A stretch of 53,150 nucleotides of DNA from an uncultured Peptococcaceae bacterium. GTDB taxonomy: Bacteria; Bacillota; Peptococcia; DRI-13; UBA5745. The stretch spans positions 1-53,150 of the forward strand of contig CALMWJ010000134.1 of the NCBI GenBank assembly GCA_937873525.1. The letters run 5' to 3'. Made by a program: the position numbers and the translations under genes. Below, in pieces: positions 1-53,150 of the stretch; position 1 is the stretch's first letter; each line of letters begins with the position of its first letter. Below the pieces are notes generated by a model. That model had not been told where the DNA came from and did not search any database. It worked only from the letters and a program-made list of their open reading frames with translations.

Positions 1-54
1 CGTGAGGGCGGCCGGACCGTCGGTTCAGGCGTTGTCTCCGACATCATCGAGTAA
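1..54 (+). CDS. tuf: Elongation factor Tu, last 17 codons (5'-truncated by window edge)
   Basis: Frame 1 reads REGGRTVGSGVVSDIIE-stop, the conserved EF-Tu C-terminus. A hairpin terminator follows. Confidence 0.85.
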   Translation, partial: REGGRTVGSGVVSDIIE

Positions 55-126
55 TCCCTGACAAGGCATCGCGGTACCCGGAGGTGTGACGCAATCGAAT
101 ACCGCCTCTATCGACCTAGAGCCTTC

Positions 127-158
127 AAGACCGGCTGGATCCCAGCCGGTCTTCTTTG
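127..158 (+). terminator. Intrinsic terminator after tuf
   Basis: Perfect 12-bp stem AAGACCGGCTGG / CCAGCCGGTCTT with a 3-nt loop, followed by the T-rich CTTTGTCTG. Confidence 0.7.
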
Positions 159-194
159 TCTGATTGGATTGCATATCTGTATACAAGGATACCC

Positions 195-223
195 TTGATT
201 TTATCGTAAAGATTTAATAGAAT
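195..223 (+). promoter_or_regulatory. Sigma-A-type promoter for the TAXI-TRAP operon
   Basis: TTGATT, 17-nt spacer, TAGAAT, about 30 nt upstream of the ATG at 255. Confidence 0.5.
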
Positions 224-254
224 GAAACTGCTATAAAAGAGGGAGGCTGAAACG

Positions 255-1259
255 ATGAAGAAAATGAAACTGACCACCTTGCTGCTTTTGTTTGTTTTCA
301 CAGCGACACTCTTAATGGGATGCGGAAGCGGCGCGAATTCCGGCAGCACCGCCGCCGGCACCCAAACAGCCGCATCCGGCGACAGCGGCAACTACATCCT
401 TGCAACCGGCGGCACCTCCGGGACTTACTATTCCTTTGGCGGCGCCATGGCCCAAATCATCAATAAGGCGGCCGGCATCAACATCACGGCTCAGTCCACC
501 GGCGCATCCAAGGAGAACATCCGTCTGGTTTCTTCCAAGGAAGCAGAACTGGCGATTGTGCAGAATGACGTTTTGGACTATGCCAGCAAAGGTGTTGAGC
601 TTTTTGACGGCGAAAAAATCGAGAATGTCCTGACCATCGGCACGCTGTATCCCGAAGTGGTCCAGCTGGTTGTGGCTGCAGACAGCGAGATCCAGTCTGT
701 TGCGGACCTGAAGGGACACAAAGTGTCCGTGGGCGATGCCGGATCCGGTGTGGAAGCCAACGCCAAGCAGGTATTGGAAGCTTATGGACTGACCTTTGAC
801 GACATCGACGTCAGACGCCTTTCTTTCAAAGAGTCCGGCGATGCCTTCAGCAATAAACAGCTGGATGCCTTCTTTGTGACAGCCGGCGTTCCCAATACGG
901 CCATTGTGGAGCTCTCTGTGAAAAACCCTGTCCGTCTTCTGAACATCGACGGCGAACCGATGAAAGCCCTGCAGGCTAAATATCCTTTCTACACGGAAGC
1001 CACCATCCCCAAAGATGTTTACAAAACCACGGAAGATGTCAAGACCATCGCCATTCAGGCCACCTTGGTCTGCAGCGCTGAGCTGAGCGAAGATACCGTG
1101 TACAACATCACGAAAGCCATCTTTGAAAACCTCGGCGAGCTGGGAACCGCCCACGCCAAGGGCAAGGAAGTTTCCCTTGATAAGACCGTCCAGGGTGTTT
1201 CTGTGCCCTTCCATCCAGGCGCAGAGAAGTATTATCAAGAAAAGGGCGTCTTAAAGTAA
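255..1259 (+). CDS. TAXI-family TRAP transporter solute-binding lipoprotein
   Basis: Signal peptide with lipobox LLMGC. GGTSGTYYSFGG motif typical of TAXI receptors. GGGAGG RBS. Followed by DUF1850 and a fused TRAP permease. Confidence 0.85.
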   Translation: MKKMKLTTLLLLFVFTATLLMGCGSGANSGSTAAGTQTAASGDSGNYILATGGTSGTYYSFGGAMAQIINKAAGINITAQSTGASKENIRLVSSKEAELAIVQNDVLDYASKGVELFDGEKIENVLTIGTLYPEVVQLVVAADSEIQSVADLKGHKVSVGDAGSGVEANAKQVLEAYGLTFDDIDVRRLSFKESGDAFSNKQLDAFFVTAGVPNTAIVELSVKNPVRLLNIDGEPMKALQAKYPFYTEATIPKDVYKTTEDVKTIAIQATLVCSAELSEDTVYNITKAIFENLGELGTAHAKGKEVSLDKTVQGVSVPFHPGAEKYYQEKGVLK

Positions 1260-1262
1260 TCT

Positions 1263-1772
1263 GTGAAGATCCGGTCAAGGCGGGCAGGTCTTGGATGCTT
1301 GTCCGCCTTTTTTGCTTGCCTCCTTCTGGGGGGGCTCTGGCTCCTGAATCCTGTGACAGGCCACCGGGTGCGCATCACACTTGAGGATGGAACGGTGCTG
1401 TATGATGCACCGGCCGCCTGCGACACCATTGAAGTAAATTTCAGACACTCCGTCAATAAAGGCATGATCCGGGAAGTATATCAGTTGAACAATGAACAAT
1501 GCCAGTTGTCCCTAAAGACCGGCTATTTTGAGAATTACGGGGCGGGGATGCTGGACACGGTACCTGACCAGATCGGTTTCCGGGATGAGAACGGCTTCCT
1601 GGTCCTGGATTTCCCGCTTCAATTCAAGGACTCATGGACGTACCGCGCCGGTCCTGAAGCCGGGCATACGATTATTTACGGGAACGACGTGTTACCGATC
1701 TATCAGATGATCCCAATGAAATCTTTCAAAATATCGGTTGCTGCGAAGCATTTGCATGGACCGCCCTATTGA
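1263..1772 (+). CDS. DUF1850 domain protein (TAXI-TRAP accessory)
   Basis: 169-aa ORF with an N-terminal TM helix, GTG start 4 nt after the SBP stop. Its position between the TAXI SBP and the permease is typical of DUF1850. Confidence 0.65.
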   Translation: MKIRSRRAGLGCLSAFFACLLLGGLWLLNPVTGHRVRITLEDGTVLYDAPAACDTIEVNFRHSVNKGMIREVYQLNNEQCQLSLKTGYFENYGAGMLDTVPDQIGFRDENGFLVLDFPLQFKDSWTYRAGPEAGHTIIYGNDVLPIYQMIPMKSFKISVAAKHLHGPPY

Positions 1773-1799
1773 AAGTGATCGGGAAAGGAAGTATCAACC

Positions 1800-3782
1800 A
1801 TGACAAAAGAAAAAAAGAAGCCGAATAAGAACGACCATCTATTCGGTGAATTTGATCATATGCAGGATCAGCAGGACGAGATCCTGCGGAGTGTGGACCG
1901 GGAATCTGCGTTTCGGATTTTCCGGGGCCATTGGCATTATGTGATTACGGCGATCCTGATTTCCTTTTCACTTTTCCAGCTTTACACGGCGATTTTCGGG
2001 ACCTTGCCTGCCCAGCTTCAGCGCATGACCCACTTGGGATTTGTGATCCTGCTGGCATTCTGGCTTTATCCCGCGACAGACCGAGGCGACCGGCATACCA
2101 TTCCGGTTTTGGATCTGCTTCTGGGACTGGCCTTTGCGGGCATTGCGGCTTATTTTATCATCAACTACGAAGGGTTGATGAGCCGCTCAGGCGCTTATAC
2201 AACCCTGGACCTGATCATCGGCGCGGCGGGGATCCTGCTGGTGATTGAAGCCTGCCGCCGTGTGGTGGGCTGGCCGATCGTCATCATCGCGTCGTGCTTT
2301 ATCCTATATGCTTATTTCGGCGCCAGCATGCCGGGCTTCCTGATGCATCGCGGCTACTCGGTGCAGCGGATCATCTCCCACTTGTTCTACACGACGGAGG
2401 GCATCATCGGCATGCCCCTTGGCGTGTGCGCAACCTTTGTCTTTCTGTTTATCCTCTTCGGTTCATTTTTGGACAAAACAGGAATCGGCCAGTTCTTTAT
2501 TGATGTGGCCAATTCCCTGGCAGGATGGGCGGCCGGCGGGCCGGCCAAAGTGGCTGTCCTGACCAGCGCCCTGCAGGGGACCATCTCCGGATCTTCCGTT
2601 TCCAATACGGTTTCCACAGGATCCTTTACCATTCCGCTGATGAAATCGCTGGGATACAAACCTGAATTTGCCGGAGCGGTGGAAGCCTCCGCATCCACCG
2701 GCGGGCAGCTGATGCCGCCGATCATGGGCGCCGCTGCGTTTCTGATCGCAGAAGCCGTTGGTGTTCCCTACGGACAGGTGGCCAAAGCGGCGATCCTGCC
2801 TGCGCTCCTTTATTTTACGAGCATTTGGATCATGGTGGACCTGGAGGCCAAAAAGCTTGGGCTCAAGGGTTTGCCCAGAGAGCAATTGCCCAAGGCTGGG
2901 CCTTTGTTCATGGAGAAAGGCCATTTATTGCTGCCGCTGGTGGTGATCATCACGCTTCTGGTGATGGATTACACCCCGACCTTTGCGGCCATGGGCGGGA
3001 TCATCAGCACGGTGGTTGTGCCTTATCTTCGCAAAAGCACCCGCATCGCCCCGTCGGTCATCGCCACAGCCCTTGTGAACGGGGCCCGAAACATCATCGG
3101 GGTGGCCTGTGCCTGCTCTGTGGCGGGCATCATCGTGGGCGTGGTCACGCTGACCGGACTCGGCCTCAAGGTTGGGGAAGGCCTTGTTGGTCTCGCGGGC
3201 AATAACATGATGATCGCCCTCTTTTTTACGATGATTACTTCCTTGATTTTAGGAATGGGCGTCCCAACCACCGCAAACTACCTGATCACGTCAACCATCG
3301 CTGCGCCCATCGTGATGAAGCTTGGGGTTCCGGCGATCGCCGCCCATTTATTTGCCTTTTACTTCGGGATCCTGGCGGACATTACACCGCCTGTGGCTTT
3401 GGCCGCCTATGCAGGGTCGGCGATTGCCAAGAGCAACCCCTTCTTGACGGGGGTAACGGCAACGAAGCTGGTGCTTCCGGCCTTTCTGATTCCCTATATC
3501 ATGGTCTACAATCCTGCGCTGATCCTGGTGGATACCAACGGAATGCAGGTCATCCAGATCATTGTGACTTCACTGGTGGGTCTTTTCGGCATCAATGCCT
3601 GTACGGCGGGCTATCTCATGGGACCCTTGAAGCCCTGGCTGCGTATTCTGGCGATTGCTGGCGGGGTCATGCTGATCGATCCGACTTTTCTGACGGATGT
3701 GATCGGCGTCGCTTTGGTGGGATTCGTATTTTTCTTTCAGCGTCGGAAGAAAAAAACCGCGGATCGGGCGGCTGAAGTCTGA
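1800..3782 (+). CDS. TRAP transporter fused small/large permease
   Basis: 660-aa polytopic membrane protein resembling fused DctQ/DctM-type permeases of TAXI systems. Confidence 0.85.
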   Translation: MTKEKKKPNKNDHLFGEFDHMQDQQDEILRSVDRESAFRIFRGHWHYVITAILISFSLFQLYTAIFGTLPAQLQRMTHLGFVILLAFWLYPATDRGDRHTIPVLDLLLGLAFAGIAAYFIINYEGLMSRSGAYTTLDLIIGAAGILLVIEACRRVVGWPIVIIASCFILYAYFGASMPGFLMHRGYSVQRIISHLFYTTEGIIGMPLGVCATFVFLFILFGSFLDKTGIGQFFIDVANSLAGWAAGGPAKVAVLTSALQGTISGSSVSNTVSTGSFTIPLMKSLGYKPEFAGAVEASASTGGQLMPPIMGAAAFLIAEAVGVPYGQVAKAAILPALLYFTSIWIMVDLEAKKLGLKGLPREQLPKAGPLFMEKGHLLLPLVVIITLLVMDYTPTFAAMGGIISTVVVPYLRKSTRIAPSVIATALVNGARNIIGVACACSVAGIIVGVVTLTGLGLKVGEGLVGLAGNNMMIALFFTMITSLILGMGVPTTANYLITSTIAAPIVMKLGVPAIAAHLFAFYFGILADITPPVALAAYAGSAIAKSNPFLTGVTATKLVLPAFLIPYIMVYNPALILVDTNGMQVIQIIVTSLVGLFGINACTAGYLMGPLKPWLRILAIAGGVMLIDPTFLTDVIGVALVGFVFFFQRRKKKTADRAAEV

Positions 3783-3923
3783 TGATCGGCAATAAGTCCC
3801 GATCAGAGGGCAGAATAAGCCGGTTCGGGACTTGGACCGGAAGCTCGAAGACTGGTAAAAAACAGGGTGTTAAGATCCATAAATCATTTGTCGAAAATAT
3901 TTTACAGCGCAAGGCTAAACCCC

Positions 3924-3952
3924 TTGCGCTGTTATGCTTTTGCTGGTATAAT
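3924..3952 (+). promoter_or_regulatory. Sigma-A promoter of the S10 operon
   Basis: TTGCGC, 17 nt, TATAAT with a TG extended -10 (TGGTATAAT), about 165 nt upstream of rpsJ. Confidence 0.55.
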
Positions 3953-4117
3953 CCTAGGGTATGGCTACATGCGAGGAAGCGGAAGGTTGCCGGATAGCCA
4001 TGATACGCCGGAGAGCGTTGCTCATAAAACGAGCGATAAATGGTGATAAGCCGGGGAATTTCCGCAGAGTATGTCCGAAAAATAATAAGTCGGGCGAAAA
4101 GGAGGAAACAAAACATT

Positions 4118-4429
4118 ATGGCCAAACAACAAAAAATCAGAATCCGTCTGAAAGCTTACGATCACAAGATCCTGGATGCATCGGCGGAGAAAATCGTGGA
4201 CACTGCCAAGCGCACGGGTGCCAGCGTGGCGGGACCGGTTCCCCTTCCTACGGAACGGAACCTGTACACCATCCTGAGATCACCCCATGTCAACAAGGAT
4301 TCCCGGGAGCAGTTCGAGATGAGAACTCATAAGCGTCTGATTGACATCATCGATCCCACGCCGAAGACAGTCGATTCCCTGATGAGTCTTGACCTGCCGG
4401 CAGGCGTCGATATCGAAATCAAGCTTTAG
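4118..4429 (+). CDS. rpsJ: 30S ribosomal protein S10
   Basis: [20 protein letters not shown]... is canonical S10. ATG 4118 follows a GGAGGA RBS. The ORF-track start at 4040 is an in-frame upstream extension. Confidence 0.95.
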
Positions 4430-4442
4430 GAGGTAGGTCAAA

Positions 4443-5069
4443 GTGAAAAAAGGCATTTTAGGAACAAAAATTGGAATGCTCCAGATTTTCGATGAAACTG
4501 GACGGGTCGTGCCTGTGACGGTCATCCAGGCCGGGCCTTGCGTGGTCACTCAGAAGAAGACCGCGGATAATGACGGCTATGAAGCCATTCAGATTGGCTA
4601 TGCAGCTGCCAAAGAATCTCACATGACCAAGCCCTTGAAAGGGCATTTCGCCAAACAGGGCGTCCCCGCCATGCGGCATCTTAAAGAATTTCGCCTGGAC
4701 GATGTTTCCGCCTATGAACTGGGCCAGGAAATCAAAGCCGATGTGTTTGAAGCCGGCGAGCTGGTGGATGTGACCGCGGTTTCCAAAGGCAAAGGCTTCC
4801 AAGGCTCCATTAAGAGAAACGGTTACAGCAGAGGACCTATGGCCCATGGCTCCAAGTACCATCGCAAAAGCGGCTCGTTGGGTGCGAAGGGTCCGGCTCG
4901 TGTATTCCTGGGACGCAAAGGGCCTGGCCGCATGGGCGGCAATCAGGTCACCGTGCAGGGTCTCAAAGTCGTGAAGATCGATACCGAGAAAAACCTGATT
5001 CTTGTTCGCGGCGCAGTACCCGGCGCGAAGAAGAGCATCATTACGATTCGGGATTCTGTCAAAGCGTAA
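4443..5069 (+). CDS. rplC: 50S ribosomal protein L3
   Basis: [12 protein letters not shown]... is L3. GTG start after a GGAGG RBS. Confidence 0.95.
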
Positions 5070-5110
5070 GCTTTGGGAGAGACCGAAAGCATGCTAAGGA
5101 GGAAAGTTGA

Positions 5111-5734
5111 ATGTCTAAAGTTGCCCTTTATAATGTAGAAGGCAAGCAAGTGGGCGAATTCGAATTGAACGATTCCGTTTTCGGCATCGAACCCAACGAA
5201 TCCGTTGTTCACGAAGCGGTTGTCATGCAATTGGCCAGCCTGCGCCGGGGAACCGTGGGGGTTAAAAACCGCGCGCTCGTCAGCGGCGGCGGCAGAAAGC
5301 CTTTCAAACAGAAAGGCACAGGCAGAGCCCGTGCCGGCAGCACCCGTTCTCCTCTGTGGAGACACGGCGGCGTGGTCTTCGGCCCCCAGGCCAGAAGCTA
5401 TGCCTACACCATTCCCCGCAAAAAACGCCGCCTGGCGTTGAAATCCGTCCTTTCCGACAAATTGGCCAACGGCAATCTGATCGTGGTGGACGAATTGAAG
5501 CTGGAGAGCCCCAAAACCAAAGAGATGGTCCGGATCCTGAACAATCTGGGCGTTGAAAGAAAAGCCTTGGTCGTGACCGAATGCATCGACGCAAGACGGT
5601 CCGCCCGCAACATCGAAGGCATTATGCCGATGATGGCGGACGGCATCAATGTGTACGACGTCTTGAATCATGACAAAATGATCGTGACACAGGCTGCAGT
5701 ACGCGCAATCGAGGAGGTGCTGGCGGATGCGTAA
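5111..5734 (+). CDS. rplD: 50S ribosomal protein L4
   Basis: 207-aa L4-like sequence in S10-operon order. Confidence 0.95.
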
Positions 5735-6011
5735 TCCATATGATGTGCTGGTAAAGCCGATCGTGACCGAAAAAACCTCCGCTTTGATGGCTGAAAACAA
5801 ATACACGTTCAAGGTTGACAAAACAGCCAACAAAATCGAGATCAAGCATGCGGTCGAATCGATTTTCAAAGTCGACGTGACGGATGTCAAAACCATGAAT
5901 ATGCCAGGTAAACTGAAGCGGCAAGGCAAGACCTCGGGGATGACCTCCGAATGGAAAAAAGCCATCGTGACGCTGAAGGAAGGACAACGGCTGCCGTTGT
6001 TCGAGGAATAA
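5727..6011 (+). CDS. rplW: 50S ribosomal protein L23
   Basis: [16 protein letters not shown]... is L23. Overlaps the rplD stop by 8 nt. Confidence 0.95.
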
Positions 6012-6042
6012 GCAGAACAAACCGTAAGGAGGCAAGAGTAAA

Positions 6043-6876
6043 ATGGCTGTAAAAAGCTTTAGACCCATTACCCCGTCGCGTCGGCATATGACGGTTGCCA
6101 CGTTCGACGAAATTACAACCGACAAGCCCGAGCGCTCCCTGATTGAGCCTCTGAAAAAACGTGCCGGCCGCAACAACCAAGGTAAGCTCACCGTTCGCCA
6201 TCAGGGCGGCGGCCACAAGAGAATGTACCGGCTCATCGATTTCAAACGCAACAAGGACGGTGTGCCCGCAAAGGTTGCCACCATCGAATACGATCCGAAT
6301 CGCACCGCCTACATCGCGCTGCTCCATTATGTCGATGGCGAAAAACGCTACATCCTGGCACCCATCGGCTTAAAAGTCGGCGACAGCATCGTGTCCGGCG
6401 AACAGGCGGACATCAAAATCGGCAATGCGCTGCCCTTGGCCAACATTCCGGTCGGCACCATTGTCCACAATATCGAACTGAAACCTAAAAAAGGCGGCCA
6501 GATCGTCCGGACCGCCGGCTCCTCAGCCCAGCTGATGGCCAAGGAAAAGGATTACGCATCCCTGCGTCTGCCCTCCGGTGAAGTTCGCATGGTGCACATC
6601 ACCTGCAAAGCCACCATCGGCCAGGTCAGCAATCCTGAAAACGAAATCATCAACATCGGTAAAGCCGGACGTTCCCGCTGGATGAACATCCGCCCCGCCA
6701 ACCGCGGCGTCGTGATGAATCCCTGCGACCATCCTCACGGCGGCGGCGAAGGCCGTTCCCCCGTCGGCCGCAAGAGACCGGTTACGCCCTGGGGCAAATC
6801 CGCCATCGGCGGCAACACCCGCAAGAAAAAGAACCCCAGCAACAAATATATTGTTACTTCACGTAAAAAGAAATAA
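6043..6876 (+). CDS. rplB: 50S ribosomal protein L2
   Basis: [14 protein letters not shown]... with the HPHGGGEG motif. Confidence 0.97.
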
Positions 6877-6901
6877 CAGCTAACTGAAAGGAGGCGCCTC
6901 C

Positions 6902-7180
6902 ATGGGTAGATCTCTGAAAAAGGGCCCCTATGTTGAAGAAAGCCTGATCAAACGCATCAAGCAAATGAACGATGTCAATGAGAAGCGGGTCGTTAAAACC
7001 TGGTCTCGCCGTTCTACCATATTCCCTCAAATGGTGGGACACACCATTGCAGTCTATGACGGACGGAAGCACATTCCCGTCTACGTGACCGAAGATATGG
7101 TCGGTCACAAACTGGGTGAGTTTGCTCCCACCCGGACTTTCAAAGGTCATGCTGGCAGCAAGTCCAGCGGCTCGAAATAA
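6902..7180 (+). CDS. rpsS: 30S ribosomal protein S19
   Basis: [11 protein letters not shown]... is S19. Confidence 0.97.
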
Positions 7181-7200
7181 CAGGGAGAGGAGGAAATAAT

Positions 7201-7539
7201 ATGTCTAAAGATGCCAAAGCCATCGCACGGCATGTACGTATCTCTCCCAGAAAGGCCCGCGCGGTCATTGATTTGATTCGGGGCAAGGACCTGAGAGAGG
7301 CGGAAGCCATCTTGAAATTCACAGTCCACAAGGGGACTGAATCCATCGGCAAAGTTCTGCAGTCCGCAGCTGCCAATGCAGAACACAATTTTGAAATGAA
7401 TCGCGACGCCCTCTTTGTGAAAGAGGCCTATGTGGACGGCGGTCCCGTGATGAAGCGGGTCATGCCCCGGGCTATGGGCCGGGCCGACATCATTAAGAAG
7501 CGGACCAGCCACATCACCATCGTCGTCAGCGAGAAATAA
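7201..7539 (+). CDS. rplV: 50S ribosomal protein L22
   Basis: 112-aa L22-like sequence ([16 protein letters not shown]). Confidence 0.95.
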
Positions 7540-7553
7540 GGAGGGAATAACGA

Positions 7554-8225
7554 GTGGGCCAGAAAGTACATCCCAATGGATTACGGGTCGGTATCATCCG
7601 CAACTGGCAAAGCAACTGGTATGCGGATAAAAAGAATTATTCCGACTTTCTTTTAGAAGACGTCAAAGTACGTGATTACGTAAAAAATAAACTATTCCAG
7701 GCTGGCGTTTCCACCATCGGAATCGAACGGTCCGCCAACCGGATCAAGGTCACCATCAGCACCGCGAAGCCGGGCATCGTGATCGGCCGGGGCGGCACGG
7801 AAATCGAAATACTCCGCAAAGAACTGGAAAAAATGACCGGCAAAAAAGTCAACATCAACATCAGTGAGATCAGAAAGCCTGAACTGGAAGCCCAATTGGT
7901 GGCTGAAGGCATCGCGGCCCAGCTGGTGAAGCGTATCGCTTTCCGCCGCGCCATGAAGCAATCCGTCAACAGGACCATGCGTCTGGGAGCCCAGGGTGTG
8001 AAGATCTCTTGCGCCGGACGTCTCGGCGGTGCCGAAATCGCCCGGACCGAATGGTACAGCGAAGGCAAAGTGCCCCTGCACACCTTGAGAGCTGATGTGG
8101 ATTATGGTTTTGCTGAAGCCAACACGACCTACGGCAAAATCGGCGTCAAAGTCTGGATCTACAAAGGGGAGATTCTTCCCGAGGCAAAAGTCCGGAAGGA
8201 GGCTGCGGTCGATGCTAATTCCTAA
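7554..8225 (+). CDS. rpsC: 30S ribosomal protein S3
   Basis: [14 protein letters not shown]... is S3. GTG start. Confidence 0.97.
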
Positions 8226-8652
8226 GAGAGTCAAATGGCGCCGGCCTCATCGCGGCGGCGTGATCCGGGGCAGAGCCTTAAGAGGCAATAAAGTCACAAA
8301 CGGCGAATTTGGTCTTCAGACTCTGGAAGCCGGCTGGATCACCAACCGCCAGATCGAAGCAGCCCGTATCGCCATGACCCGTTACATCAAGCGCGGCGGC
8401 CAGGTGTGGATCAAAATCTTCCCTGACAAACCGATCACCGCGAAACCCGCCGAAACCCGTATGGGCAGCGGTAAAGGTTCACCTGAGTACTGGGTCGCCG
8501 TTGTCAAACCGGGCCGCGTCCTGTTCGAAATCTCCGGCGTTGCCGAAGAACAGGCCAGAGAAGCAATGCGTCTCGCAGCGCACAAACTGCCTGTCAAGAC
8601 AAAATTCGTAAAGCATGAATCAGAAATGGGTGGTGAAGCAGGTGAAAGCTAA
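8212..8652 (+). CDS. rplP: 50S ribosomal protein L16
   Basis: [15 protein letters not shown]... is L16. ATG 8212 is internal to ORF-track ORF 8095..8652 and overlaps the rpsC end. Confidence 0.93.
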
Positions 8653-8839
8653 TACTTATCGCGATTTGACTCCCAGTGAGCTCAATCAAAAAGTGACCGA
8701 GTTAAAAGAAGAACTTTTCAACCTGCGGTTCCAGCTTGCCACCGGACAATTGGAAAATCCCATGCGTCTTCGGGAAGTCCGTAAAAACATTGCCCGGACC
8801 AAAACCATTCTCCGGGAAAAGGAACTGCAAGGCAAATAG
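8642..8839 (+). CDS. rpmC: 50S ribosomal protein L29
   Basis: From GTG 8642 the product reads (M)[17 protein letters not shown]...[15 protein letters not shown], colinear with L29. The ATG at 8615 is a less likely alternative. Confidence 0.85.
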
Positions 8840-8869
8840 CATCTGTAATATATAAAGGAGGAAATTGTC

Positions 8870-9136
8870 TTGGAAAAGAGCAATCGCAAGACGATGACGG
8901 GCATCGTTGTCAGTGACAAGATGGACAAAACGATTGTCGTATCTGTTGCCACCGCCACGAAACACGGCACTTATGGCAAAACCATCAAAGTTACGAAAAA
9001 GTATAAAGCGCATGACGAAAAGAACGCATGCGGCGTTGGCGACAAAGTCATGATTGAAGAAAGCCGTCCCCTAAGCAAAGAAAAACGTTGGGCCGTGGCG
9101 GAGATCATCCAAAAAGCCCCCGGCGTCCAAGCATAA
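8870..9136 (+). CDS. rpsQ: 30S ribosomal protein S17
   Basis: [19 protein letters not shown]... is S17. TTG start after an AAGGAGG RBS. Confidence 0.93.
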
Positions 9137-9160
9137 CATCTCTGAAAGGAGGTCTCCTCG

Positions 9161-9529
9161 ATGATTCAACAAGAAACCAGATTAAGAGTCGCGGATAACA
9201 CCGGCGCTAAAGAGTTGCTGTGCATCCGGGCTGTGGGCGGTTCCTACCGTCGTTATGCCGCCATCGGAGATGTGATCATGGCGTCCGTGAAAGAAGCTTC
9301 TCCCGGCGGAACCGTTAAAAAGGGCGATGTTGTTAAGGCTGTTGTGGTCAGAACGAAAAGCGCGGTTCGACGTGCCGACGGATCCTACATCCGTTTCGAC
9401 GAAAACGCAGCGGTGATCATTAAAGATGACAAGAGCCCCAGAGGCACACGTATTTTTGGACCCGTTGCCCGCGAACTGCGTGAACACGACTTTACAAAAA
9501 TCCTTTCTTTAGCACCGGAAGTGCTGTAA
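9161..9529 (+). CDS. rplN: 50S ribosomal protein L14
   Basis: [18 protein letters not shown]... is L14. Confidence 0.97.
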
Positions 9530-9564
9530 GAAGAGCCTGATACAAACGTCCGGAGGTGAAATAG

Positions 9565-9891
9565 ATGAAAATCCATGTCAAAAAGGGTGATATGGTCCAG
9601 GTTATCAGCGGCAAAGATGCGGCTGCCAAGAAAAAAGGCAAGATCCTGAACGTTGATGCTGCCAAAGGCCGGGTCATCGTGGAAGGCGTCAATATGATCA
9701 AAAAGCATACGAAGCCGACTCAGGCCAGACCTCAAGGTGGTATCGTTGAGAAAGAAGCATATATTGCAAGCTCCAACGTGATGCTCTACTGCAGCAAGTG
9801 CAAAGCGCCCGTTCGGGTCAGCAAGAAGATTCAGACCGATGGTACAAAAATCCGCGTTTGCGCAAAATGCGGCGAAGAATTTGATAAATAA
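9565..9891 (+). CDS. rplX: 50S ribosomal protein L24
   Basis: MKIHVKKGDMVQVISGKD... is a KOW-domain L24. Confidence 0.95.
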   Translation: MKIHVKKGDMVQVISGKDAAAKKKGKILNVDAAKGRVIVEGVNMIKKHTKPTQARPQGGIVEKEAYIASSNVMLYCSKCKAPVRVSKKIQTDGTKIRVCAKCGEEFDK

Positions 9892-9916
9892 TTGACCGGA
9901 AGGGAGGTCATATCTG

Positions 9917-10459
9917 GTGGTTCGTTTGAAGGACAAATACTTAAATGAAGTTGTTCCTGCGATGCAGCAGAAATTCAACTATAAAAACGTGATGGAAATT
10001 CCCAAGCTGGTTAAAGTTGTCGTCAATATCGGCATGGGGGAAGCGACTCAGAATCCGAAGGCAATGGATGGTGCCGTGGCAGACTTAACCATGATCACCG
10101 GCCAGAAGCCCATCATCACGAAGGCTAAGAAATCCGTGGCCGCATTCAAAGTGCGCGCCGGGATGCCCATAGGGGTTAAGGTGACACTCAGATCCACCCG
10201 GATGTATGAGTTTACCGATAAGCTGTTCAACGTGGCCCTGCCTCGTGTCCGCGACTTCCGCGGCGTATCCGGCAAAGCTTTTGACGGACGCGGCAACTAT
10301 ACTTTGGGTATCAAGGAACAGCTGATGTTCCCGGAAATCGAATACGACAAAATTGATAAGCTTCGTGGTATGGACATTGTCTTTGTTACAACAGCCAAAT
10401 CCGACGAAGAAGCCAAAGCGCTGCTCACTCTGATGGGCATGCCTTTTACGGATCGTTAA
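9917..10459 (+). CDS. rplE: 50S ribosomal protein L5
   Basis: [14 protein letters not shown]... is L5. GTG start. Confidence 0.95.
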
Positions 10460-10476
10460 GTTAAGGAGGGAACATC

Positions 10477-10662
10477 GTGGCCAAAACATCCCTGATTTGT
10501 AAACAACAACGTGCACCTAAGTTTCAGGTGCGGGCCTATAACCGCTGCAAGATCTGCGGTCGTCCCCATGCTTATATGCGGAAATTCGGTATCTGCCGTA
10601 TCTGTTTCCGTGAGCTGGCATACGAAGGCCAAATTCCTGGTGTCACCAAGGCCAGCTGGTAA
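10477..10662 (+). CDS. rpsN: 30S ribosomal protein S14 type Z (zinc form)
   Basis: 61 aa with CKICGRPH...CRICFRE. GTG start. Confidence 0.93.
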
Positions 10663-10697
10663 GCAAAAGCATTATTGGAAGGGGGTACTTTTGAAAC

Positions 10698-11096
10698 ATG
10701 GTTATGACGGATCCAATTGCGGATTTTTTAACACGCATACGTAATGCCAATTCCGTGCATCACGAAAAGGTTGAAATTCCTGCTTCAAAACTCAAAAAGA
10801 CTTTGGCAGAAATCCTTAAACAGGAAGGCATGATCAAGGACTTCGAATATATCGAAGACGGCAAGCAAGGTATTCTTCGCGTATACCTCAAATACGGTGC
10901 CAACAAGCAAAAGGTGATCACCGGCTTGAAACGCATCAGCCGGCCCGGACTTCGGGTTTATGCCAAGAAAGATGAAATTCCCAAGATCCTGGGCGGACTG
11001 GGAATCGCCATCATCTCCACCTCGCAAGGTGTTATGACGGATAAACAAGCTAGAAAAAGCGGACTGGGCGGAGAAGTTCTCTGCTACGTCTGGTAG
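10698..11096 (+). CDS. rpsH: 30S ribosomal protein S8
   Basis: [17 protein letters not shown]... is S8. Confidence 0.97.
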
Positions 11097-11110
11097 GCGG
11101 GAGGTATAGT

Positions 11111-11653
11111 ATGTCTAGAATTGGGAAACTGCCTATTCCTGTGCCCGCAGGAGTTGACGTAAAAATCGAAGGCAACCATATTGTTGTCAAAGGCCCCAAG
11201 GGCACGCTGGAACGCGATTTCAGCAGCGACATGAAGGTCGTTCATGAAGATGGCCACATTGTCGTGACCCGCCCCAGCGACGACAAGCAGCATCGTGCTT
11301 TCCACGGCTTGACCCGAGCGCTGATCCAAAATATGGTCGTGGGCGTTACCAACGGCTTCGAAAAGACCCTGGATATGGTGGGCGTCGGCTATCGTGCTCA
11401 GATGCAAGGCACCAAACTGGTCCTGGCCATCGGCTATTCCCATCCGGTTGAGGTGGAGCCCGCCGTTGGATTGACCATCGAATGTCCCGCACCCACAAAG
11501 ATTGTGGTCAAAGGCGCCGATAAACAAATGGTCGGCCAGCTGGCCGCCGACATCCGCAAGATCCGGCAGCCTGAACCCTATAAGGGCAAAGGCATCCGTT
11601 ATTCGGACGAAGTCATCAAGCTCAAAGCTGGCAAGACCGGCAAAAAGAAATAA
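11111..11653 (+). CDS. rplF: 50S ribosomal protein L6
   Basis: [15 protein letters not shown]... is L6. Confidence 0.97.
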
Positions 11654-11775
11654 GGTGGGCATCTGGCCGGGGAGGCTGTTTGCGAACGGCGATGCCGCCT
11701 GCAGCGTGAACCAAACCTCCCGTTCCACTCAGGGACGGCAAAGACTGTTCCAAGCGTAAAGGAGTGAAATGTACT

Positions 11776-12144
11776 ATGATTACACAAGCAAGCCGCAAAG
11801 CCATCCGTATCAAAAAGCATTTGCGGATCCGCAAGCATATCATAGGTGCTGCCGATAGACCCCGTTTAGCGGTCTACCGCAGTTTGAAACATATGTATGC
11901 ACAGATCATCGACGATTCGAAGGGCATTACTTTGGTCTCCGCTTCCACCCTGGAAGCCCCTCTGAAGGGAACGTTCGAATCAGCCTGCAACATTGACGCT
12001 GCCGCCAAGGTGGGCGCTGAAATTGCAAAAAAAGCCCTTGAAAAAGGAATCACCGAGGTGGTTTTCGACCGGGGCGGAAACGTCTATCACGGACGCATCA
12101 AAGCAGTCGCAGATGGAGCCCGCGAAGCGGGACTCAAGTTCTAA
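11776..12144 (+). CDS. rplR: 50S ribosomal protein L18
   Basis: [19 protein letters not shown]...RPRLAVYRS is L18. ATG 11776 sits about 9 nt after an AAGGAG RBS. The ORF-track start at 11764 lies inside the RBS. Confidence 0.9.
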
Positions 12145-12172
12145 AACACCGTAAAGGAGGGAAAAACAGGGA

Positions 12173-12673
12173 ATGGCAAGAATGGAAGAAACCAATAGTG
12201 AATTTACTGAACGCGTTGTCTATATCAACCGTGTTGCTAAAGTCGTCAAAGGCGGACGCCGCTTCAGCTTCAGCGCGCTGGTCGTGGTTGGCGACGGCAA
12301 GGGCCGCGTGGGTGCCGGCTTAGGCAAAGCCACGGAGGTTCCCGAAGCAATCCGCAAAGGCATCGAAGATGCCAAGAAGAACCTGATTACAGTTCCCATG
12401 AAAGGAACCAGTATTCCCCACGAAACCAAAGGCGTATTCGGTGCCGGCGCCGTTTTCATGAAACCCGCCGCACCCGGTACCGGTGTCATTGCCGGGGGTC
12501 CCGTCCGCGCGGTCATGGAATTGGCCGGCATTCGTGACATCCTGACAAAATCCTTAGGTTCCAATAACGCAAATAATATGGTTCAGGCCACACTGACCGG
12601 TCTCAAGAGTTTGATGAGAGCCGAAGACGTAGCCAAACTCCGTGGGCTTTCCGTGGAAGAACTGTTGGGCTAG
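12173..12673 (+). CDS. rpsE: 30S ribosomal protein S5
   Basis: 166-aa S5-like sequence ([14 protein letters not shown]). Confidence 0.96.
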
Positions 12674-12683
12674 GAGGAAAAAC

Positions 12684-12881
12684 ATGGCGAATGAAAATGT
12701 GGGTAAGATCAAAATTACCCTGGAAAAAAGTGTGATCTCTTACGACAAGCGCGTCAGAGAAACCGTCAAATCCTTAGGTTTGGGCAAGCTGCATTCCAGT
12801 GCCATCCAAGCGACGACACCGGACATCCTGGGCAAAGTGCGCCGGGTGCAGCATCTGGTTGCCGTGGAAGAAGTTAAATAA
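12684..12881 (+). CDS. rpmD: 50S ribosomal protein L30
   Basis: From ATG 12684 the product reads MANENVGKIKITLEKSVI..., L30-like. AGGAGG RBS. The ORF-track start at 12642 is an upstream extension into rpsE. Confidence 0.9.
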   Translation: MANENVGKIKITLEKSVISYDKRVRETVKSLGLGKLHSSAIQATTPDILGKVRRVQHLVAVEEVK

Positions 12882-12901
12882 TCAAGGAGGTGCAATAGGC
12901 T

Positions 12902-13345
12902 ATGAAACTTTCTGAATTAAAGCCGGCGCCTGGGTCACGGCAATCTGTCAAACGGCTTGGCCGTGGTATCGGGTCTGGCTTAGGCAAGACATCCGGTAAA
13001 GGTCATAAAGGACAGAAAGCCCGTTCCGGCGGTGGAAAAGGTCCTTACTTTGAAGGTGGCCAGACTCCTCTGCAGCGTCGTCTGCCCAAGAGAGGCTTCA
13101 CCAATATCTTCAAAAAAGAATATGCAATCCTCAATGTAGGCCAGTTGGAAGACCGTTTTGACGCAGGCGCTCTGGTTACCCCGGAAACCCTCATCGAATG
13201 CGGCCTTCTGAAAAACGTTCAAGACGGCATCAGAATCCTTGGAAAAGGAGAACTGACCAAGGCGCTGAACGTAAAGGTCCAAGGTTTTTCTAAAACTGCA
13301 GAAGAAAAAATCACGGCCGCTGGCGGCTCAATTGAGGTGATTTAG
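12902..13345 (+). CDS. rplO: 50S ribosomal protein L15
   Basis: [12 protein letters not shown]...[13 protein letters not shown] is L15. Confidence 0.96.
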
Positions 13346-13346
13346 T

Positions 13347-14603
13347 TTGATCGAGGTCTTGAAAAACGCATTCAAGGTTCCTGAGCTGCGTAAAAAAATT
13401 GTATTCACCTTGGCAATGCTGTTCGTTTTCCGGATCGGCGTCCATGTCCCGGTACCGGGCATCAACCGTGATGTGATCGAGAATCTTGTCAACAGTGGTC
13501 AGCTTCTGGGCTTTTTTGATGTGATTTCCGGGGGTGCCTTCAAGAATTTCTCAGTTTTCGCAATGAGTATTACCCCTTATGTCAATGCTTCGATCATTTT
13601 GCAGCTTCTGGCCGTGGTGATCCCATCGCTGGAGAAACTGAGCAAGGATCCCGATGGACGCAAAAAAATCGCTTCCTACACCCGTTACTTCACAGTCATT
13701 CTGGCGTTCGTCCAGGCCATCGGTATTTCCGTCGGCTTGCAGAATGCTTTACTGACTCCCGGCTGGATCTCCATCCTGCTGATTGCCTTGTCCCTGACGG
13801 CGGGCACCGCCTTCCTGATGTGGCTGGGTGAGCTGATCAATGACAAGGGCATCGGCAATGGTATTTCGATCCTGATCTTCGCCGGCATCGTCTCCCGGCT
13901 TCCCAGCGGACTCTACACGATCTACGCCAGTCTCAAGGCCGGCACCACCAACATTCTTGTGGTGCTGCTGATTGCTGTCATGGCCGTGATCATGGTGGCC
14001 GCCGTGGTGATGCTGAACGAAGGCCAGCGCCGGGTTCCCGTACAATACGCCAAGCGTGTGGTTGGACGGAAGGTCTATGGCGGCCAAAGCACCCATATAC
14101 CTTTGAAGGTCAACCAGGCCGGCGTCATCCCCATCATTTTTGCTATGACGCTGCTGATGTTCCCGGGAACAATTGCGTCCTGGTTCCCCAACAGCTCCGT
14201 CGCGGTCGCCGTGTCCAACATCTTTGATTTCAACAATGTCTGGTATCAAATGGTGTATGCGCTGCTGATCATATTCTTCACCTTCTTCTATTCTGCGATC
14301 ACCCTCAACGTGATCGACATTGCCGATAATATGAAAAAGTACGGCGGATTCATTCCCGGACTTCGTCCCGGACGGCCGACCTCAGACTATCTGGCAAAGA
14401 TCTCTTCAAGGATCACCTTGGCCGGGGCAATTTTCCTGGCGTGCATCGCGGTTGTCCCGACCCTGCTGATGAAGCTGACCAGTCTGTCCCTGTATTTGGG
14501 CAGCACCAGTCTTCTGATCGTTGTCGGTGTGGCGCTGGATACCATGAAACAAATGGAATCCCAGCTCATGATGCGCAATTATCAGGGCTTCCTTAAAAAG
14601 TAG
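13347..14603 (+). CDS. secY: Preprotein translocase subunit SecY
   Basis: 418-aa 10-TM protein in the spc-operon position. TTG start 1 nt after the rplO stop. Confidence 0.95.
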   Translation: MIEVLKNAFKVPELRKKIVFTLAMLFVFRIGVHVPVPGINRDVIENLVNSGQLLGFFDVISGGAFKNFSVFAMSITPYVNASIILQLLAVVIPSLEKLSKDPDGRKKIASYTRYFTVILAFVQAIGISVGLQNALLTPGWISILLIALSLTAGTAFLMWLGELINDKGIGNGISILIFAGIVSRLPSGLYTIYASLKAGTTNILVVLLIAVMAVIMVAAVVMLNEGQRRVPVQYAKRVVGRKVYGGQSTHIPLKVNQAGVIPIIFAMTLLMFPGTIASWFPNSSVAVAVSNIFDFNNVWYQMVYALLIIFFTFFYSAITLNVIDIADNMKKYGGFIPGLRPGRPTSDYLAKISSRITLAGAIFLACIAVVPTLLMKLTSLSLYLGSTSLLIVVGVALDTMKQMESQLMMRNYQGFLKK

Positions 14604-15263
<660 letters not shown>

Positions 15264-15587
15264 GGGATAAACGCCGCGCAGGCGGGCTGCCGGACAGGAC
15301 GCGCAAGCAACCTGGGCTGCCCGGGCAGGGATCCTCTGCAAGCCTTGCCGGTTCACCTCGGATGACGCTCTAACCGCTACTGGAGACGTCATCTGGCGGC
15401 TGGCTGATCCGGAAAAAACCGGACGGGGTGGAATGGCCAAGGCAAAGCAGGCGGGATGCCGAGACCCGTTTAAGATAGGTTAGATTTGGTAGATGATCAT
15501 AATAGATACTGACAACCTGGTGACGGTATGCAAATCATTCGCTGCCGAAGCGCTCGGTGAGGGTTATGTTAAGGAGGTACACGCTCC

Positions 15588-15806
15588 ATGTCCAAACAGG
15601 ATGTGATCGAAGTAGAAGGAACAGTCATTGAGCCGTTGCCCAATGCCATGTTCAAAGTCGAATTAGCCAATGGCCACAAGGTACTGGCTCACGTTTCTGG
15701 GAAGATACGGATGAATTTTATCCGTATTTTGCCGGGAGACCGCGTCACAGTGGAGTTATCCCCCTATGACCTGAGCCGGGGACGTATTACATACCGTTTT
15801 AAGTAG
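15588..15806 (+). CDS. infA: Translation initiation factor IF-1
   Basis: [26 protein letters not shown]... is IF-1. Confidence 0.97.
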
Positions 15807-15831
15807 ACTGGCGTCAGAGGAGGTTATTCAC

Positions 15832-15945
15832 ATGAAAGTCAGACCGTCCGTCAAATGCATTTGTGAAAAATGCAAGATTATCAAACGTAAAGGCTGCGTG
15901 CGGGTGATTTGCGAAAATCCCAAGCATAAACAGCGTCAAGGTTAG
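15832..15945 (+). CDS. rpmJ: 50S ribosomal protein L36 (not in ORF track, below its length cutoff)
   Basis: My own translation gives [37 protein letters not shown]-stop. GGAGG RBS. Sits between infA and rpsM as expected. Confidence 0.93.
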
Positions 15946-15974
15946 TTTGAAACTAAGAAATAGGAGGTATACCC

Positions 15975-16343
15975 ATGGCTAGAATTGCAGGCGTCGACTT
16001 GCCCCGTGACAAACGGGTGGTAATCGGGTTGACTTACATTTTCGGCATCGGAAGAACGACTGCTCAGAACATTTTGGCCGCGACTGGCGTAAGTCCGGAA
16101 ACCCGGGTCAGAGACCTGACGGAAGACGAAGTCGCCAAGCTCCGCGAAGCCATCGGCAAAGATGTCAAGGTTGAGGGCGACCTTCGCCGTGAGATTTCCT
16201 TGAACATCAAACGGCTGATGGAAATCGGCTGCTATCGCGGCCTGCGGCACAGAAAAGGTCTCCCTGTCCGCGGACAGAGAACCAAGACCAATGCCCGTAC
16301 CCGTAAAGGTCCTGCTCGTACGATTGCAGGCAAGAAGAAGTAA
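15975..16343 (+). CDS. rpsM: 30S ribosomal protein S13
   Basis: [15 protein letters not shown]... is S13. Confidence 0.97.
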
Positions 16344-16360
16344 AGGGGGAAAACAGATCA

Positions 16361-16756
16361 ATGGCCAAAAGAAACGTCGCCGTGCGGGTTAAGCGCCGGG
16401 AACGGAAAAACATAGACCGTGGCGTGGCACATATCCAGTCCACGTTTAACAACACGATCATTACCATCACAGATACCACCGGGAATGCGATTTCCTGGGC
16501 CAGCTCCGGTGGCATGGGCTTCAAGGGATCCAGAAAAAGCACGCCTTACGCTGCCCAGATGGCTGCTGAAAAAGCTGCCAAAGCCGCCATGGAACATGGC
16601 ATGCGCGAAGTGGAATGCTTTGTCAAGGGACCGGGCGGCGGTCGTGAAGCTGCAATCCGTTCTCTGCAGGCAACCGGTTTGGAAGTCAGCGTCATTCGAG
16701 ACGTCACCCCCATTCCCCACAATGGCTGCCGGCCGCCCAAGCGCAGAAGAGTCTAA
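16361..16756 (+). CDS. rpsK: 30S ribosomal protein S11
   Basis: 131-aa S11-like sequence ([15 protein letters not shown]). Confidence 0.96.
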
Positions 16757-16770
16757 GGAGGAGAATAGAT

Positions 16771-17397
16771 ATGGCAAGATATACAGGACCCGTCTGCCGG
16801 CTCTGCCGTCGTGAAGGGGTTAAGCTGTTCCTGAAAGGTGACCGCTGCTACACGCAGAAATGCGCCATCGAAAAAGGCAGAGCCACCCCCGGACAGCATG
16901 GGCAAAGCCGTAAAAAGGTGACTGAATACGGCATGCAGCTCCGTGAAAAACAAAAAACCCGCCGGATTTACGGCATGATGGAGAAACAGTTCAAACTGAC
17001 CTTCAACAAGGCCGAACGCCAAAAAGGGGTCGTTGGCGAGAACTTCCTCGTGATGCTGGAACGCCGTATGGACAACGTGGTATTCCGTCTTGGATTTGCC
17101 AACTCCCGTTCCGAAGCCAGACAGTTGGTTCGCCACAACCATTTTAATTTGAATGGGCATAAAGCGAATATTCCTTCCATTCTGGTCAAGCCGGGTGATG
17201 TCATCGGTGTCAAGGATAAAAGCAAGGACTCTCCCAAATTCAAAGCACTGAAAGAACTGGCTGCAACGAAAACGGTGCCCGCATGGCTGGAAGCCGATGC
17301 TGAAGCCATGACCGGCCGCGTGGTCACCATGCCGACCCGTGACAGCATCGATCTCCCGGTTCAGGAGCATCTGATTGTTGAATTGTATTCCAGATAA
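16771..17397 (+). CDS. rpsD: 30S ribosomal protein S4
   Basis: [16 protein letters not shown]... is S4. Confidence 0.96.
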
Positions 17398-17415
17398 ACT
17401 CAGAGGAGGTAACCG

Positions 17416-18363
17416 ATGATAGAAATTGAAAAGCCCAGGATCGAGTGCGTAGAGATGAACCCGGATAAAACCTACGCCCGATTTGTGGTTGAGCCATTGG
17501 AAAAAGGCTACGGCATTACCCTGGGGAATTCTCTGCGGCGGATTCTATTATCTTCCTTGCCGGGAGCAGCGGTTACATCTGTAAAGGTTGACGGAGTACT
17601 CCATGAGTTCTCCACGATTCCCGGTGTGGTTGAAGATGTGACGGACATCATCCTGAATCTCAAGGCCTTGTCCATGAAGATCTATGATGATGAGCCCCAT
17701 ACTTTGCGGTTGGATGTCAACGGCCCCGGCAGGATCACGGCCGGCGACATCATGCCCAACAGCCAGGTGGAAATCCTGAATCCGGATCTGCTGATCGCAA
17801 CGCTGGAAAGCGACGCCCATCTGGTCATGGAAATGAGCGTTGAACGCGGGCGTGGCTACCGTTCTGGTGAGAAAAACAAAAAAGATGATCATGTGATCGG
17901 CGTGATTCCCGTCGACTCGATCTTTTCCCCGGTCACCAAAGTCAACTACACGGTCACCGCGGCCTGGGATGCCCAAGGCACCAATTATGACCGGCTGACG
18001 CTGGAGGTTTGGACGGATGGATCGATCTCTCCGGACGAAGCCGTCAGTCTTTCCGCAAAAATCCTTCATGACTACCTGAAGATCTTCGTCGGACTCACTG
18101 AAAAAGTGGGCGATGTTGAAATCATGGTCATCAAGGAAGAAGAAGAAAAGGATAAGATCCTGGACATGAGCATCGAAGAACTGGATCTGTCGGTCCGCTC
18201 ATACAATTGCCTGAAACGTGCCAGTATCAATACCGTGGGCGAACTGGTGATGAAGACGGAAGACGATATGATGAAGGTTCGAAACCTGGGCAAAAAATCC
18301 CTGGAAGAAGTAGATGAAAAGCTTAGCTCCCTGGGATTATCTCTCAGGAAGTTCGACGAATAG
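17416..18363 (+). CDS. rpoA: DNA-directed RNA polymerase subunit alpha
   Basis: 315-aa RpoA-like sequence ([11 protein letters not shown]; C-terminal domain [11 protein letters not shown]). Confidence 0.97.
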
Positions 18364-18374
18364 GGGGTAAAACT

Positions 18375-18713
18375 GTGGTACAGAGAAAATTAAACCGAAA
18401 CAGCGGGCAGCGCAGAGCGCTGCTGAGACATCTCACGACGGCTCTGATCCGCTGCGGACGAATTGAAACCACGGAGCAAAAGGCGAAAGAACTTCGCTGC
18501 ATTGCGGAAAAAATGATTACCTTGGGCAAGCAGGGAGATCTGGCAGCCCGCCGTTTAGCGCTGTCCTACATGATGGACGAAACGGTGGTCAAGGATCTGT
18601 TTGACAAAATCGCGCCCAAATACGCTGACCGGAACGGCGGTTACACGCGCATCATCAAAATCGGTCCCCGCAAGGGCGACGCTGCGATGATGGTGTACAT
18701 CGAGCTGACCTAA
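18375..18713 (+). CDS. rplQ: 50S ribosomal protein L17
   Basis: 112-aa L17-like sequence with a GTG start. Confidence 0.95.
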
Positions 18714-18756
18714 CCGATTCGAAAGGCGCAGGTATCAAAACTGAGCTACAATGAAG

Positions 18757-18813
18757 CAGGGAAATCCAAGGCCAGACACGACATGTGCTGGCTGTGGATT
18801 TCCCTGTTTTTTT
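18757..18813 (+). terminator. Intrinsic terminator of the alpha operon
   Basis: Perfect outer stem CAGGGAAATCCA / TGGATTTCCCTG followed by TTTTTTT. Confidence 0.85.
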
Positions 18814-18822
18814 GGGCCGCCC

Positions 18823-18858
18823 AGAAAAAATCAGCCCAGGATGTTGGGCTGATTTTTC
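18823..18858 (-). terminator. Intrinsic terminator of nrdD-nrdG, overlapping the nrdG stop codon
   Basis: On the minus strand, stem ATCAGCCCA / TGGGCTGAT followed by TTTTTT. The 3' arm contains the nrdG TGA. Confidence 0.7.
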
Positions 18859-19517
18859 TGAAGCCAACCGGCTAAGGTATGGATTTCTTCGGCAGTGTAA
18901 GGGGGCACGTTGACTTTTTCCTGGTCCCACGGGTGATAAGTCTCTGGCGGACGGTATCGATTCAAGACGTAGCGGGGAAGCACAGGAAGCTCCTGCGCCA
19001 TCTGCAGCAGATCCTGCCGGGTTAGCTGGGGGATCACGGTGGTCCGGACTTCAAACGCGACGCCGGAATCTCGGAGCCGTTCGATCGTGTCCAAAACGGC
19101 CGCCGGATCGGCCTTCATGCCGCAGATTTCCCGATAGCGTGAAGCTGGCGCCTTGTAATCCACGGCGACATAATCGCACAAGCCTGAATCCAGCACTTGC
19201 TGCAGGATCATCGGGGTGGAACCGTTGGTGTCCAGTTTGAGCCGATAGCCATAAGTTTTAAGGTGCTGCAGAAACGGCACCAGGTCCGGCTGCAAGGTGG
19301 GTTCGCCGCCGGTAACCACAACGCCGTCCAGAACCCCTTGCCTTTTCTGCAAAAAGGCATCGATGGTGCCCAGGTCTAAAAGGGCGGGCGCGTTTTCTAA
19401 TAAATCACGGTTATGGCAGTAAAAACAGTCATAATTGCAGCCCGGAACGAAGAGCACACAGGCCACAAGGCCAGGGTAATCCACCAGGGAGCTTTTGACC
19501 AGGCCGGCGATTTTCAT
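18831..19517 (-). CDS. nrdG: Anaerobic ribonucleoside-triphosphate reductase activating protein (radical SAM)
   Basis: CNYDCFYCHN radical-SAM motif. ATGA overlap with the upstream nrdD. Confidence 0.88.
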   Translation of the reverse strand: MKIAGLVKSSLVDYPGLVACVLFVPGCNYDCFYCHNRDLLENAPALLDLGTIDAFLQKRQGVLDGVVVTGGEPTLQPDLVPFLQHLKTYGYRLKLDTNGSTPMILQQVLDSGLCDYVAVDYKAPASRYREICGMKADPAAVLDTIERLRDSGVAFEVRTTVIPQLTRQDLLQMAQELPVLPRYVLNRYRPPETYHPWDQEKVNVPPYTAEEIHTLAGWLQKNQPNILG

Positions 19518-21613
19518 ACCAACACTTCTTCCTTGATCACATATTTCTTGCGGTGGGCATATTCTTCTTTTTTGCCCTTGTTGAAATTCTGCACCGGGCG
19601 CAGATAACCGACGACCCGGCTCCAGACCTCCGCATTTTTTCCGCAGTGGGGACAGGTGTAATGCTCACCGGCAATGTAGCCGTGGTCATTGCAGACGGAG
19701 AAGGAGGGGGTCAGGGAGAGGTATGGAAGTTTATATTGGTTGAAGGCCTTCTGGAGCAAACGCTTGGCGGCCTGCCGATCCTTGATTTCTTCCCCTAAAT
19801 AGAGATGAAGAACGGTTCCGCCGGTATAGAGAGACTGCAGTTCGTCCTGCAGGTCCAGGGTCTCGAAAATATCATCGGTATATCCCACGGGGAGCTGGGA
19901 AGAATTTGTATAGTAGGGAATGCTCTCACCGGCGGTGATGATGGCAGGGTAACGTTCCTTGTCCAATTTTGCCAGCCGGTAGCTGGTGCCCTCCGCAGGG
20001 GTTGCTTCCAGGTTGTAATAATGCCCGGTTTCATCCTGGATTTCCATGATGGCATCCCGCATGTAATTCAGCGTCCGGATCGCAAAAGCCTGGCCTTCGG
20101 CGGTGGTCAGGTCCTGATCCCGGCCCAGCAGGTTTTGGCAAGCCTCGCTCATCCCGATCAGGCCGATGGTGTTGAAGTGGTTATACCAGAATGAGCCGGT
20201 TTTCTGCTGCACATCTCTCAGATAATTGGCGGAATAGGGATAGAGCCCTTTGGCTGTTTGTTTTTCGATGACTTTTCGTTTGGTCTCCAGGCTGTTCTTG
20301 GCCAGTTGGATCTGCTGCCAGAGCCGGGTCCGGAATTCGGACTCGGACTTGGAGACATGCGCCAGACGCGGCAGATTGACGGTGACCACACCGATGGATC
20401 CGGTCAGCGGATTGGAGCCGAAGAGACCGCCGCCCCGCTTGCGCAGCTCGGAGGTGTTGAGACGCAGCCGGCAGCACATGGACAGGGCGTCCTCGGGGGA
20501 AAGGTCAGAGTTTACATAGTTGGAGAAATAGGGGATCCCGTATTTGCAGGTGATCTCCATGAATTTATCGGCAACAGGGCTGTTCCAGTCAAAATCTTTG
20601 GTGATGTTGATGGTGGGAATCGGGAAGGTAAAGACCCGGCCTTTGGAATCCCCTTCCATCATGACATCACAGAAGGCCTGGTTCAGGAGATCCATTTCCG
20701 CTTGGAATTCGCCGTAGGTTTCCGGCATCAATTTACCGCCGACGATGACGGCTTGGTCCCTAAGGGTTGAAGGCGGAACCAGATCAAAGGTCAGGTTGGA
20801 GAAGGGGCACTGGAAACCGACCCGGGTGGGTACATTGAGGTTGAAAATAAATTCCTGGAGCGCCTGTCGCACCGCGTGATAATCCATACGATCGTAGCGG
20901 ATGAAAGGAGCGCAATACGTGTCAAAGGAGGACCATGCCTGGGCGCCGGCGCTTTCGCCCTGGGTCGTGAAGGTGGAATTGACGATCTGACCTAAAAAGG
21001 ACCGCAAATGCTTCGCCGGCTTGGACTCCACCTTGCCGGGCACGCCGCCGAAGCCGTTCATCAGCACCTGTCGCAGATCCCAGCCGGCACAGTAGGGGCC
21101 AAAGAATCCCAGGTCATGGATGTGGAGGTCTCCGGAAAGATGGGCATTCCGGATATCCTCGGAATAGATTTCGTGAAGCCAGTAGTTTTTGGTGAAGGCC
21201 TCGCGGACATAGTTGTTCAGACCGTTGATGGATTTCTGGGTATTGGCGTTTTCGTTGATCATCCAGTCCTGGTCATCCAGGTATTCGGTGAACATATGGA
21301 TGGTCGCGCCCACCAGAGCATTGTATTCTCTGGCCGAACGGCGTTTTTCGCGATAAAGGATGAAGGCTTTGGCCGTTTTGGCATGGCCGGCTTCGATCAG
21401 GACCTTTTCAACGATGTCCTGAATGCCTTCCACATCTGCCACGCCCTCGGGATAAAGCTGGTCTGCGAGGCGAACGACCTCGTCGCCGAGCTTTTCGGAA
21501 GTGGTAAAGTCGTCGCCGCCAACGGCGGTCGCTGCCTTGAAAATCGCCAGAACGATCTTTTCCTTCTTGAAGGGAACCGGAGTACGGTCACGTTTGATGA
21601 TTTGTTTGAGCAT
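19514..21613 (-). CDS. nrdD: Anaerobic ribonucleoside-triphosphate reductase (class III)
   Basis: ATP-cone N-terminus (MLKQIIKRDRTPVPF), C-terminal Zn ribbon CPHCG and glycyl-radical motif RVVGY. The ATG at 21613 follows an AGGAGG RBS. The ORF-track start at 21895 adds 94 implausible residues. Confidence 0.92.
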   Translation of the reverse strand: MLKQIIKRDRTPVPFKKEKIVLAIFKAATAVGGDDFTTSEKLGDEVVRLADQLYPEGVADVEGIQDIVEKVLIEAGHAKTAKAFILYREKRRSAREYNALVGATIHMFTEYLDDQDWMINENANTQKSINGLNNYVREAFTKNYWLHEIYSEDIRNAHLSGDLHIHDLGFFGPYCAGWDLRQVLMNGFGGVPGKVESKPAKHLRSFLGQIVNSTFTTQGESAGAQAWSSFDTYCAPFIRYDRMDYHAVRQALQEFIFNLNVPTRVGFQCPFSNLTFDLVPPSTLRDQAVIVGGKLMPETYGEFQAEMDLLNQAFCDVMMEGDSKGRVFTFPIPTINITKDFDWNSPVADKFMEITCKYGIPYFSNYVNSDLSPEDALSMCCRLRLNTSELRKRGGGLFGSNPLTGSIGVVTVNLPRLAHVSKSESEFRTRLWQQIQLAKNSLETKRKVIEKQTAKGLYPYSANYLRDVQQKTGSFWYNHFNTIGLIGMSEACQNLLGRDQDLTTAEGQAFAIRTLNYMRDAIMEIQDETGHYYNLEATPAEGTSYRLAKLDKERYPAIITAGESIPYYTNSSQLPVGYTDDIFETLDLQDELQSLYTGGTVLHLYLGEEIKDRQAAKRLLQKAFNQYKLPYLSLTPSFSVCNDHGYIAGEHYTCPHCGKNAEVWSRVVGYLRPVQNFNKGKKEEYAHRKKYVIKEEVLV

Positions 21614-21655
21614 GGATCGCAAGCCTCCTGTCATTGTCCGAGAATCGCAAAACAG

Positions 21656-21671
21656 CCACAATATGTAGTGC
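21656..21671. promoter_or_regulatory. Candidate NrdR box in the nrdD leader
   Basis: CCACAATATGTAGTGC resembles the 16-bp NrdR palindrome acaCwAtATaTwGtgt. An AT-rich degenerate second copy (ATAGATATACTATATA) overlaps the -10. Confidence 0.4.
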
Positions 21672-21688
21672 TCGGAACTTATAGATAT

Positions 21689-21717
21689 ACTATATATGCA
21701 AAACGACGGGATGTAAA
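21689..21717 (-). promoter_or_regulatory. Putative nrdD promoter
   Basis: On the minus strand: TTTACA, 17 nt, TATAGT. Confidence 0.45.
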
Positions 21718-21722
21718 GGGCT

Positions 21723-21752
21723 TTGATTGCACAGAAAAATAAACATGATAAT
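21723..21752 (+). promoter_or_regulatory. Putative ecfA1 promoter, divergent from nrdD
   Basis: TTGATT, 18 nt, GATAAT. Confidence 0.4.
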
Positions 21753-21897
21753 GGACTAAAACCCTTTGCGATGGCACAAAATATGAATAGGAATGACATC
21801 TGCGGACGAACATGATAAAATAATACGGTTAGAACAAGGAAAACTGTCATGGGAAGCCTGCCCTGACAGGGCGGGCGAGAGACAGGAGGCATCATCG

Positions 21898-22722
21898 TTG
21901 ATTGAAGTACGCAAGCTGGTGCATCGGTACCAGACCGGGGATGAAACCCCGCAGGAGGCGCTGAAAGGGGTCAGCCTGACCATAGAGGACGGAGAATTTC
22001 TGGCGATCCTGGGGCATAATGGCTCCGGGAAATCCACCTTGGCCAAACACCTGAATGGGTTGCTGCTCCCCACGGAGGGGGAAGTGCTGGTGGATGGCAT
22101 GGATACCCGGAATCCGGAGGTTTTCTGGCAGATCCGACAGCATGTGGGCATGGTATTCCAAAATCCCGACAATCAATTGGTCGCCACCTCCGTGGAGGAG
22201 GATACGGCCTTCGGACCCGAAAACCTGGGTGTCGAGCCCCGGGAGATCCTGCAGAGGGTGGATGAGGCCTTAAGAAGCGTTGGCATGGAGGCGTATAGAG
22301 ATCGTGCTGTCCATCTGCTCTCCGGAGGACAAAAACAAAGGGTTGCTATCGCGGGGGTCATGGCCATGCATCCCAAGGTGCTGGTGCTGGACGAACCCAC
22401 GGCCATGCTGGATCCCAGAGGCCGGAGGGAGGTCATGGATGCCGTCCGCAAGCTGAACCGGGAGGAGGGCATCACCGTGGTCCATATCACCCATATCATG
22501 GAAGAGGCGGTGACCGCGGACCGTGTGGTTGTCATGGAGGAAGGCCAATTGGTCATGGAGGGCACACCCCAGTCCATTTTTAAAAAAGCAGACCAGCTGC
22601 GCGCTCTGAGGCTGGATGTCCCGGCCATGGTGGATCTGGCCCAGCAGCTTCGCAGCGACGGCCTTCCACTGCCGGAAAGCATCCTGACCGTGGAAGAAAT
22701 GGCGGTGGCCTTATGCCGATAG
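21898..22722 (+). CDS. ecfA1: Energy-coupling factor (ECF) transporter ATPase A1
   Basis: Walker A GHNGSGKST and signature LSGGQKQRVAIAG. TTG 21898 after an AGGAGG RBS is preferred over the ORF-track ATG at 21793. Confidence 0.88.
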   Translation: MIEVRKLVHRYQTGDETPQEALKGVSLTIEDGEFLAILGHNGSGKSTLAKHLNGLLLPTEGEVLVDGMDTRNPEVFWQIRQHVGMVFQNPDNQLVATSVEEDTAFGPENLGVEPREILQRVDEALRSVGMEAYRDRAVHLLSGGQKQRVAIAGVMAMHPKVLVLDEPTAMLDPRGRREVMDAVRKLNREEGITVVHITHIMEEAVTADRVVVMEEGQLVMEGTPQSIFKKADQLRALRLDVPAMVDLAQQLRSDGLPLPESILTVEEMAVALCR

Positions 22723-23564
22723 TCCTGGACAACGTATCCTATATTTATCAGCCGGGCACACCCTATGAAGCCGCCGCGGTCAAAGATGTTTCGCTGAAGA
22801 TCCGCAGCGGGGAATTTGTGGGGCTGATCGGTCACACCGGCTCCGGCAAATCCACCTTGATCCAGCATTTCAACGGCTTGCTGATGCCCACCTCCGGCGC
22901 AGTGACGGTGGATGACATCGAGCTTCAGCCGAAAAGCAAGGCGCTGAAAACCGTCCGGCAAAAAGTCGGTCTGGTCTTTCAATATCCGGAGCATCAGCTT
23001 TTTGAGGAAACCGTGGCCCTGGACATCGGCTACGGACCCAGAGCCATGGGCCTTTCTGAAGAGGAAATCGATAAAAAAGTCCGCTGGGCGATGAAAATGG
23101 TGGACCTGGATCATAAACGTTTCAAAGACCTTTCCCCCTTCGGACTCTCCGGCGGGGAAAAGCGCCGTGTCGCCATTGCAGGCGTCCTGGCCATGCAGCC
23201 CAAATACCTGATCCTGGACGAGCCAACCGCAGGGCTGGATCCCAAGGCAAGGGACGAGATCCTTCTCCAGATCAAACGGCTCAATGAAAAAGGGCTGGCG
23301 GTGGTTCTGGTCAGCCATAGCATGGATGATGTGGCTCGGCTGGTGGACCGCCTGATCGTTATCAACCAGGGCAGCATCGTTTTCGATGATTCGGTCCGGC
23401 TGGTTTTTGGCAAAGCCAGGGAGCTTCAGGAGCTCGGCCTGGATATTCCCAGCGTCATGAAGCTGATGATGCGGCTGAAGGAGCGGGGCTTGCCGGTCCG
23501 GGCCGATGTTCTGACCGTAGAAGAAGCAAAAGAAGAAATTGAACGGGTGCTGGCCAATGCTTAA
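22713..23564 (+). CDS. ecfA2: ECF transporter ATPase A2
   Basis: GHTGSGKST and LSGGEKRRVAIAG. Overlaps the ecfA1 end. Confidence 0.9.
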   Translation: MPIVLDNVSYIYQPGTPYEAAAVKDVSLKIRSGEFVGLIGHTGSGKSTLIQHFNGLLMPTSGAVTVDDIELQPKSKALKTVRQKVGLVFQYPEHQLFEETVALDIGYGPRAMGLSEEEIDKKVRWAMKMVDLDHKRFKDLSPFGLSGGEKRRVAIAGVLAMQPKYLILDEPTAGLDPKARDEILLQIKRLNEKGLAVVLVSHSMDDVARLVDRLIVINQGSIVFDDSVRLVFGKARELQELGLDIPSVMKLMMRLKERGLPVRADVLTVEEAKEEIERVLANA

Positions 23565-24363
23565 AGACATAACCATCGGACAATTCTATCCGGGTGCGTC
23601 CCTGCTCCACCGGCTGGATCCCAGGGCCAAGATCCTGGGCCTGATCCTCTATATGGTCAGCGTCTTCATCATCCAGGAAATCTGGGACTATGCCTATGTC
23701 CTGGTCCTTTCCGGACTGATCATTGCCTGTTCCGGCGTGCCGCTGAAGGTCTTGCTCAAAGGGGTGAAGCCCTTGTGGGTCATCCTGGTGTTTACCATGG
23801 GACTGCATTTTTTCATGACGCCGGAAGGCAATATCCTCTGGCAATGGAAAATTTTCAAGATTACGGATGCCGGCGTCATCAAGGGCTTTTTTATGGCCTT
23901 CCGGCTGGTGCTGCTGATCAATATCACAGCCCTGCTGACCCTGACCACCACGCCGATCATCCTGACCGACGGGCTGGAGCGCCTGATGAAGGTTTGTTTC
24001 ATCCCTATGGCCCACGAATTGGCCATGATGATGACGATCGCGCTGCGCTTCATTCCGACGCTGATCGAAGAAACTGAAAAAATCATGAAGGCGCAGATTG
24101 CCCGGGGTGCTGATTTTGAGACCGGCAATCTGATGACCCGCGCGAAGAACCTGATCCCCCTGCTGATCCCACTTTTTCTCAGCGCCTTCCGCAGAGCTGA
24201 CGAGCTGGCGATGGCCATGGAGGCTCGCTGTTATCGCGGCGGGGAAGGCAGAACCAGAATGCGGCAGCTGAAGATGCAAGGCCGGGATGCCGCCGCCATC
24301 CTGACAATGACGGCGTTCATGCTATTCTGCCTTGCCGACCGGTTCTGGATCCGCTGGATATGA
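23557..24363 (+). CDS. ecfT: ECF transporter transmembrane component T
   Basis: Polytopic protein with the ARG-containing coupling helices (IARGADFE...AMEARCYRG). ATG 23557 overlaps the ecfA2 stop. Confidence 0.88.
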   Translation: MLKDITIGQFYPGASLLHRLDPRAKILGLILYMVSVFIIQEIWDYAYVLVLSGLIIACSGVPLKVLLKGVKPLWVILVFTMGLHFFMTPEGNILWQWKIFKITDAGVIKGFFMAFRLVLLINITALLTLTTTPIILTDGLERLMKVCFIPMAHELAMMMTIALRFIPTLIEETEKIMKAQIARGADFETGNLMTRAKNLIPLLIPLFLSAFRRADELAMAMEARCYRGGEGRTRMRQLKMQGRDAAAILTMTAFMLFCLADRFWIRWI

Positions 24364-24394
24364 TCCGGCAATCCAGGCCAGCCGAGGAGAAACG

Positions 24395-25177
24395 ATGGAA
24401 ATGATGCATCAATCCGCCGAAAAAAATATTTGTCTCACGATCGCCTATGACGGGACGGACTTTTTCGGGTTCCAATCCCAAAGAGGGAGCGGTCTGCCGA
24501 CGATCCAGGAAACCCTGGAGAATGCCCTGGAGAAGCTGACTGGGGCGCCGGTGCAGATCTGTGGCTCCGGACGAACCGATGCCGGCGTCCATGCCTGGGG
24601 GCAAGTAGTCAATTTTCACACAGCCAGCACGATCCCGCCGGATCGTTACCCCATGGCGTTGCTGCCTTATCTTCCGGACAGCATTGCCATCCGGGAGGGC
24701 AAGGCGGTGCCTCCGGGATTTCATGCCCGCTTTGGCGCAAAAAACAAGACCTATCATTATCAATTCTATTGCGGGCGCGTGATGAGCCCTTTTTACCGGC
24801 GCTTTGCCTGCCATGTCCCTTACGCCATCGACGTGGAGGCCATGAACCAGGCCGCTTCCTATTTAACAGGCAGCCATGATTTCCGGAGCTTTTGCGCCGC
24901 AGCGACGCCCAAAGAGAACTTTGTCCGGGAAATCTATGAATGCGTTGTTGAAGCCGACCATCCCGAGGAGCCCTGTCTGGTGACCCTGAAGATCCAGGGA
25001 AACGGATTTCTATGGAATATGGTCCGGATCATCGCCGGAACGTTGCTGGAAGTCGGCATCGGGAAACGGCGGCCGCAGGATATGCCGGCTCTGCTCGGAC
25101 TCGGAGACCGGCGGAAAACCGGAAAAACCCTGGGGCCTCAGGGCCTGTTTCTCTATGAAGTGACCTATCTTGAATAA
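24395..25177 (+). CDS. truA: tRNA pseudouridine(38-40) synthase
   Basis: YDGTDFFGFQSQ and GSGRTDAGVHA motifs. ATG 24395 follows a GAGGAG RBS. Confidence 0.92.
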   Translation: MEMMHQSAEKNICLTIAYDGTDFFGFQSQRGSGLPTIQETLENALEKLTGAPVQICGSGRTDAGVHAWGQVVNFHTASTIPPDRYPMALLPYLPDSIAIREGKAVPPGFHARFGAKNKTYHYQFYCGRVMSPFYRRFACHVPYAIDVEAMNQAASYLTGSHDFRSFCAAATPKENFVREIYECVVEADHPEEPCLVTLKIQGNGFLWNMVRIIAGTLLEVGIGKRRPQDMPALLGLGDRRKTGKTLGPQGLFLYEVTYLE

Positions 25178-25211
25178 AAAACGCCGGTGCCTTTGGGGCC
25201 CGGCGTTTTTT
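25176..25211. terminator. Bidirectional intrinsic terminator (truA / 3D-domain gene)
   Basis: Stem AACGCCGG / CCGGCGTT, flanked by an A-run upstream and TTTTTT downstream. Confidence 0.7.
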
Positions 25212-25257
25212 CATTTAGAGCTCTTTGGCAGAGCCTGTTTTCCAGATAAGGTTCCGG

Positions 25258-25980
25258 TCAGCTGTTTTTTGACCTCCGCTGGACTTGCAGCGAAGGGGTC
25301 AGATTCAGATCGGCGGCGGTGTTCTGATCGATGGGGATCGGCAAAGGAAGGGCATCCGGAGCAGGAAGCGGTTCCGGCAAAGTACTGTCCCGGGCGATGG
25401 ACGCCCCTTGATGCCATGCTGTGGACAGGGCTTCCTCGGTGAGACCGGCCACCGCTTTTTGATTTGCCCGCTGCAGGGCGGCCTCTTCCCCGGTCAGCAC
25501 ACGATAGGCGATGGTCTTAAACCGGCCGACCTGAAGGGCTGCTTTGGTGGCCGGATCGGTGGGGTTCGCGACCGGCAGAAACACATCGACGACGTTTCCG
25601 TAGACCGCGCTTCCCCGATCCTGTACGGTGAATATACCATCCGACTTCACATAAGTGAGCCCCGGGATATAGTATTGGGTTTCGAAAGGAACGGAGGCAT
25701 CGGCGGCGATGGTGCCTTCGGTCGCATAGACACCGGAAGCCGTCAAGCTGCCGTTTCGGCGGGAAGGAACATAAAAGGTTATGACCACCTCAAAGGGTTC
25801 CGAGAGGACGGGCGCTTGAGCCTGAGCTTTGATGGCCGCTTCGATTTCGTGCGCTTCAGCGAAGAGGTCCTGTTGCGCAGCGTCCATACTGACGGCAGTT
25901 GCTGCCGCGGTTGCCAAAGAGTCCTGCATGCCGGTGACCGGTGAAAAGGTCAGCAGGGCAGCGAGGATGAGGTTTTTCAT
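25258..25980 (-). CDS. Secreted 3D-domain protein (YuiC/MltA-like double-psi beta-barrel)
   Basis: Signal peptide, then a motif typical of 3D domains (IFTVQDRGSAVYGNVVDVFLP). AAGGAG RBS. Confidence 0.7.
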   Translation of the reverse strand: MKNLILAALLTFSPVTGMQDSLATAAATAVSMDAAQQDLFAEAHEIEAAIKAQAQAPVLSEPFEVVITFYVPSRRNGSLTASGVYATEGTIAADASVPFETQYYIPGLTYVKSDGIFTVQDRGSAVYGNVVDVFLPVANPTDPATKAALQVGRFKTIAYRVLTGEEAALQRANQKAVAGLTEEALSTAWHQGASIARDSTLPEPLPAPDALPLPIPIDQNTAADLNLTPSLQVQRRSKNS

Positions 25981-26035
25981 GAATTCAACTCCTTAAATCA
26001 ATCATCAGGGTGTACCTGAAATGGAATAGTTCTTG

Positions 26036-27220
26036 CTATAATCCGGGCACGCCTTCCGGTGCGTAGAAGCCGGCATCTGAATAGTGATGGCTGCTTTCAA
26101 TATGGAAGCGTGCGTAGGGGGTGTCCTGGCTGGGGGCATGGATCGCAATTTCCTCAAAGATCACACTGCCGGCCTGATGGTAAGTGCCTTTCTCAATGTA
26201 GATCGTCCGGAAGGACTGGAACGTCATGCCGCGAATCAGGGTTTGGGCATCCTCGCCGGCGGCTGTGTCGTCCAGCAAAGGCAGAAAAGCTTGCAGATTC
26301 TGCTGAAATACAGCCGGGGAATCATACTGCTTGATCACATAGCAGGGTTTCCCCTCATAGATTGCGTCATCTCCGAAGAGACAGACCGGACGGGCTTCGG
26401 ATAGGGCCGCTGGATCTTCAGGCGACTTGGCGGCGATTTCATCCCGATGCGCCATGAGACCGTTGACGCCTGAGGCGGATGCAAGCCATGAAGACTCGCC
26501 GGTTTTTGAGAAAATATGCTTATCGGTCACTATAAATTGATGCCGGGTTGCCAGCCCGGTCTGATTGTCTCTGGTTTGCTGATCCAAATACACCGCGTAG
26601 GGGTGCTGACGGATCCATTCCTGAGCGTCGATGGTGAGATCGGATAGAATGGCGCCGTCCGATTGAAAAATTCTGGAATGACTGCGGGAGGTGACTTTAC
26701 AGGCGGTCCGGCTGGCGGCTGCCGCTGAAGCCTTGGACAGAAGCGCTTTTGCCGACATTCCGTCCCGGGAATCCTCCGAGGTCAGGGAAATGACACGGGT
26801 TTCCGCGTTCCACTGGACCGCGATCCCCAGTTTCTCACAGAGACAGCGCAGCGGAACGTAGGTTAAACCATCCTTGATGTAAGGGGATGCCGGCATGGTT
26901 TGGCTGCCGTCCGTTGAAACAAGGTAAAGGGAGCCCGGTGTCAGGTTCAAGGTCATATTCCCTTTGGTAAGGGAAACCGTGTTTGAGGGGAGTTGGGCAT
27001 AGGCAGCGCCTGTGACCTGGGAAAAATGCTGGACCGGGACCATGCTGCAGCCGTTTTGCAGCTCGGCCGGAACAGCCATGAGACTGCTGTCATTGATCAC
27101 AAAGCGCAGACCGCTGGTTCCGGTGAGCCCCGGCATAGCTGCAGGCATGGCGCTGAGCAGCAAAAGAACCAGGACCGAGGCCAGGATGAACCTGACCGGA
27201 TCGTTTTTGCAGATAGACAT
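26036..27220 (-). CDS. Secreted protein with a copper amine oxidase N-terminal-like (stalk) domain and an uncharacterised C-terminal domain
   Basis: Signal peptide, then a Cu_amine_oxidN1-like segment (VPVQHFSQVTGA...DGLTYVPLRCLCEKLGIAVQWN). ATG 27220 sits 7 nt after AAGGAG. The ORF-track start at 27226 is a GTG. Confidence 0.7.
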   Translation of the reverse strand: MSICKNDPVRFILASVLVLLLLSAMPAAMPGLTGTSGLRFVINDSSLMAVPAELQNGCSMVPVQHFSQVTGAAYAQLPSNTVSLTKGNMTLNLTPGSLYLVSTDGSQTMPASPYIKDGLTYVPLRCLCEKLGIAVQWNAETRVISLTSEDSRDGMSAKALLSKASAAAASRTACKVTSRSHSRIFQSDGAILSDLTIDAQEWIRQHPYAVYLDQQTRDNQTGLATRHQFIVTDKHIFSKTGESSWLASASGVNGLMAHRDEIAAKSPEDPAALSEARPVCLFGDDAIYEGKPCYVIKQYDSPAVFQQNLQAFLPLLDDTAAGEDAQTLIRGMTFQSFRTIYIEKGTYHQAGSVIFEEIAIHAPSQDTPYARFHIESSHHYSDAGFYAPEGVPGL

Positions 27221-27249
27221 AAACACGCTCCTTCTCGATAAGCAAAAAA

Positions 27250-27278
27250 ATTATAGCATAAGATGCCGGACTTGGCAA
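27250..27278 (-). promoter_or_regulatory. Promoter of the stalk-domain gene
   Basis: On the minus strand: TTGCCA, 17 nt, TATAAT with a TGC extended -10. Confidence 0.6.
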
Positions 27279-27312
27279 AATAAATGGAATAATATAGAAA
27301 TAAAAGGAAATA

Positions 27313-27341
27313 TTGACAATTCCTTACGTTGGGGCTATGAT
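27313..27341 (+). promoter_or_regulatory. Promoter of the NYN-domain gene
   Basis: TTGACA, 17 nt, TATGAT. Confidence 0.6.
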
Positions 27342-27362
27342 TAGCCGAGGAGGTGGTAAAAT

Positions 27363-27920
27363 ATGTCAGAAAGAGTGGCGATATTTATTGATGGGGCGTA
27401 TCTGGATAAAGTATTGCAGGAAGAATTCAGCTCCCCAAGGATCGATTATGAAAAATTTGCCCATTGGATGACCTTGGGGGTTCCCTTATTCAGGTCCTAT
27501 TATTACCATTGCCTTCCATACCAGAGCAACCCGCCGACGGAAGAGCAGCGTGGCCGGTATGTGAAGAAGCAGGCGTTTTTCAACCGGATCGCCAATCTGC
27601 CGCAGTTTGATGTGCGGCTGGGCAAACTGGAATTCAGGGGTTATAAAGAAGGCAGTGAACCTGTGTTCATCCAGAAGAGGGTCGATATCCTTCTCGGCAT
27701 CGATCTGGTCCTGATGGCCGCCAAGCAGCGCATTACCCATGCCACGCTTTTTACCGGCGACAGTGACTTTCTTCCTGCAATCACCATGGCAAAAAATGAA
27801 GGCGTGATCATGACCCTGGGACATGGGGTTCTGAACCCGCCCCATGAGGAGCTGTGGAAGGTCATGGACCGGAGATTGATCCTGACCCGCAGCTTGGTCC
27901 AATCCATGATCCGGCCTTAG
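27363..27920 (+). CDS. NYN-domain (LabA/DUF88-like) protein, putative RNase
   Basis: VAIFIDGAYL N-terminus and a GDSDFLPA motif, typical of the LabA-like NYN fold. GAGGAGG RBS. Confidence 0.7.
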   Translation: MSERVAIFIDGAYLDKVLQEEFSSPRIDYEKFAHWMTLGVPLFRSYYYHCLPYQSNPPTEEQRGRYVKKQAFFNRIANLPQFDVRLGKLEFRGYKEGSEPVFIQKRVDILLGIDLVLMAAKQRITHATLFTGDSDFLPAITMAKNEGVIMTLGHGVLNPPHEELWKVMDRRLILTRSLVQSMIRP

Positions 27921-27954
27921 GGCCTGTCCAGACCCGGTTCTTTCCTTTATATAA

Positions 27955-27972
27955 GTATACAGGCCTGTATAC
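27955..27972. promoter_or_regulatory. Perfect 18-bp palindrome, candidate operator/activator site upstream of ilvD
   Basis: GTATACAGGCCTGTATAC is its own reverse complement. It ends 9 nt before the ilvD -35. Confidence 0.45.
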
Positions 27973-27981
27973 ACTGAATGG

Positions 27982-28011
27982 TTGACACAGTGCATAAAAA
28001 AAGTTTATGAT
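27982..28011 (+). promoter_or_regulatory. ilv operon promoter
   Basis: TTGACA, 18 nt, TATGAT. Confidence 0.6.
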
Positions 28012-28087
28012 AAGTTAATATCAATGGCTGAAGATGAACTGAAACCGCAAGCTTTCAGAAGATCAACATGACTTAGGAGGGAAGACC

Positions 28088-29755
28088 ATGGGCAGTGAAA
28101 TCATCAAGCAAGGCCCGTCCAGAGCACCTCACCGTGCCCTGCTCTCGGCCCTGGGAATCACAAAAGCGGAAATGAAACGGCCGTTTATCGGTGTTGTCAA
28201 CTCAAAAAACGATTATATACCGGGGCACCAGCATCTTGGTGAAATCGGTGAAGCGGTCAAAGCCGGGATCCGCAACGCCGGCGGTGTGCCTTTTGAATTC
28301 CATACCATCGGCGTATGCGATGGCATCGCCATGAACCACAGCGGCATGAAGTATTCCCTGGCCAGCCGCGAGCTGATCGCGGATTCCATTGAGGTCATGA
28401 TCCAGGCGCAGCCGATGGATGCGCTGGTGATGGTCACCAACTGCGATAAAATTGTTCCCGGCATGCTGATGGCGGCTTGCCGGCTGAATATCCCCACCAT
28501 TATGGTCAGCGGCGGACCGATGGCGCCCGGCGTCCTTTCGGACGGACGCAGGGTCGGTCTCAGCGAGGTTTTTGAAGCGGTCGGAAAGCATAGCGCAGGC
28601 CATCTGACCGAGGAAGAGCTTCTGGATTTTGAAGAAAATGCCTGTCCTGGCTGCGGTTCCTGTTCCGGGATGTACACAGCCAATTCCATGAACTGCCTGA
28701 CGGAAGCGCTGGGTCTCGGTTTGCCTGGCAACGGCACGATCCCGGCCAACGGCGCCGCCCGCAGACGCCTGGCCAAAATGGCCGGTGAACGGATCATGGA
28801 GCTTTTAGCCGAGAACCGGAGACCCCGGGATATCCTGACCCTTGCTTCCTTCCGCAATGCCCTTCGCACCGAGATGGCGCTGGGCTGCTCGACCAATACG
28901 GTCCTGCATCTTCCCGCCATCGCCCATGAAGCGGGCATTGAGTTAAAATTGGATATGATCGACGAAATCAGCCACACGACGCCGCAGCTGTGCATCCTGA
29001 ATCCCGCCAGCTCCGTCTTCATTGAAGATGTGGGCCGGCAGGGCGGGATCATGGCGGTAATGAAGGAACTGTCCAAAGCCGGTCTGATCGACGGCTCTGT
29101 CCGGTCTGTGGGGGCCGGATGCCTGGCAGAGATCCTCGACGGCTTCCAGGGTGCCGACGGCCAGGTCATCCACCCGATCGATGCGCCTTACCGCAAAGAA
29201 GGCGGCATCGCGATCCTCAAAGGCAATCTGGCTCCCGATGGCGCGGTGGTCAAGCAGGGCGCCGTGGCTCCGGAAATGATGCACTATGAAGGGACCGCCC
29301 GGGTTTTCAACAGCGAGCAGGAAGCCACCGCCGCCATCATGGCTGAAAAAATCAAAGCCGGCGATGTGGTGGTGATCCGGTATGAGGGACCCAAGGGAGG
29401 CCCAGGGATGCAGGAAATGCTGACGCCGACGGCTGCCTTGGTGGGGCAGGGTCTGGGAAGCTCAGTCGGTCTGATCACGGACGGCCGCTTCTCCGGGGCC
29501 ACCCGGGGCGCCGCCATCGGCCACGTTTCCCCTGAAGCCGCTGCCGGAGGCCTGATCGGACTCATCGAGGAAGGGGACCGGATCCTGATCGATATTCCGG
29601 AGCGCAAACTGGAACTGCTTGTATCCGAGGAAGTGATCCAGCAACGACGGAAAGCATGGAAGGGCGCACCCGACCGGGGTTTCGGTGGATATCTGGCCCG
29701 TTATGCGTCCATGGTAACCTCCGCCAACCTGGGAGCGGTCCTGCGAAAACCCTGA
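28088..29755 (+). CDS. ilvD: Dihydroxy-acid dehydratase
   Basis: 555-aa IlvD/Edd-family sequence ([26 protein letters not shown]). Confidence 0.95.
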
Positions 29756-29792
29756 ACACGGGGCTGAAATAAGTCTCAATTGAGGTAATTAC

Positions 29793-31505
29793 ATGAAAAA
29801 TGGTGCAGAATACATTATCGAATTTTTGGAAAAAAAGGGTGTTGAGGTTGTCTTCGGCTATCCGGGCGGCCAGATCCTGAATTTTTATCATTATCTGGGG
29901 CGATCTAATCTGAAGCATATTCTGGTCCGCCACGAGCAGGCGGCCGCCCATGCGGCTTGCGGCTATGCCCGCGTGACCGGCCGACCCGGTGTATGCATCG
30001 CCACATCCGGCCCCGGCGCCACCAATCTGGTGACGGGAATCGCCGATGCCTACCTGGATTCTATTCCGCTGATTGCCATTACCGGGCAGGTCAAGCTTCA
30101 AGATATCGGCAAAGACTCCTTTCAGGAGGCGGATATTACCGGGATCACAACGCCGATCACGAAGCACAGCTATCTGATCCAGGATCTGAAGCAGCTGCCG
30201 GGCGTTCTGGACGAAGCCTGGCAGGTTGCCACCAAAGGCCGTCCCGGCCCCGTGCTGATCGACGTGCCGAAAGATCTGTTTCTGGAACAGGAGGATATGG
30301 CTGCGATCCATAGCCATCTGATCACCCGGAAGGTGGCCCGGGAAGACAACACTGAAAAAATGATGCCGCAAATCGTTGAGCGCCTCAGCCATGCCAAGAG
30401 GCCCTTGATCCTGGCTGGCGGCGGCGTGATTTCCGCCGGCGCCTGGGACGCACTGGCCGAGCTGGTGCAACGTACCGGCATTCCGGTGGTTACCACCCTG
30501 ATGGGCAAGGGCGCTTATCCCGAGGATCAGCCGCTGGCCTTGGGAATGGTCGGCATGCATGGGCTGGCCGCCGCCAATCTGGCCCTGAGCCATTGTGATG
30601 TGTTGCTTTGCCTGGGCACCCGTTTCAGCGATCGGGTCACCGGGAACCGGCGGAATTTCCTGGACAAGGCGTGTATCATCCATGTGGACACCGATGCCGC
30701 CGAACTGCAGAAAAATGTGATCACTGACTTTCCGGTCCACCGTGACCTCAATGACTTTTTCAAGGCGTTGCTGGAGGATCCGAAGCTGGTCCGAAGTGAA
30801 GCGGCCGGGGAATGGTCCAGCCGCATCCAACAATGGCAGAATCAATACAAGCAACCGGAGGCGTACACCGGCGACATCCTGAAACCTCAGGCGTTGATCC
30901 GGTCGGTGGCGCGGCTGGCGGACCCCAGGTCGGTGGTGGTCACGGATGTGGGGCAGCATCAGATGTTCGTTGCCCAGCACTATCCCATCCGGCAGCCCCG
31001 TGGCTTTCTGACCTCCGGCGGTTTGGGCGCTATGGGTTTTGGGCTACCGGCAGCCATGGGCGCCGCCTTCGGCGTTCCCGGCGAACCGGTCATCCTGTTT
31101 GTGGGGGACGGCGGGTTCCAGATGACGCTGCAGGAGCTGGCGACGATCCGGGAGCACCGGCTGCCCATCAAGATATTTATTATGAACAACGGGAATCTGG
31201 GTATGATCCGGCAATGGCAGGGCCTCTTCTTTGAAGCCCACTACGTCGCTTCCGACCTTCCGGCTTTTCCGGATTTCGTCAAGCTGGCGGAAGCCTATGA
31301 CGTTCCGGCGTTCCGGATCACCACGCCCGCGGAGCTGGAAGAAAAGGTCCGGCAAGTGCTGAGCACCCAGGGACCGGTTCTGGCAGACTGCTGGATCGAT
31401 ACCAATGAGTATGTATTTCCCATGATCCCCCCGGGAGGGAAACCCCAGGATATGATCGGGAGGTGGCAGAATGAGACACACATTCGCAGTATTAGTGGAG
31501 AATAA
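29793..31505 (+). CDS. ilvB: Acetolactate synthase large (catalytic) subunit
   Basis: 570-aa ThDP enzyme (GYPGG, GPGATN, GDGGFQM...NN), followed by the small subunit. Confidence 0.93.
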   Translation: MKNGAEYIIEFLEKKGVEVVFGYPGGQILNFYHYLGRSNLKHILVRHEQAAAHAACGYARVTGRPGVCIATSGPGATNLVTGIADAYLDSIPLIAITGQVKLQDIGKDSFQEADITGITTPITKHSYLIQDLKQLPGVLDEAWQVATKGRPGPVLIDVPKDLFLEQEDMAAIHSHLITRKVAREDNTEKMMPQIVERLSHAKRPLILAGGGVISAGAWDALAELVQRTGIPVVTTLMGKGAYPEDQPLALGMVGMHGLAAANLALSHCDVLLCLGTRFSDRVTGNRRNFLDKACIIHVDTDAAELQKNVITDFPVHRDLNDFFKALLEDPKLVRSEAAGEWSSRIQQWQNQYKQPEAYTGDILKPQALIRSVARLADPRSVVVTDVGQHQMFVAQHYPIRQPRGFLTSGGLGAMGFGLPAAMGAAFGVPGEPVILFVGDGGFQMTLQELATIREHRLPIKIFIMNNGNLGMIRQWQGLFFEAHYVASDLPAFPDFVKLAEAYDVPAFRITTPAELEEKVRQVLSTQGPVLADCWIDTNEYVFPMIPPGGKPQDMIGRWQNETHIRSISGE

Positions 31506-31950
31506 TCCAGGTGTATTATCACGGGTCGCCGGTCTCTTTTCACGCCGCGGCTTCAACATCGAGAGCCTGGTTGTCGGGGAGACGGAGGACAAAACCACGT
31601 CCCGGATGACCATCGTGGTGGAAGGCGACGAAAAAATCCTGGAGCAGGTCAGCAAGCAGCTGAACAAACAAATCGAGGTCATCAAGGTCACAGATATCCC
31701 CGATGACGAATCCGTCAATCGGCAGCTTGCCCTGATCCGGGTGGCGGCCGATCAGAGTACCCGGCAGGAGATCCTGCAAATCACCGAAATTTTCCGCTGC
31801 CGGATCGTGGATATAGGCCGGAAATCCCTGATCGTCGAAGCCACCGGGGACGAAACGAAGATCCAGGCGATCATCGAATCCCTGAAACCCTTCGGGATCC
31901 AGGAACTGGTCCGCACCGGCAAAGTGGCCATGCTCCGCGGGGTCAAATAG
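31471..31950 (+). CDS. ilvN: Acetolactate synthase small (regulatory, ACT) subunit
   Basis: [33 protein letters not shown]... Overlaps the ilvB end by 35 nt. GGGAGG RBS. Confidence 0.93.
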   Translation: [159 protein letters not shown]

Positions 31951-32052
31951 CAGGAGCTCCATAACCAACGGGATGCAGCGTTCAGGGCTTTCGCAGGCCC
32001 CGAACCTTCACGAATAAAACTTATGACGCGAACGATGAAAGGATGAATGATT

Positions 32053-33060
32053 ATGGCAAAAATGTTTTACGACCAGGATGCAGATTTAAGCTTAATGAAG
32101 GGGAAGACCGTCGCTGTGATCGGATATGGCAGCCAAGGCCATGCCCAGGCTCAAAATATGAAAGACAGCGGACTTGACGTCGTGATCGGATTGAGACCCG
32201 GCAGTGCCCGCTGGAAACAGGCCGAGGCTGATGGATTCAAAGTCTATTCCGTTGCGGAAGCCGCCAAAAAAGCTCAGGTCATCCAGATCCTTCTGCCGGA
32301 TGAAAAGCATGCCGAGGTCTATAACAACGAGATCGCTCCCGGATTGGAAGCCGGCGACGCCCTGGTCTTCTCCCATGGCTTCTCGGTCCACTATCGCCAG
32401 GTCGTGCCCCCGAAGGATGTGGATGTTTACATGGTCGCCCCCAAAGGCCCCGGACACATGGTTCGCCGGCTGTATCAGGAAGGCACCGGGATCCCGGCTT
32501 TGGTGGCAGTTTACCAGGATGCCAGCGGCAAAGCCCTGCAGCTGGGCCTGGCTCACGCCAAGGGCATCGGCAGCACCCGGGCGGGCGTTCTGATGACGAC
32601 CTTCCAGGAAGAAACGGAAACGGACCTTTTCGGCGAACAGGCGATCCTCTGCGGCGGCGTGACCGCCCTTTGCAAGGCTTGCTTCGAGACCTTGGTGGAA
32701 GCGGGCTATCAGCCTGAATCGGCCTATTTTGAATGCTTCCATGAATTGAAGCTGATTGTGGACCTGATGTATGAACACGGCATTTCCGGCATGCGTTATT
32801 CGATCAGCGACACGGCGGAATTCGGCGACATGATCACCGGACCCCGTCTCATCAACGATGCCGTGAAAAAGGAGATCAAAAACGTTCTGACCGATATCCA
32901 GACCGGCAAATTTGCCAAAGAATGGATTCTGGAAAACCAGGCCGGACGTCCCAGATATACCAGTCTGAAACGGCAGGGTGAAGAGCATCTCATCGAAAAA
33001 GTCGGCAAGGAACTGCGTGCCCAGATGCCCTGGATGAAAGCGAAAAAGGATCTGGCCTAA
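32053..33060 (+). CDS. ilvC: Ketol-acid reductoisomerase (class I)
   Basis: [22 protein letters not shown] 32053 is preferred over 32047 on RBS spacing. Confidence 0.95.
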
Positions 33061-33094
33061 TCCAAGAATAAATGAAAAAAGGAAGTGATGGACA

Positions 33095-34756
33095 GTGCTT
33101 AGCGGAGCAGAAATACTCGTGAAATGTCTGGAACAGGAGAACGTGGAGGTCGTCTTCTGCTATCCGGGAGGGGCTAATCTGGAATTGCTCGATGCGCTGG
33201 CCAAGTCCTCAATACGCATGGTGCTGGTTCGCCATGAGCAAGGCGCTGTTCATGAAGCCAACGGTTATGCCCGCGCCAGCGGACGGGTTGGCGTTTGTCT
33301 GGCCACTTCCGGTCCCGGAGCCACCAACATGGTGACCGGCATTGCCACCGCCAGCATGGATTCGATCCCGATCATTGCGATCACAGGCCAGGTCGCCACC
33401 GGCATGGTGGGGACCGATGCCTTTCAGGAAGTGGACATGACTGGCATCACCGATCCCATCACCAAACACAACTACCTCATTAAAGATGTGAAGCAGCTTG
33501 CCCGTTCGGTCAAGGAGGCCTTTCATATCGCCCAAAGCGGCCGTCCCGGTCCGGTGCTTCTGGATATCCCCAGAGACGTGGCCATGGCTTATTCCGATGC
33601 GGTTGAGGTTTCCAAGATCCATTTGAGGGGCTACAAGCCCAATCTGACCGGACATACGGGACAAATCAAGCAAGTGGCTCAGCTTCTGAGCGAGGCGCGG
33701 CGGCCCTTGATCATCGCCGGCGGCGGCATCTTGCTGGCCGGCTGCTGGGAGGAGCTGCAGGCGCTGGCAGAATCCCAGGAAATCCCTGTGGCCAACACCT
33801 TTATGGGACTGGGCAGTATTTCCATGGACCATCCTTTGGCTTTGGGCATGATGGGGTCCTATGGACTGGCAGCTCCCAACTATGCGGTTCAAAGCTGTGA
33901 TCTGATCCTGGCCCTGGGGACCCGTTTTGTGGAACGCATGACATGCAATGTGGAGCGCTTCGCACCCCGGGCGAAAATCGTCCATATTGATGTAGATCCG
34001 GCGGAAATCGGTAAAAATATCCGTGCAGATATCCCGCTGGTGGGCGATTTGAAAATCGTGCTGAATCAGTTGCTTCAGAAATTGCAGCCGCGGCAGCATC
34101 CGGAATGGCTGGAGGAAATTAAAAATCTGAAGGCCTCGCCGCCTCCCGGCCCCAAAATTTCCAGATGCCTTACCCAGATCGAAGTGCTGGAAGCCCTGGC
34201 TGAGGTGCTGCCGGCTGAAGCCATCGTCACCACGGACGTAGGTCAGCACCAGATGTGGGCCGGACAGCGGCTGAAGCATCGCCGGCCAAGGGGATTCATC
34301 TCTTCCGGCGGACTGGGCACCATGGGCTATGGCATTCCGGCGGCGGTTGGGGCTCAAATTGCTTGTCCGAAGGACCTGGTGGTGGTGATCACCGGCGATG
34401 GCAGTTTCCAGATGGGAATGCCGGAGCTGGGAACCGCCAAAGAGCAGAAGCTGCCAATCAAGGTGCTGCTGCTGAACAACAGCTACCTGGGCATGGTGAA
34501 ACAGCTTCAGGACTGCTACGTCGAAGGAGGCCGCCATACGGCAACGCCTTTCACGGACAACCCCGAATTCAAGCACATTGCCAAAGCCTACGATGCCCTT
34601 TATCTGAGAGCGGAAACCGCAGAGGAAGTGGAACCTGCCCTGGCCCGTTTTCTGAAGCATCCCGGCATGGCCATTATGGAATGCATGGTGGCTGCGGAAG
34701 AAAATGTGTACCCCATGGTTCGCGGCCCACGCGGTCTGGACGAAATGGAGTTCTGA
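33095..34756 (+). CDS. Second acetolactate synthase large-subunit paralog (no adjacent small subunit)
   Basis: 553-aa ThDP enzyme colinear with ilvB (CYPGG, GPGATN, GDGSFQM...NN). GTG start. Confidence 0.88.
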   Translation: MLSGAEILVKCLEQENVEVVFCYPGGANLELLDALAKSSIRMVLVRHEQGAVHEANGYARASGRVGVCLATSGPGATNMVTGIATASMDSIPIIAITGQVATGMVGTDAFQEVDMTGITDPITKHNYLIKDVKQLARSVKEAFHIAQSGRPGPVLLDIPRDVAMAYSDAVEVSKIHLRGYKPNLTGHTGQIKQVAQLLSEARRPLIIAGGGILLAGCWEELQALAESQEIPVANTFMGLGSISMDHPLALGMMGSYGLAAPNYAVQSCDLILALGTRFVERMTCNVERFAPRAKIVHIDVDPAEIGKNIRADIPLVGDLKIVLNQLLQKLQPRQHPEWLEEIKNLKASPPPGPKISRCLTQIEVLEALAEVLPAEAIVTTDVGQHQMWAGQRLKHRRPRGFISSGGLGTMGYGIPAAVGAQIACPKDLVVVITGDGSFQMGMPELGTAKEQKLPIKVLLLNNSYLGMVKQLQDCYVEGGRHTATPFTDNPEFKHIAKAYDALYLRAETAEEVEPALARFLKHPGMAIMECMVAAEENVYPMVRGPRGLDEMEF

Positions 34757-34796
34757 TCACCGTTCCGGTCAAGGCTCAAATCGAAAACATCAAATG

Positions 34797-34832
34797 AAAA
34801 GCACTCTGCGGTCCGTATTGCAGAGTGCTTTT
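34797..34832. terminator. Bidirectional intrinsic terminator (ilv operon / DUF881 operon)
   Basis: Perfect 13-bp stem AAAAGCACTCTGC / GCAGAGTGCTTTT. Confidence 0.75.
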
Positions 34833-34865
34833 ACGTCGTGGTTGATCATGGATCGCCGCCGGCGG

Positions 34866-35606
34866 TCAGGAACCTTGGGCTGCCGTCGTTCCGGTCTGGG
34901 CGGCGGTATTTTCTGCGGCAACATACTCTTTCAGGTAATCGAACCGTTGAGAAAGGTTTACGGCTGGCAATTCAAGGGCTTCCTTCTGACGCAGGGTCGG
35001 ATAGATTTTATTAAAGGCCATCATGTCGATAAAGCCGCCGGGCAGGGTAAGGCCTTTTTCCAGATTGTTGGAATCTCCGATGGCCAGGATCTTCAGAGGC
35101 CAGGTTATCGGCTGGTTGCTGACGGTGATTTCCAAACCGCCATCGGCCGGCCTATAATAAATATAGCTGCTGCTGATGATCCGGACGCCGCTGACCGAAA
35201 CGGCTTCCGCGCCGGAAGCCCAAAGCTCGTTGACCAGCGTGATCAAATCGCTGTACTGGACCATGGAAGTCGAAAGGAAGGTCACCTCCAGCCCACGTCC
35301 GCGGACCGCCCGGCTGCCGTTGACAATTTCCAGCTTGGACAGTTCCTGCTCGATGGACTTGGCCACCAGGGTCTGGTCTTCAAAGGCATTGCGCCGGTCG
35401 GCAAGCTGGTTGGACAGGTCTGCCATCTCCAAACTCAATTTCGAACGCTTGTCGGTGAGATTCCTGATCATGGCAATCAGGTTTTCCGGACGCTGCTGGT
35501 AGAGCTCCCGTTCCGCCGTATTGGTGGATTGGTATTGTACGGAAAGCAGCATTCCCATGATGATCATGGCACAGGAAAAGGCCAAGGTTTTCCGGTGTGT
35601 TTTCAT
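34866..35606 (-). CDS. DUF881 domain membrane protein (YlxW/YlxX-like)
   Basis: N-terminal TM helix, coiled coil, then a DUF881-like C-terminus (GRGLEVTF...ELWASGAEAVSVSG). ATG 35606 follows GGGAGG and makes an ATGA overlap with the sbp stop. Confidence 0.8.
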   Translation of the reverse strand: MKTHRKTLAFSCAMIIMGMLLSVQYQSTNTAERELYQQRPENLIAMIRNLTDKRSKLSLEMADLSNQLADRRNAFEDQTLVAKSIEQELSKLEIVNGSRAVRGRGLEVTFLSTSMVQYSDLITLVNELWASGAEAVSVSGVRIISSSYIYYRPADGGLEITVSNQPITWPLKILAIGDSNNLEKGLTLPGGFIDMMAFNKIYPTLRQKEALELPAVNLSQRFDYLKEYVAAENTAAQTGTTAAQGS

Positions 35607-36025
35607 AAGACTTCCTCCCTGGAGGGGGCGGAGCCTTTCACGGCAGGGGATCCATCCCAATCGGAGGCCCGCCGGATTTTGCGATTGCGAAAAAAGTTGA
35701 TGATAAAATGACGTATTTTGGATAGATTGTCAAAGAGACGGACGCCGAACACGAAGACAGCGGCATAATACAAATCGACGCCTAAACGGTCCCCCATATA
35801 AGCCAGCAGAGCGGCCAGCAGCGCATTGGCAAAAAAGCCGGATAGCATGATGGTGCTGTTGAAGGTTCTTTCCAAAAGGGAACGGACCCCGCCCATGACG
35901 GAGTCCAGCGCGGCCAAAATTGCGATCGACAAATACTTGACCATTTCAGCCGGAACCTGGATGCCGGCGTGCTGTCCGGCCAGAATACCCAGGAACAAAG
36001 CCAGGATCGGGACTAACCACCACAT
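35603..36025 (-). CDS. sbp: Small basic protein Sbp (DUF1290)
   Basis: 4-TM protein starting MWWLVPILALFLGIL... Sits between two DUF881 genes, as in the B. subtilis ylxX-sbp-ylxW arrangement. Confidence 0.75.
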   Translation of the reverse strand: MWWLVPILALFLGILAGQHAGIQVPAEMVKYLSIAILAALDSVMGGVRSLLERTFNSTIMLSGFFANALLAALLAYMGDRLGVDLYYAAVFVFGVRLFDNLSKIRHFIINFFRNRKIRRASDWDGSPAVKGSAPSREEVL

Positions 36026-36037
36026 ATTTTGACCTCC

Positions 36038-36754
36038 TCAGGAAAACGTAGTATATTTAAATTGCAGCTCGCCTTTGTAGGCTGGCAGGATCAAGGCCTG
36101 ATCTTCCGAGACAGATACCGGAAAGCCTTCGGTGATCAAGGGGTCCAGCCGGCCGTAGGTCACCATATCGGCCAGGATCGATGGGTCGCCGATGGCATGG
36201 ATCACAAAGGGCGGTGCGATACGGGTCGTATTGACAAGGATCACATTGCCGACGCAACGAAGCTCGCTGGTGGTGATCAGGCGCTGCTCGTTGATGGCGA
36301 TCGCTTCCGCCCCGCCGGTTTTCAGCTCGCTGACGATGGCCAGCAGATCCTCGTAATGGATGATGTAGGCGTTGGGGTCGCCGTTGGGATCCGCCTTCTG
36401 GCCGACTACATTGTCATCCAAAGTGATCACAATGCCGGGGCCCGTGACCGGCGTCAGGCCGGCGCGCAGCTTTGCCCCATGAAGCTCTTCCTGAAGCTTC
36501 CGGAGCCATTCGGTCTGGGCCTGGTTTTCCAGACCGGCCAGCTCATCACGGGAGGTCTGGACGATCCCTTCATAAGCGGCGATTTCCTGCTCAAGGTTAT
36601 TGATGGTGGATACCAAATTGTCCATCCTCTGGCTCAGGGCGTTGGTCTGAGACTGGCTGGAAGGCGCATAACGCAGGTAGAGCGCAAACAGTCCGCCGAT
36701 CATAAAGCAGATCAAGGTAAGCGTGAATACGGAACGCAGGGACTGCCTCAACAA
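36038..36754 (-). CDS. DUF881 domain membrane protein
   Basis: TM helix, coiled coil, then GPGIVITLDD...ELKTGGAEAIAINEQR, a paralog of 34866..35606. Confidence 0.8.
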   Translation of the reverse strand: MLRQSLRSVFTLTLICFMIGGLFALYLRYAPSSQSQTNALSQRMDNLVSTINNLEQEIAAYEGIVQTSRDELAGLENQAQTEWLRKLQEELHGAKLRAGLTPVTGPGIVITLDDNVVGQKADPNGDPNAYIIHYEDLLAIVSELKTGGAEAIAINEQRLITTSELRCVGNVILVNTTRIAPPFVIHAIGDPSILADMVTYGRLDPLITEGFPVSVSEDQALILPAYKGELQFKYTTFS

Positions 36755-36781
36755 ATATCCCTCCTATATCGTGGTCATTTC

Positions 36782-36809
36782 ATTATATCACAAGGCAATC
36801 GGACCACAA
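36782..36809 (-). promoter_or_regulatory. Promoter of the DUF881-sbp-DUF881 operon
   Basis: On the minus strand: TTGTGG, 16 nt, TATAAT with a TGA extended -10. Confidence 0.5.
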
Positions 36810-36863
36810 TATCATTGTTAAAATTAAGGTGATTATTTCACAGACTCAAAAGGAATCGGACCA
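36797..36863. repeat. Two direct copies of AATCGGACCA, 57 bp apart
   Basis: Copies at 36797..36806 and 36854..36863 in the divergent DUF881/cdaA intergenic region. The first overlaps the minus-strand -35 and spacer. Confidence 0.6.
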
Positions 36864-36935
36864 AACGTTGTCGAAATTTATTCTGTTTAGTCATTTTGCG
36901 GATTCCGGATCAATGAAGGATAGAGGAGTGTGCAC

Positions 36936-37745
36936 ATGCTGGAGAGCCTCAAGGCACTGTTGACACCGGTCAACATAATCGATTTTCTCATTGTTACCTA
37001 CTTCATCTACAAAGCGATGATGATGATCCGGGAAACCCGGGCGGTCCAGCTGCTGAAAGGTTTGCTGGTGTTGTTGGTGATCGCTTTCGTCAGCAACTGG
37101 TTTCAGCTGCAGACGGTCAGTTTCATTTTATCACAAATCCAGACGGCATTGATCGTGGCCTTGCCGGTGGTCTTTCAGCCCGAGCTTCGGCGCGGCTTGG
37201 AGCAATTAGGCCAAGGAGGACTGTTCTCCCGTCATGGCATCAACAAAGAGGATTTCGAAAAGATGGTGGAGGAGATCATCCGTGCCGTTAAAATCATGTC
37301 CAACGACCAAATCGGCGTGTTGCTGGTGCTGGAGCGGGAAACCGGTCTGAACGATTATATCAGCACAGGCGTCCGTATCGATGCGGAGATCACCTCCGAG
37401 CTTCTGGAAAATATCTTTTTCCCGAAGGCTGCCCTTCATGACGGGGCTACCATCATCCGGGGCAACCGGATCATTGCAGCTGGCTGCTTTCTTCCGCTAT
37501 CCGAAAACCCGAACATCAGCAAAAACCTGGGAACACGCCACCGTGCAGGACTGGGCTTGTCGGAGCAATCGGATGCCTTCATCATTATTGTTTCCGAAGA
37601 AACCGGCGTGATCAGCGTGGTAGAGGAAGGCAGGATGACCCGCTACCTCAACGACGTCACGCTGCGGGAGATTCTGATGAATCGTTTCCAAAATAAAGAG
37701 GAGAGGAATTTCTCGCTTCTGAATTTCTGGAGGAGCAAACGATGA
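36936..37745 (+). CDS. cdaA: Diadenylate cyclase CdaA (c-di-AMP synthase)
   Basis: Three N-terminal TM helices, then a DAC domain with HDGATII and TRHRAGLG motifs. ATG 36936 sits 7 nt after GAGGAG. Confidence 0.92.
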   Translation: MLESLKALLTPVNIIDFLIVTYFIYKAMMMIRETRAVQLLKGLLVLLVIAFVSNWFQLQTVSFILSQIQTALIVALPVVFQPELRRGLEQLGQGGLFSRHGINKEDFEKMVEEIIRAVKIMSNDQIGVLLVLERETGLNDYISTGVRIDAEITSELLENIFFPKAALHDGATIIRGNRIIAAGCFLPLSENPNISKNLGTRHRAGLGLSEQSDAFIIIVSEETGVISVVEEGRMTRYLNDVTLREILMNRFQNKEERNFSLLNFWRSKR

Positions 37746-38950
37746 AAGATTTCCTGAGAAGCAACCTTTTCTACCGTCTGTCATCGGTGGTTCTTGCGAT
37801 ATTTTTTATGTTCTACGTCCATAATCTGGAGAATCCAAACTCCGAAAGGACCTTCTATTCAGTCAATGTGGCCTTCAACAACCAGCCTTCGGCGCTGATT
37901 CTGAGCAGCGAGCCGAAAACGGTGGATATCCGGGTCAAGGGGACTCGGAGCCTGGTCAACAACACCAGCTCCAGGGATATCAAGGTATGGGTGGATCTGG
38001 CAGAGGCCAAAGCAGGGAAAAGTGTTTATAAAGTCCAGTATTCTCTGCCGGAAGGTGTGGAGATCGCCTGGGTCAAGCCCAGCACCATGGAACTGTATCT
38101 GGATGAGATCGGTTCCAAAACCGTTGCGCTGAAGTATACCACAGCCAATGCGGTGGAAAGCGGTTTCGGCAATTTCGAGCCGGTGGTGGAACCCGCTTTG
38201 ATCCAGATTTCAGGGCCGAAACTTCTCCTTGAAAAAATCAGCCACGCCGTGGTAAACATCGATTTGTCCGGATTAAAAACCAATTTTGAAGGAGAGCTGC
38301 CGATCCAGCTGGCGGACCAGGAGGGCAATCCGGTCCAGGACGCCATGTTATCCCTCTCCCAGGACAAAGCCAAAGTGCTGGTGGCTGTCACAGAAAACAT
38401 GTCTTCAAAAAGTGTGCCGGTCCGGCCTGCGCTTTCCGGGGAAATCCAGGAAAACTGGATGGTCAGCGGCGTGGAGGTGGTTCCTACCACCGTTCGGATC
38501 ACGGGCTCCTTTGATTTGATCAAGGATATCGAGTATCTGACCACCGCGCCCCTGGACCTGACCCAGCTGACGGCAAGCTTTAACGGGAAGCTGGCCTTGG
38601 TGGTCCCCGAAGGTGTGGGGGTCCTGGACGGCACTGAAGTGCAGATCAACGTAACGGTGACCGAAAACCTGGCGACCCACACGATCAACGATGTTCCGGT
38701 GGAAGTCCGCAACGCGCCGGCAGACCGGAGCTACGGCACCCTTCCTGTCAAGGTGGACGTGGCGCTTCAGGCTTACCCCTGGGTTTTTGCCAATGCTTCC
38801 GCGCCGGGAGGCTATGACATCGCCGTCAAAGCCTATGTGGATCTGGAGGGTCAGGCTGCCGGCGCCAAGGACTATACGGTCAAGGTAGAATGCCCTTCGG
38901 ATTACACGGTTGTAAGCATCAGCCCTGAAGCCGTAAGGGTCCACCAATAG
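37742..38950 (+). CDS. cdaR: CdaA regulatory protein CdaR (YbbR-domain repeats)
   Basis: 402 aa with an N-terminal TM helix and repeated YbbR-like beta modules. ATGA overlap with cdaA. Confidence 0.85.
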   Translation: MKDFLRSNLFYRLSSVVLAIFFMFYVHNLENPNSERTFYSVNVAFNNQPSALILSSEPKTVDIRVKGTRSLVNNTSSRDIKVWVDLAEAKAGKSVYKVQYSLPEGVEIAWVKPSTMELYLDEIGSKTVALKYTTANAVESGFGNFEPVVEPALIQISGPKLLLEKISHAVVNIDLSGLKTNFEGELPIQLADQEGNPVQDAMLSLSQDKAKVLVAVTENMSSKSVPVRPALSGEIQENWMVSGVEVVPTTVRITGSFDLIKDIEYLTTAPLDLTQLTASFNGKLALVVPEGVGVLDGTEVQINVTVTENLATHTINDVPVEVRNAPADRSYGTLPVKVDVALQAYPWVFANASAPGGYDIAVKAYVDLEGQAAGAKDYTVKVECPSDYTVVSISPEAVRVHQ

Positions 38951-39020
38951 GTCGTATGAAGTGATTTATCCGGTATCATTCCGAGACCGTTTTTTTTCGC
39001 AGACAAAAGGAGGTATCATA

Positions 39021-40358
39021 TTGACCCGATATTTTGGAACCGATGGCATCCGGGGGATCGCCAATCAGGAATTGACGCCGGAGCTTGTCTTTCGGCTGGG
39101 CTTGGCCACAGGGACGCTGCTGAAATCACAGGGGAAGATCCGGCACATGATTATTGGAATGGATTCCCGCCGTTCCGGGCCAATGCTGGGGGCGGCCCTG
39201 GCCGCCGGCCTATGCTCGGCTGGAATCCATGTTTATGAGGCCGGCGTGATGCCTACACCGGCCATCTCTTTTTTGGCCCGCACCATGGAGGCTTGCGGCG
39301 GCGCGGTGATCTCCGCTTCCCACAATCCCGCCCCGGACAATGGCATCAAGTTCTTCAGCCATGATGGCTGCAAGCTGGATGACGCCATGGAGGCAGCCAT
39401 CGAGGACCTGATGGACCGGCCTTTGGATACCTATCAACGCCCGGTGGGCACTGAGGTGGGCTGGATACGCCGGCTGCCGGATGGAGCGGATCTCTATGTC
39501 CATCATCTCAAAGGAAAAGCGCCCTGCCCGCTGAATGGACTGGTGGTTGTTGCAGATTGCGCCAATGGTGCCGCCAGCGATCTGGGGCCCCGCATCCTGA
39601 GGGAAATGGGTGCCCAGGTCATCAGTCTCCACGATCTGCCGGATGGCTGCAATATCAACGACCAGTGCGGCTCGACTCATCTGGAAAGTTTGCAGCAGGC
39701 CGTTCTGCAATTTCAAGCCGATCTGGGCCTGGCCTTTGACGGCGACGCAGACCGCCTGCTGGCGGTGGATGCGGCTGGCCAGGTGGTGGATGGGGACCAG
39801 ATCCTGGTGATCCTCGGACTGCATATGCAGGAAACCGGCAGTCTGGATGACCAGGTGGTGGTGACCGTCATGAGCAACCTGGGCCTCAAAAAAGCTTTTC
39901 AGGCAGCGGGCATTACGGTTCATGAAACGGGTGTGGGCGACCGCTTTGTCTTTGAAAAAATGGTGGAAACCAATAGCTGGCTGGGCGGTGAGCAGTCCGG
40001 CCATATCATCCTGACCCGCTGCGGCACCACCGGCGATGGGATCCTGACGGCGCTGCATCTGCTTTCGGTGGTCAAAACCACAGGCAGAAGTCTTCAGGAG
40101 CTGGCGTCCCAAATGGTCCGTTATCCCCAGGTCCTGGTGAATGTACAGGTCCGGTCCAAAGAGGGCTGGCAGGAAAATTCCCGCATCCGGGAAGGCTGCC
40201 TGGAAATTGAAGAAGCCTTGGCGGGCCAGGGACGTCTGCTGCTGAGACCCTCCGGCACGGAACCCTTGCTGCGGGTTATGGTGGAAGGCCCGGAGCTTCC
40301 GGAGCTTGAGACGCTGGCTCACCGTCTGGCGGATGTGATCCGTCAGGAACTGGGATAG
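39021..40358 (+). CDS. glmM: Phosphoglucosamine mutase
   Basis: YFGTDGIRG and SASHNPAPDNGIKF motifs. TTG 39021 after an AAGGAGG RBS is preferred over the ORF-track start at 38961. Confidence 0.93.
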   Translation: MTRYFGTDGIRGIANQELTPELVFRLGLATGTLLKSQGKIRHMIIGMDSRRSGPMLGAALAAGLCSAGIHVYEAGVMPTPAISFLARTMEACGGAVISASHNPAPDNGIKFFSHDGCKLDDAMEAAIEDLMDRPLDTYQRPVGTEVGWIRRLPDGADLYVHHLKGKAPCPLNGLVVVADCANGAASDLGPRILREMGAQVISLHDLPDGCNINDQCGSTHLESLQQAVLQFQADLGLAFDGDADRLLAVDAAGQVVDGDQILVILGLHMQETGSLDDQVVVTVMSNLGLKKAFQAAGITVHETGVGDRFVFEKMVETNSWLGGEQSGHIILTRCGTTGDGILTALHLLSVVKTTGRSLQELASQMVRYPQVLVNVQVRSKEGWQENSRIREGCLEIEEALAGQGRLLLRPSGTEPLLRVMVEGPELPELETLAHRLADVIRQELG

Positions 40359-40368
40359 GGGTGATCGG

Positions 40369-40758
40369 ATGGCATTGGGCACCGATATCATCGAGGTGGA
40401 CAGAATCCGCCGGGCGGCTGAAAAACACCCGCGGTTCTGGCAGCGGATCCTGACCGAAAAGGAAGAGCGGTACTGCCGCGCCGCCAGCGATGGCATCCAT
40501 TGCCTGGCCGGGCGTTTCGCCGCCAAAGAGGCGGTCATGAAAGCCCTGGGCACCGGCATGAACCAACTGAATTTCAATGAAATCGAGATACTGAATGATG
40601 CCACGGGCCGCCCGGTGGTCTGCCCGGGACCTGCCCTGGAACGGGTCATGGCTCTTCAAAGGATCCGCCGGATCGAGGTCAGCATATCCCACTGCAAAGC
40701 GTATGCAACGGCGGTTGCCTGGGCCCGGACGGCCGAAGCGGCGGCTGATCAAGGATAA
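40369..40758 (+). CDS. acpS: Holo-[acyl-carrier-protein] synthase
   Basis: GTDIIEVDRIRRA...FAAKEAVMKALG motifs. Confidence 0.9.
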   Translation: MALGTDIIEVDRIRRAAEKHPRFWQRILTEKEERYCRAASDGIHCLAGRFAAKEAVMKALGTGMNQLNFNEIEILNDATGRPVVCPGPALERVMALQRIRRIEVSISHCKAYATAVAWARTAEAAADQG

Positions 40759-40791
40759 AAAAATCAAACAGGCATAAGGAGGAAGCCCATC

Positions 40792-42408
40792 ATGAAGATC
40801 GTCAGCGGAGCGGACATGAAACAAATGGACCGCTGGGCCATGGAGACCAGGCATATTCCGGAACTGTTGCTGATGGAAAACGCAGGCCGTGCGGTCGCTT
40901 CCCATGCGTGGCAAAATCTGTCCCGCCGCCGGAACCAAGCGGTGGTCCTGGCGGGCAAGGGCAACAACGGCGGCGACGCGCTGGCGGCTGCGCGCCATCT
41001 TCACCAGTGGGGTGCGGACGTCCGGCTGTTTTTACTGAACGATCCCCATGAGTTTTCCGCGGCGGCAAAAGAGAACTGGGGGTTTATCGAGGGTGCGGGG
41101 ATCCGCTGGTATGTGCTGCGGGACAGCAACAGCTTCTATCCCCTGAAGCTCTGCCTTGAGACAGCGGCTGTTGCCATTGACGGTATCCTGGGCATCGGGT
41201 TTAAGGGCCAGCTGGCCGGTAACTATCTTCAGGCGGTACAAACCTTGAATCAGGGCAGCGCACCGGTCCTGTCCATCGACATTCCTTCAGGAATCGACGC
41301 CGATACCGGGCAGAAGGCCAACGAAGCCGTCCGTGCCAAAAAAACAGTCACCCTGGCCTACGGAAAGCAAGGCCTGTTCATTTATCCCGGCCGCGCGTAT
41401 GCCGGCGAAGTTTTTGTTGAAGACATCTCACTGCCCCATGAAGCCATTGAATTGGTGGAATGCCCCGCCGAATGGGTGGACTCGGCCTATGCCTGGAGCC
41501 TGTTGCCCAAGGCGCCTTCCGACAGCCACAAGGGGTCCTTCGGCCATGTCCTTTCCGTGGCGGGGTCCCGGGGAATGATGGGGGCTGCCCTTCTGGCGGC
41601 GCGGGCTGTCATGCGCGGCGGCGCCGGGCTGGTGACCAGCGGCGTTCCGGATCAGCTGGCGGATGGCTTTAACCTGGCCTTCCCCGAGGGACTCACGATC
41701 CCGCTGCCATCCACCCCGGAGGAAGGATTGGCGCTGGAGGCGGCGGATGTGATCCTATCCGCGCTGGACAAGAAGCAGGCGCTGCTGATGGGGCCCGGCT
41801 TGAAACCCCACGAAAACCTGCCGCTGATCCTGGAGCAGGTGCTCAGCAGCACGGAAGTGCCGGCTGTTTTGGACGCAGGGGCGCTGTGGGCTTTGAAACA
41901 GAATCCTGACATGGTCCGGCGGGCTAAAGGCGCCTGTATTCTGACGCCTCATCCCGGGGAACTGGGCAGCCTTTTGGGCGTCACCTCCGCGGCCATTCAA
42001 AAAGACCGCTGCGGGGCGGTGCGGCAGGCGGCCAAAGCCTTCAACAGCATTGTGATCCTGAAGGGGGCCTCCAGCCTGGTGGCAGACCCGGATGGGAAAC
42101 TATGGATCAACGCCACGGGCAATACCGCTCTGGCAACGGCAGGAAGCGGAGATGTCCTGGCCGGCGCAGTGGCCGCCTGGCTGGCCCAGGGGCTGGATCC
42201 CCTGTCTGCCGCCATACTGGCGGTGTATCTGCACGGAGCGGCAGGCGACGCGCTGCAGCATCGATATGGCGACCGGGGCGGATTGTCCGGCGAGACAGCG
42301 GAGCTGCTGCCGGAAGCTCGAAAAAAACTGATCCATGAAAACGAATCGAAAAAGGCGGCAGGAAAATGGCAAATTTCGCAATTACCAATGCAACGATTTA
42401 TCCGGTAA
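40792..42408 (+). CDS. nnr: Bifunctional NAD(P)H-hydrate repair enzyme (epimerase / ADP-dependent dehydratase)
   Basis: YjeF_N (GKGNNGGDALAAAR) plus a C-terminal kinase-like domain (GSGDVLAG). Confidence 0.88.
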   Translation: MKIVSGADMKQMDRWAMETRHIPELLLMENAGRAVASHAWQNLSRRRNQAVVLAGKGNNGGDALAAARHLHQWGADVRLFLLNDPHEFSAAAKENWGFIEGAGIRWYVLRDSNSFYPLKLCLETAAVAIDGILGIGFKGQLAGNYLQAVQTLNQGSAPVLSIDIPSGIDADTGQKANEAVRAKKTVTLAYGKQGLFIYPGRAYAGEVFVEDISLPHEAIELVECPAEWVDSAYAWSLLPKAPSDSHKGSFGHVLSVAGSRGMMGAALLAARAVMRGGAGLVTSGVPDQLADGFNLAFPEGLTIPLPSTPEEGLALEAADVILSALDKKQALLMGPGLKPHENLPLILEQVLSSTEVPAVLDAGALWALKQNPDMVRRAKGACILTPHPGELGSLLGVTSAAIQKDRCGAVRQAAKAFNSIVILKGASSLVADPDGKLWINATGNTALATAGSGDVLAGAVAAWLAQGLDPLSAAILAVYLHGAAGDALQHRYGDRGGLSGETAELLPEARKKLIHENESKKAAGKWQISQLPMQRFIR

Positions 42409-43526
42409 CCTCAGAGCCCATTGAAAAGGGAACGCTTTTATGGCAGGATGATAAAATCACGGCCTTGGGCATCGGGATCGAGATCCCGGAGGATGCCCAA
42501 CGGATCGACGGCACCGGATGGGTGATCACCCCCGGGTTTGTGGATGCCCATACCCATGTGGGCATCCAGGAAGAAATTTATCAGGAAGGCGATGACCTGA
42601 ACGAAATCGCCGAATCCGCCGTGACCCCCGAAATGAGGGCCATCGACGGGATCAATCCCTATGACCTGGCTTTCATGGACGCTCTCAGCGGCGGTGTGAC
42701 CACGGTGATGATCGCGCCGGGCAGCGCCAATGTGATCGGCGGCTCCATCAGCATTTTGAAAACTGCCGGGACAGAGCTGGATCAGATGGTGATCGATCCG
42801 GAAGCCGGCGTCAAGGCGGCCTTTGGCGAAAACCCGAAACGGGTCTATTCCGAACTGAAGAAACTGCCCAGCACCCGCATGGGCATTGCGGCCTTGCTCC
42901 GGCAGGCTCTGACTGAAGCTCAGGATTATGAGATGAAGAAACGGAAGGACGAAACGGACGGCGAGGTGGTCGAACGGGATTTGGGCCTGGAGCTGCTGGT
43001 GCGCCTGCTGAACCGGGAAATTCCGCTGAGGGCCCATGCCCATCGGGCCGATGATCTTCACACGGCCATCCGGATCGCCAAAGAGTTTAACCTCGATTTA
43101 GTCCTGGAGCACGGCACGGAGGCAGGGAAAATGATTCCCATCCTGCTCAGGGAGAACATCCCGGTGGTGGTGGGACCCAGCTTTGCCAACCGGGCCAAGG
43201 TGGAAATGAAAGATATTGGCTGGAAGACCGCGGTGGACCTGGCTGAGGCCGGAGTCACGGTGGCGCTGATCACCGACCATGGCTGTACACCGATCCAATA
43301 CCTGTCTCTCTGCGCCGCCATGACCGTCCGCTACGGAATGACCTGGCACAAAGCCCTGGAGACCATCACCATCAATCCGGCCAGGATCATGAAGCTGGAT
43401 CATAGGCTGGGCTCCCTGGAGCCGGGCAAGGACGCGGATTTCGCCGTTTTTGACGGTGATCCGTTCCATTACAGGACCCGGACCCGGCGAACCTACGTCA
43501 ATGGCCAGCTGGTCTGGGAAGGTTAG
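42366..43526 (+). CDS. Metal-dependent amidohydrolase (imidazolonepropionase-like family)
   Basis: GFVDAHTHVG HxH motif and C-terminal GKDADFAVF. Overlaps the nnr 3' end by 43 nt. Confidence 0.75.
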   Translation: MANFAITNATIYPVTSEPIEKGTLLWQDDKITALGIGIEIPEDAQRIDGTGWVITPGFVDAHTHVGIQEEIYQEGDDLNEIAESAVTPEMRAIDGINPYDLAFMDALSGGVTTVMIAPGSANVIGGSISILKTAGTELDQMVIDPEAGVKAAFGENPKRVYSELKKLPSTRMGIAALLRQALTEAQDYEMKKRKDETDGEVVERDLGLELLVRLLNREIPLRAHAHRADDLHTAIRIAKEFNLDLVLEHGTEAGKMIPILLRENIPVVVGPSFANRAKVEMKDIGWKTAVDLAEAGVTVALITDHGCTPIQYLSLCAAMTVRYGMTWHKALETITINPARIMKLDHRLGSLEPGKDADFAVFDGDPFHYRTRTRRTYVNGQLVWEG

Positions 43527-43535
43527 GAGAGGCGC

Positions 43536-44039
43536 ATGATCGAGGAGCTTGTCTATGTGACCCATTCCCCTGAAGAGACCATGGCCTTGGGGAGAGCCCT
43601 GGGCTGCCTGCTGCAGGGCGGGGAGCTGCTGGCTTTGGAGGGGGACCTGGGCGCAGGAAAGACCCATTTCATCAAAGGATTGGCGGAAGGCCTGGAGGTG
43701 ACCGAAACGGTGACCAGTCCCACCTTTGGCCTGATCCATGAATACAGAGGGCGTGTGCCCTTGGCCCATTTTGATGTATACCGGCTGGATTCTCCGGCTG
43801 AGCTGGAGAACCTGGGATATGAAGAGTACTTCTTCGGCGCCGGCGTCACCGCGGTGGAATGGAGTGACCAGATCCGGGATTATTTGCCGGAGGAATGCCT
43901 GAAAATATGTTTTACGGTGCTGGGCAGCCAGGAAAGACAGATCCGGTTCACGGCAGCAGGGGCAGCCTTCCGCGACCTGCTGGCTGAGCTGGAAAAGGCT
44001 TTCGGCGCGTTGCCCGTCAGCCAAAGGGAACATCCATAA
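43536..44039 (+). CDS. tsaE: tRNA t6A37 biosynthesis ATPase TsaE
   Basis: GDLGAGKTHFIKG P-loop and SPTFGLIHEY motif. Confidence 0.9.
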   Translation: MIEELVYVTHSPEETMALGRALGCLLQGGELLALEGDLGAGKTHFIKGLAEGLEVTETVTSPTFGLIHEYRGRVPLAHFDVYRLDSPAELENLGYEEYFFGAGVTAVEWSDQIRDYLPEECLKICFTVLGSQERQIRFTAAGAAFRDLLAELEKAFGALPVSQREHP

Positions 44040-44062
44040 ATCAATCAAAGGAGCCGGAAGCC

Positions 44063-44749
44063 ATGCTGATTTTAGGAATCGAGAGTGCGACCCCAGTGGC
44101 TTCGGTGGCTTTAGCCGATGAACGGGGCCTCGTTGGAGAAATCACTTTGAATATCGGACTGACCCATTCCGAGCAGCTGCTGCCCATGCTGGACCAGCTG
44201 CTGCAGCAAACTCGCTGCGGACTGGAGGATGTGGCTGCCATCGGGATTTCCTGCGGCCCGGGTTCATTTACCGGTCTGAGGATCGGAATGGCCACCGCGA
44301 AGGGCCTGGCTCAGAGCCGGGGCATTCCTGTCCTGGGAATCCCGACCCTGGAAGCCATGGCCTGGCAGCAAAGCGGGACGGCCGGCTTGGTCTCCGCCAT
44401 GCAGAATGCCCGCCGGAATCAAATCTACGGCGCCCTTTACCGCTGGAAAGACGGAGGCGAGGGCCTTTATCCGGTTTTGGAAGCGATGATCCCCGCGGAG
44501 GCGGCCTCGCCGGAGGACTGGGCGCGGCGCCTTGACCGGCTGAATGAGCCGGTGGCCCTCATGGGCGACGGGGCCATCGTCTACGAGGCCACGTGGCGAC
44601 AGCATCTGGGAAATCGGGCGCAGATCCTGCCACCCTACCTGGGGATCGCCCGGGGAAGCTTTGTGGCCCTTGCGGCCCGTGCGCGCTTCCAGGCGGGCCA
44701 ACGCCAGGATTTTTACCAAATCAAACCGCTGTATATACGGGGGATCTGA
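44063..44749 (+). CDS. tsaB: tRNA t6A37 biosynthesis protein TsaB
   Basis: MLILGIESAT...GPGSFTGLRIG. Confidence 0.9.
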   Translation: MLILGIESATPVASVALADERGLVGEITLNIGLTHSEQLLPMLDQLLQQTRCGLEDVAAIGISCGPGSFTGLRIGMATAKGLAQSRGIPVLGIPTLEAMAWQQSGTAGLVSAMQNARRNQIYGALYRWKDGGEGLYPVLEAMIPAEAASPEDWARRLDRLNEPVALMGDGAIVYEATWRQHLGNRAQILPPYLGIARGSFVALAARARFQAGQRQDFYQIKPLYIRGI

Positions 44750-44750
44750 G

Positions 44751-45242
44751 ATGACCAAATATATGATCCGGCCGATGATCGATTCCGACATCCCCCAGAT
44801 GGCGGAAATCGAAAAAATGGTCTTTCCGACGCCATGGACCGAGCATGCCTTTCGCAGCGAGCTGTCCGACAACGCCTTGGCGGTTTATCTCATCCTCGCC
44901 CCCGAGGAGGAGCCGGACCAAGTGATCGGCTATGGCGGGATGTGGCAGATCTTTGATGAAGCCCATATTACCAATGTGGCCATCCATCCGGACCACCAAG
45001 GCAAGAAATTGGGCCGGCTGCTGCTCCACGCCATGATCCAGTGGGCTTGGTCCAACCGGATGAGCCACATGACCCTGGAAGTCCGGCCCACCAACAAGCA
45101 GGCCATCGCCCTCTATGAAAAGGCAGGCTTCCGAAGTGTGGGGCGAAGGCCGGGATATTACGAAGACAACGGCGAAGATGCGATCATCATGTGGCTGCAT
45201 CGAAAGAAAGACGAGGAAGAACAGGATGACCGAAAACTTTAA
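44751..45242 (+). CDS. rimI: Ribosomal-protein-alanine N-acetyltransferase (GNAT)
   Basis: The internal ATG at 44751 starts 2 nt after the tsaB stop. GNAT motif [14 protein letters not shown]. Confidence 0.85.
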
Positions 45243-46251
45243 ATGGGTGATGGGAATCGAAAGCAGCTGTGATGAAACGGCTGTGGCGATCCTCAAGGAC
45301 GGGACTACCCTGGCAGCCAATCTGGTGTCGTCCCAGATCCCGATCCACAAAATATATGGCGGGGTGGTTCCGGAAATCGCCTCCCGCCAGCATATGGAGA
45401 CCATCAATCTTCTGATCGACGAAGCCGCCCGGGAAGCAGGGATCACATTGCAGGATCTCGACGGGATCGTCGTGGCCAAAGGACCGGGATTGGTGGGCGC
45501 CTTGCTGGTCGGGGTCAGTACGGCGAAAGCCTTGGCCTATGGCCTCGGGATTCCGCTGCTGGGGATCAATCATATGGAGGGCCATATCTATGCCAACTGG
45601 CTTGCCCATGGGCCTATTGAGTTCCCTGCCCTGGGGCTGATCGTCTCCGGCGGACACACGGCGCTGATGCTGCTGGAAGACTACGGCTGCTACCGTCTTT
45701 TGGGGCAGACCCGGGATGACGCGGCAGGGGAGGCTTTTGACAAAGTGGCCCGGGCGATGAAATTAGGGTATCCGGGCGGGCCGGTCATTGAACAGCTGGC
45801 TGCCCAGGGTGATCCGAAGGCCTTTGATCTGCCCAGAGCCTGGCTCAAGGATCATCCTTGGGAATTCAGCTTCAGCGGCCTGAAGACGGCGGTTCTGAAT
45901 TTGATCAATCAGGCCGCCATGCGGGGCGAGACCATTGACTCCAAGGATATGGCGGCATCCTTCCAAAGCTGTGTGGTGGAGGTGCTGACGGAAAAGACCA
46001 TGGCCGCGGCCGAAGCCTTCAAGGTCACCCGTATCCTGATGGCCGGCGGGGTATCGGCCAATAAAGGACTTCAGGAGTCTCTGGGCCGCCGCTGCCGGGA
46101 GGCAGGGTACACGCTGTATTATCCGTCTCCAGCCTTATGCACCGACAATGCCGCTATGATCGCAGCGGCAGGATATCATCGTTTGAGACAGGGACACCGT
46201 TCCGGATGGGACTTGAATGCCCATCCTTCCCTTGGACTGGAGGAAATGTAA
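45226..46251 (+). CDS. tsaD: tRNA N6-adenosine threonylcarbamoyltransferase TsaD (Gcp/Kae1 family)
   Basis: [13 protein letters not shown] and HMEGH motifs. ATG 45226 overlaps the rimI end. Confidence 0.92.
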
Positions 46252-46381
46252 ACGACGTGTGTTTTTTTAAAAATACAAAGTGCAAACGAATTGCCTGGAA
46301 AACCATGGAACAAACGGAAGATTCCGGATGCGGGTTTTGCAGTTGGCCTGCATAATAGAACGAATTTGCATACAGGTATTC

Positions 46382-46454
46382 TGTGGATAAGGCAATTAAT
46401 ATCCACAAGAATAGGCATTTTATATGTGGATAACCTTGTGGATAGTGTGGATAG
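46382..46454. promoter_or_regulatory. Cluster of five DnaA boxes
   Basis: TGTGGATAA at 46382-46390 and 46425-46433 (perfect complement of TTATCCACA). ATATCCACA at 46399-46407. Abutting TGTGGATAG at 46437-46445 and 46446-46454 (one mismatch each). Confidence 0.8.
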
Positions 46455-46487
46455 GGGCATGCAAATTCTGTATATTGAGGTTCTGTC

Positions 46488-46516
46488 TTGCATTTTCAAG
46501 GAAAAAAGGCTACAAT
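46488..46516 (+). promoter_or_regulatory. Promoter of the uncharacterised 146-aa / flavoprotein operon
   Basis: TTGCAT, 17 nt, TACAAT, starting 34 nt downstream of the last DnaA box. Confidence 0.55.
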
Positions 46517-46618
46517 AATTTTGCATGCGAAATCCGACAGAGGGGTTTCGCGAAAAAACAAGGGTTCCATATCATCAGACCTACTCATCATTGATGAGGG
46601 GAAAAGGGGGAGAAGGAC

Positions 46619-47059
46619 ATGGCAGTGGTTGATCCTTACAAATCCGGTATGTTCAAAAAAGATCCATATTTCAAAAAGAAGGATTGCGAAGGCGAATTGT
46701 GTGTCGTTCTGGACGGCAAATTCGAAGGCAGAAAGCTTCAGCTGATGGTGCCCCGCTCCAGAGCATTCCTTGTGGGAGATATCCATGAACTGATCGCGAC
46801 CGATGAACAGGAAGCTGCGCCCGGCGCAGAGGTCAACCGCATCGCTTACTGGGGATTCTTCGAAGTCGATAAAGCCACGGTGGTTGCCGTCGATGATGAG
46901 ATCACCATCGGTGACAAAGCGGTGGGCCGTATTGCTGGATTCGATGAAACTCATATGCCGAACCATCTGAATGTTGTCATTAAAGTGGAGGAGAGAGTTC
47001 CCGGCGCAGAATTGGGCCTGGAGCTTGGTGACAAAGTTCGCATCGTCAAAAAGGCTTAA
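46619..47059 (+). CDS. Uncharacterised 146-aa soluble protein
   Basis: GGGGGAGAAGG RBS and coding-like composition. I do not recognise a family. The C-terminal half (IGDKAVGRIAGFDETHMPNHLNVVI...GDKVRIV) only faintly recalls PTS EIIA-Gut-type beta-barrels. Confidence 0.7.
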   Translation: MAVVDPYKSGMFKKDPYFKKKDCEGELCVVLDGKFEGRKLQLMVPRSRAFLVGDIHELIATDEQEAAPGAEVNRIAYWGFFEVDKATVVAVDDEITIGDKAVGRIAGFDETHMPNHLNVVIKVEERVPGAELGLELGDKVRIVKKA

Positions 47060-47111
47060 AGGGTTTCTATTGAATACATATTTTTTTATTTTTGAAAGGA
47101 CGGGGTAGGTT

Positions 47112-48392
47112 ATGGTTAAAGTTGTTGTTGTTGGTGGAGGTTGGGCCGGTACCGGCGCTGCGATTTCTGCAGCGAAAGCCGGCGCTAAGGTTACTTTGCT
47201 GGAGAGAACCGACATGCTTCTGGGCACCGGTCTGGTTGGCGGCATCATGCGGAACAATGGCCGTATGGTTGCAACCGAAGAATCGATTGCCATGGGAGCG
47301 CCTGAATTGTTTGACGCTTGCGATGAAACCGCTCGTCACAAAGACTTCGAATTCCCCGGTCACAAACATGCCACCTTATACGATGTGGCGAAGATTGAAC
47401 CCGCTGTCCGCAGAAAACTGGAAGCTGCCGGTGTGGAATACCTCTGTGAAGCTCGCTTCAGCGATGTGGTCATGGATGGCAAAAAAATCGTTGCCGTGAA
47501 AGTTGAAGACGGCAGAACCTTCGAAGCCGACGTTTTCGTTGACGCAACCGGTACGGCTGGTCCCCAGGGCAACTGCGCCAAGTACGGCAATGGCTGCGCC
47601 ATGTGCGTCCTGCGCTGCCCCTCTTACGGACCCCGCGTCAGCTTGGCCGGCAAAGCCGGTGCTGCTGAATTCATGGGCAAGAAAGGCGACGGTTCCTTCG
47701 GCGCCATGTCCGGCTCCTGCAAACTGCACAAAGATTCCCTGGCTGAAGATATTCAGAAAGAACTGAACGAAAAAGGCGTTGCTGTGATCCCCATCCCTGT
47801 GGAACTGCGCAAATCCGGCGTCCTGGCCAAGAAAGCCTGCCAGCAGTACGCCCTGCCTGAATTCGAAGAAAACATCATTCTTCTGGATACCGGCCATGCC
47901 AAATTGATGACCCCCTACTACAAACTGGATCAGCTCCGTCAGGTTCCCGGCTTCGAAAACGCTCGTTTCGAAGATCCCTATGCCGGCGGCAAAGGCAACT
48001 CCATGCGTTACATGGCAGTGTCCTACAGAGACAACTTCCTCAAAGTTGAGGGCGTTGACAACCTGTTCTGCGGCGGCGAAAAAGCCGGCCTGCTGGTTGG
48101 ACACACCGAAGCCATCGTCACCGGCACCCTGGCTGGCCGCAATGCCGTCGCCTTCGCAGCCGGAAAAGAACTGCTGGAACTGCCCACCGAACTGGCCATC
48201 GGCGATGCCATCGACTATGTCGGCAAGCAGATGAGAACCGAAGAAGGCATCAAATTCAAATACACCTTCTCCGGCTCCGTTTACTTCAAACGGATGCAGG
48301 AACTGGGCATGTACACCGCTGACAAAGCCGCTATCCATGCAAAGGTTGAAAAACTGGGCATGACCGGCGTCTACGCTCAGAAACTCTGCTAA
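47112..48392 (+). CDS. GidA/TrmFO-like FAD-dependent protein with an inserted 4-Cys (putative Fe-S) motif
   Basis: N-terminal VVVVGGGWAGTGAA dinucleotide fold. C-terminal LFCGGEKAGLLVGHTEAIVTGTLAGRNA resembles the MnmG/TrmFO signature. C155-x6-C162-x2-C165-x3-C169-P lies at nt 47574..47621. Confidence 0.75.
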   Translation: MVKVVVVGGGWAGTGAAISAAKAGAKVTLLERTDMLLGTGLVGGIMRNNGRMVATEESIAMGAPELFDACDETARHKDFEFPGHKHATLYDVAKIEPAVRRKLEAAGVEYLCEARFSDVVMDGKKIVAVKVEDGRTFEADVFVDATGTAGPQGNCAKYGNGCAMCVLRCPSYGPRVSLAGKAGAAEFMGKKGDGSFGAMSGSCKLHKDSLAEDIQKELNEKGVAVIPIPVELRKSGVLAKKACQQYALPEFEENIILLDTGHAKLMTPYYKLDQLRQVPGFENARFEDPYAGGKGNSMRYMAVSYRDNFLKVEGVDNLFCGGEKAGLLVGHTEAIVTGTLAGRNAVAFAAGKELLELPTELAIGDAIDYVGKQMRTEEGIKFKYTFSGSVYFKRMQELGMYTADKAAIHAKVEKLGMTGVYAQKLC

Positions 48393-48519
48393 ATCCGAAG
48401 GACGGCAATTACCTTAAGATGTTAATATGAATTCACGCTGCCGGCTGATCCTTGTGGTCAGCCGGCAACATGATGAAAATTAACCATATCATATTTTTAA
48501 AGGCGAAAGGATGATTTAC

Positions 48520-48984
48520 ATGTCTCAGATCGAAAAGAAACTCGAAGAAATGGGCCTCAAACTCCCCGCAGTCGCAAAACCGGTTGCAGCTTATGTTCCC
48601 GGCGTCAAAGACGGCAACACCATCTACACTTCCGGTCAAGTGCCCTTCGTTGACGGCGCATTGAAATATGCCGGCCATGTCGGCGCTGAATGCACTCCCG
48701 AAGATGCTTATGAAGCTGCTAAAATCTGCTGTCTGAACTGTCTGGCCATCGTGAAAGACCTGGCTGGCGACCTGGACAACGTGGAACAGATCGTTAAAGT
48801 CGTTGGTTTCGTCAGCAGCGCTGCCGGCTTCAACGGCCAGCCCAAAGTCATCAATGGCGCTTCCGAACTGCTGGGCCAGCTGTTCGGCGACAAAGGCGTT
48901 CATGCCAGAAGCGCAGTGGGCGTCAACGAACTGCCCTTGAACGTTCCTTGCGAAGTTGAGATGATCGTCAAGATCAAAGCCTAA
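48520..48984 (+). CDS. RidA/YjgF/UK114-family protein
   Basis: GNTIYTSGQVP...ARSAVGVNELPLNVPCEVEMIV. ATG 48520 is preferred over 48511 on RBS spacing. Confidence 0.85.
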   Translation: MSQIEKKLEEMGLKLPAVAKPVAAYVPGVKDGNTIYTSGQVPFVDGALKYAGHVGAECTPEDAYEAAKICCLNCLAIVKDLAGDLDNVEQIVKVVGFVSSAAGFNGQPKVINGASELLGQLFGDKGVHARSAVGVNELPLNVPCEVEMIVKIKA

Positions 48985-49012
48985 TCATCCTGAATAGATC
49001 TGGAACAGAAGG

Positions 49013-49042
49013 CCGGAGAGACTTTGTTCTCTCCGGTTTTTT
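49013..49042 (+). terminator. Intrinsic terminator after the RidA gene
   Basis: Stem CCGGAGAGA / TCTCTCCGG with a 6-nt loop, followed by TTTTTT. Confidence 0.85.
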
Positions 49043-49168
49043 GCAGCTTTGGCAAGCTTTTTGCCGTGCAAGAGACCCTCGAATTTCACCAAATGGAGAA
49101 AAAAGATGAAAGACAAAGGGAAAAGAAGCTATAAAGAGATATATTTGAAAAACAGCTGATTACGGCCA

Positions 49169-49197
49169 TTGATTTACGCTCCCTCATTGACTATGAT
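49169..49197 (+). promoter_or_regulatory. Sigma-A promoter of groES-groEL
   Basis: TTGATT, 17 nt, TATGAT, immediately upstream of CIRCE. Confidence 0.65.
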
Positions 49198-49208
49198 AAA
49201 AGAGCAGT

Positions 49209-49235
49209 TTAGCACTCGACGGCATCGAGTGCTAA
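49209..49235. promoter_or_regulatory. CIRCE operator (HrcA binding site)
   Basis: TTAGCACTC-N9-GAGTGCTAA, an exact match to the CIRCE consensus. Confidence 0.95.
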
Positions 49236-49277
49236 TAAAACCTTAAAAAAGGATATTTTGAAGGAGGTCCATATCAT

Positions 49278-49562
49278 ATGAACATCAAACCCCTTGGCGA
49301 AAGACTTTTGGTAAAACCGATCGTTGCCGAACAGAAAACAGCTGGCGGCATTGTTCTGCCTGACACTGCCAAAGAAAAACCCCAGCAGGGCGAAGTCCTG
49401 GCGGTGGGCAGCGGCAAGATGCTGGACAACGGAACCCGCATCCCCATGGAAGTCAAAGTCGGCGATAAAGTCCTCTATTCCAAATATGCCGGTACTGAAA
49501 TCAAAATCGACGACCAGGAACTGCTCATCCTGATGGAACGGGACGTCCACGCGATCCTGTAA
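49278..49562 (+). CDS. groES: Co-chaperonin GroES
   Basis: [14 protein letters not shown]...[12 protein letters not shown]. Confidence 0.97.
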
Positions 49563-49622
49563 GTTCTGAGCAGATCCCCGGGCGAAACCCAAAGACTAAG
49601 AAATGATTGGAAGGAATGATAG

Positions 49623-51260
<1,638 letters not shown>

Positions 51261-51274
51261 TCCAAAGATAAAGC

Positions 51275-51312
51275 GAAGCCGCCCGTCAGGACCATTCCTG
51301 ACGGGCGGCTTC
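51275..51312. terminator. Strong hairpin terminator after groEL (possibly bidirectional)
   Basis: Perfect 16-bp stem GAAGCCGCCCGTCAGG / CCTGACGGGCGGCTTC with a 6-nt loop. The flanking T-tracts are weak on both sides. Confidence 0.7.
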
Positions 51313-51377
51313 TGCATATTCGTTGTTTTCTTAAAGGTATGCCGCTATTATGGATTAGTACAACGTCTGTCTTCAGA

Positions 51378-51539
51378 TCAATATGGCGTTAAAGCGTAAA
51401 GGTATGAATAGACCAGGTATAGGATTGCGATGAGAATCAGTGCAATGACGGACAAGATTGTATAGGTATTTTGGCTCTGAACGACTCCAAAAATCAAACC
51501 GATAAGCGAAAGAAGGATTAAACCAATACCGAGAATCAT
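51378..51539 (-). CDS. Unlisted 53-aa two-helix hydrophobic protein
   Basis: My own translation gives MILGIGLILLSLIGLIFGVVQSQNTYTILSVIALILIAILYLVYSYLYALTPY-stop. AAGGAG RBS 9 nt upstream. Below the ORF-track cutoff. Confidence 0.55.
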   Translation of the reverse strand: MILGIGLILLSLIGLIFGVVQSQNTYTILSVIALILIAILYLVYSYLYALTPY

Positions 51540-51694
51540 AAACCAAATCTCCTTTTAAACCAGGTAAGATCGCATTACTGAACCGCTGGAAACGCAGATC
51601 GTTCAGAGGCTATCTTAATTATGAGCCAAGAAACAGCCTAAAACAACAGAAATAAACAACAGCCAGTCGCAGGCCTTTGGCTTGCCATTCGCGC

Positions 51695-51724
51695 TTGACA
51701 CCACAATCCAAAGGATGTTATACT
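51695..51724 (+). promoter_or_regulatory. Near-consensus sigma-A promoter with no downstream ORF
   Basis: TTGACA, 18 nt, TATACT with a TG extended -10 (TGTTATACT). Confidence 0.6.
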
Positions 51725-51730
51725 GCAAAA

Positions 51731-51887
51731 AACAAAAAAGACAGTTCATTTGCACCATCCTGTCTCAAAATAAAACTAGGGCTGATATTTTGTAATTTTG
51801 GATAAGAGAATATGTGTCGCATCACAGAAATATCTTATGAACCAAGATAAAAAAGCAGGCTAAGTTTTATGCCTGCTTTTTTTATTA
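51731..51887 (+). ncRNA. Candidate small RNA (about 155 nt) between promoter and terminator
   Basis: Bracketed by the promoter at 51695..51724 and the terminator at 51849..51887. Only a 12-codon ORF with a poor RBS lies inside. I see no match to a riboswitch class I recognise. Confidence 0.4.
51849..51887. terminator. Intrinsic terminator (A-run / T-run flanked)
   Basis: AAAAAAGCAGGC, 10-nt loop, GCCTGCTTTTTTT. Confidence 0.75.
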
Positions 51888-52054
51888 TTTTCTGAGGCCA
51901 TGGGGGACAAGCGGTGTTTCAGCAGCCGGGATGCTTTTCATGAAACAACAAAGTGCAGAAAGATTGGCAATGCATAGGACCCATAATTAAGGAAACCCTT
52001 TGAGAAGCAGATGAACATACTATTTATGCACCAGATCAGCCACGAAGAGGGGGA

Positions 52055-52258
52055 TTGAACATGAGAAACAGACTTTCTGAAATTCGCAAGAGCCTTAGAG
52101 TGAAACAATACGATCTTGCAGCGGCGCTTGGGGTCACAAGGCAAACCATGTGCGCCATTGAAAAGGGGCACTGGGACCCTTCGATACGATTGGCCTACCG
52201 AATTGCCAAACACTTTGACAAACAGATCGAGGATGTGTTTATTTTTGAAGAAAATTGA
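52055..52258 (+). CDS. Small XRE-family helix-turn-helix transcriptional regulator (67 aa)
   Basis: LSEIRKSLRVKQYDLAAALGVTRQTMCAIEKGHWDPSIRLAYRIAKHF is a classic Cro/C1 HTH. Confidence 0.85.
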   Translation: MNMRNRLSEIRKSLRVKQYDLAAALGVTRQTMCAIEKGHWDPSIRLAYRIAKHFDKQIEDVFIFEEN

Positions 52259-52294
52259 TTCGTATGGCTTCGAGCTATTCACTTCAGCCATACT

Positions 52295-52336
52295 TCAAAG
52301 GCCACGGTCCGACAACGGGCGTGGCCTTTGATATTT
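52295..52336. terminator. Hairpin terminator between the convergent XRE and RNHCP genes
   Basis: Perfect 11-bp stem CAAAGGCCACG / CGTGGCCTTTG, followed by ATATTTT. Confidence 0.65.
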
Positions 52337-52370
52337 TCGATAGACTTAGGCTGAGCATGCCTTGCTGATT

Positions 52371-52796
52371 TTAGCGCAGGCAGCCTTCGCCGCCCATGAG
52401 GGCGGTCAATTCTTCGATGCGCTCCAGGGGGAAGGGCGGGTCGCTCAATGGCTTCAACGCGATGGACATCAGCTTCATCGGGTTGTCGTCCGCAGCGACC
52501 CGGTTTGAACTTAAATGTCCGCACCGCTGGCAGCGATGGATGATTGCCCACTCTCCATTCTTTCTGACCCACACACCGATGGGCTCCATGATGCCGCCGC
52601 AATCGGAGGCACGGTCACCCGGTTTTTGATCCACATGAAGGCTTGAAAGACAGTTCGGGCAATGATTCCGATGCTCGCTTGCGGCGCCCTCCGGAAGGAC
52701 CGGGCGGCCGCATACTTTGCAGGTAAAGCTGTCCTTGCAGGCATGGTTCCGATAGTAACCTTTTGAGTATAGTTTTCTTTTATTTTCTCGATTCAC
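52371..52796 (-). CDS. RNHCP domain-containing zinc-ribbon protein
   Basis: CKVCG...EHRNHCPNC...CQRCGH cysteine pairs. GTG 52796 sits 8 nt after a GGAGG RBS. The ORF-track start at 52811 is a TTG inside or upstream of the RBS. Confidence 0.75.
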   Translation of the reverse strand: MNRENKRKLYSKGYYRNHACKDSFTCKVCGRPVLPEGAASEHRNHCPNCLSSLHVDQKPGDRASDCGGIMEPIGVWVRKNGEWAIIHRCQRCGHLSSNRVAADDNPMKLMSIALKPLSDPPFPLERIEELTALMGGEGCLR

Positions 52797-53150
52797 GAAA
52801 TTAACCTCCAAGTCGTTGATTGATGCAACGGATGGGAGGTCTTGCAGAGATTAGTCGATGCAAGCCTCCCGGCTTGCAACAATCTCCATGGATGTTTTGA
52901 TTTTCAAAAAAATTCTCCTTTTTTCTGCTTTTGCCGTCCAAAGCCGGCTAACAACAGTATAGCAAATGGTGATATAATTTCAATAATCAAAGCTTACGCC
53001 AGGAAAAAAACCGTCTTGATCCATTTTTATAGCCATGTCCCCGCAATAGATCGAAGCGCAAAAGAGGCGGCCGGGAAATTCCCTCATTTGCAACCGCCGG
53101 TTGCGAAGATTCCAAGCCGGCTTTATAGATTGTAAACAGGCAAAGGATGT

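Follow-up and report, generated by a model that had tools for sequence, protein, structure and literature searches.

Across Bacilli and in several lineages of Clostridia, arrays of DnaA boxes sit on the 3′ side of tsaD irrespective of which gene comes next, and the orientation, gaps and helical phasing of the boxes in these tsaD-linked arrays are conserved. The array described here lies within the window (the whole 53,150-bp stretch of DNA that was analysed) and, as judged from its sequence, is very probably a conserved tsaD-linked DnaA-binding array that is homologous to the Bacillus DnaA-box cluster (DBC). More specifically, it is likely to be a non-origin DnaA-box cluster, the positional and architectural counterpart of DBC[gcp-ydiF] of Bacillus subtilis, that holds DnaA; DnaA would be expected to occupy the boxes of the window. 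Clusters of the DBC[gcp-ydiF] type have been known in Bacillaceae since 2007, and the additions made here are modest: the reach of such arrays into Clostridia-type genomes, the finding that they depend neither on the downstream gene nor on the tsaEB-rimI operon, and their conserved architecture.

DnaA boxes were scored by a mismatch scan against the consensus TTATCCACA. The first-pass annotation had described five boxes within 73 bp, two of them perfect and three with one mismatch, and all were found as described, both in the sequence and by the scan (Table 1). Relaxing the scan to two mismatches yielded no extra box within 46382–46454. Boxes 1 and 3 are the sole perfect DnaA boxes of the window, and five of the 16 window sites with at most one mismatch sit inside these 73 bp. 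Outside the array such sites occur at 2.1e-4 per bp; at this rate the Poisson probability that a 73-bp segment contains at least five is about 6e-12, which becomes about 3e-7 once all positions of the window are taken into account, and on the latter value a chance origin of the array is rejected. The four co-oriented boxes are placed at relative positions 0, 43, 55 and 64 bp and include one pair with a 3-bp gap and one abutting pair. Box 3 lies 43 bp (approximately four helical turns) from box 1, and box 5 lies 21 bp (two turns) from box 3; three of the four co-oriented boxes share the same helical face.

Table 1. Features of the tsaD-DUF6917 region, in window coordinates
Feature	Coordinates	Strand	Remarks
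tsaD (gcp/ydiE)	45226–46251	+	Last gene of tsaE-tsaB-rimI-tsaD; Pfam TsaD 1e-98
Inverted repeat, left arm	46354–46371		Core GAATTTGCAT; 18 nt, imperfect
DnaA box 1	46382–46390	-	Perfect; TGTGGATAA on + strand; 'forward' = tsaD direction
DnaA box 2	46399–46407	+	ATATCCACA, 1 mismatch; sole reverse-oriented box of the array
DnaA box 3	46425–46433	-	Perfect, TGTGGATAA; opens the box-3bp-box-0bp-box module
DnaA box 4	46437–46445	-	TGTGGATAG, 1 mismatch; 3-bp gap after box 3
DnaA box 5	46446–46454	-	TGTGGATAG, 1 mismatch; 0-bp gap to box 4
Candidate promoter P1	46448–46476	+	TGGATA-17-TATATT; -35 inside box 5
Inverted repeat, right arm	46459–46476		Core ATGCAAATTC
Candidate promoter P2	46488–46516	+	TTGCAT-17-TACAAT; boxes end 33 bp before
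DUF6917	46619–47059	+	Pfam; downstream operon 46619–48984
GIDA-like FAD oxidoreductase	47112–48392	+	Pfam; downstream operon
RidA/YjgF	48520–48984	+	Pfam; downstream operon

The boxes are housed in a 367-bp spacer between tsaD and the DUF6917 gene, with 131 bp between the tsaD stop and the start of the array and 164 bp between the end of the array and DUF6917. The identity of tsaD is given by the NCBIfam equivalog TIGR03723 (439 bits, with the cutoff at 296), and the gene call is 341 aa in identical contigs. Genes are arranged in the order acpS, nnr, amidohydrolase, tsaE, tsaB, rimI, tsaD, boxes, DUF6917, FAD oxidoreductase, RidA, groES and groEL; NCBIfam provided no name for the proteins of the DUF6917 operon, and three genes intervene between the array and groES (at 49278), which is followed by groEL (at 49626). 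DUF6917, the next gene after the array, is co-directional with tsaD, and in the window the boxes are not set between convergent genes. Further upstream are a ribosomal-protein/secY/rpoA cluster, nrdDG, ecfAAT-truA, ilvDBC and cdaA-cdaR-glmM. The ribosomal-protein/secY/rpoA cluster is located 30–40 kb upstream of the array, and the Bacillus thuringiensis copy of the array is found at 0.26 Mb of a 5.24-Mb chromosome; from this neighbourhood and this position the array is probably origin-proximal. The GC content of the window is about 54%, and its nearest named relatives, by way of DUF6917 homologues, are Peptococcaceae-labelled metagenome-assembled genomes (MAGs).

In two lineages with a DUF6917 identical to that of the window the four forward boxes are invariant. 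Box 2, the reverse box at 46399, is not conserved: in one of the two, the sister lineage (L002/L005/L009/L010), it has degenerated to TTTGCACCA / TTTGCATCA. Box 1 is invariant in both close lineages as well as in relatives with a DUF6917 protein 81–85% identical to that of the window, and in two such relatives, L091 and L093, nothing in the spacer except the boxes and the ribosome-binding site can be aligned. An inverted repeat brackets the boxes, its arms being 83% complementary and 87 nt apart; in the sister lineage a C>T change in the left arm is matched by a G>A change in the right arm, and the repeat is absent in L091 and L093.

The DnaA cluster between gcp and ydiF of B. subtilis, which the first-pass annotation had cited, is real (PMC2533591, PMC4447404, PMC3245932). 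Ishikawa et al. (2007) found stable DnaA binding at eight B. subtilis intergenic regions, gcp-ydiF among these (PMC2533591). The gcp-ydiF cluster comprises 8 boxes in that study, four of which are perfect matches, and is located between convergent 3′ ends, a setting called 'uncharacteristic for transcriptional regulation'; the same study noted in 2007 that the cluster is conserved 'downstream of gcp' in nine Bacillaceae (PMC2533591). The idea of linkage to tsaD is less new than the earlier annotation implied because of this publication. Within the limited literature covered, which does not amount to proof of novelty, DnaA boxes were not linked to the name 'tsaD' and this cluster was not described outside the Bacillaceae. 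Smith and Grossman (2015) determined for gcp-ydiF an in vitro Kd of 0.15 uM for ATP-DnaA and a 16-fold preference for ATP-DnaA at low DnaA (PMC4447404). Okumura et al. (2012) observed early initiation only upon deletion of all six non-origin clusters; when gcp-ydiF was deleted singly, the ori/ter ratio was 0.99 times that of the wild type, and its re-insertion into the six-fold deletion brought no rescue (3.13 vs 3.17), unlike the yydA-yycS cluster, which rescued the six-fold deletion (PMC3245932). A 'stabilization of domain structure around oriC' was proposed in both Ishikawa 2007 and Okumura 2012 (PMC2533591, PMC3245932), and a 2026 review adds nothing newer, citing only the six-fold deletion result of 2012 (PMC13220808). 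The gcp cluster is among the strongest DnaA-binding sites of the B. subtilis genome, yet its single deletion has no phenotype.

A TsaD-based scan with one genome per species listed 80 Bacillota loci at 48–59% identity, of which 77 were usable; among the TsaD matches listed the best is only 59% identical, and none is a species-level relative. The flanking sequence of the 80 loci, approximately 523 kb, served as background, standing in for a genome-wide scan. Boxes in these loci number 2.96 per kb over the first 500 bp downstream of tsaD and 0.37 per kb elsewhere. When a cluster is defined as at least three boxes per 120 bp and sought within 600 bp after tsaD, clusters are present in 17 of the 77 usable loci, whereas the rest of the 523 kb holds only two, both about 3 kb downstream of a Paenibacillus tsaD, which corresponds to an approximately 90-fold enrichment directly after tsaD. 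The array occurs in all Bacilli sampled, namely Bacillus including B. thuringiensis (also listed as positive by Ishikawa), Paucisalibacillus, Amphibacillus, Brevibacillus, Kroppenstedtia and, in displaced form, Paenibacillus. Clostridia-type carriers are Alkaliphilus peptidifermentans, Syntrophomonas, Carboxydocellales and six MAGs. None of the sampled Lachnospiraceae and Negativicutes loci has it, and it is likewise missing from Peptococcus, Oscillospiraceae and many other Clostridia loci of the sample, so that the array is dispensable in many lineages.

The genes that lie 3′ of the array vary among carriers and include a convergent ABC-F gene (ydiF type, in Bacilli), a convergent SLT transglycosylase gene, and genes for a subtilase, a PdtaS-type kinase, a VanZ-like protein and, in some carriers, a protein without a Pfam match. 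At least six unrelated downstream genes adjoin the array, and convergent 3′ ends flank it in some carriers (the SLT loci, Bacilli and L216). As the downstream genes differ, the constant partner of the array is tsaD and not any one downstream gene. The array is also kept at three loci (L027, L076 and L081) although tsaE, tsaB and rimI do not precede tsaD there. A search in the reverse direction, with the window module generalised to TGTGGANNANNNTGTGGANNNTGTGGATNA and run against metagenome contigs, returned 80 loci in which tsaD was the commonest neighbour; it was found at 10 of the 80 loci, ended 86–295 bp upstream of the module and always had the same orientation, against a chance expectation well under 0.1 for one gene among thousands. 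At other metagenome loci the neighbours of the module include DnaD/DnaB-like, jag-trmE, mnmG, RF3, MiaB-like, acyl-ACP thioesterase and Mur ligase genes. A Pfam census of the genes flanking the module is approximate, as its greedy choice of open reading frames (ORFs) sometimes took shadow ORFs, and for this reason it counted tsaD only four times compared with ten by tblastn. Positional conservation behind tsaD, as claimed in the first-pass annotation, is thus borne out by the 17 of 77 loci, the enrichment, the reverse search and the footprint left in the spacers of relatives, and the comparison of tsaD-downstream regions across Clostridia and Bacilli, which had been put forward as a check, revealed boxes in Bacilli and in several Clostridia.

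The architecture of the arrays was tallied from 34 tsaD-linked examples. Forward boxes (TGTGGATAA in the direction of tsaD) number 143 and reverse boxes 21; a lone reverse box is often the one nearest tsaD and is sometimes found inside the tsaD terminator hairpin. Between successive forward boxes in these 34 arrays the predominant gaps are 0 bp (23 cases) and 3 bp (21 cases), followed by 12 bp (12 cases) and 33–34 bp (8 cases), and pairwise box distances peak at 9/12, 21, 42–43, 63–65 and 84–87 bp. Helical phasing is evident at a period of 10.5–11 bp (Rayleigh R 0.53–0.56, the nominal p-values being inflated by the phylogenetic relatedness of the loci), and the 12+9 triple spans 21 bp, which is exactly two turns. 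The gap pattern of the window, [34,3,0], is also that of L086 and is closely similar in L075, L081, L119 and L121, and a pattern of [13,0,33,3] is common to Bacilli. Escherichia coli DnaA favours box pairs 2–3 bp apart for stable binding (PMC11317965); the 3-bp pair fits this rule, and the abutting pair seems to be typical of Bacillota. GC skew is positive on the tsaD strand in all 24 loci tested, and consequently the orientation of the boxes relative to tsaD is inseparable from their orientation relative to fork movement. The retention of orientation, 0/3-bp gaps and phasing in distant Clostridia-type lineages, while neighbouring genes turn over, points to selection for a specific DnaA-DNA geometry.

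Canonical bacterial origins (oriC) consist of a box array, DnaA-trios and an AT-rich DNA unwinding element (DUE), and normally flank dnaA/dnaN. A dense cluster with two perfect boxes in the head-to-tail order of origin arrays could be read as a replication origin that is cryptic, secondary or a relic. Neither dnaA nor dnaN occurs in the 53-kb window (all ORFs of at least 330 aa were Pfam-scanned or assigned as shadow ORFs or called genes), no TAG-type run of DnaA-trios is seen in the sequence after the last box, and there is no extended AT-rich element by the boxes: the only strongly AT-rich stretches nearby, at 46245–46289 and 46395–46424 (GC 0.23), are short (30–45 bp at most) and are in the wrong position for an unwinding element. 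GC skew climbs monotonically through the array without a switch, and the B. subtilis counterpart is a non-origin as well. Since the window is without dnaA, dnaN, trios and an extended unwinding element, the array is assigned as non-origin; a replication origin is rejected on these grounds and on the missing skew switch, and it is exceedingly improbable that one is present here. Pfam scans, composition and skew thereby uphold the first-pass statement that this is no oriC and that no dnaA, dnaN or unwinding element lies nearby. In annotation, predictors based on box density should not take tsaD-linked arrays for origins. An RNA element at the array was likewise dropped: no Rfam family matched anywhere in the window, and RNA folds are no better than those of shuffled sequences at the tsaD 3′ end (z = -0.45), the box region (-1.2) or the DUF6917 leader (-2.0). 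The tsaD 3′ end enters into a further reading, by which the array is a directional roadblock or insulator where bound DnaA stops read-through from tsaD, or keeps convergent or antisense transcripts from entering tsaD. Even outside the tsaEB-rimI operon the array remains linked to the tsaD 3′ end, a reverse box is located inside or beside the tsaD terminator hairpin in several taxa (for example L029 and L071), and in the window tsaD is not followed by a convincing intrinsic terminator, no plus-strand terminator being called there and only a weak A/U hairpin (the z = -0.45 fold) being present. However, in many carriers (L031 and L071 among them) the stretch from tsaD to the boxes includes a terminator-like hairpin and a T-run, and in L095, L216, L219 and Paenibacillus one to three genes come between tsaD and an array that keeps its layout, L095 having a terminator-like hairpin after its CNNM gene. 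Such a roadblock is very unlikely to be what the array is for.

The first-pass annotation had also proposed that the array could place the downstream operon under DnaA control. On a reading of this kind the array would be mainly a DnaA operator of the DUF6917/FAD-oxidoreductase/RidA operon which couples transcription to replication status, comparable to the sda, ywlC and dnaA promoters of B. subtilis. The position of the boxes lends itself to this reading, as they overlap the -35 of P1 and end shortly before P2; the promoter region, P1 and P2 included, is invariant in both close lineages, and the array is directly upstream of a DUF6917-containing operon in the window, in L091–L093, in L095 and in L219. 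The candidate promoters are nevertheless weak. P1 is the only promoter-like match that a consensus scan called in 45900–46900, with 9 of 12 matches, which is no more than expected by chance or from shuffles; P2 does supply a hexamer at 46488 just downstream of the boxes, as was claimed, but the description of this -35 as good is overstated, since TTGCAT agrees with TTGACA at three of six positions only and falls below the threshold of the scan. Neither P1 nor P2 is alignable in L091 and L093. Gene order argues further against an operator: the array follows tsaD beside at least six unrelated genes, often between convergent 3′ ends, and the boxes remain near tsaD when other genes come between. 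The order is tsaD, CNNM, seven boxes, radical-SAM DUF512 and DUF6917 in L095; tsaD, CNNM, a small minus-strand ORF, seven boxes and DUF6917 in L219; and tsaD, CNNM, five boxes, a minus-strand 457-aa gene and DUF6917 in L216, where the array sits between convergent 3′ ends and the minus-strand gene separates it from DUF6917. Conversely, DUF6917 operons located away from tsaD (L094, L217 from Heliorestis and L218 from Thermoanaerobacteraceae) have zero boxes, and those of L217 and L218 adjoin candidate regulators of their own, Rex-like and GntR-type genes. From these boxless operons it follows that DnaA control of the operon is at most incidental, and the proposal that such control is the reason for the array is unsupported. 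The boxes stay by tsaD and not with the operon; the operator is rejected as the primary role and is improbable as the main one, and DnaA may well influence the DUF6917 promoter of the window as a local side effect.

For the preferred reading, a tsaD-linked non-origin cluster that holds DnaA, the following mechanism can be envisaged. Co-oriented boxes would nucleate a cooperative oligomer of ATP-DnaA on double-stranded DNA without opening it, and DnaA would be held at a fixed, probably origin-proximal site serving as a titration site or reservoir, which may act redundantly with other clusters on the timing of initiation; a role as a structural anchor near oriC might be added to this. In the window the bound oligomer would be positioned on or just upstream of the DUF6917 promoter, and could dampen this promoter or block read-through from tsaD. 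The first-pass annotation spoke of an ancient, conserved DnaA sink, and of this the conservation behind tsaD stands, whereas the sink is a conjecture in view of the silent single deletion of gcp-ydiF and its failure to rescue the six-fold deletion. That titration is the selected function of the array is a tentative proposition that we would sooner doubt than assert. A fixed orientation, fixed gaps and linkage to tsaD are not obviously required by plain titration, and taken together the conserved geometry, the tsaD linkage and the silent single deletion suggest that simple titration may account for the array only in part.

These same features bear on the possibility that the array is a structural site, where a DnaA oligomer connects the array with oriC or with further clusters, or serves as the anchor of an origin-proximal chromosome domain, and where phasing provides a defined geometry. 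Orientation, phasing of about 10.5–11 bp and gap patterns that recur across classes exceed what titration needs, domain stabilization around oriC has been proposed by both Ishikawa 2007 and Okumura 2012, and gcp-ydiF neither alters ori/ter when deleted singly nor rescues the six-fold deletion. On the other hand, direct evidence that the tsaD array takes part in looping or bridging is found for no organism in the cited papers or the present data, and the array is absent from many Bacillota, so a structural site is given only a slim chance. A further, rather unlikely reading is an ancient DnaA-oligomer platform of fixed orientation and helical phasing that would predate the split of Bacilli and Clostridia and would act not by simple titration but as an organiser of the origin-proximal chromosome or in coupling the status of the initiator to the neighbourhood of the t6A/tRNA-modification genes. 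If true, this would explain conservation across classes despite the silent single deletion in B. subtilis. As a side observation with regard to such a platform, the same module is found in metagenomes beside trmE-jag, mnmG, MiaB-like, RF3 and DnaD/DnaB-like genes. For work in B. subtilis, the conserved layout of the arrays offers orientation, spacing and tsaD linkage as concrete variables.

Among known systems, the tsaD array resembles bacterial oriC in its head-to-tail, helically phased DnaA boxes, and differs from it in that the trios, DUE, dnaA/dnaN and skew switch of an origin are absent. The E. coli datA locus, like other DnaA titration sites, is similar in being a non-origin, probably origin-proximal cluster of high-affinity boxes of the kind believed to reduce the amount of DnaA free for initiation; datA functions, however, by IHF-dependent hydrolysis of DnaA-bound ATP and has no sequence or positional homology to the tsaD array. 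Bacillota are without IHF, Hda and datA (PMC13220808), and deletion of the tsaD cluster alone left the ori/ter ratio of B. subtilis unchanged (PMC3245932). DnaA-regulated promoters of B. subtilis (dnaA, sda, ywlC/tsaC and yydA) share with the window the presence of boxes by or over a candidate promoter, and the 3-bp-gap pair of the window array matches the 'double DnaA box' on which stable binding of E. coli DnaA depends (PMC11317965); ywlC/tsaC, another t6A gene, is repressed by DnaA in B. subtilis (PMC2533591). Most tsaD arrays, in contrast, lie 3′ of tsaD and outside any promoter, and they are not linked to the DUF6917 operon. The closest system is DBC[gcp-ydiF] of B. subtilis, whose likeness to the window array consists of dense TTATCCACA-type boxes directly after gcp/tsaD and outside oriC. 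The B. subtilis cluster has 8–10 boxes compared with five in the window, is located between the convergent ends of gcp and ydiF whereas the window boxes adjoin or overlap a candidate promoter of a co-directional gene, and belongs to the Bacillaceae whereas the host of the window is Peptococcaceae-like, of Clostridia type and about 54% GC; its DnaA binding has been measured, and that of the window array is predicted. The order of gaps also differs, being [13,0,33,3] in Bacilli and [34,3,0] in the window, yet B. thuringiensis (L051), a member of the published conserved set, has both the abutting pair and the 3-bp-gap pair in common with the window array.

The DnaA boxes downstream of tsaD are enclosed on both sides by an imperfect inverted repeat with 18-nt arms (see table). 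In the sister lineage, whose DUF6917 protein is identical to that of the window, a C>T change in the left arm is paired by a matching G>A change in the right arm, so that the complementarity of the arms is retained. The repeat is missing from the spacers of L091 and L093, two relatives with DUF6917 proteins 81-85% identical, and RNA folding of the box and inverted-repeat region gave no significant structure. Further copies of TTTGCAT occur at 46520-46526 and in the candidate -35 hexamer (TTGCAT) at 46488.

A second symmetrical element, a perfect palindrome, precedes DUF6917. Its arms are kept in the sister lineage (where the central T is replaced by G) and in L091, and are not conserved in L093. 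The palindrome may serve the DUF6917 operon specifically, as an operator or a leader hairpin. The genes that follow form a conserved, uncharacterised triad of DUF6917, a GIDA-like FAD oxidoreductase (~426 aa) and a RidA/YjgF protein, for none of which NCBIfam provides a name. In relatives carrying the operon within the tsaD neighbourhood (L095, L216, L219) or away from it (L094, L217, L218), the triad is accompanied by a radical-SAM DUF512 protein, ETF/FixC/FixX, B12-binding proteins, and Rex-like or GntR regulators; it looks like an unknown redox pathway.

Features of the window and of related loci
Feature	Coordinates	Sequence	Context
18-nt imperfect inverted repeat	46354-46371 and 46459-46476	cores GAATTTGCAT / ATGCAAATTC	flanks DnaA boxes on both sides
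15-bp perfect palindrome	46584-46598	CTCATCATTGATGAG	20 bp upstream of DUF6917 start codon
DUF6917 triad	46619-48984
One-mismatch DnaA box	6461-6469	TTGTCCACA	within rplB (6043-6876)
CNNM/CorC gene, L095	784-2076		between tsaD and array
CNNM/CorC gene, L216	685-1962		between tsaD and array
CNNM/CorC gene, L219	1345-2604		between tsaD and array

The spacer seems particularly prone to gene insertion, both before and after the boxes. In some relatives a CNNM/CorC gene separates tsaD from the array, and several genes do so in Paenibacillus (L070 and L080); the arrays displaced in this way retain their orientation and their modules with 0- and 3-bp gaps.

The triple-box module is also encountered in other gene contexts. 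By an approximate count of flanking genes in L096-L175, loci on mostly gut metagenome contigs, it adjoins DnaD/DnaB-like genes (5), acyl-ACP thioesterase (5), Mur ligase genes (5-6), jag/khpB-trmE (3+2), mnmG (1), RF3 (3) and MiaB-like genes (3). These sites may represent further conserved non-origin DnaA clusters in lineages without the tsaD array, particularly beside tRNA-modification and translation genes.

Within the whole window (1-53150), sites with up to two mismatches to the DnaA box are in mild excess (136 versus 112 expected, a count reached in 1 of 100 shuffles), and those with at most one mismatch outside the cluster show no clear enrichment (11 versus 8.4). One of the latter lies within rplB; DnaA-binding region 10 of B. 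subtilis is likewise given as 'inside rplB' by Smith and Grossman (PMC4447404), a correspondence that may be coincidental or may follow from codon constraints.

Follow-up and report, generated by a model that had tools for sequence, protein, structure and literature searches.

Three plus-strand genes lie in succession near one end of the window, by which we mean the whole 53,150-nt stretch of DNA that was analyzed. The first encodes a 146-aa protein of the DUF6917 family (46619..47059), the second a 426-aa FAD protein of GidA/TrmFO fold with conserved cysteines, hereafter the flavoprotein (47112..48392), and the third a Rid/YjgF protein. A gap of 52 nt separates the first two genes. All three open reading frames lie where a preliminary description of the sequence had placed them, the third opening at 48511 and ending at 48984 (157 aa), with 48520 as its likely start (48520..48984, 154 aa), which is the start in the gene-caller annotation of identical contigs. 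Because the flavoprotein and DUF6917 each have hundreds to thousands of homologs, the genes of the trio are real. Between the flavoprotein and Rid genes is a 10-bp hairpin without a U-tract (48440..48468, plus strand), one base from its earlier placement, and the predicted RNA fold of this intergenic stretch has a z-score of -2.9. An intrinsic terminator follows the Rid gene (49013..49042, plus strand), with a G+C-rich 9-bp stem and a 6-nt loop (49013-49036) followed by TTTTTT. When 46200-49300 was compared with Rfam, accepting E values of up to 1, the leader of the operon showed no riboswitch, and the only match was a chance-level sRNA on the terminator. As described previously, tsaE-tsaB-rimI-tsaD lie upstream of the trio and groES/groEL downstream. 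Between tsaD and the operon sits a cluster of five DnaA-box-like 9-mers (46382..46454), two of them perfect (TTATCCACA) and three with one mismatch. At two other loci, L005 and L019, the trio is likewise directly preceded by such a cluster; in the window, the cluster adjoins the operon, and membership in it is not implied.

Two candidate promoters precede the DUF6917 gene. The distal one, TTGCAT-17-TACAAT (46488..46516, plus strand), had been called a good promoter; the sequence is present, but it agrees with the consensus at only 8 of 12 positions, falls below the threshold of the promoter scan and is absent from its listing. It is kept only in L005, which is too near a relative to inform. 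The second candidate is the -10-like hexamer TATCAT (46570..46575, plus strand), located 8 nt upstream of the palindrome CTCATCATTGATGAG (46584..46598), which has the form CTCATC-N3-GATGAG, lies 20 nt ahead of the first codon of DUF6917 and is the single match to this pattern in the whole window. At four distant homologous loci, TATAAT is followed after 5-8 nt by the palindrome, which is the geometry of the proximal candidate, and by this analogy TATCAT may be the proximal -10 element of the operon.

The proposed kinship of the flavoprotein with MnmG (GidA) and TrmFO holds at the level of the structural superfamily. The protein contains a GxGxxG motif and a GIDA domain (PF01134; 118 bits, cut-off 22.1, E 6e-34) and is predicted to bind FAD. 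The best Foldseek matches are the MnmG structures 3cp8, 2zxi and 3ces (E 1e-17 to 1e-15, TMq 0.55-0.68, with a target-normalized TM-score of only 0.41-0.57), followed by TrmFO (E 1e-12, TMq only 0.44-0.48). It nevertheless falls below the MnmG equivalog model TIGR00136 (32.8 bits versus 524.85) and the TrmFO models TIGR00137 (39.1 versus 428.65) and NF003739 (36.4 versus 262), missing the cut-offs of TIGR00136 and TIGR00137 more than tenfold, and the TrmFO match is confined to residues 275-373. Beyond FAD-domain families, no Pfam match was found in the protein. MnmG is the FAD/NADH/methylene-THF enzyme of tRNA U34 cmnm5 synthesis. It shares with the flavoprotein the FAD-binding GIDA domain and a C-terminal G-x-x-x-G...G-x-x-E-A motif; however, the two are 15-18% identical, and MnmG, at approximately 620 aa, carries a C-terminal MnmE/tRNA-binding helical domain that the flavoprotein lacks. 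A Cys-rich region stands in place of the MnmG insertion domain. The MSCNP stretch of MnmG, whose conserved catalytic Cys we take to be Cys47 of the E. coli protein, is missing as well, since phmmer alignments with 8zu0 and 3cp8 leave "qmscn" in a gap where the query reads LLGTGLVGG. Gene context differs too, that of the flavoprotein being metabolic and without mnmE. TrmFO and RlmFO, folate- and FAD-dependent m5U methyltransferases, resemble the flavoprotein in size (approximately 430 aa) and fold, but the gene context of TrmFO is different, the flavoprotein has no aligned counterpart of the catalytic cysteines of either TrmFO or MnmG, and TrmFO is not known to have an Fe-S-type Cys motif. Isoelectric point was uninformative as a clue to nucleic-acid binding (family median 6.4).

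Within the Cys-rich region is the arrangement C155-x6-C162-x2-C165-x3-C169-P170 (47574..47621, plus strand), exactly as had been reported. All four cysteines are retained in 85 of 85 homologs, whose identity to the window protein is 60-95%, and C203 and C243 are likewise invariant in these 85, giving six invariant cysteines in all. Without a cofactor, AlphaFold fails to model the Cys loop, with pLDDT below 50 over residues 150-171. Compared with the ferredoxin-type CxxCxxCxxxCP, only the last three cysteines fit the spacing, and none of the Pfam Fer4 models matches the flavoprotein. On sequence the motif may be compatible with either Fe-S or zinc; the Cys cluster in the capping region of the flavoprotein is probably a [4Fe-4S] center, with this loop providing putative ligands. 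At four Thermosediminibacteraceae loci, a flavoprotein paralog that keeps the Cys motif directly follows a gene whose product is an FAD/NAD Fe-S protein similar to PyrK/NfnA (NCBIfam PRK05802, 6.6e-115). By analogy, this arrangement suggests an electron route from NAD(P)H through Fe-S and FAD to substrate.

The 146-aa protein had been left unplaced among known families, but it belongs to Pfam DUF6917 (PF21891; 156.4 bits versus a cut-off of 27, residues 18-142, E 4e-46), a family without known function. Its AlphaFold2 model is confident (pLDDT 93.4) and predicted to be all-beta. A Foldseek search of the PDB gave no credible structural relative (best E 0.12, TM 0.25), nor did phmmer and profile searches against solved structures give a credible match. 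The family alignment has 27 invariant columns, including AGFDETHMPNH. Assignment of the third gene to RidA/YjgF is borne out by two Rid-superfamily Pfam domains above cut-off, PF14588 (87.3 bits versus 35, 1e-24) and PF01042 (58.8 versus 27.3, 7e-16). With 42 bits against the 106.25 of TIGR00004, the protein is a Rid-family member outside the archetypal RidA subfamily. In an alignment with what we take to be the E. coli RidA sequence, the equivalent of the catalytic RidA Arg105, a mark of imine-deaminase-competent members, is retained ("HARSAV" aligning with "PARSCV"). DUF6917 and RidA are fused in three genomes, and within the representative library fusions occur in either order.

The flavoprotein family is found in at least 584 species genomes and is well conserved, with a median identity of 68% across classes and homologs 60-95% identical to the window protein. 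Public annotation is generic ("FAD-dependent oxidoreductase"), and we found no characterized member. Likewise, a literature search on DUF6917, the KamB reactivase, GidA-like Fe-S flavoproteins, B12/PLP/FAD clusters and D-lysine fermentation returned nothing on these proteins. The earlier expectation that the flavoprotein and DUF6917 co-occur is borne out at 45 of 80 species-level loci, where the order of the genes is shuffled, and starting from DUF6917 instead, the flavoprotein was alongside in three of three look-ups. Neither protein was assigned to a well-characterized family, the Cys motif is conserved and the two genes travel together. The same 80 loci contain RidA (39), a fold-type-I PLP enzyme (43), a B12-binding protein (41) and a polytopic membrane transporter (31). 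At 38 of the 45 DUF6917-bearing loci the genes form a shuffled yet conserved cluster whose members include the B12-binding enzyme, which resembles lysine/ornithine aminomutase, a KamB-like reactivase, a divergent PLP enzyme, the transporter and an FCD-type regulator, the last at 34 of 82 non-redundant clustered loci. Gene order varies across Peptococcaceae, Negativicutes and Thermotogota while the gene set remains together. A DxHxxG motif is present in the B12-binding protein, whose Rossmann domain is nearest to those of KamE and OraE and whose profile matches KamE at E 6e-19. When the partner proteins were compared with the PDB and Pfam, only this B12 domain and the PLP-lysine region matched, and the remaining 460 aa of the B12 protein, its catalytic part, had no match to solved structures. 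The reactivase, a P-loop protein, stays below its cut-off of 210 bits with 197-209; the transporter matches CitMHS weakly, and a small subunit in the clusters gives a weak OAM_dimer match (E 0.11).

Cluster composition varies among hosts. Many Clostridia have the flavoprotein and the transporter and nothing else of the cluster, which speaks for a small molecule taken up from outside as the target; a Pfam census of 80 neighbors at loci with the flavoprotein alone or with only the transporter beside it gave a mixed picture, in which no partner recurred and no pathway was hinted at. Some full clusters, two Negativicutes loci among them, lack RidA, so imine hydrolysis may be dispensable. In Oscillibacter the pair lies beside an aminotransferase and two 2-hydroxyacid dehydrogenases, near a 2-hydroxyacyl-CoA dehydratase locus; the Pseudothermotoga cluster adds a DapF-like epimerase, and the Tepidanaerobacter cluster ends in a P5C-reductase-like gene. 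Many genomes carry two or more flavoprotein paralogs. In a neighbor-joining tree, the window clade falls beside full-cluster Peptococcaceae loci, in agreement with the trio being derived. No B12, reactivase, PLP, transporter or FCD regulator gene was found in the 53-kb window, and the role of the trio alone is therefore an extrapolation from the larger clusters.

The palindrome upstream of DUF6917 marks the same regulon across phyla. We found 75 matches in the 80 loci, compared with 2.35 expected from shuffles, concentrated just upstream of DUF6917 (24) and of a small gene of the B12 operon (10), with further matches upstream of transporter, flavoprotein and FCD genes. Where a locus encodes an FCD regulator, the palindrome is nearly always there (32 of 33 loci). 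This distribution points to a putative operator, with the FCD-type regulator as its likely binder. An RNA hairpin was rejected as first choice for the palindrome, because arm mismatches are uncompensated, the center is variable and the element tracks the FCD gene.

The trio is a widely conserved, unstudied unit that most likely breaks down an amino-acid-like compound. For reaction direction, substrate class and the role of DUF6917, we infer the following scheme. The flavoprotein would be an FAD enzyme of MnmG/TrmFO-type fold, whose probable [4Fe-4S] center would connect its flavin with an external electron carrier, and from an amino or diamino acid it would generate an imine or enamine by oxidizing a C-N bond (or an adjacent C-C bond). 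The Rid-family protein would hydrolyze this product to a keto compound and ammonia, while DUF6917 might act on the same intermediate or product, or be an accessory subunit. An FCD-type regulator encoded elsewhere in the genome would repress the operon at CTCATC-N3-GATGAG. The trio would be a reduced form of a larger conserved pathway, to which a transporter, a PLP enzyme and an adenosylcobalamin-type enzyme together with its reactivase also belong. We hold with middling confidence that the operon is such a small-molecule redox module for amino-acid-type catabolism, handling an imine and reduced from a larger B12/PLP pathway. One point against it is that its nearest characterized relatives, MnmG and TrmFO, perform flavin/folate methylene transfer rather than amine oxidation. 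A bolder version is offered tentatively, as one that may well prove wrong: the trio would be the redox and imine-processing core of an undescribed anaerobic adenosylcobalamin- and PLP-dependent catabolic pathway in several hundred Bacillota species and at least one of Thermotogota, the flavoprotein the first member of the MnmG/TrmFO superfamily shown to act on a small molecule instead of RNA, by means of an added [4Fe-4S] center, DUF6917 a new-fold partner enzyme of RidA, and the whole a regulon under the FCD regulator through its palindrome.

The chemistry might also run in the opposite direction, with the flavoprotein reducing a PLP/B12-derived imine, enamine or enoate with low-potential electrons delivered through Fe-S and thereby serving amino-acid fermentation as an electron sink. 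The hosts are without exception strict anaerobes, the NAD(P)H-linked PyrK/NfnA-like partner precedes the paralog, and both the P5C-reductase-like gene that terminates the Tepidanaerobacter cluster and the reductive-branch genes adjoining the Oscillibacter pair would suit a reductase. A Rex gene directly upstream of the cluster in Heliobacteria would do so as well, but this adjacency is restricted to two Heliobacteria loci, and RidA together with the DUF6917-RidA fusions indicates hydrolysis of an imine rather than its reduction; on balance we consider a reductase unlikely. Less probable again is a small-molecule version of MnmG/TrmFO chemistry, in which a flavin-N5 iminium and methylene-tetrahydrofolate would transfer or remove one carbon on an amino acid. 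Superfamily membership and hosts that include C1-metabolizing acetogens, syntrophs and Formimonas warabiya (strain DCMF according to its genome record) fit such a role, but no folate-related gene recurs in the cluster, the catalytic Cys positions are unaligned, and the Fe-S motif and RidA would be left unexplained.

A further reading follows the preliminary description and takes the flavoprotein for an Fe-S/flavin modifier of tRNA or rRNA, functionally linked to the adjoining t6A genes, and several features seem to agree: the nearest folds, the C-terminal LFCGGEKAG..GHTEA that parallels the MnmG/TrmFO motif, the position after tsaEBD-rimI, and a median identity across classes resembling that of housekeeping enzymes. 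Comparison across loci does not bear this out, and we consider such a role very improbable. Adjacency to tsa genes is lineage-specific, confined to L005-L008, with groES adding L019 and L073, all of the window's own lineage. Elsewhere the conserved partners are metabolic, namely B12 and PLP enzymes, the KamB-like reactivase, a transporter, a ligand-sensing FCD regulator and RidA. Equivalog scores are far below cut-off, the MnmG C-terminal domain and Cys47 stretch are missing, many genomes have more than one paralog, and the family is limited to a subset of anaerobes. Hardly any weight is given to a cobalamin reductase or B12-enzyme maintenance factor similar to PduS. PduS is an Fe-S flavoprotein, and the B12-binding enzyme with its KamB-like reactivase lies alongside at 41 of the 80 loci; however, the fold of PduS is unrelated to that of the flavoprotein, which has no nearby B12 gene at 36 or more of the 80 loci, including the window and those with flavoprotein and transporter only.

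The flavoprotein family is unusually conserved across several anaerobe classes, yet generically annotated. Were it a metabolic Fe-S flavoenzyme, the MnmG/TrmFO fold would not be confined to RNA modification, and the case warns that fold and local neighborhood are unsafe grounds for inferring a tRNA-modification function. Its partners point to an unrecognized B12/PLP-dependent amino-acid fermentation: the catalytic domain of the B12 enzyme is unmatched, the PLP enzyme is divergent, and DUF6917 has no structural relative. The proposed route would operate in anaerobes that are thermophilic, syntrophic, phototrophic (Heliobacteria) or resident in the gut (Oscillospiraceae). A conserved operator combined with a ligand-sensing regulator offers a direct experimental handle on the substrate, which the ligand of the FCD regulator would reveal if the regulon reading is true.

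Parallels to the proposed catabolic module exist among known systems. Its operon logic, a flavin dehydrogenase with a co-encoded imine-hydrolyzing Rid protein, is that of DadA-DadY and of DauA in Pseudomonas, where a Rid protein is reportedly part of the same flavin-dehydrogenase/imine-deaminase arrangement, although DadA is of the DAO family and not of GidA fold. In the DadA/DadY pair, the Rid protein encoded beside the FAD amino-acid dehydrogenase clears its imine product (PMC9714295). Unlike the hosts of the trio, those of the DadA and DauA systems are aerobes, and these systems are without DUF6917, the Cys4 motif and B12 or PLP partners. Dihydroorotate dehydrogenase B, NfnAB and sulfide dehydrogenase are Fe-S flavoenzymes of two subunits in which a PyrK/NfnA-type partner transfers the electrons. 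The flavoprotein paralog, too, has a protein of this sort encoded immediately before it (PRK05802-type, FAD/NAD, with a 2Fe-2S motif); however, the fold of their catalytic subunit differs from that of the flavoprotein, and neither the window nor most flavoprotein loci have the partner gene. Finally, as in the fermentation clusters of D-ornithine 4,5-aminomutase (OraS/OraE) and lysine 5,6-aminomutase (KamDE, with the KamB reactivase), clusters elsewhere pair the trio with a small subunit, a B12 large subunit and a KamB-like protein, and some likewise include an amino-acid epimerase. In contrast to KamE and OraE, the cluster B12 protein has its B12 domain N-terminal and, by our reading of the alignment, no lysine at the PLP-binding position, presumably Lys144-beta in KamE and Lys629 in OraE. 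The OraS/OraE and KamDE pathways use an NAD(P) dehydrogenase, whereas in our reading of the trio the Fe-S flavoprotein would carry out the oxidation instead.

The operon consists of three plus-strand ORFs flanked by tsaE-tsaB-rimI-tsaD upstream and groES/groEL downstream. A 146-aa ORF (46619-47059) is followed, after a 52-nt spacer containing a Shine-Dalgarno sequence, by the 426-aa flavoprotein ORF (47112-48392), in which the motif C155-x6-C162-x2-C165-x3-C169-P spans nucleotides 47574-47621, and then by a Rid/YjgF ORF (48511-48984). Of the two in-frame ATG codons of the Rid gene, the more likely start is the second, at 48520, which has a better-placed Shine-Dalgarno sequence than the one at 48511 and is taken by gene callers on contigs with identical proteins, giving 154 aa. 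On the same strand, a 10-bp hairpin with no U-tract lies at 48440-48468 (folding z = -2.9), and the unit ends at 49013-49042 in a terminator made of a 9-bp stem and six T. The ORFs and the cysteine motif are as claimed in the preliminary description; the promoter that it called good, TTGCAT-17-TACAAT at 46488-46516, agrees with the consensus at 8 of 12 positions and falls under the scan threshold. Two antisense ORFs, at 46496-47293 (265 aa, minus strand) and 47376-48338 (320 aa, minus strand), overlap the first two genes and look like by-products of codon composition, because homology backs the plus-strand genes.

The interval between tsaD and the operon contains five DnaA-box-like 9-mers within 73 bp, two of them perfect (46382-46454). 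Similar clusters lie 5' of the three genes at homologous loci in other genomes, both related and less related (L005, 5269-5341; L019, 5190-5369; L008, 3742-3915), and Bacillus subtilis has such a cluster in its corresponding gcp(tsaD)-ydiF interval. On the other side, the genes directly 3' of groEL in a strain with an identical flavoprotein (L001, 14242-21234) encode a phage-type integrase and prophage proteins (RecT, YqaJ, HTH regulators); at this place the window encodes an XRE-type HTH protein and an RNHCP-domain protein (51300-53150). The region 3' of groEL looks like a strain-variable insertion site.

A GIDA-type FAD domain (6e-34) in the 426-aa protein contains the dinucleotide motif GGGWAG, and the protein's AlphaFold model (pLDDT 82, pTM 0.87) finds MnmG as the closest structure (E 1e-17, TMq up to 0.68), followed by TrmFO. 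The protein nevertheless fails the family models of both, with 33 bits where TIGR00136 (MnmG) requires 525 and 39 bits where TIGR00137 (TrmFO) requires 429, and is a member of neither family. The resemblance to GidA/TrmFO proposed earlier thus holds for FAD domain and fold, and not for family membership. The family is both large and very highly conserved: homologs at E up to 1e-5 form 7418 clusters at 90% identity, the best 120 of which are 68-95% identical to the window protein, and at least 584 species genomes have a copy, with hosts among Peptococcaceae, Thermoanaerobacterales, Heliobacteria, Negativicutes, Oscillospiraceae and Thermotogota. In open-access text and database searches we found no characterised homolog, solved structure or paper on this subfamily.

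Cysteines C155, C162, C165, C169, C203 and C243 are invariant in 85 of 85 sequences, and C320 is present in 84. Residues 150-171, the cysteine loop, have pLDDT below 50 and are the sole long stretch that the cofactor-free model leaves unplaced. Conservation and unplaced loop together are compatible with a metal-cluster site, Fe-S or zinc alike; the motif on which a [4Fe-4S] cluster had been proposed is firmly conserved, and the Fe-S assignment itself stays putative. A second paralog, about 60% identical and with the cysteine motif kept, occurs at four loci (L034, 11471-13278; also L024, L027 and L060), directly preceded in each by a PyrK/NfnA-like FAD/NAD Fe-S protein with Cys-rich motifs at its N- and C-termini.

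The 146-aa protein, previously placed in no known family, belongs over its full length to Pfam DUF6917 (E 4e-46), a catalogued family of unknown function; a profile search across 1.84 billion representative proteins returned 370 members. Twenty-seven positions, AGFDETHMPNH included, are invariant among 30 diverse members. The AlphaFold model is all-beta and confident (pLDDT 93.4), and neither Foldseek (best E 0.12, TM 0.25) nor sequence profiles returned a solved relative. The third protein belongs to the Rid/YjgF family (PF14588 and PF01042), falls short of the threshold for the archetypal RidA subfamily and in its alignment retains the arginine required for imine deamination. DUF6917 and RidA form a single polypeptide at three loci (L029, 3371-4276; L060, 3547-4455; L061, 3565-4479). 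Fusions among representative library proteins (P0338, P0350, P0382, P0362 and P0384) couple DUF6917 to RidA with the domains reversed, or else to GFO/IDH/MocA-type NAD oxidoreductases, to an M20 peptidase, to a SAM methyltransferase or to DUF1805.

Gene neighbourhoods were counted at 80 species-level flavoprotein loci, a sample skewed towards the top 80 matches of a single scan. DUF6917 is present at 45 of the 80, RidA at 39, a 487-aa fold-type-I PLP enzyme with the motif YSMDKA at 43, a B12-binding protein of about 605 aa at 41 and a 457-aa polytopic membrane protein with a weak CitMHS match at 31; an FCD-type regulator is found at 34 of 82 loci of a clustered non-redundant set. In three of three look-ups with DUF6917 as the starting point, the flavoprotein lay within 5 kb, which, with the 45 of 80, supports the proposed pairing of the two proteins. 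Gene order varies by lineage while the gene set remains grouped; many Clostridia have the flavoprotein and transporter alone, and in Oscillibacter an aminotransferase and two 2-hydroxyacid dehydrogenases precede the pair. Public annotation is generic for every protein of the cluster, and open-access text yielded no paper or characterised system for DUF6917 or the whole cluster.

The B12 domain of the B12-binding protein (L062, 9007-10833, and homologs) is N-terminal, carries the motif DxHxxG and is closest to those of KamE and OraE. The 460 residues after it are very conserved and match no Pfam family or solved structure, and the protein may be an undescribed adenosylcobalamin enzyme. Its gene is always preceded by one of about 80 aa and accompanied by that of a KamB-like P-loop protein, a reactivase type scoring 197-209 bits against a cut-off of 210.

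None of these further cluster genes lies within the 53-kb window, and the three genes likewise stand without them at L005-L008, L011 and L019. This clade adjoins full-cluster Peptococcaceae loci in a neighbor-joining tree (no support values), which makes the three-gene operon look like a reduced or split version of the full cluster. The tsa genes adjoin it only in L005-L008, which are the window's own lineage, and groES follows it only in L005-L008, L019 and L073. A functional link to the t6A genes loses its footing here, since the adjacency is not conserved outside that lineage.

When the window's leader was aligned with those of three relatives, one conserved block stood out, CTCATCA-N-TGATGAG. 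A search with TCATCANTGATGA, allowing one mismatch, gave a sole match in the window, the palindrome CTCATC-N3-GATGAG at 46584-46598, 20 nt 5' of the DUF6917 start codon, and 75 sites in the 80 loci compared with a shuffle mean of 2.35 and maximum of 8. Sites lie just upstream of DUF6917 (24, counting two DUF6917-RidA fusions), the small gene of the B12 operon (10), the transporter (5), the flavoprotein (3) and the FCD gene (2), and occur in distant taxa among loci L005-L091 (for example L018, 3466; L024, 1671 and 5894; L091, 6853, 6889, 11110 and 14062). A TATAAT box precedes the palindrome by 5-8 nt at several loci; the window has TATCAT (46570-46575), a second candidate promoter element, at equal distance. 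Where an FCD gene is present, 32 of 33 loci have the palindrome, and where none is, 36 of 47 lack it; we infer that it is a candidate operator of the FCD regulator. An RNA hairpin is not preferred, because arm mismatches are uncompensated and the palindrome tracks the FCD gene. Since the window keeps the operator and has no FCD gene within its 53 kb, we expect the regulator, and perhaps the remainder of the regulon, in another part of the genome. Two Heliobacteria have the full cluster without palindrome or FCD gene and with a Rex-type repressor gene directly 5' (L062, 2608-3243; L067, about 2715), which suggests that the same genes are there under another, NADH-linked control.

We give roughly even chances to the reading that the three genes serve as a redox module in the breakdown of an imported amino-acid-type compound, because the cluster includes a transporter, a ligand-sensing regulator, B12 and PLP enzymes of aminomutase type and occasionally an epimerase, Rid and DUF6917 are fused, and the flavoprotein can stand alone with the transporter. 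The flavoprotein would dehydrogenate a C-N bond, with electrons leaving through the putative Cys-bound cluster to ferredoxin or a PyrK-like partner; the Rid protein would hydrolyse the resulting imine, as shown for a Rid protein in DadA/DadY (PMC9714295), and DUF6917 may work on the same intermediate or product. The same module could run as a reductase, a reading built on the Rex gene beside the cluster in Heliobacteria, on the PyrK-like partner and on a neighbour resembling P5C reductase; we regard this direction as rather unlikely. One-carbon chemistry of MnmG/TrmFO type on a small molecule strikes us as improbable. RNA modification, the idea raised in the preliminary description, is contradicted by both gene context and family membership tests and is highly improbable, and slightly less credit still goes to a cobalamin reductase, given the many loci without a B12 gene.

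A catabolic redox role would set the flavoprotein apart from the enzymes whose fold it shares. The MnmG C-terminal domain and the MnmG stretch with Cys47 are missing from it, and the MnmG insertion domain is replaced by residues 149-271, where the cysteines lie. What appears to be new, judging from sequence and context, is an MnmG/TrmFO-fold flavoprotein with a conserved cysteine cluster in a probable metabolic setting.
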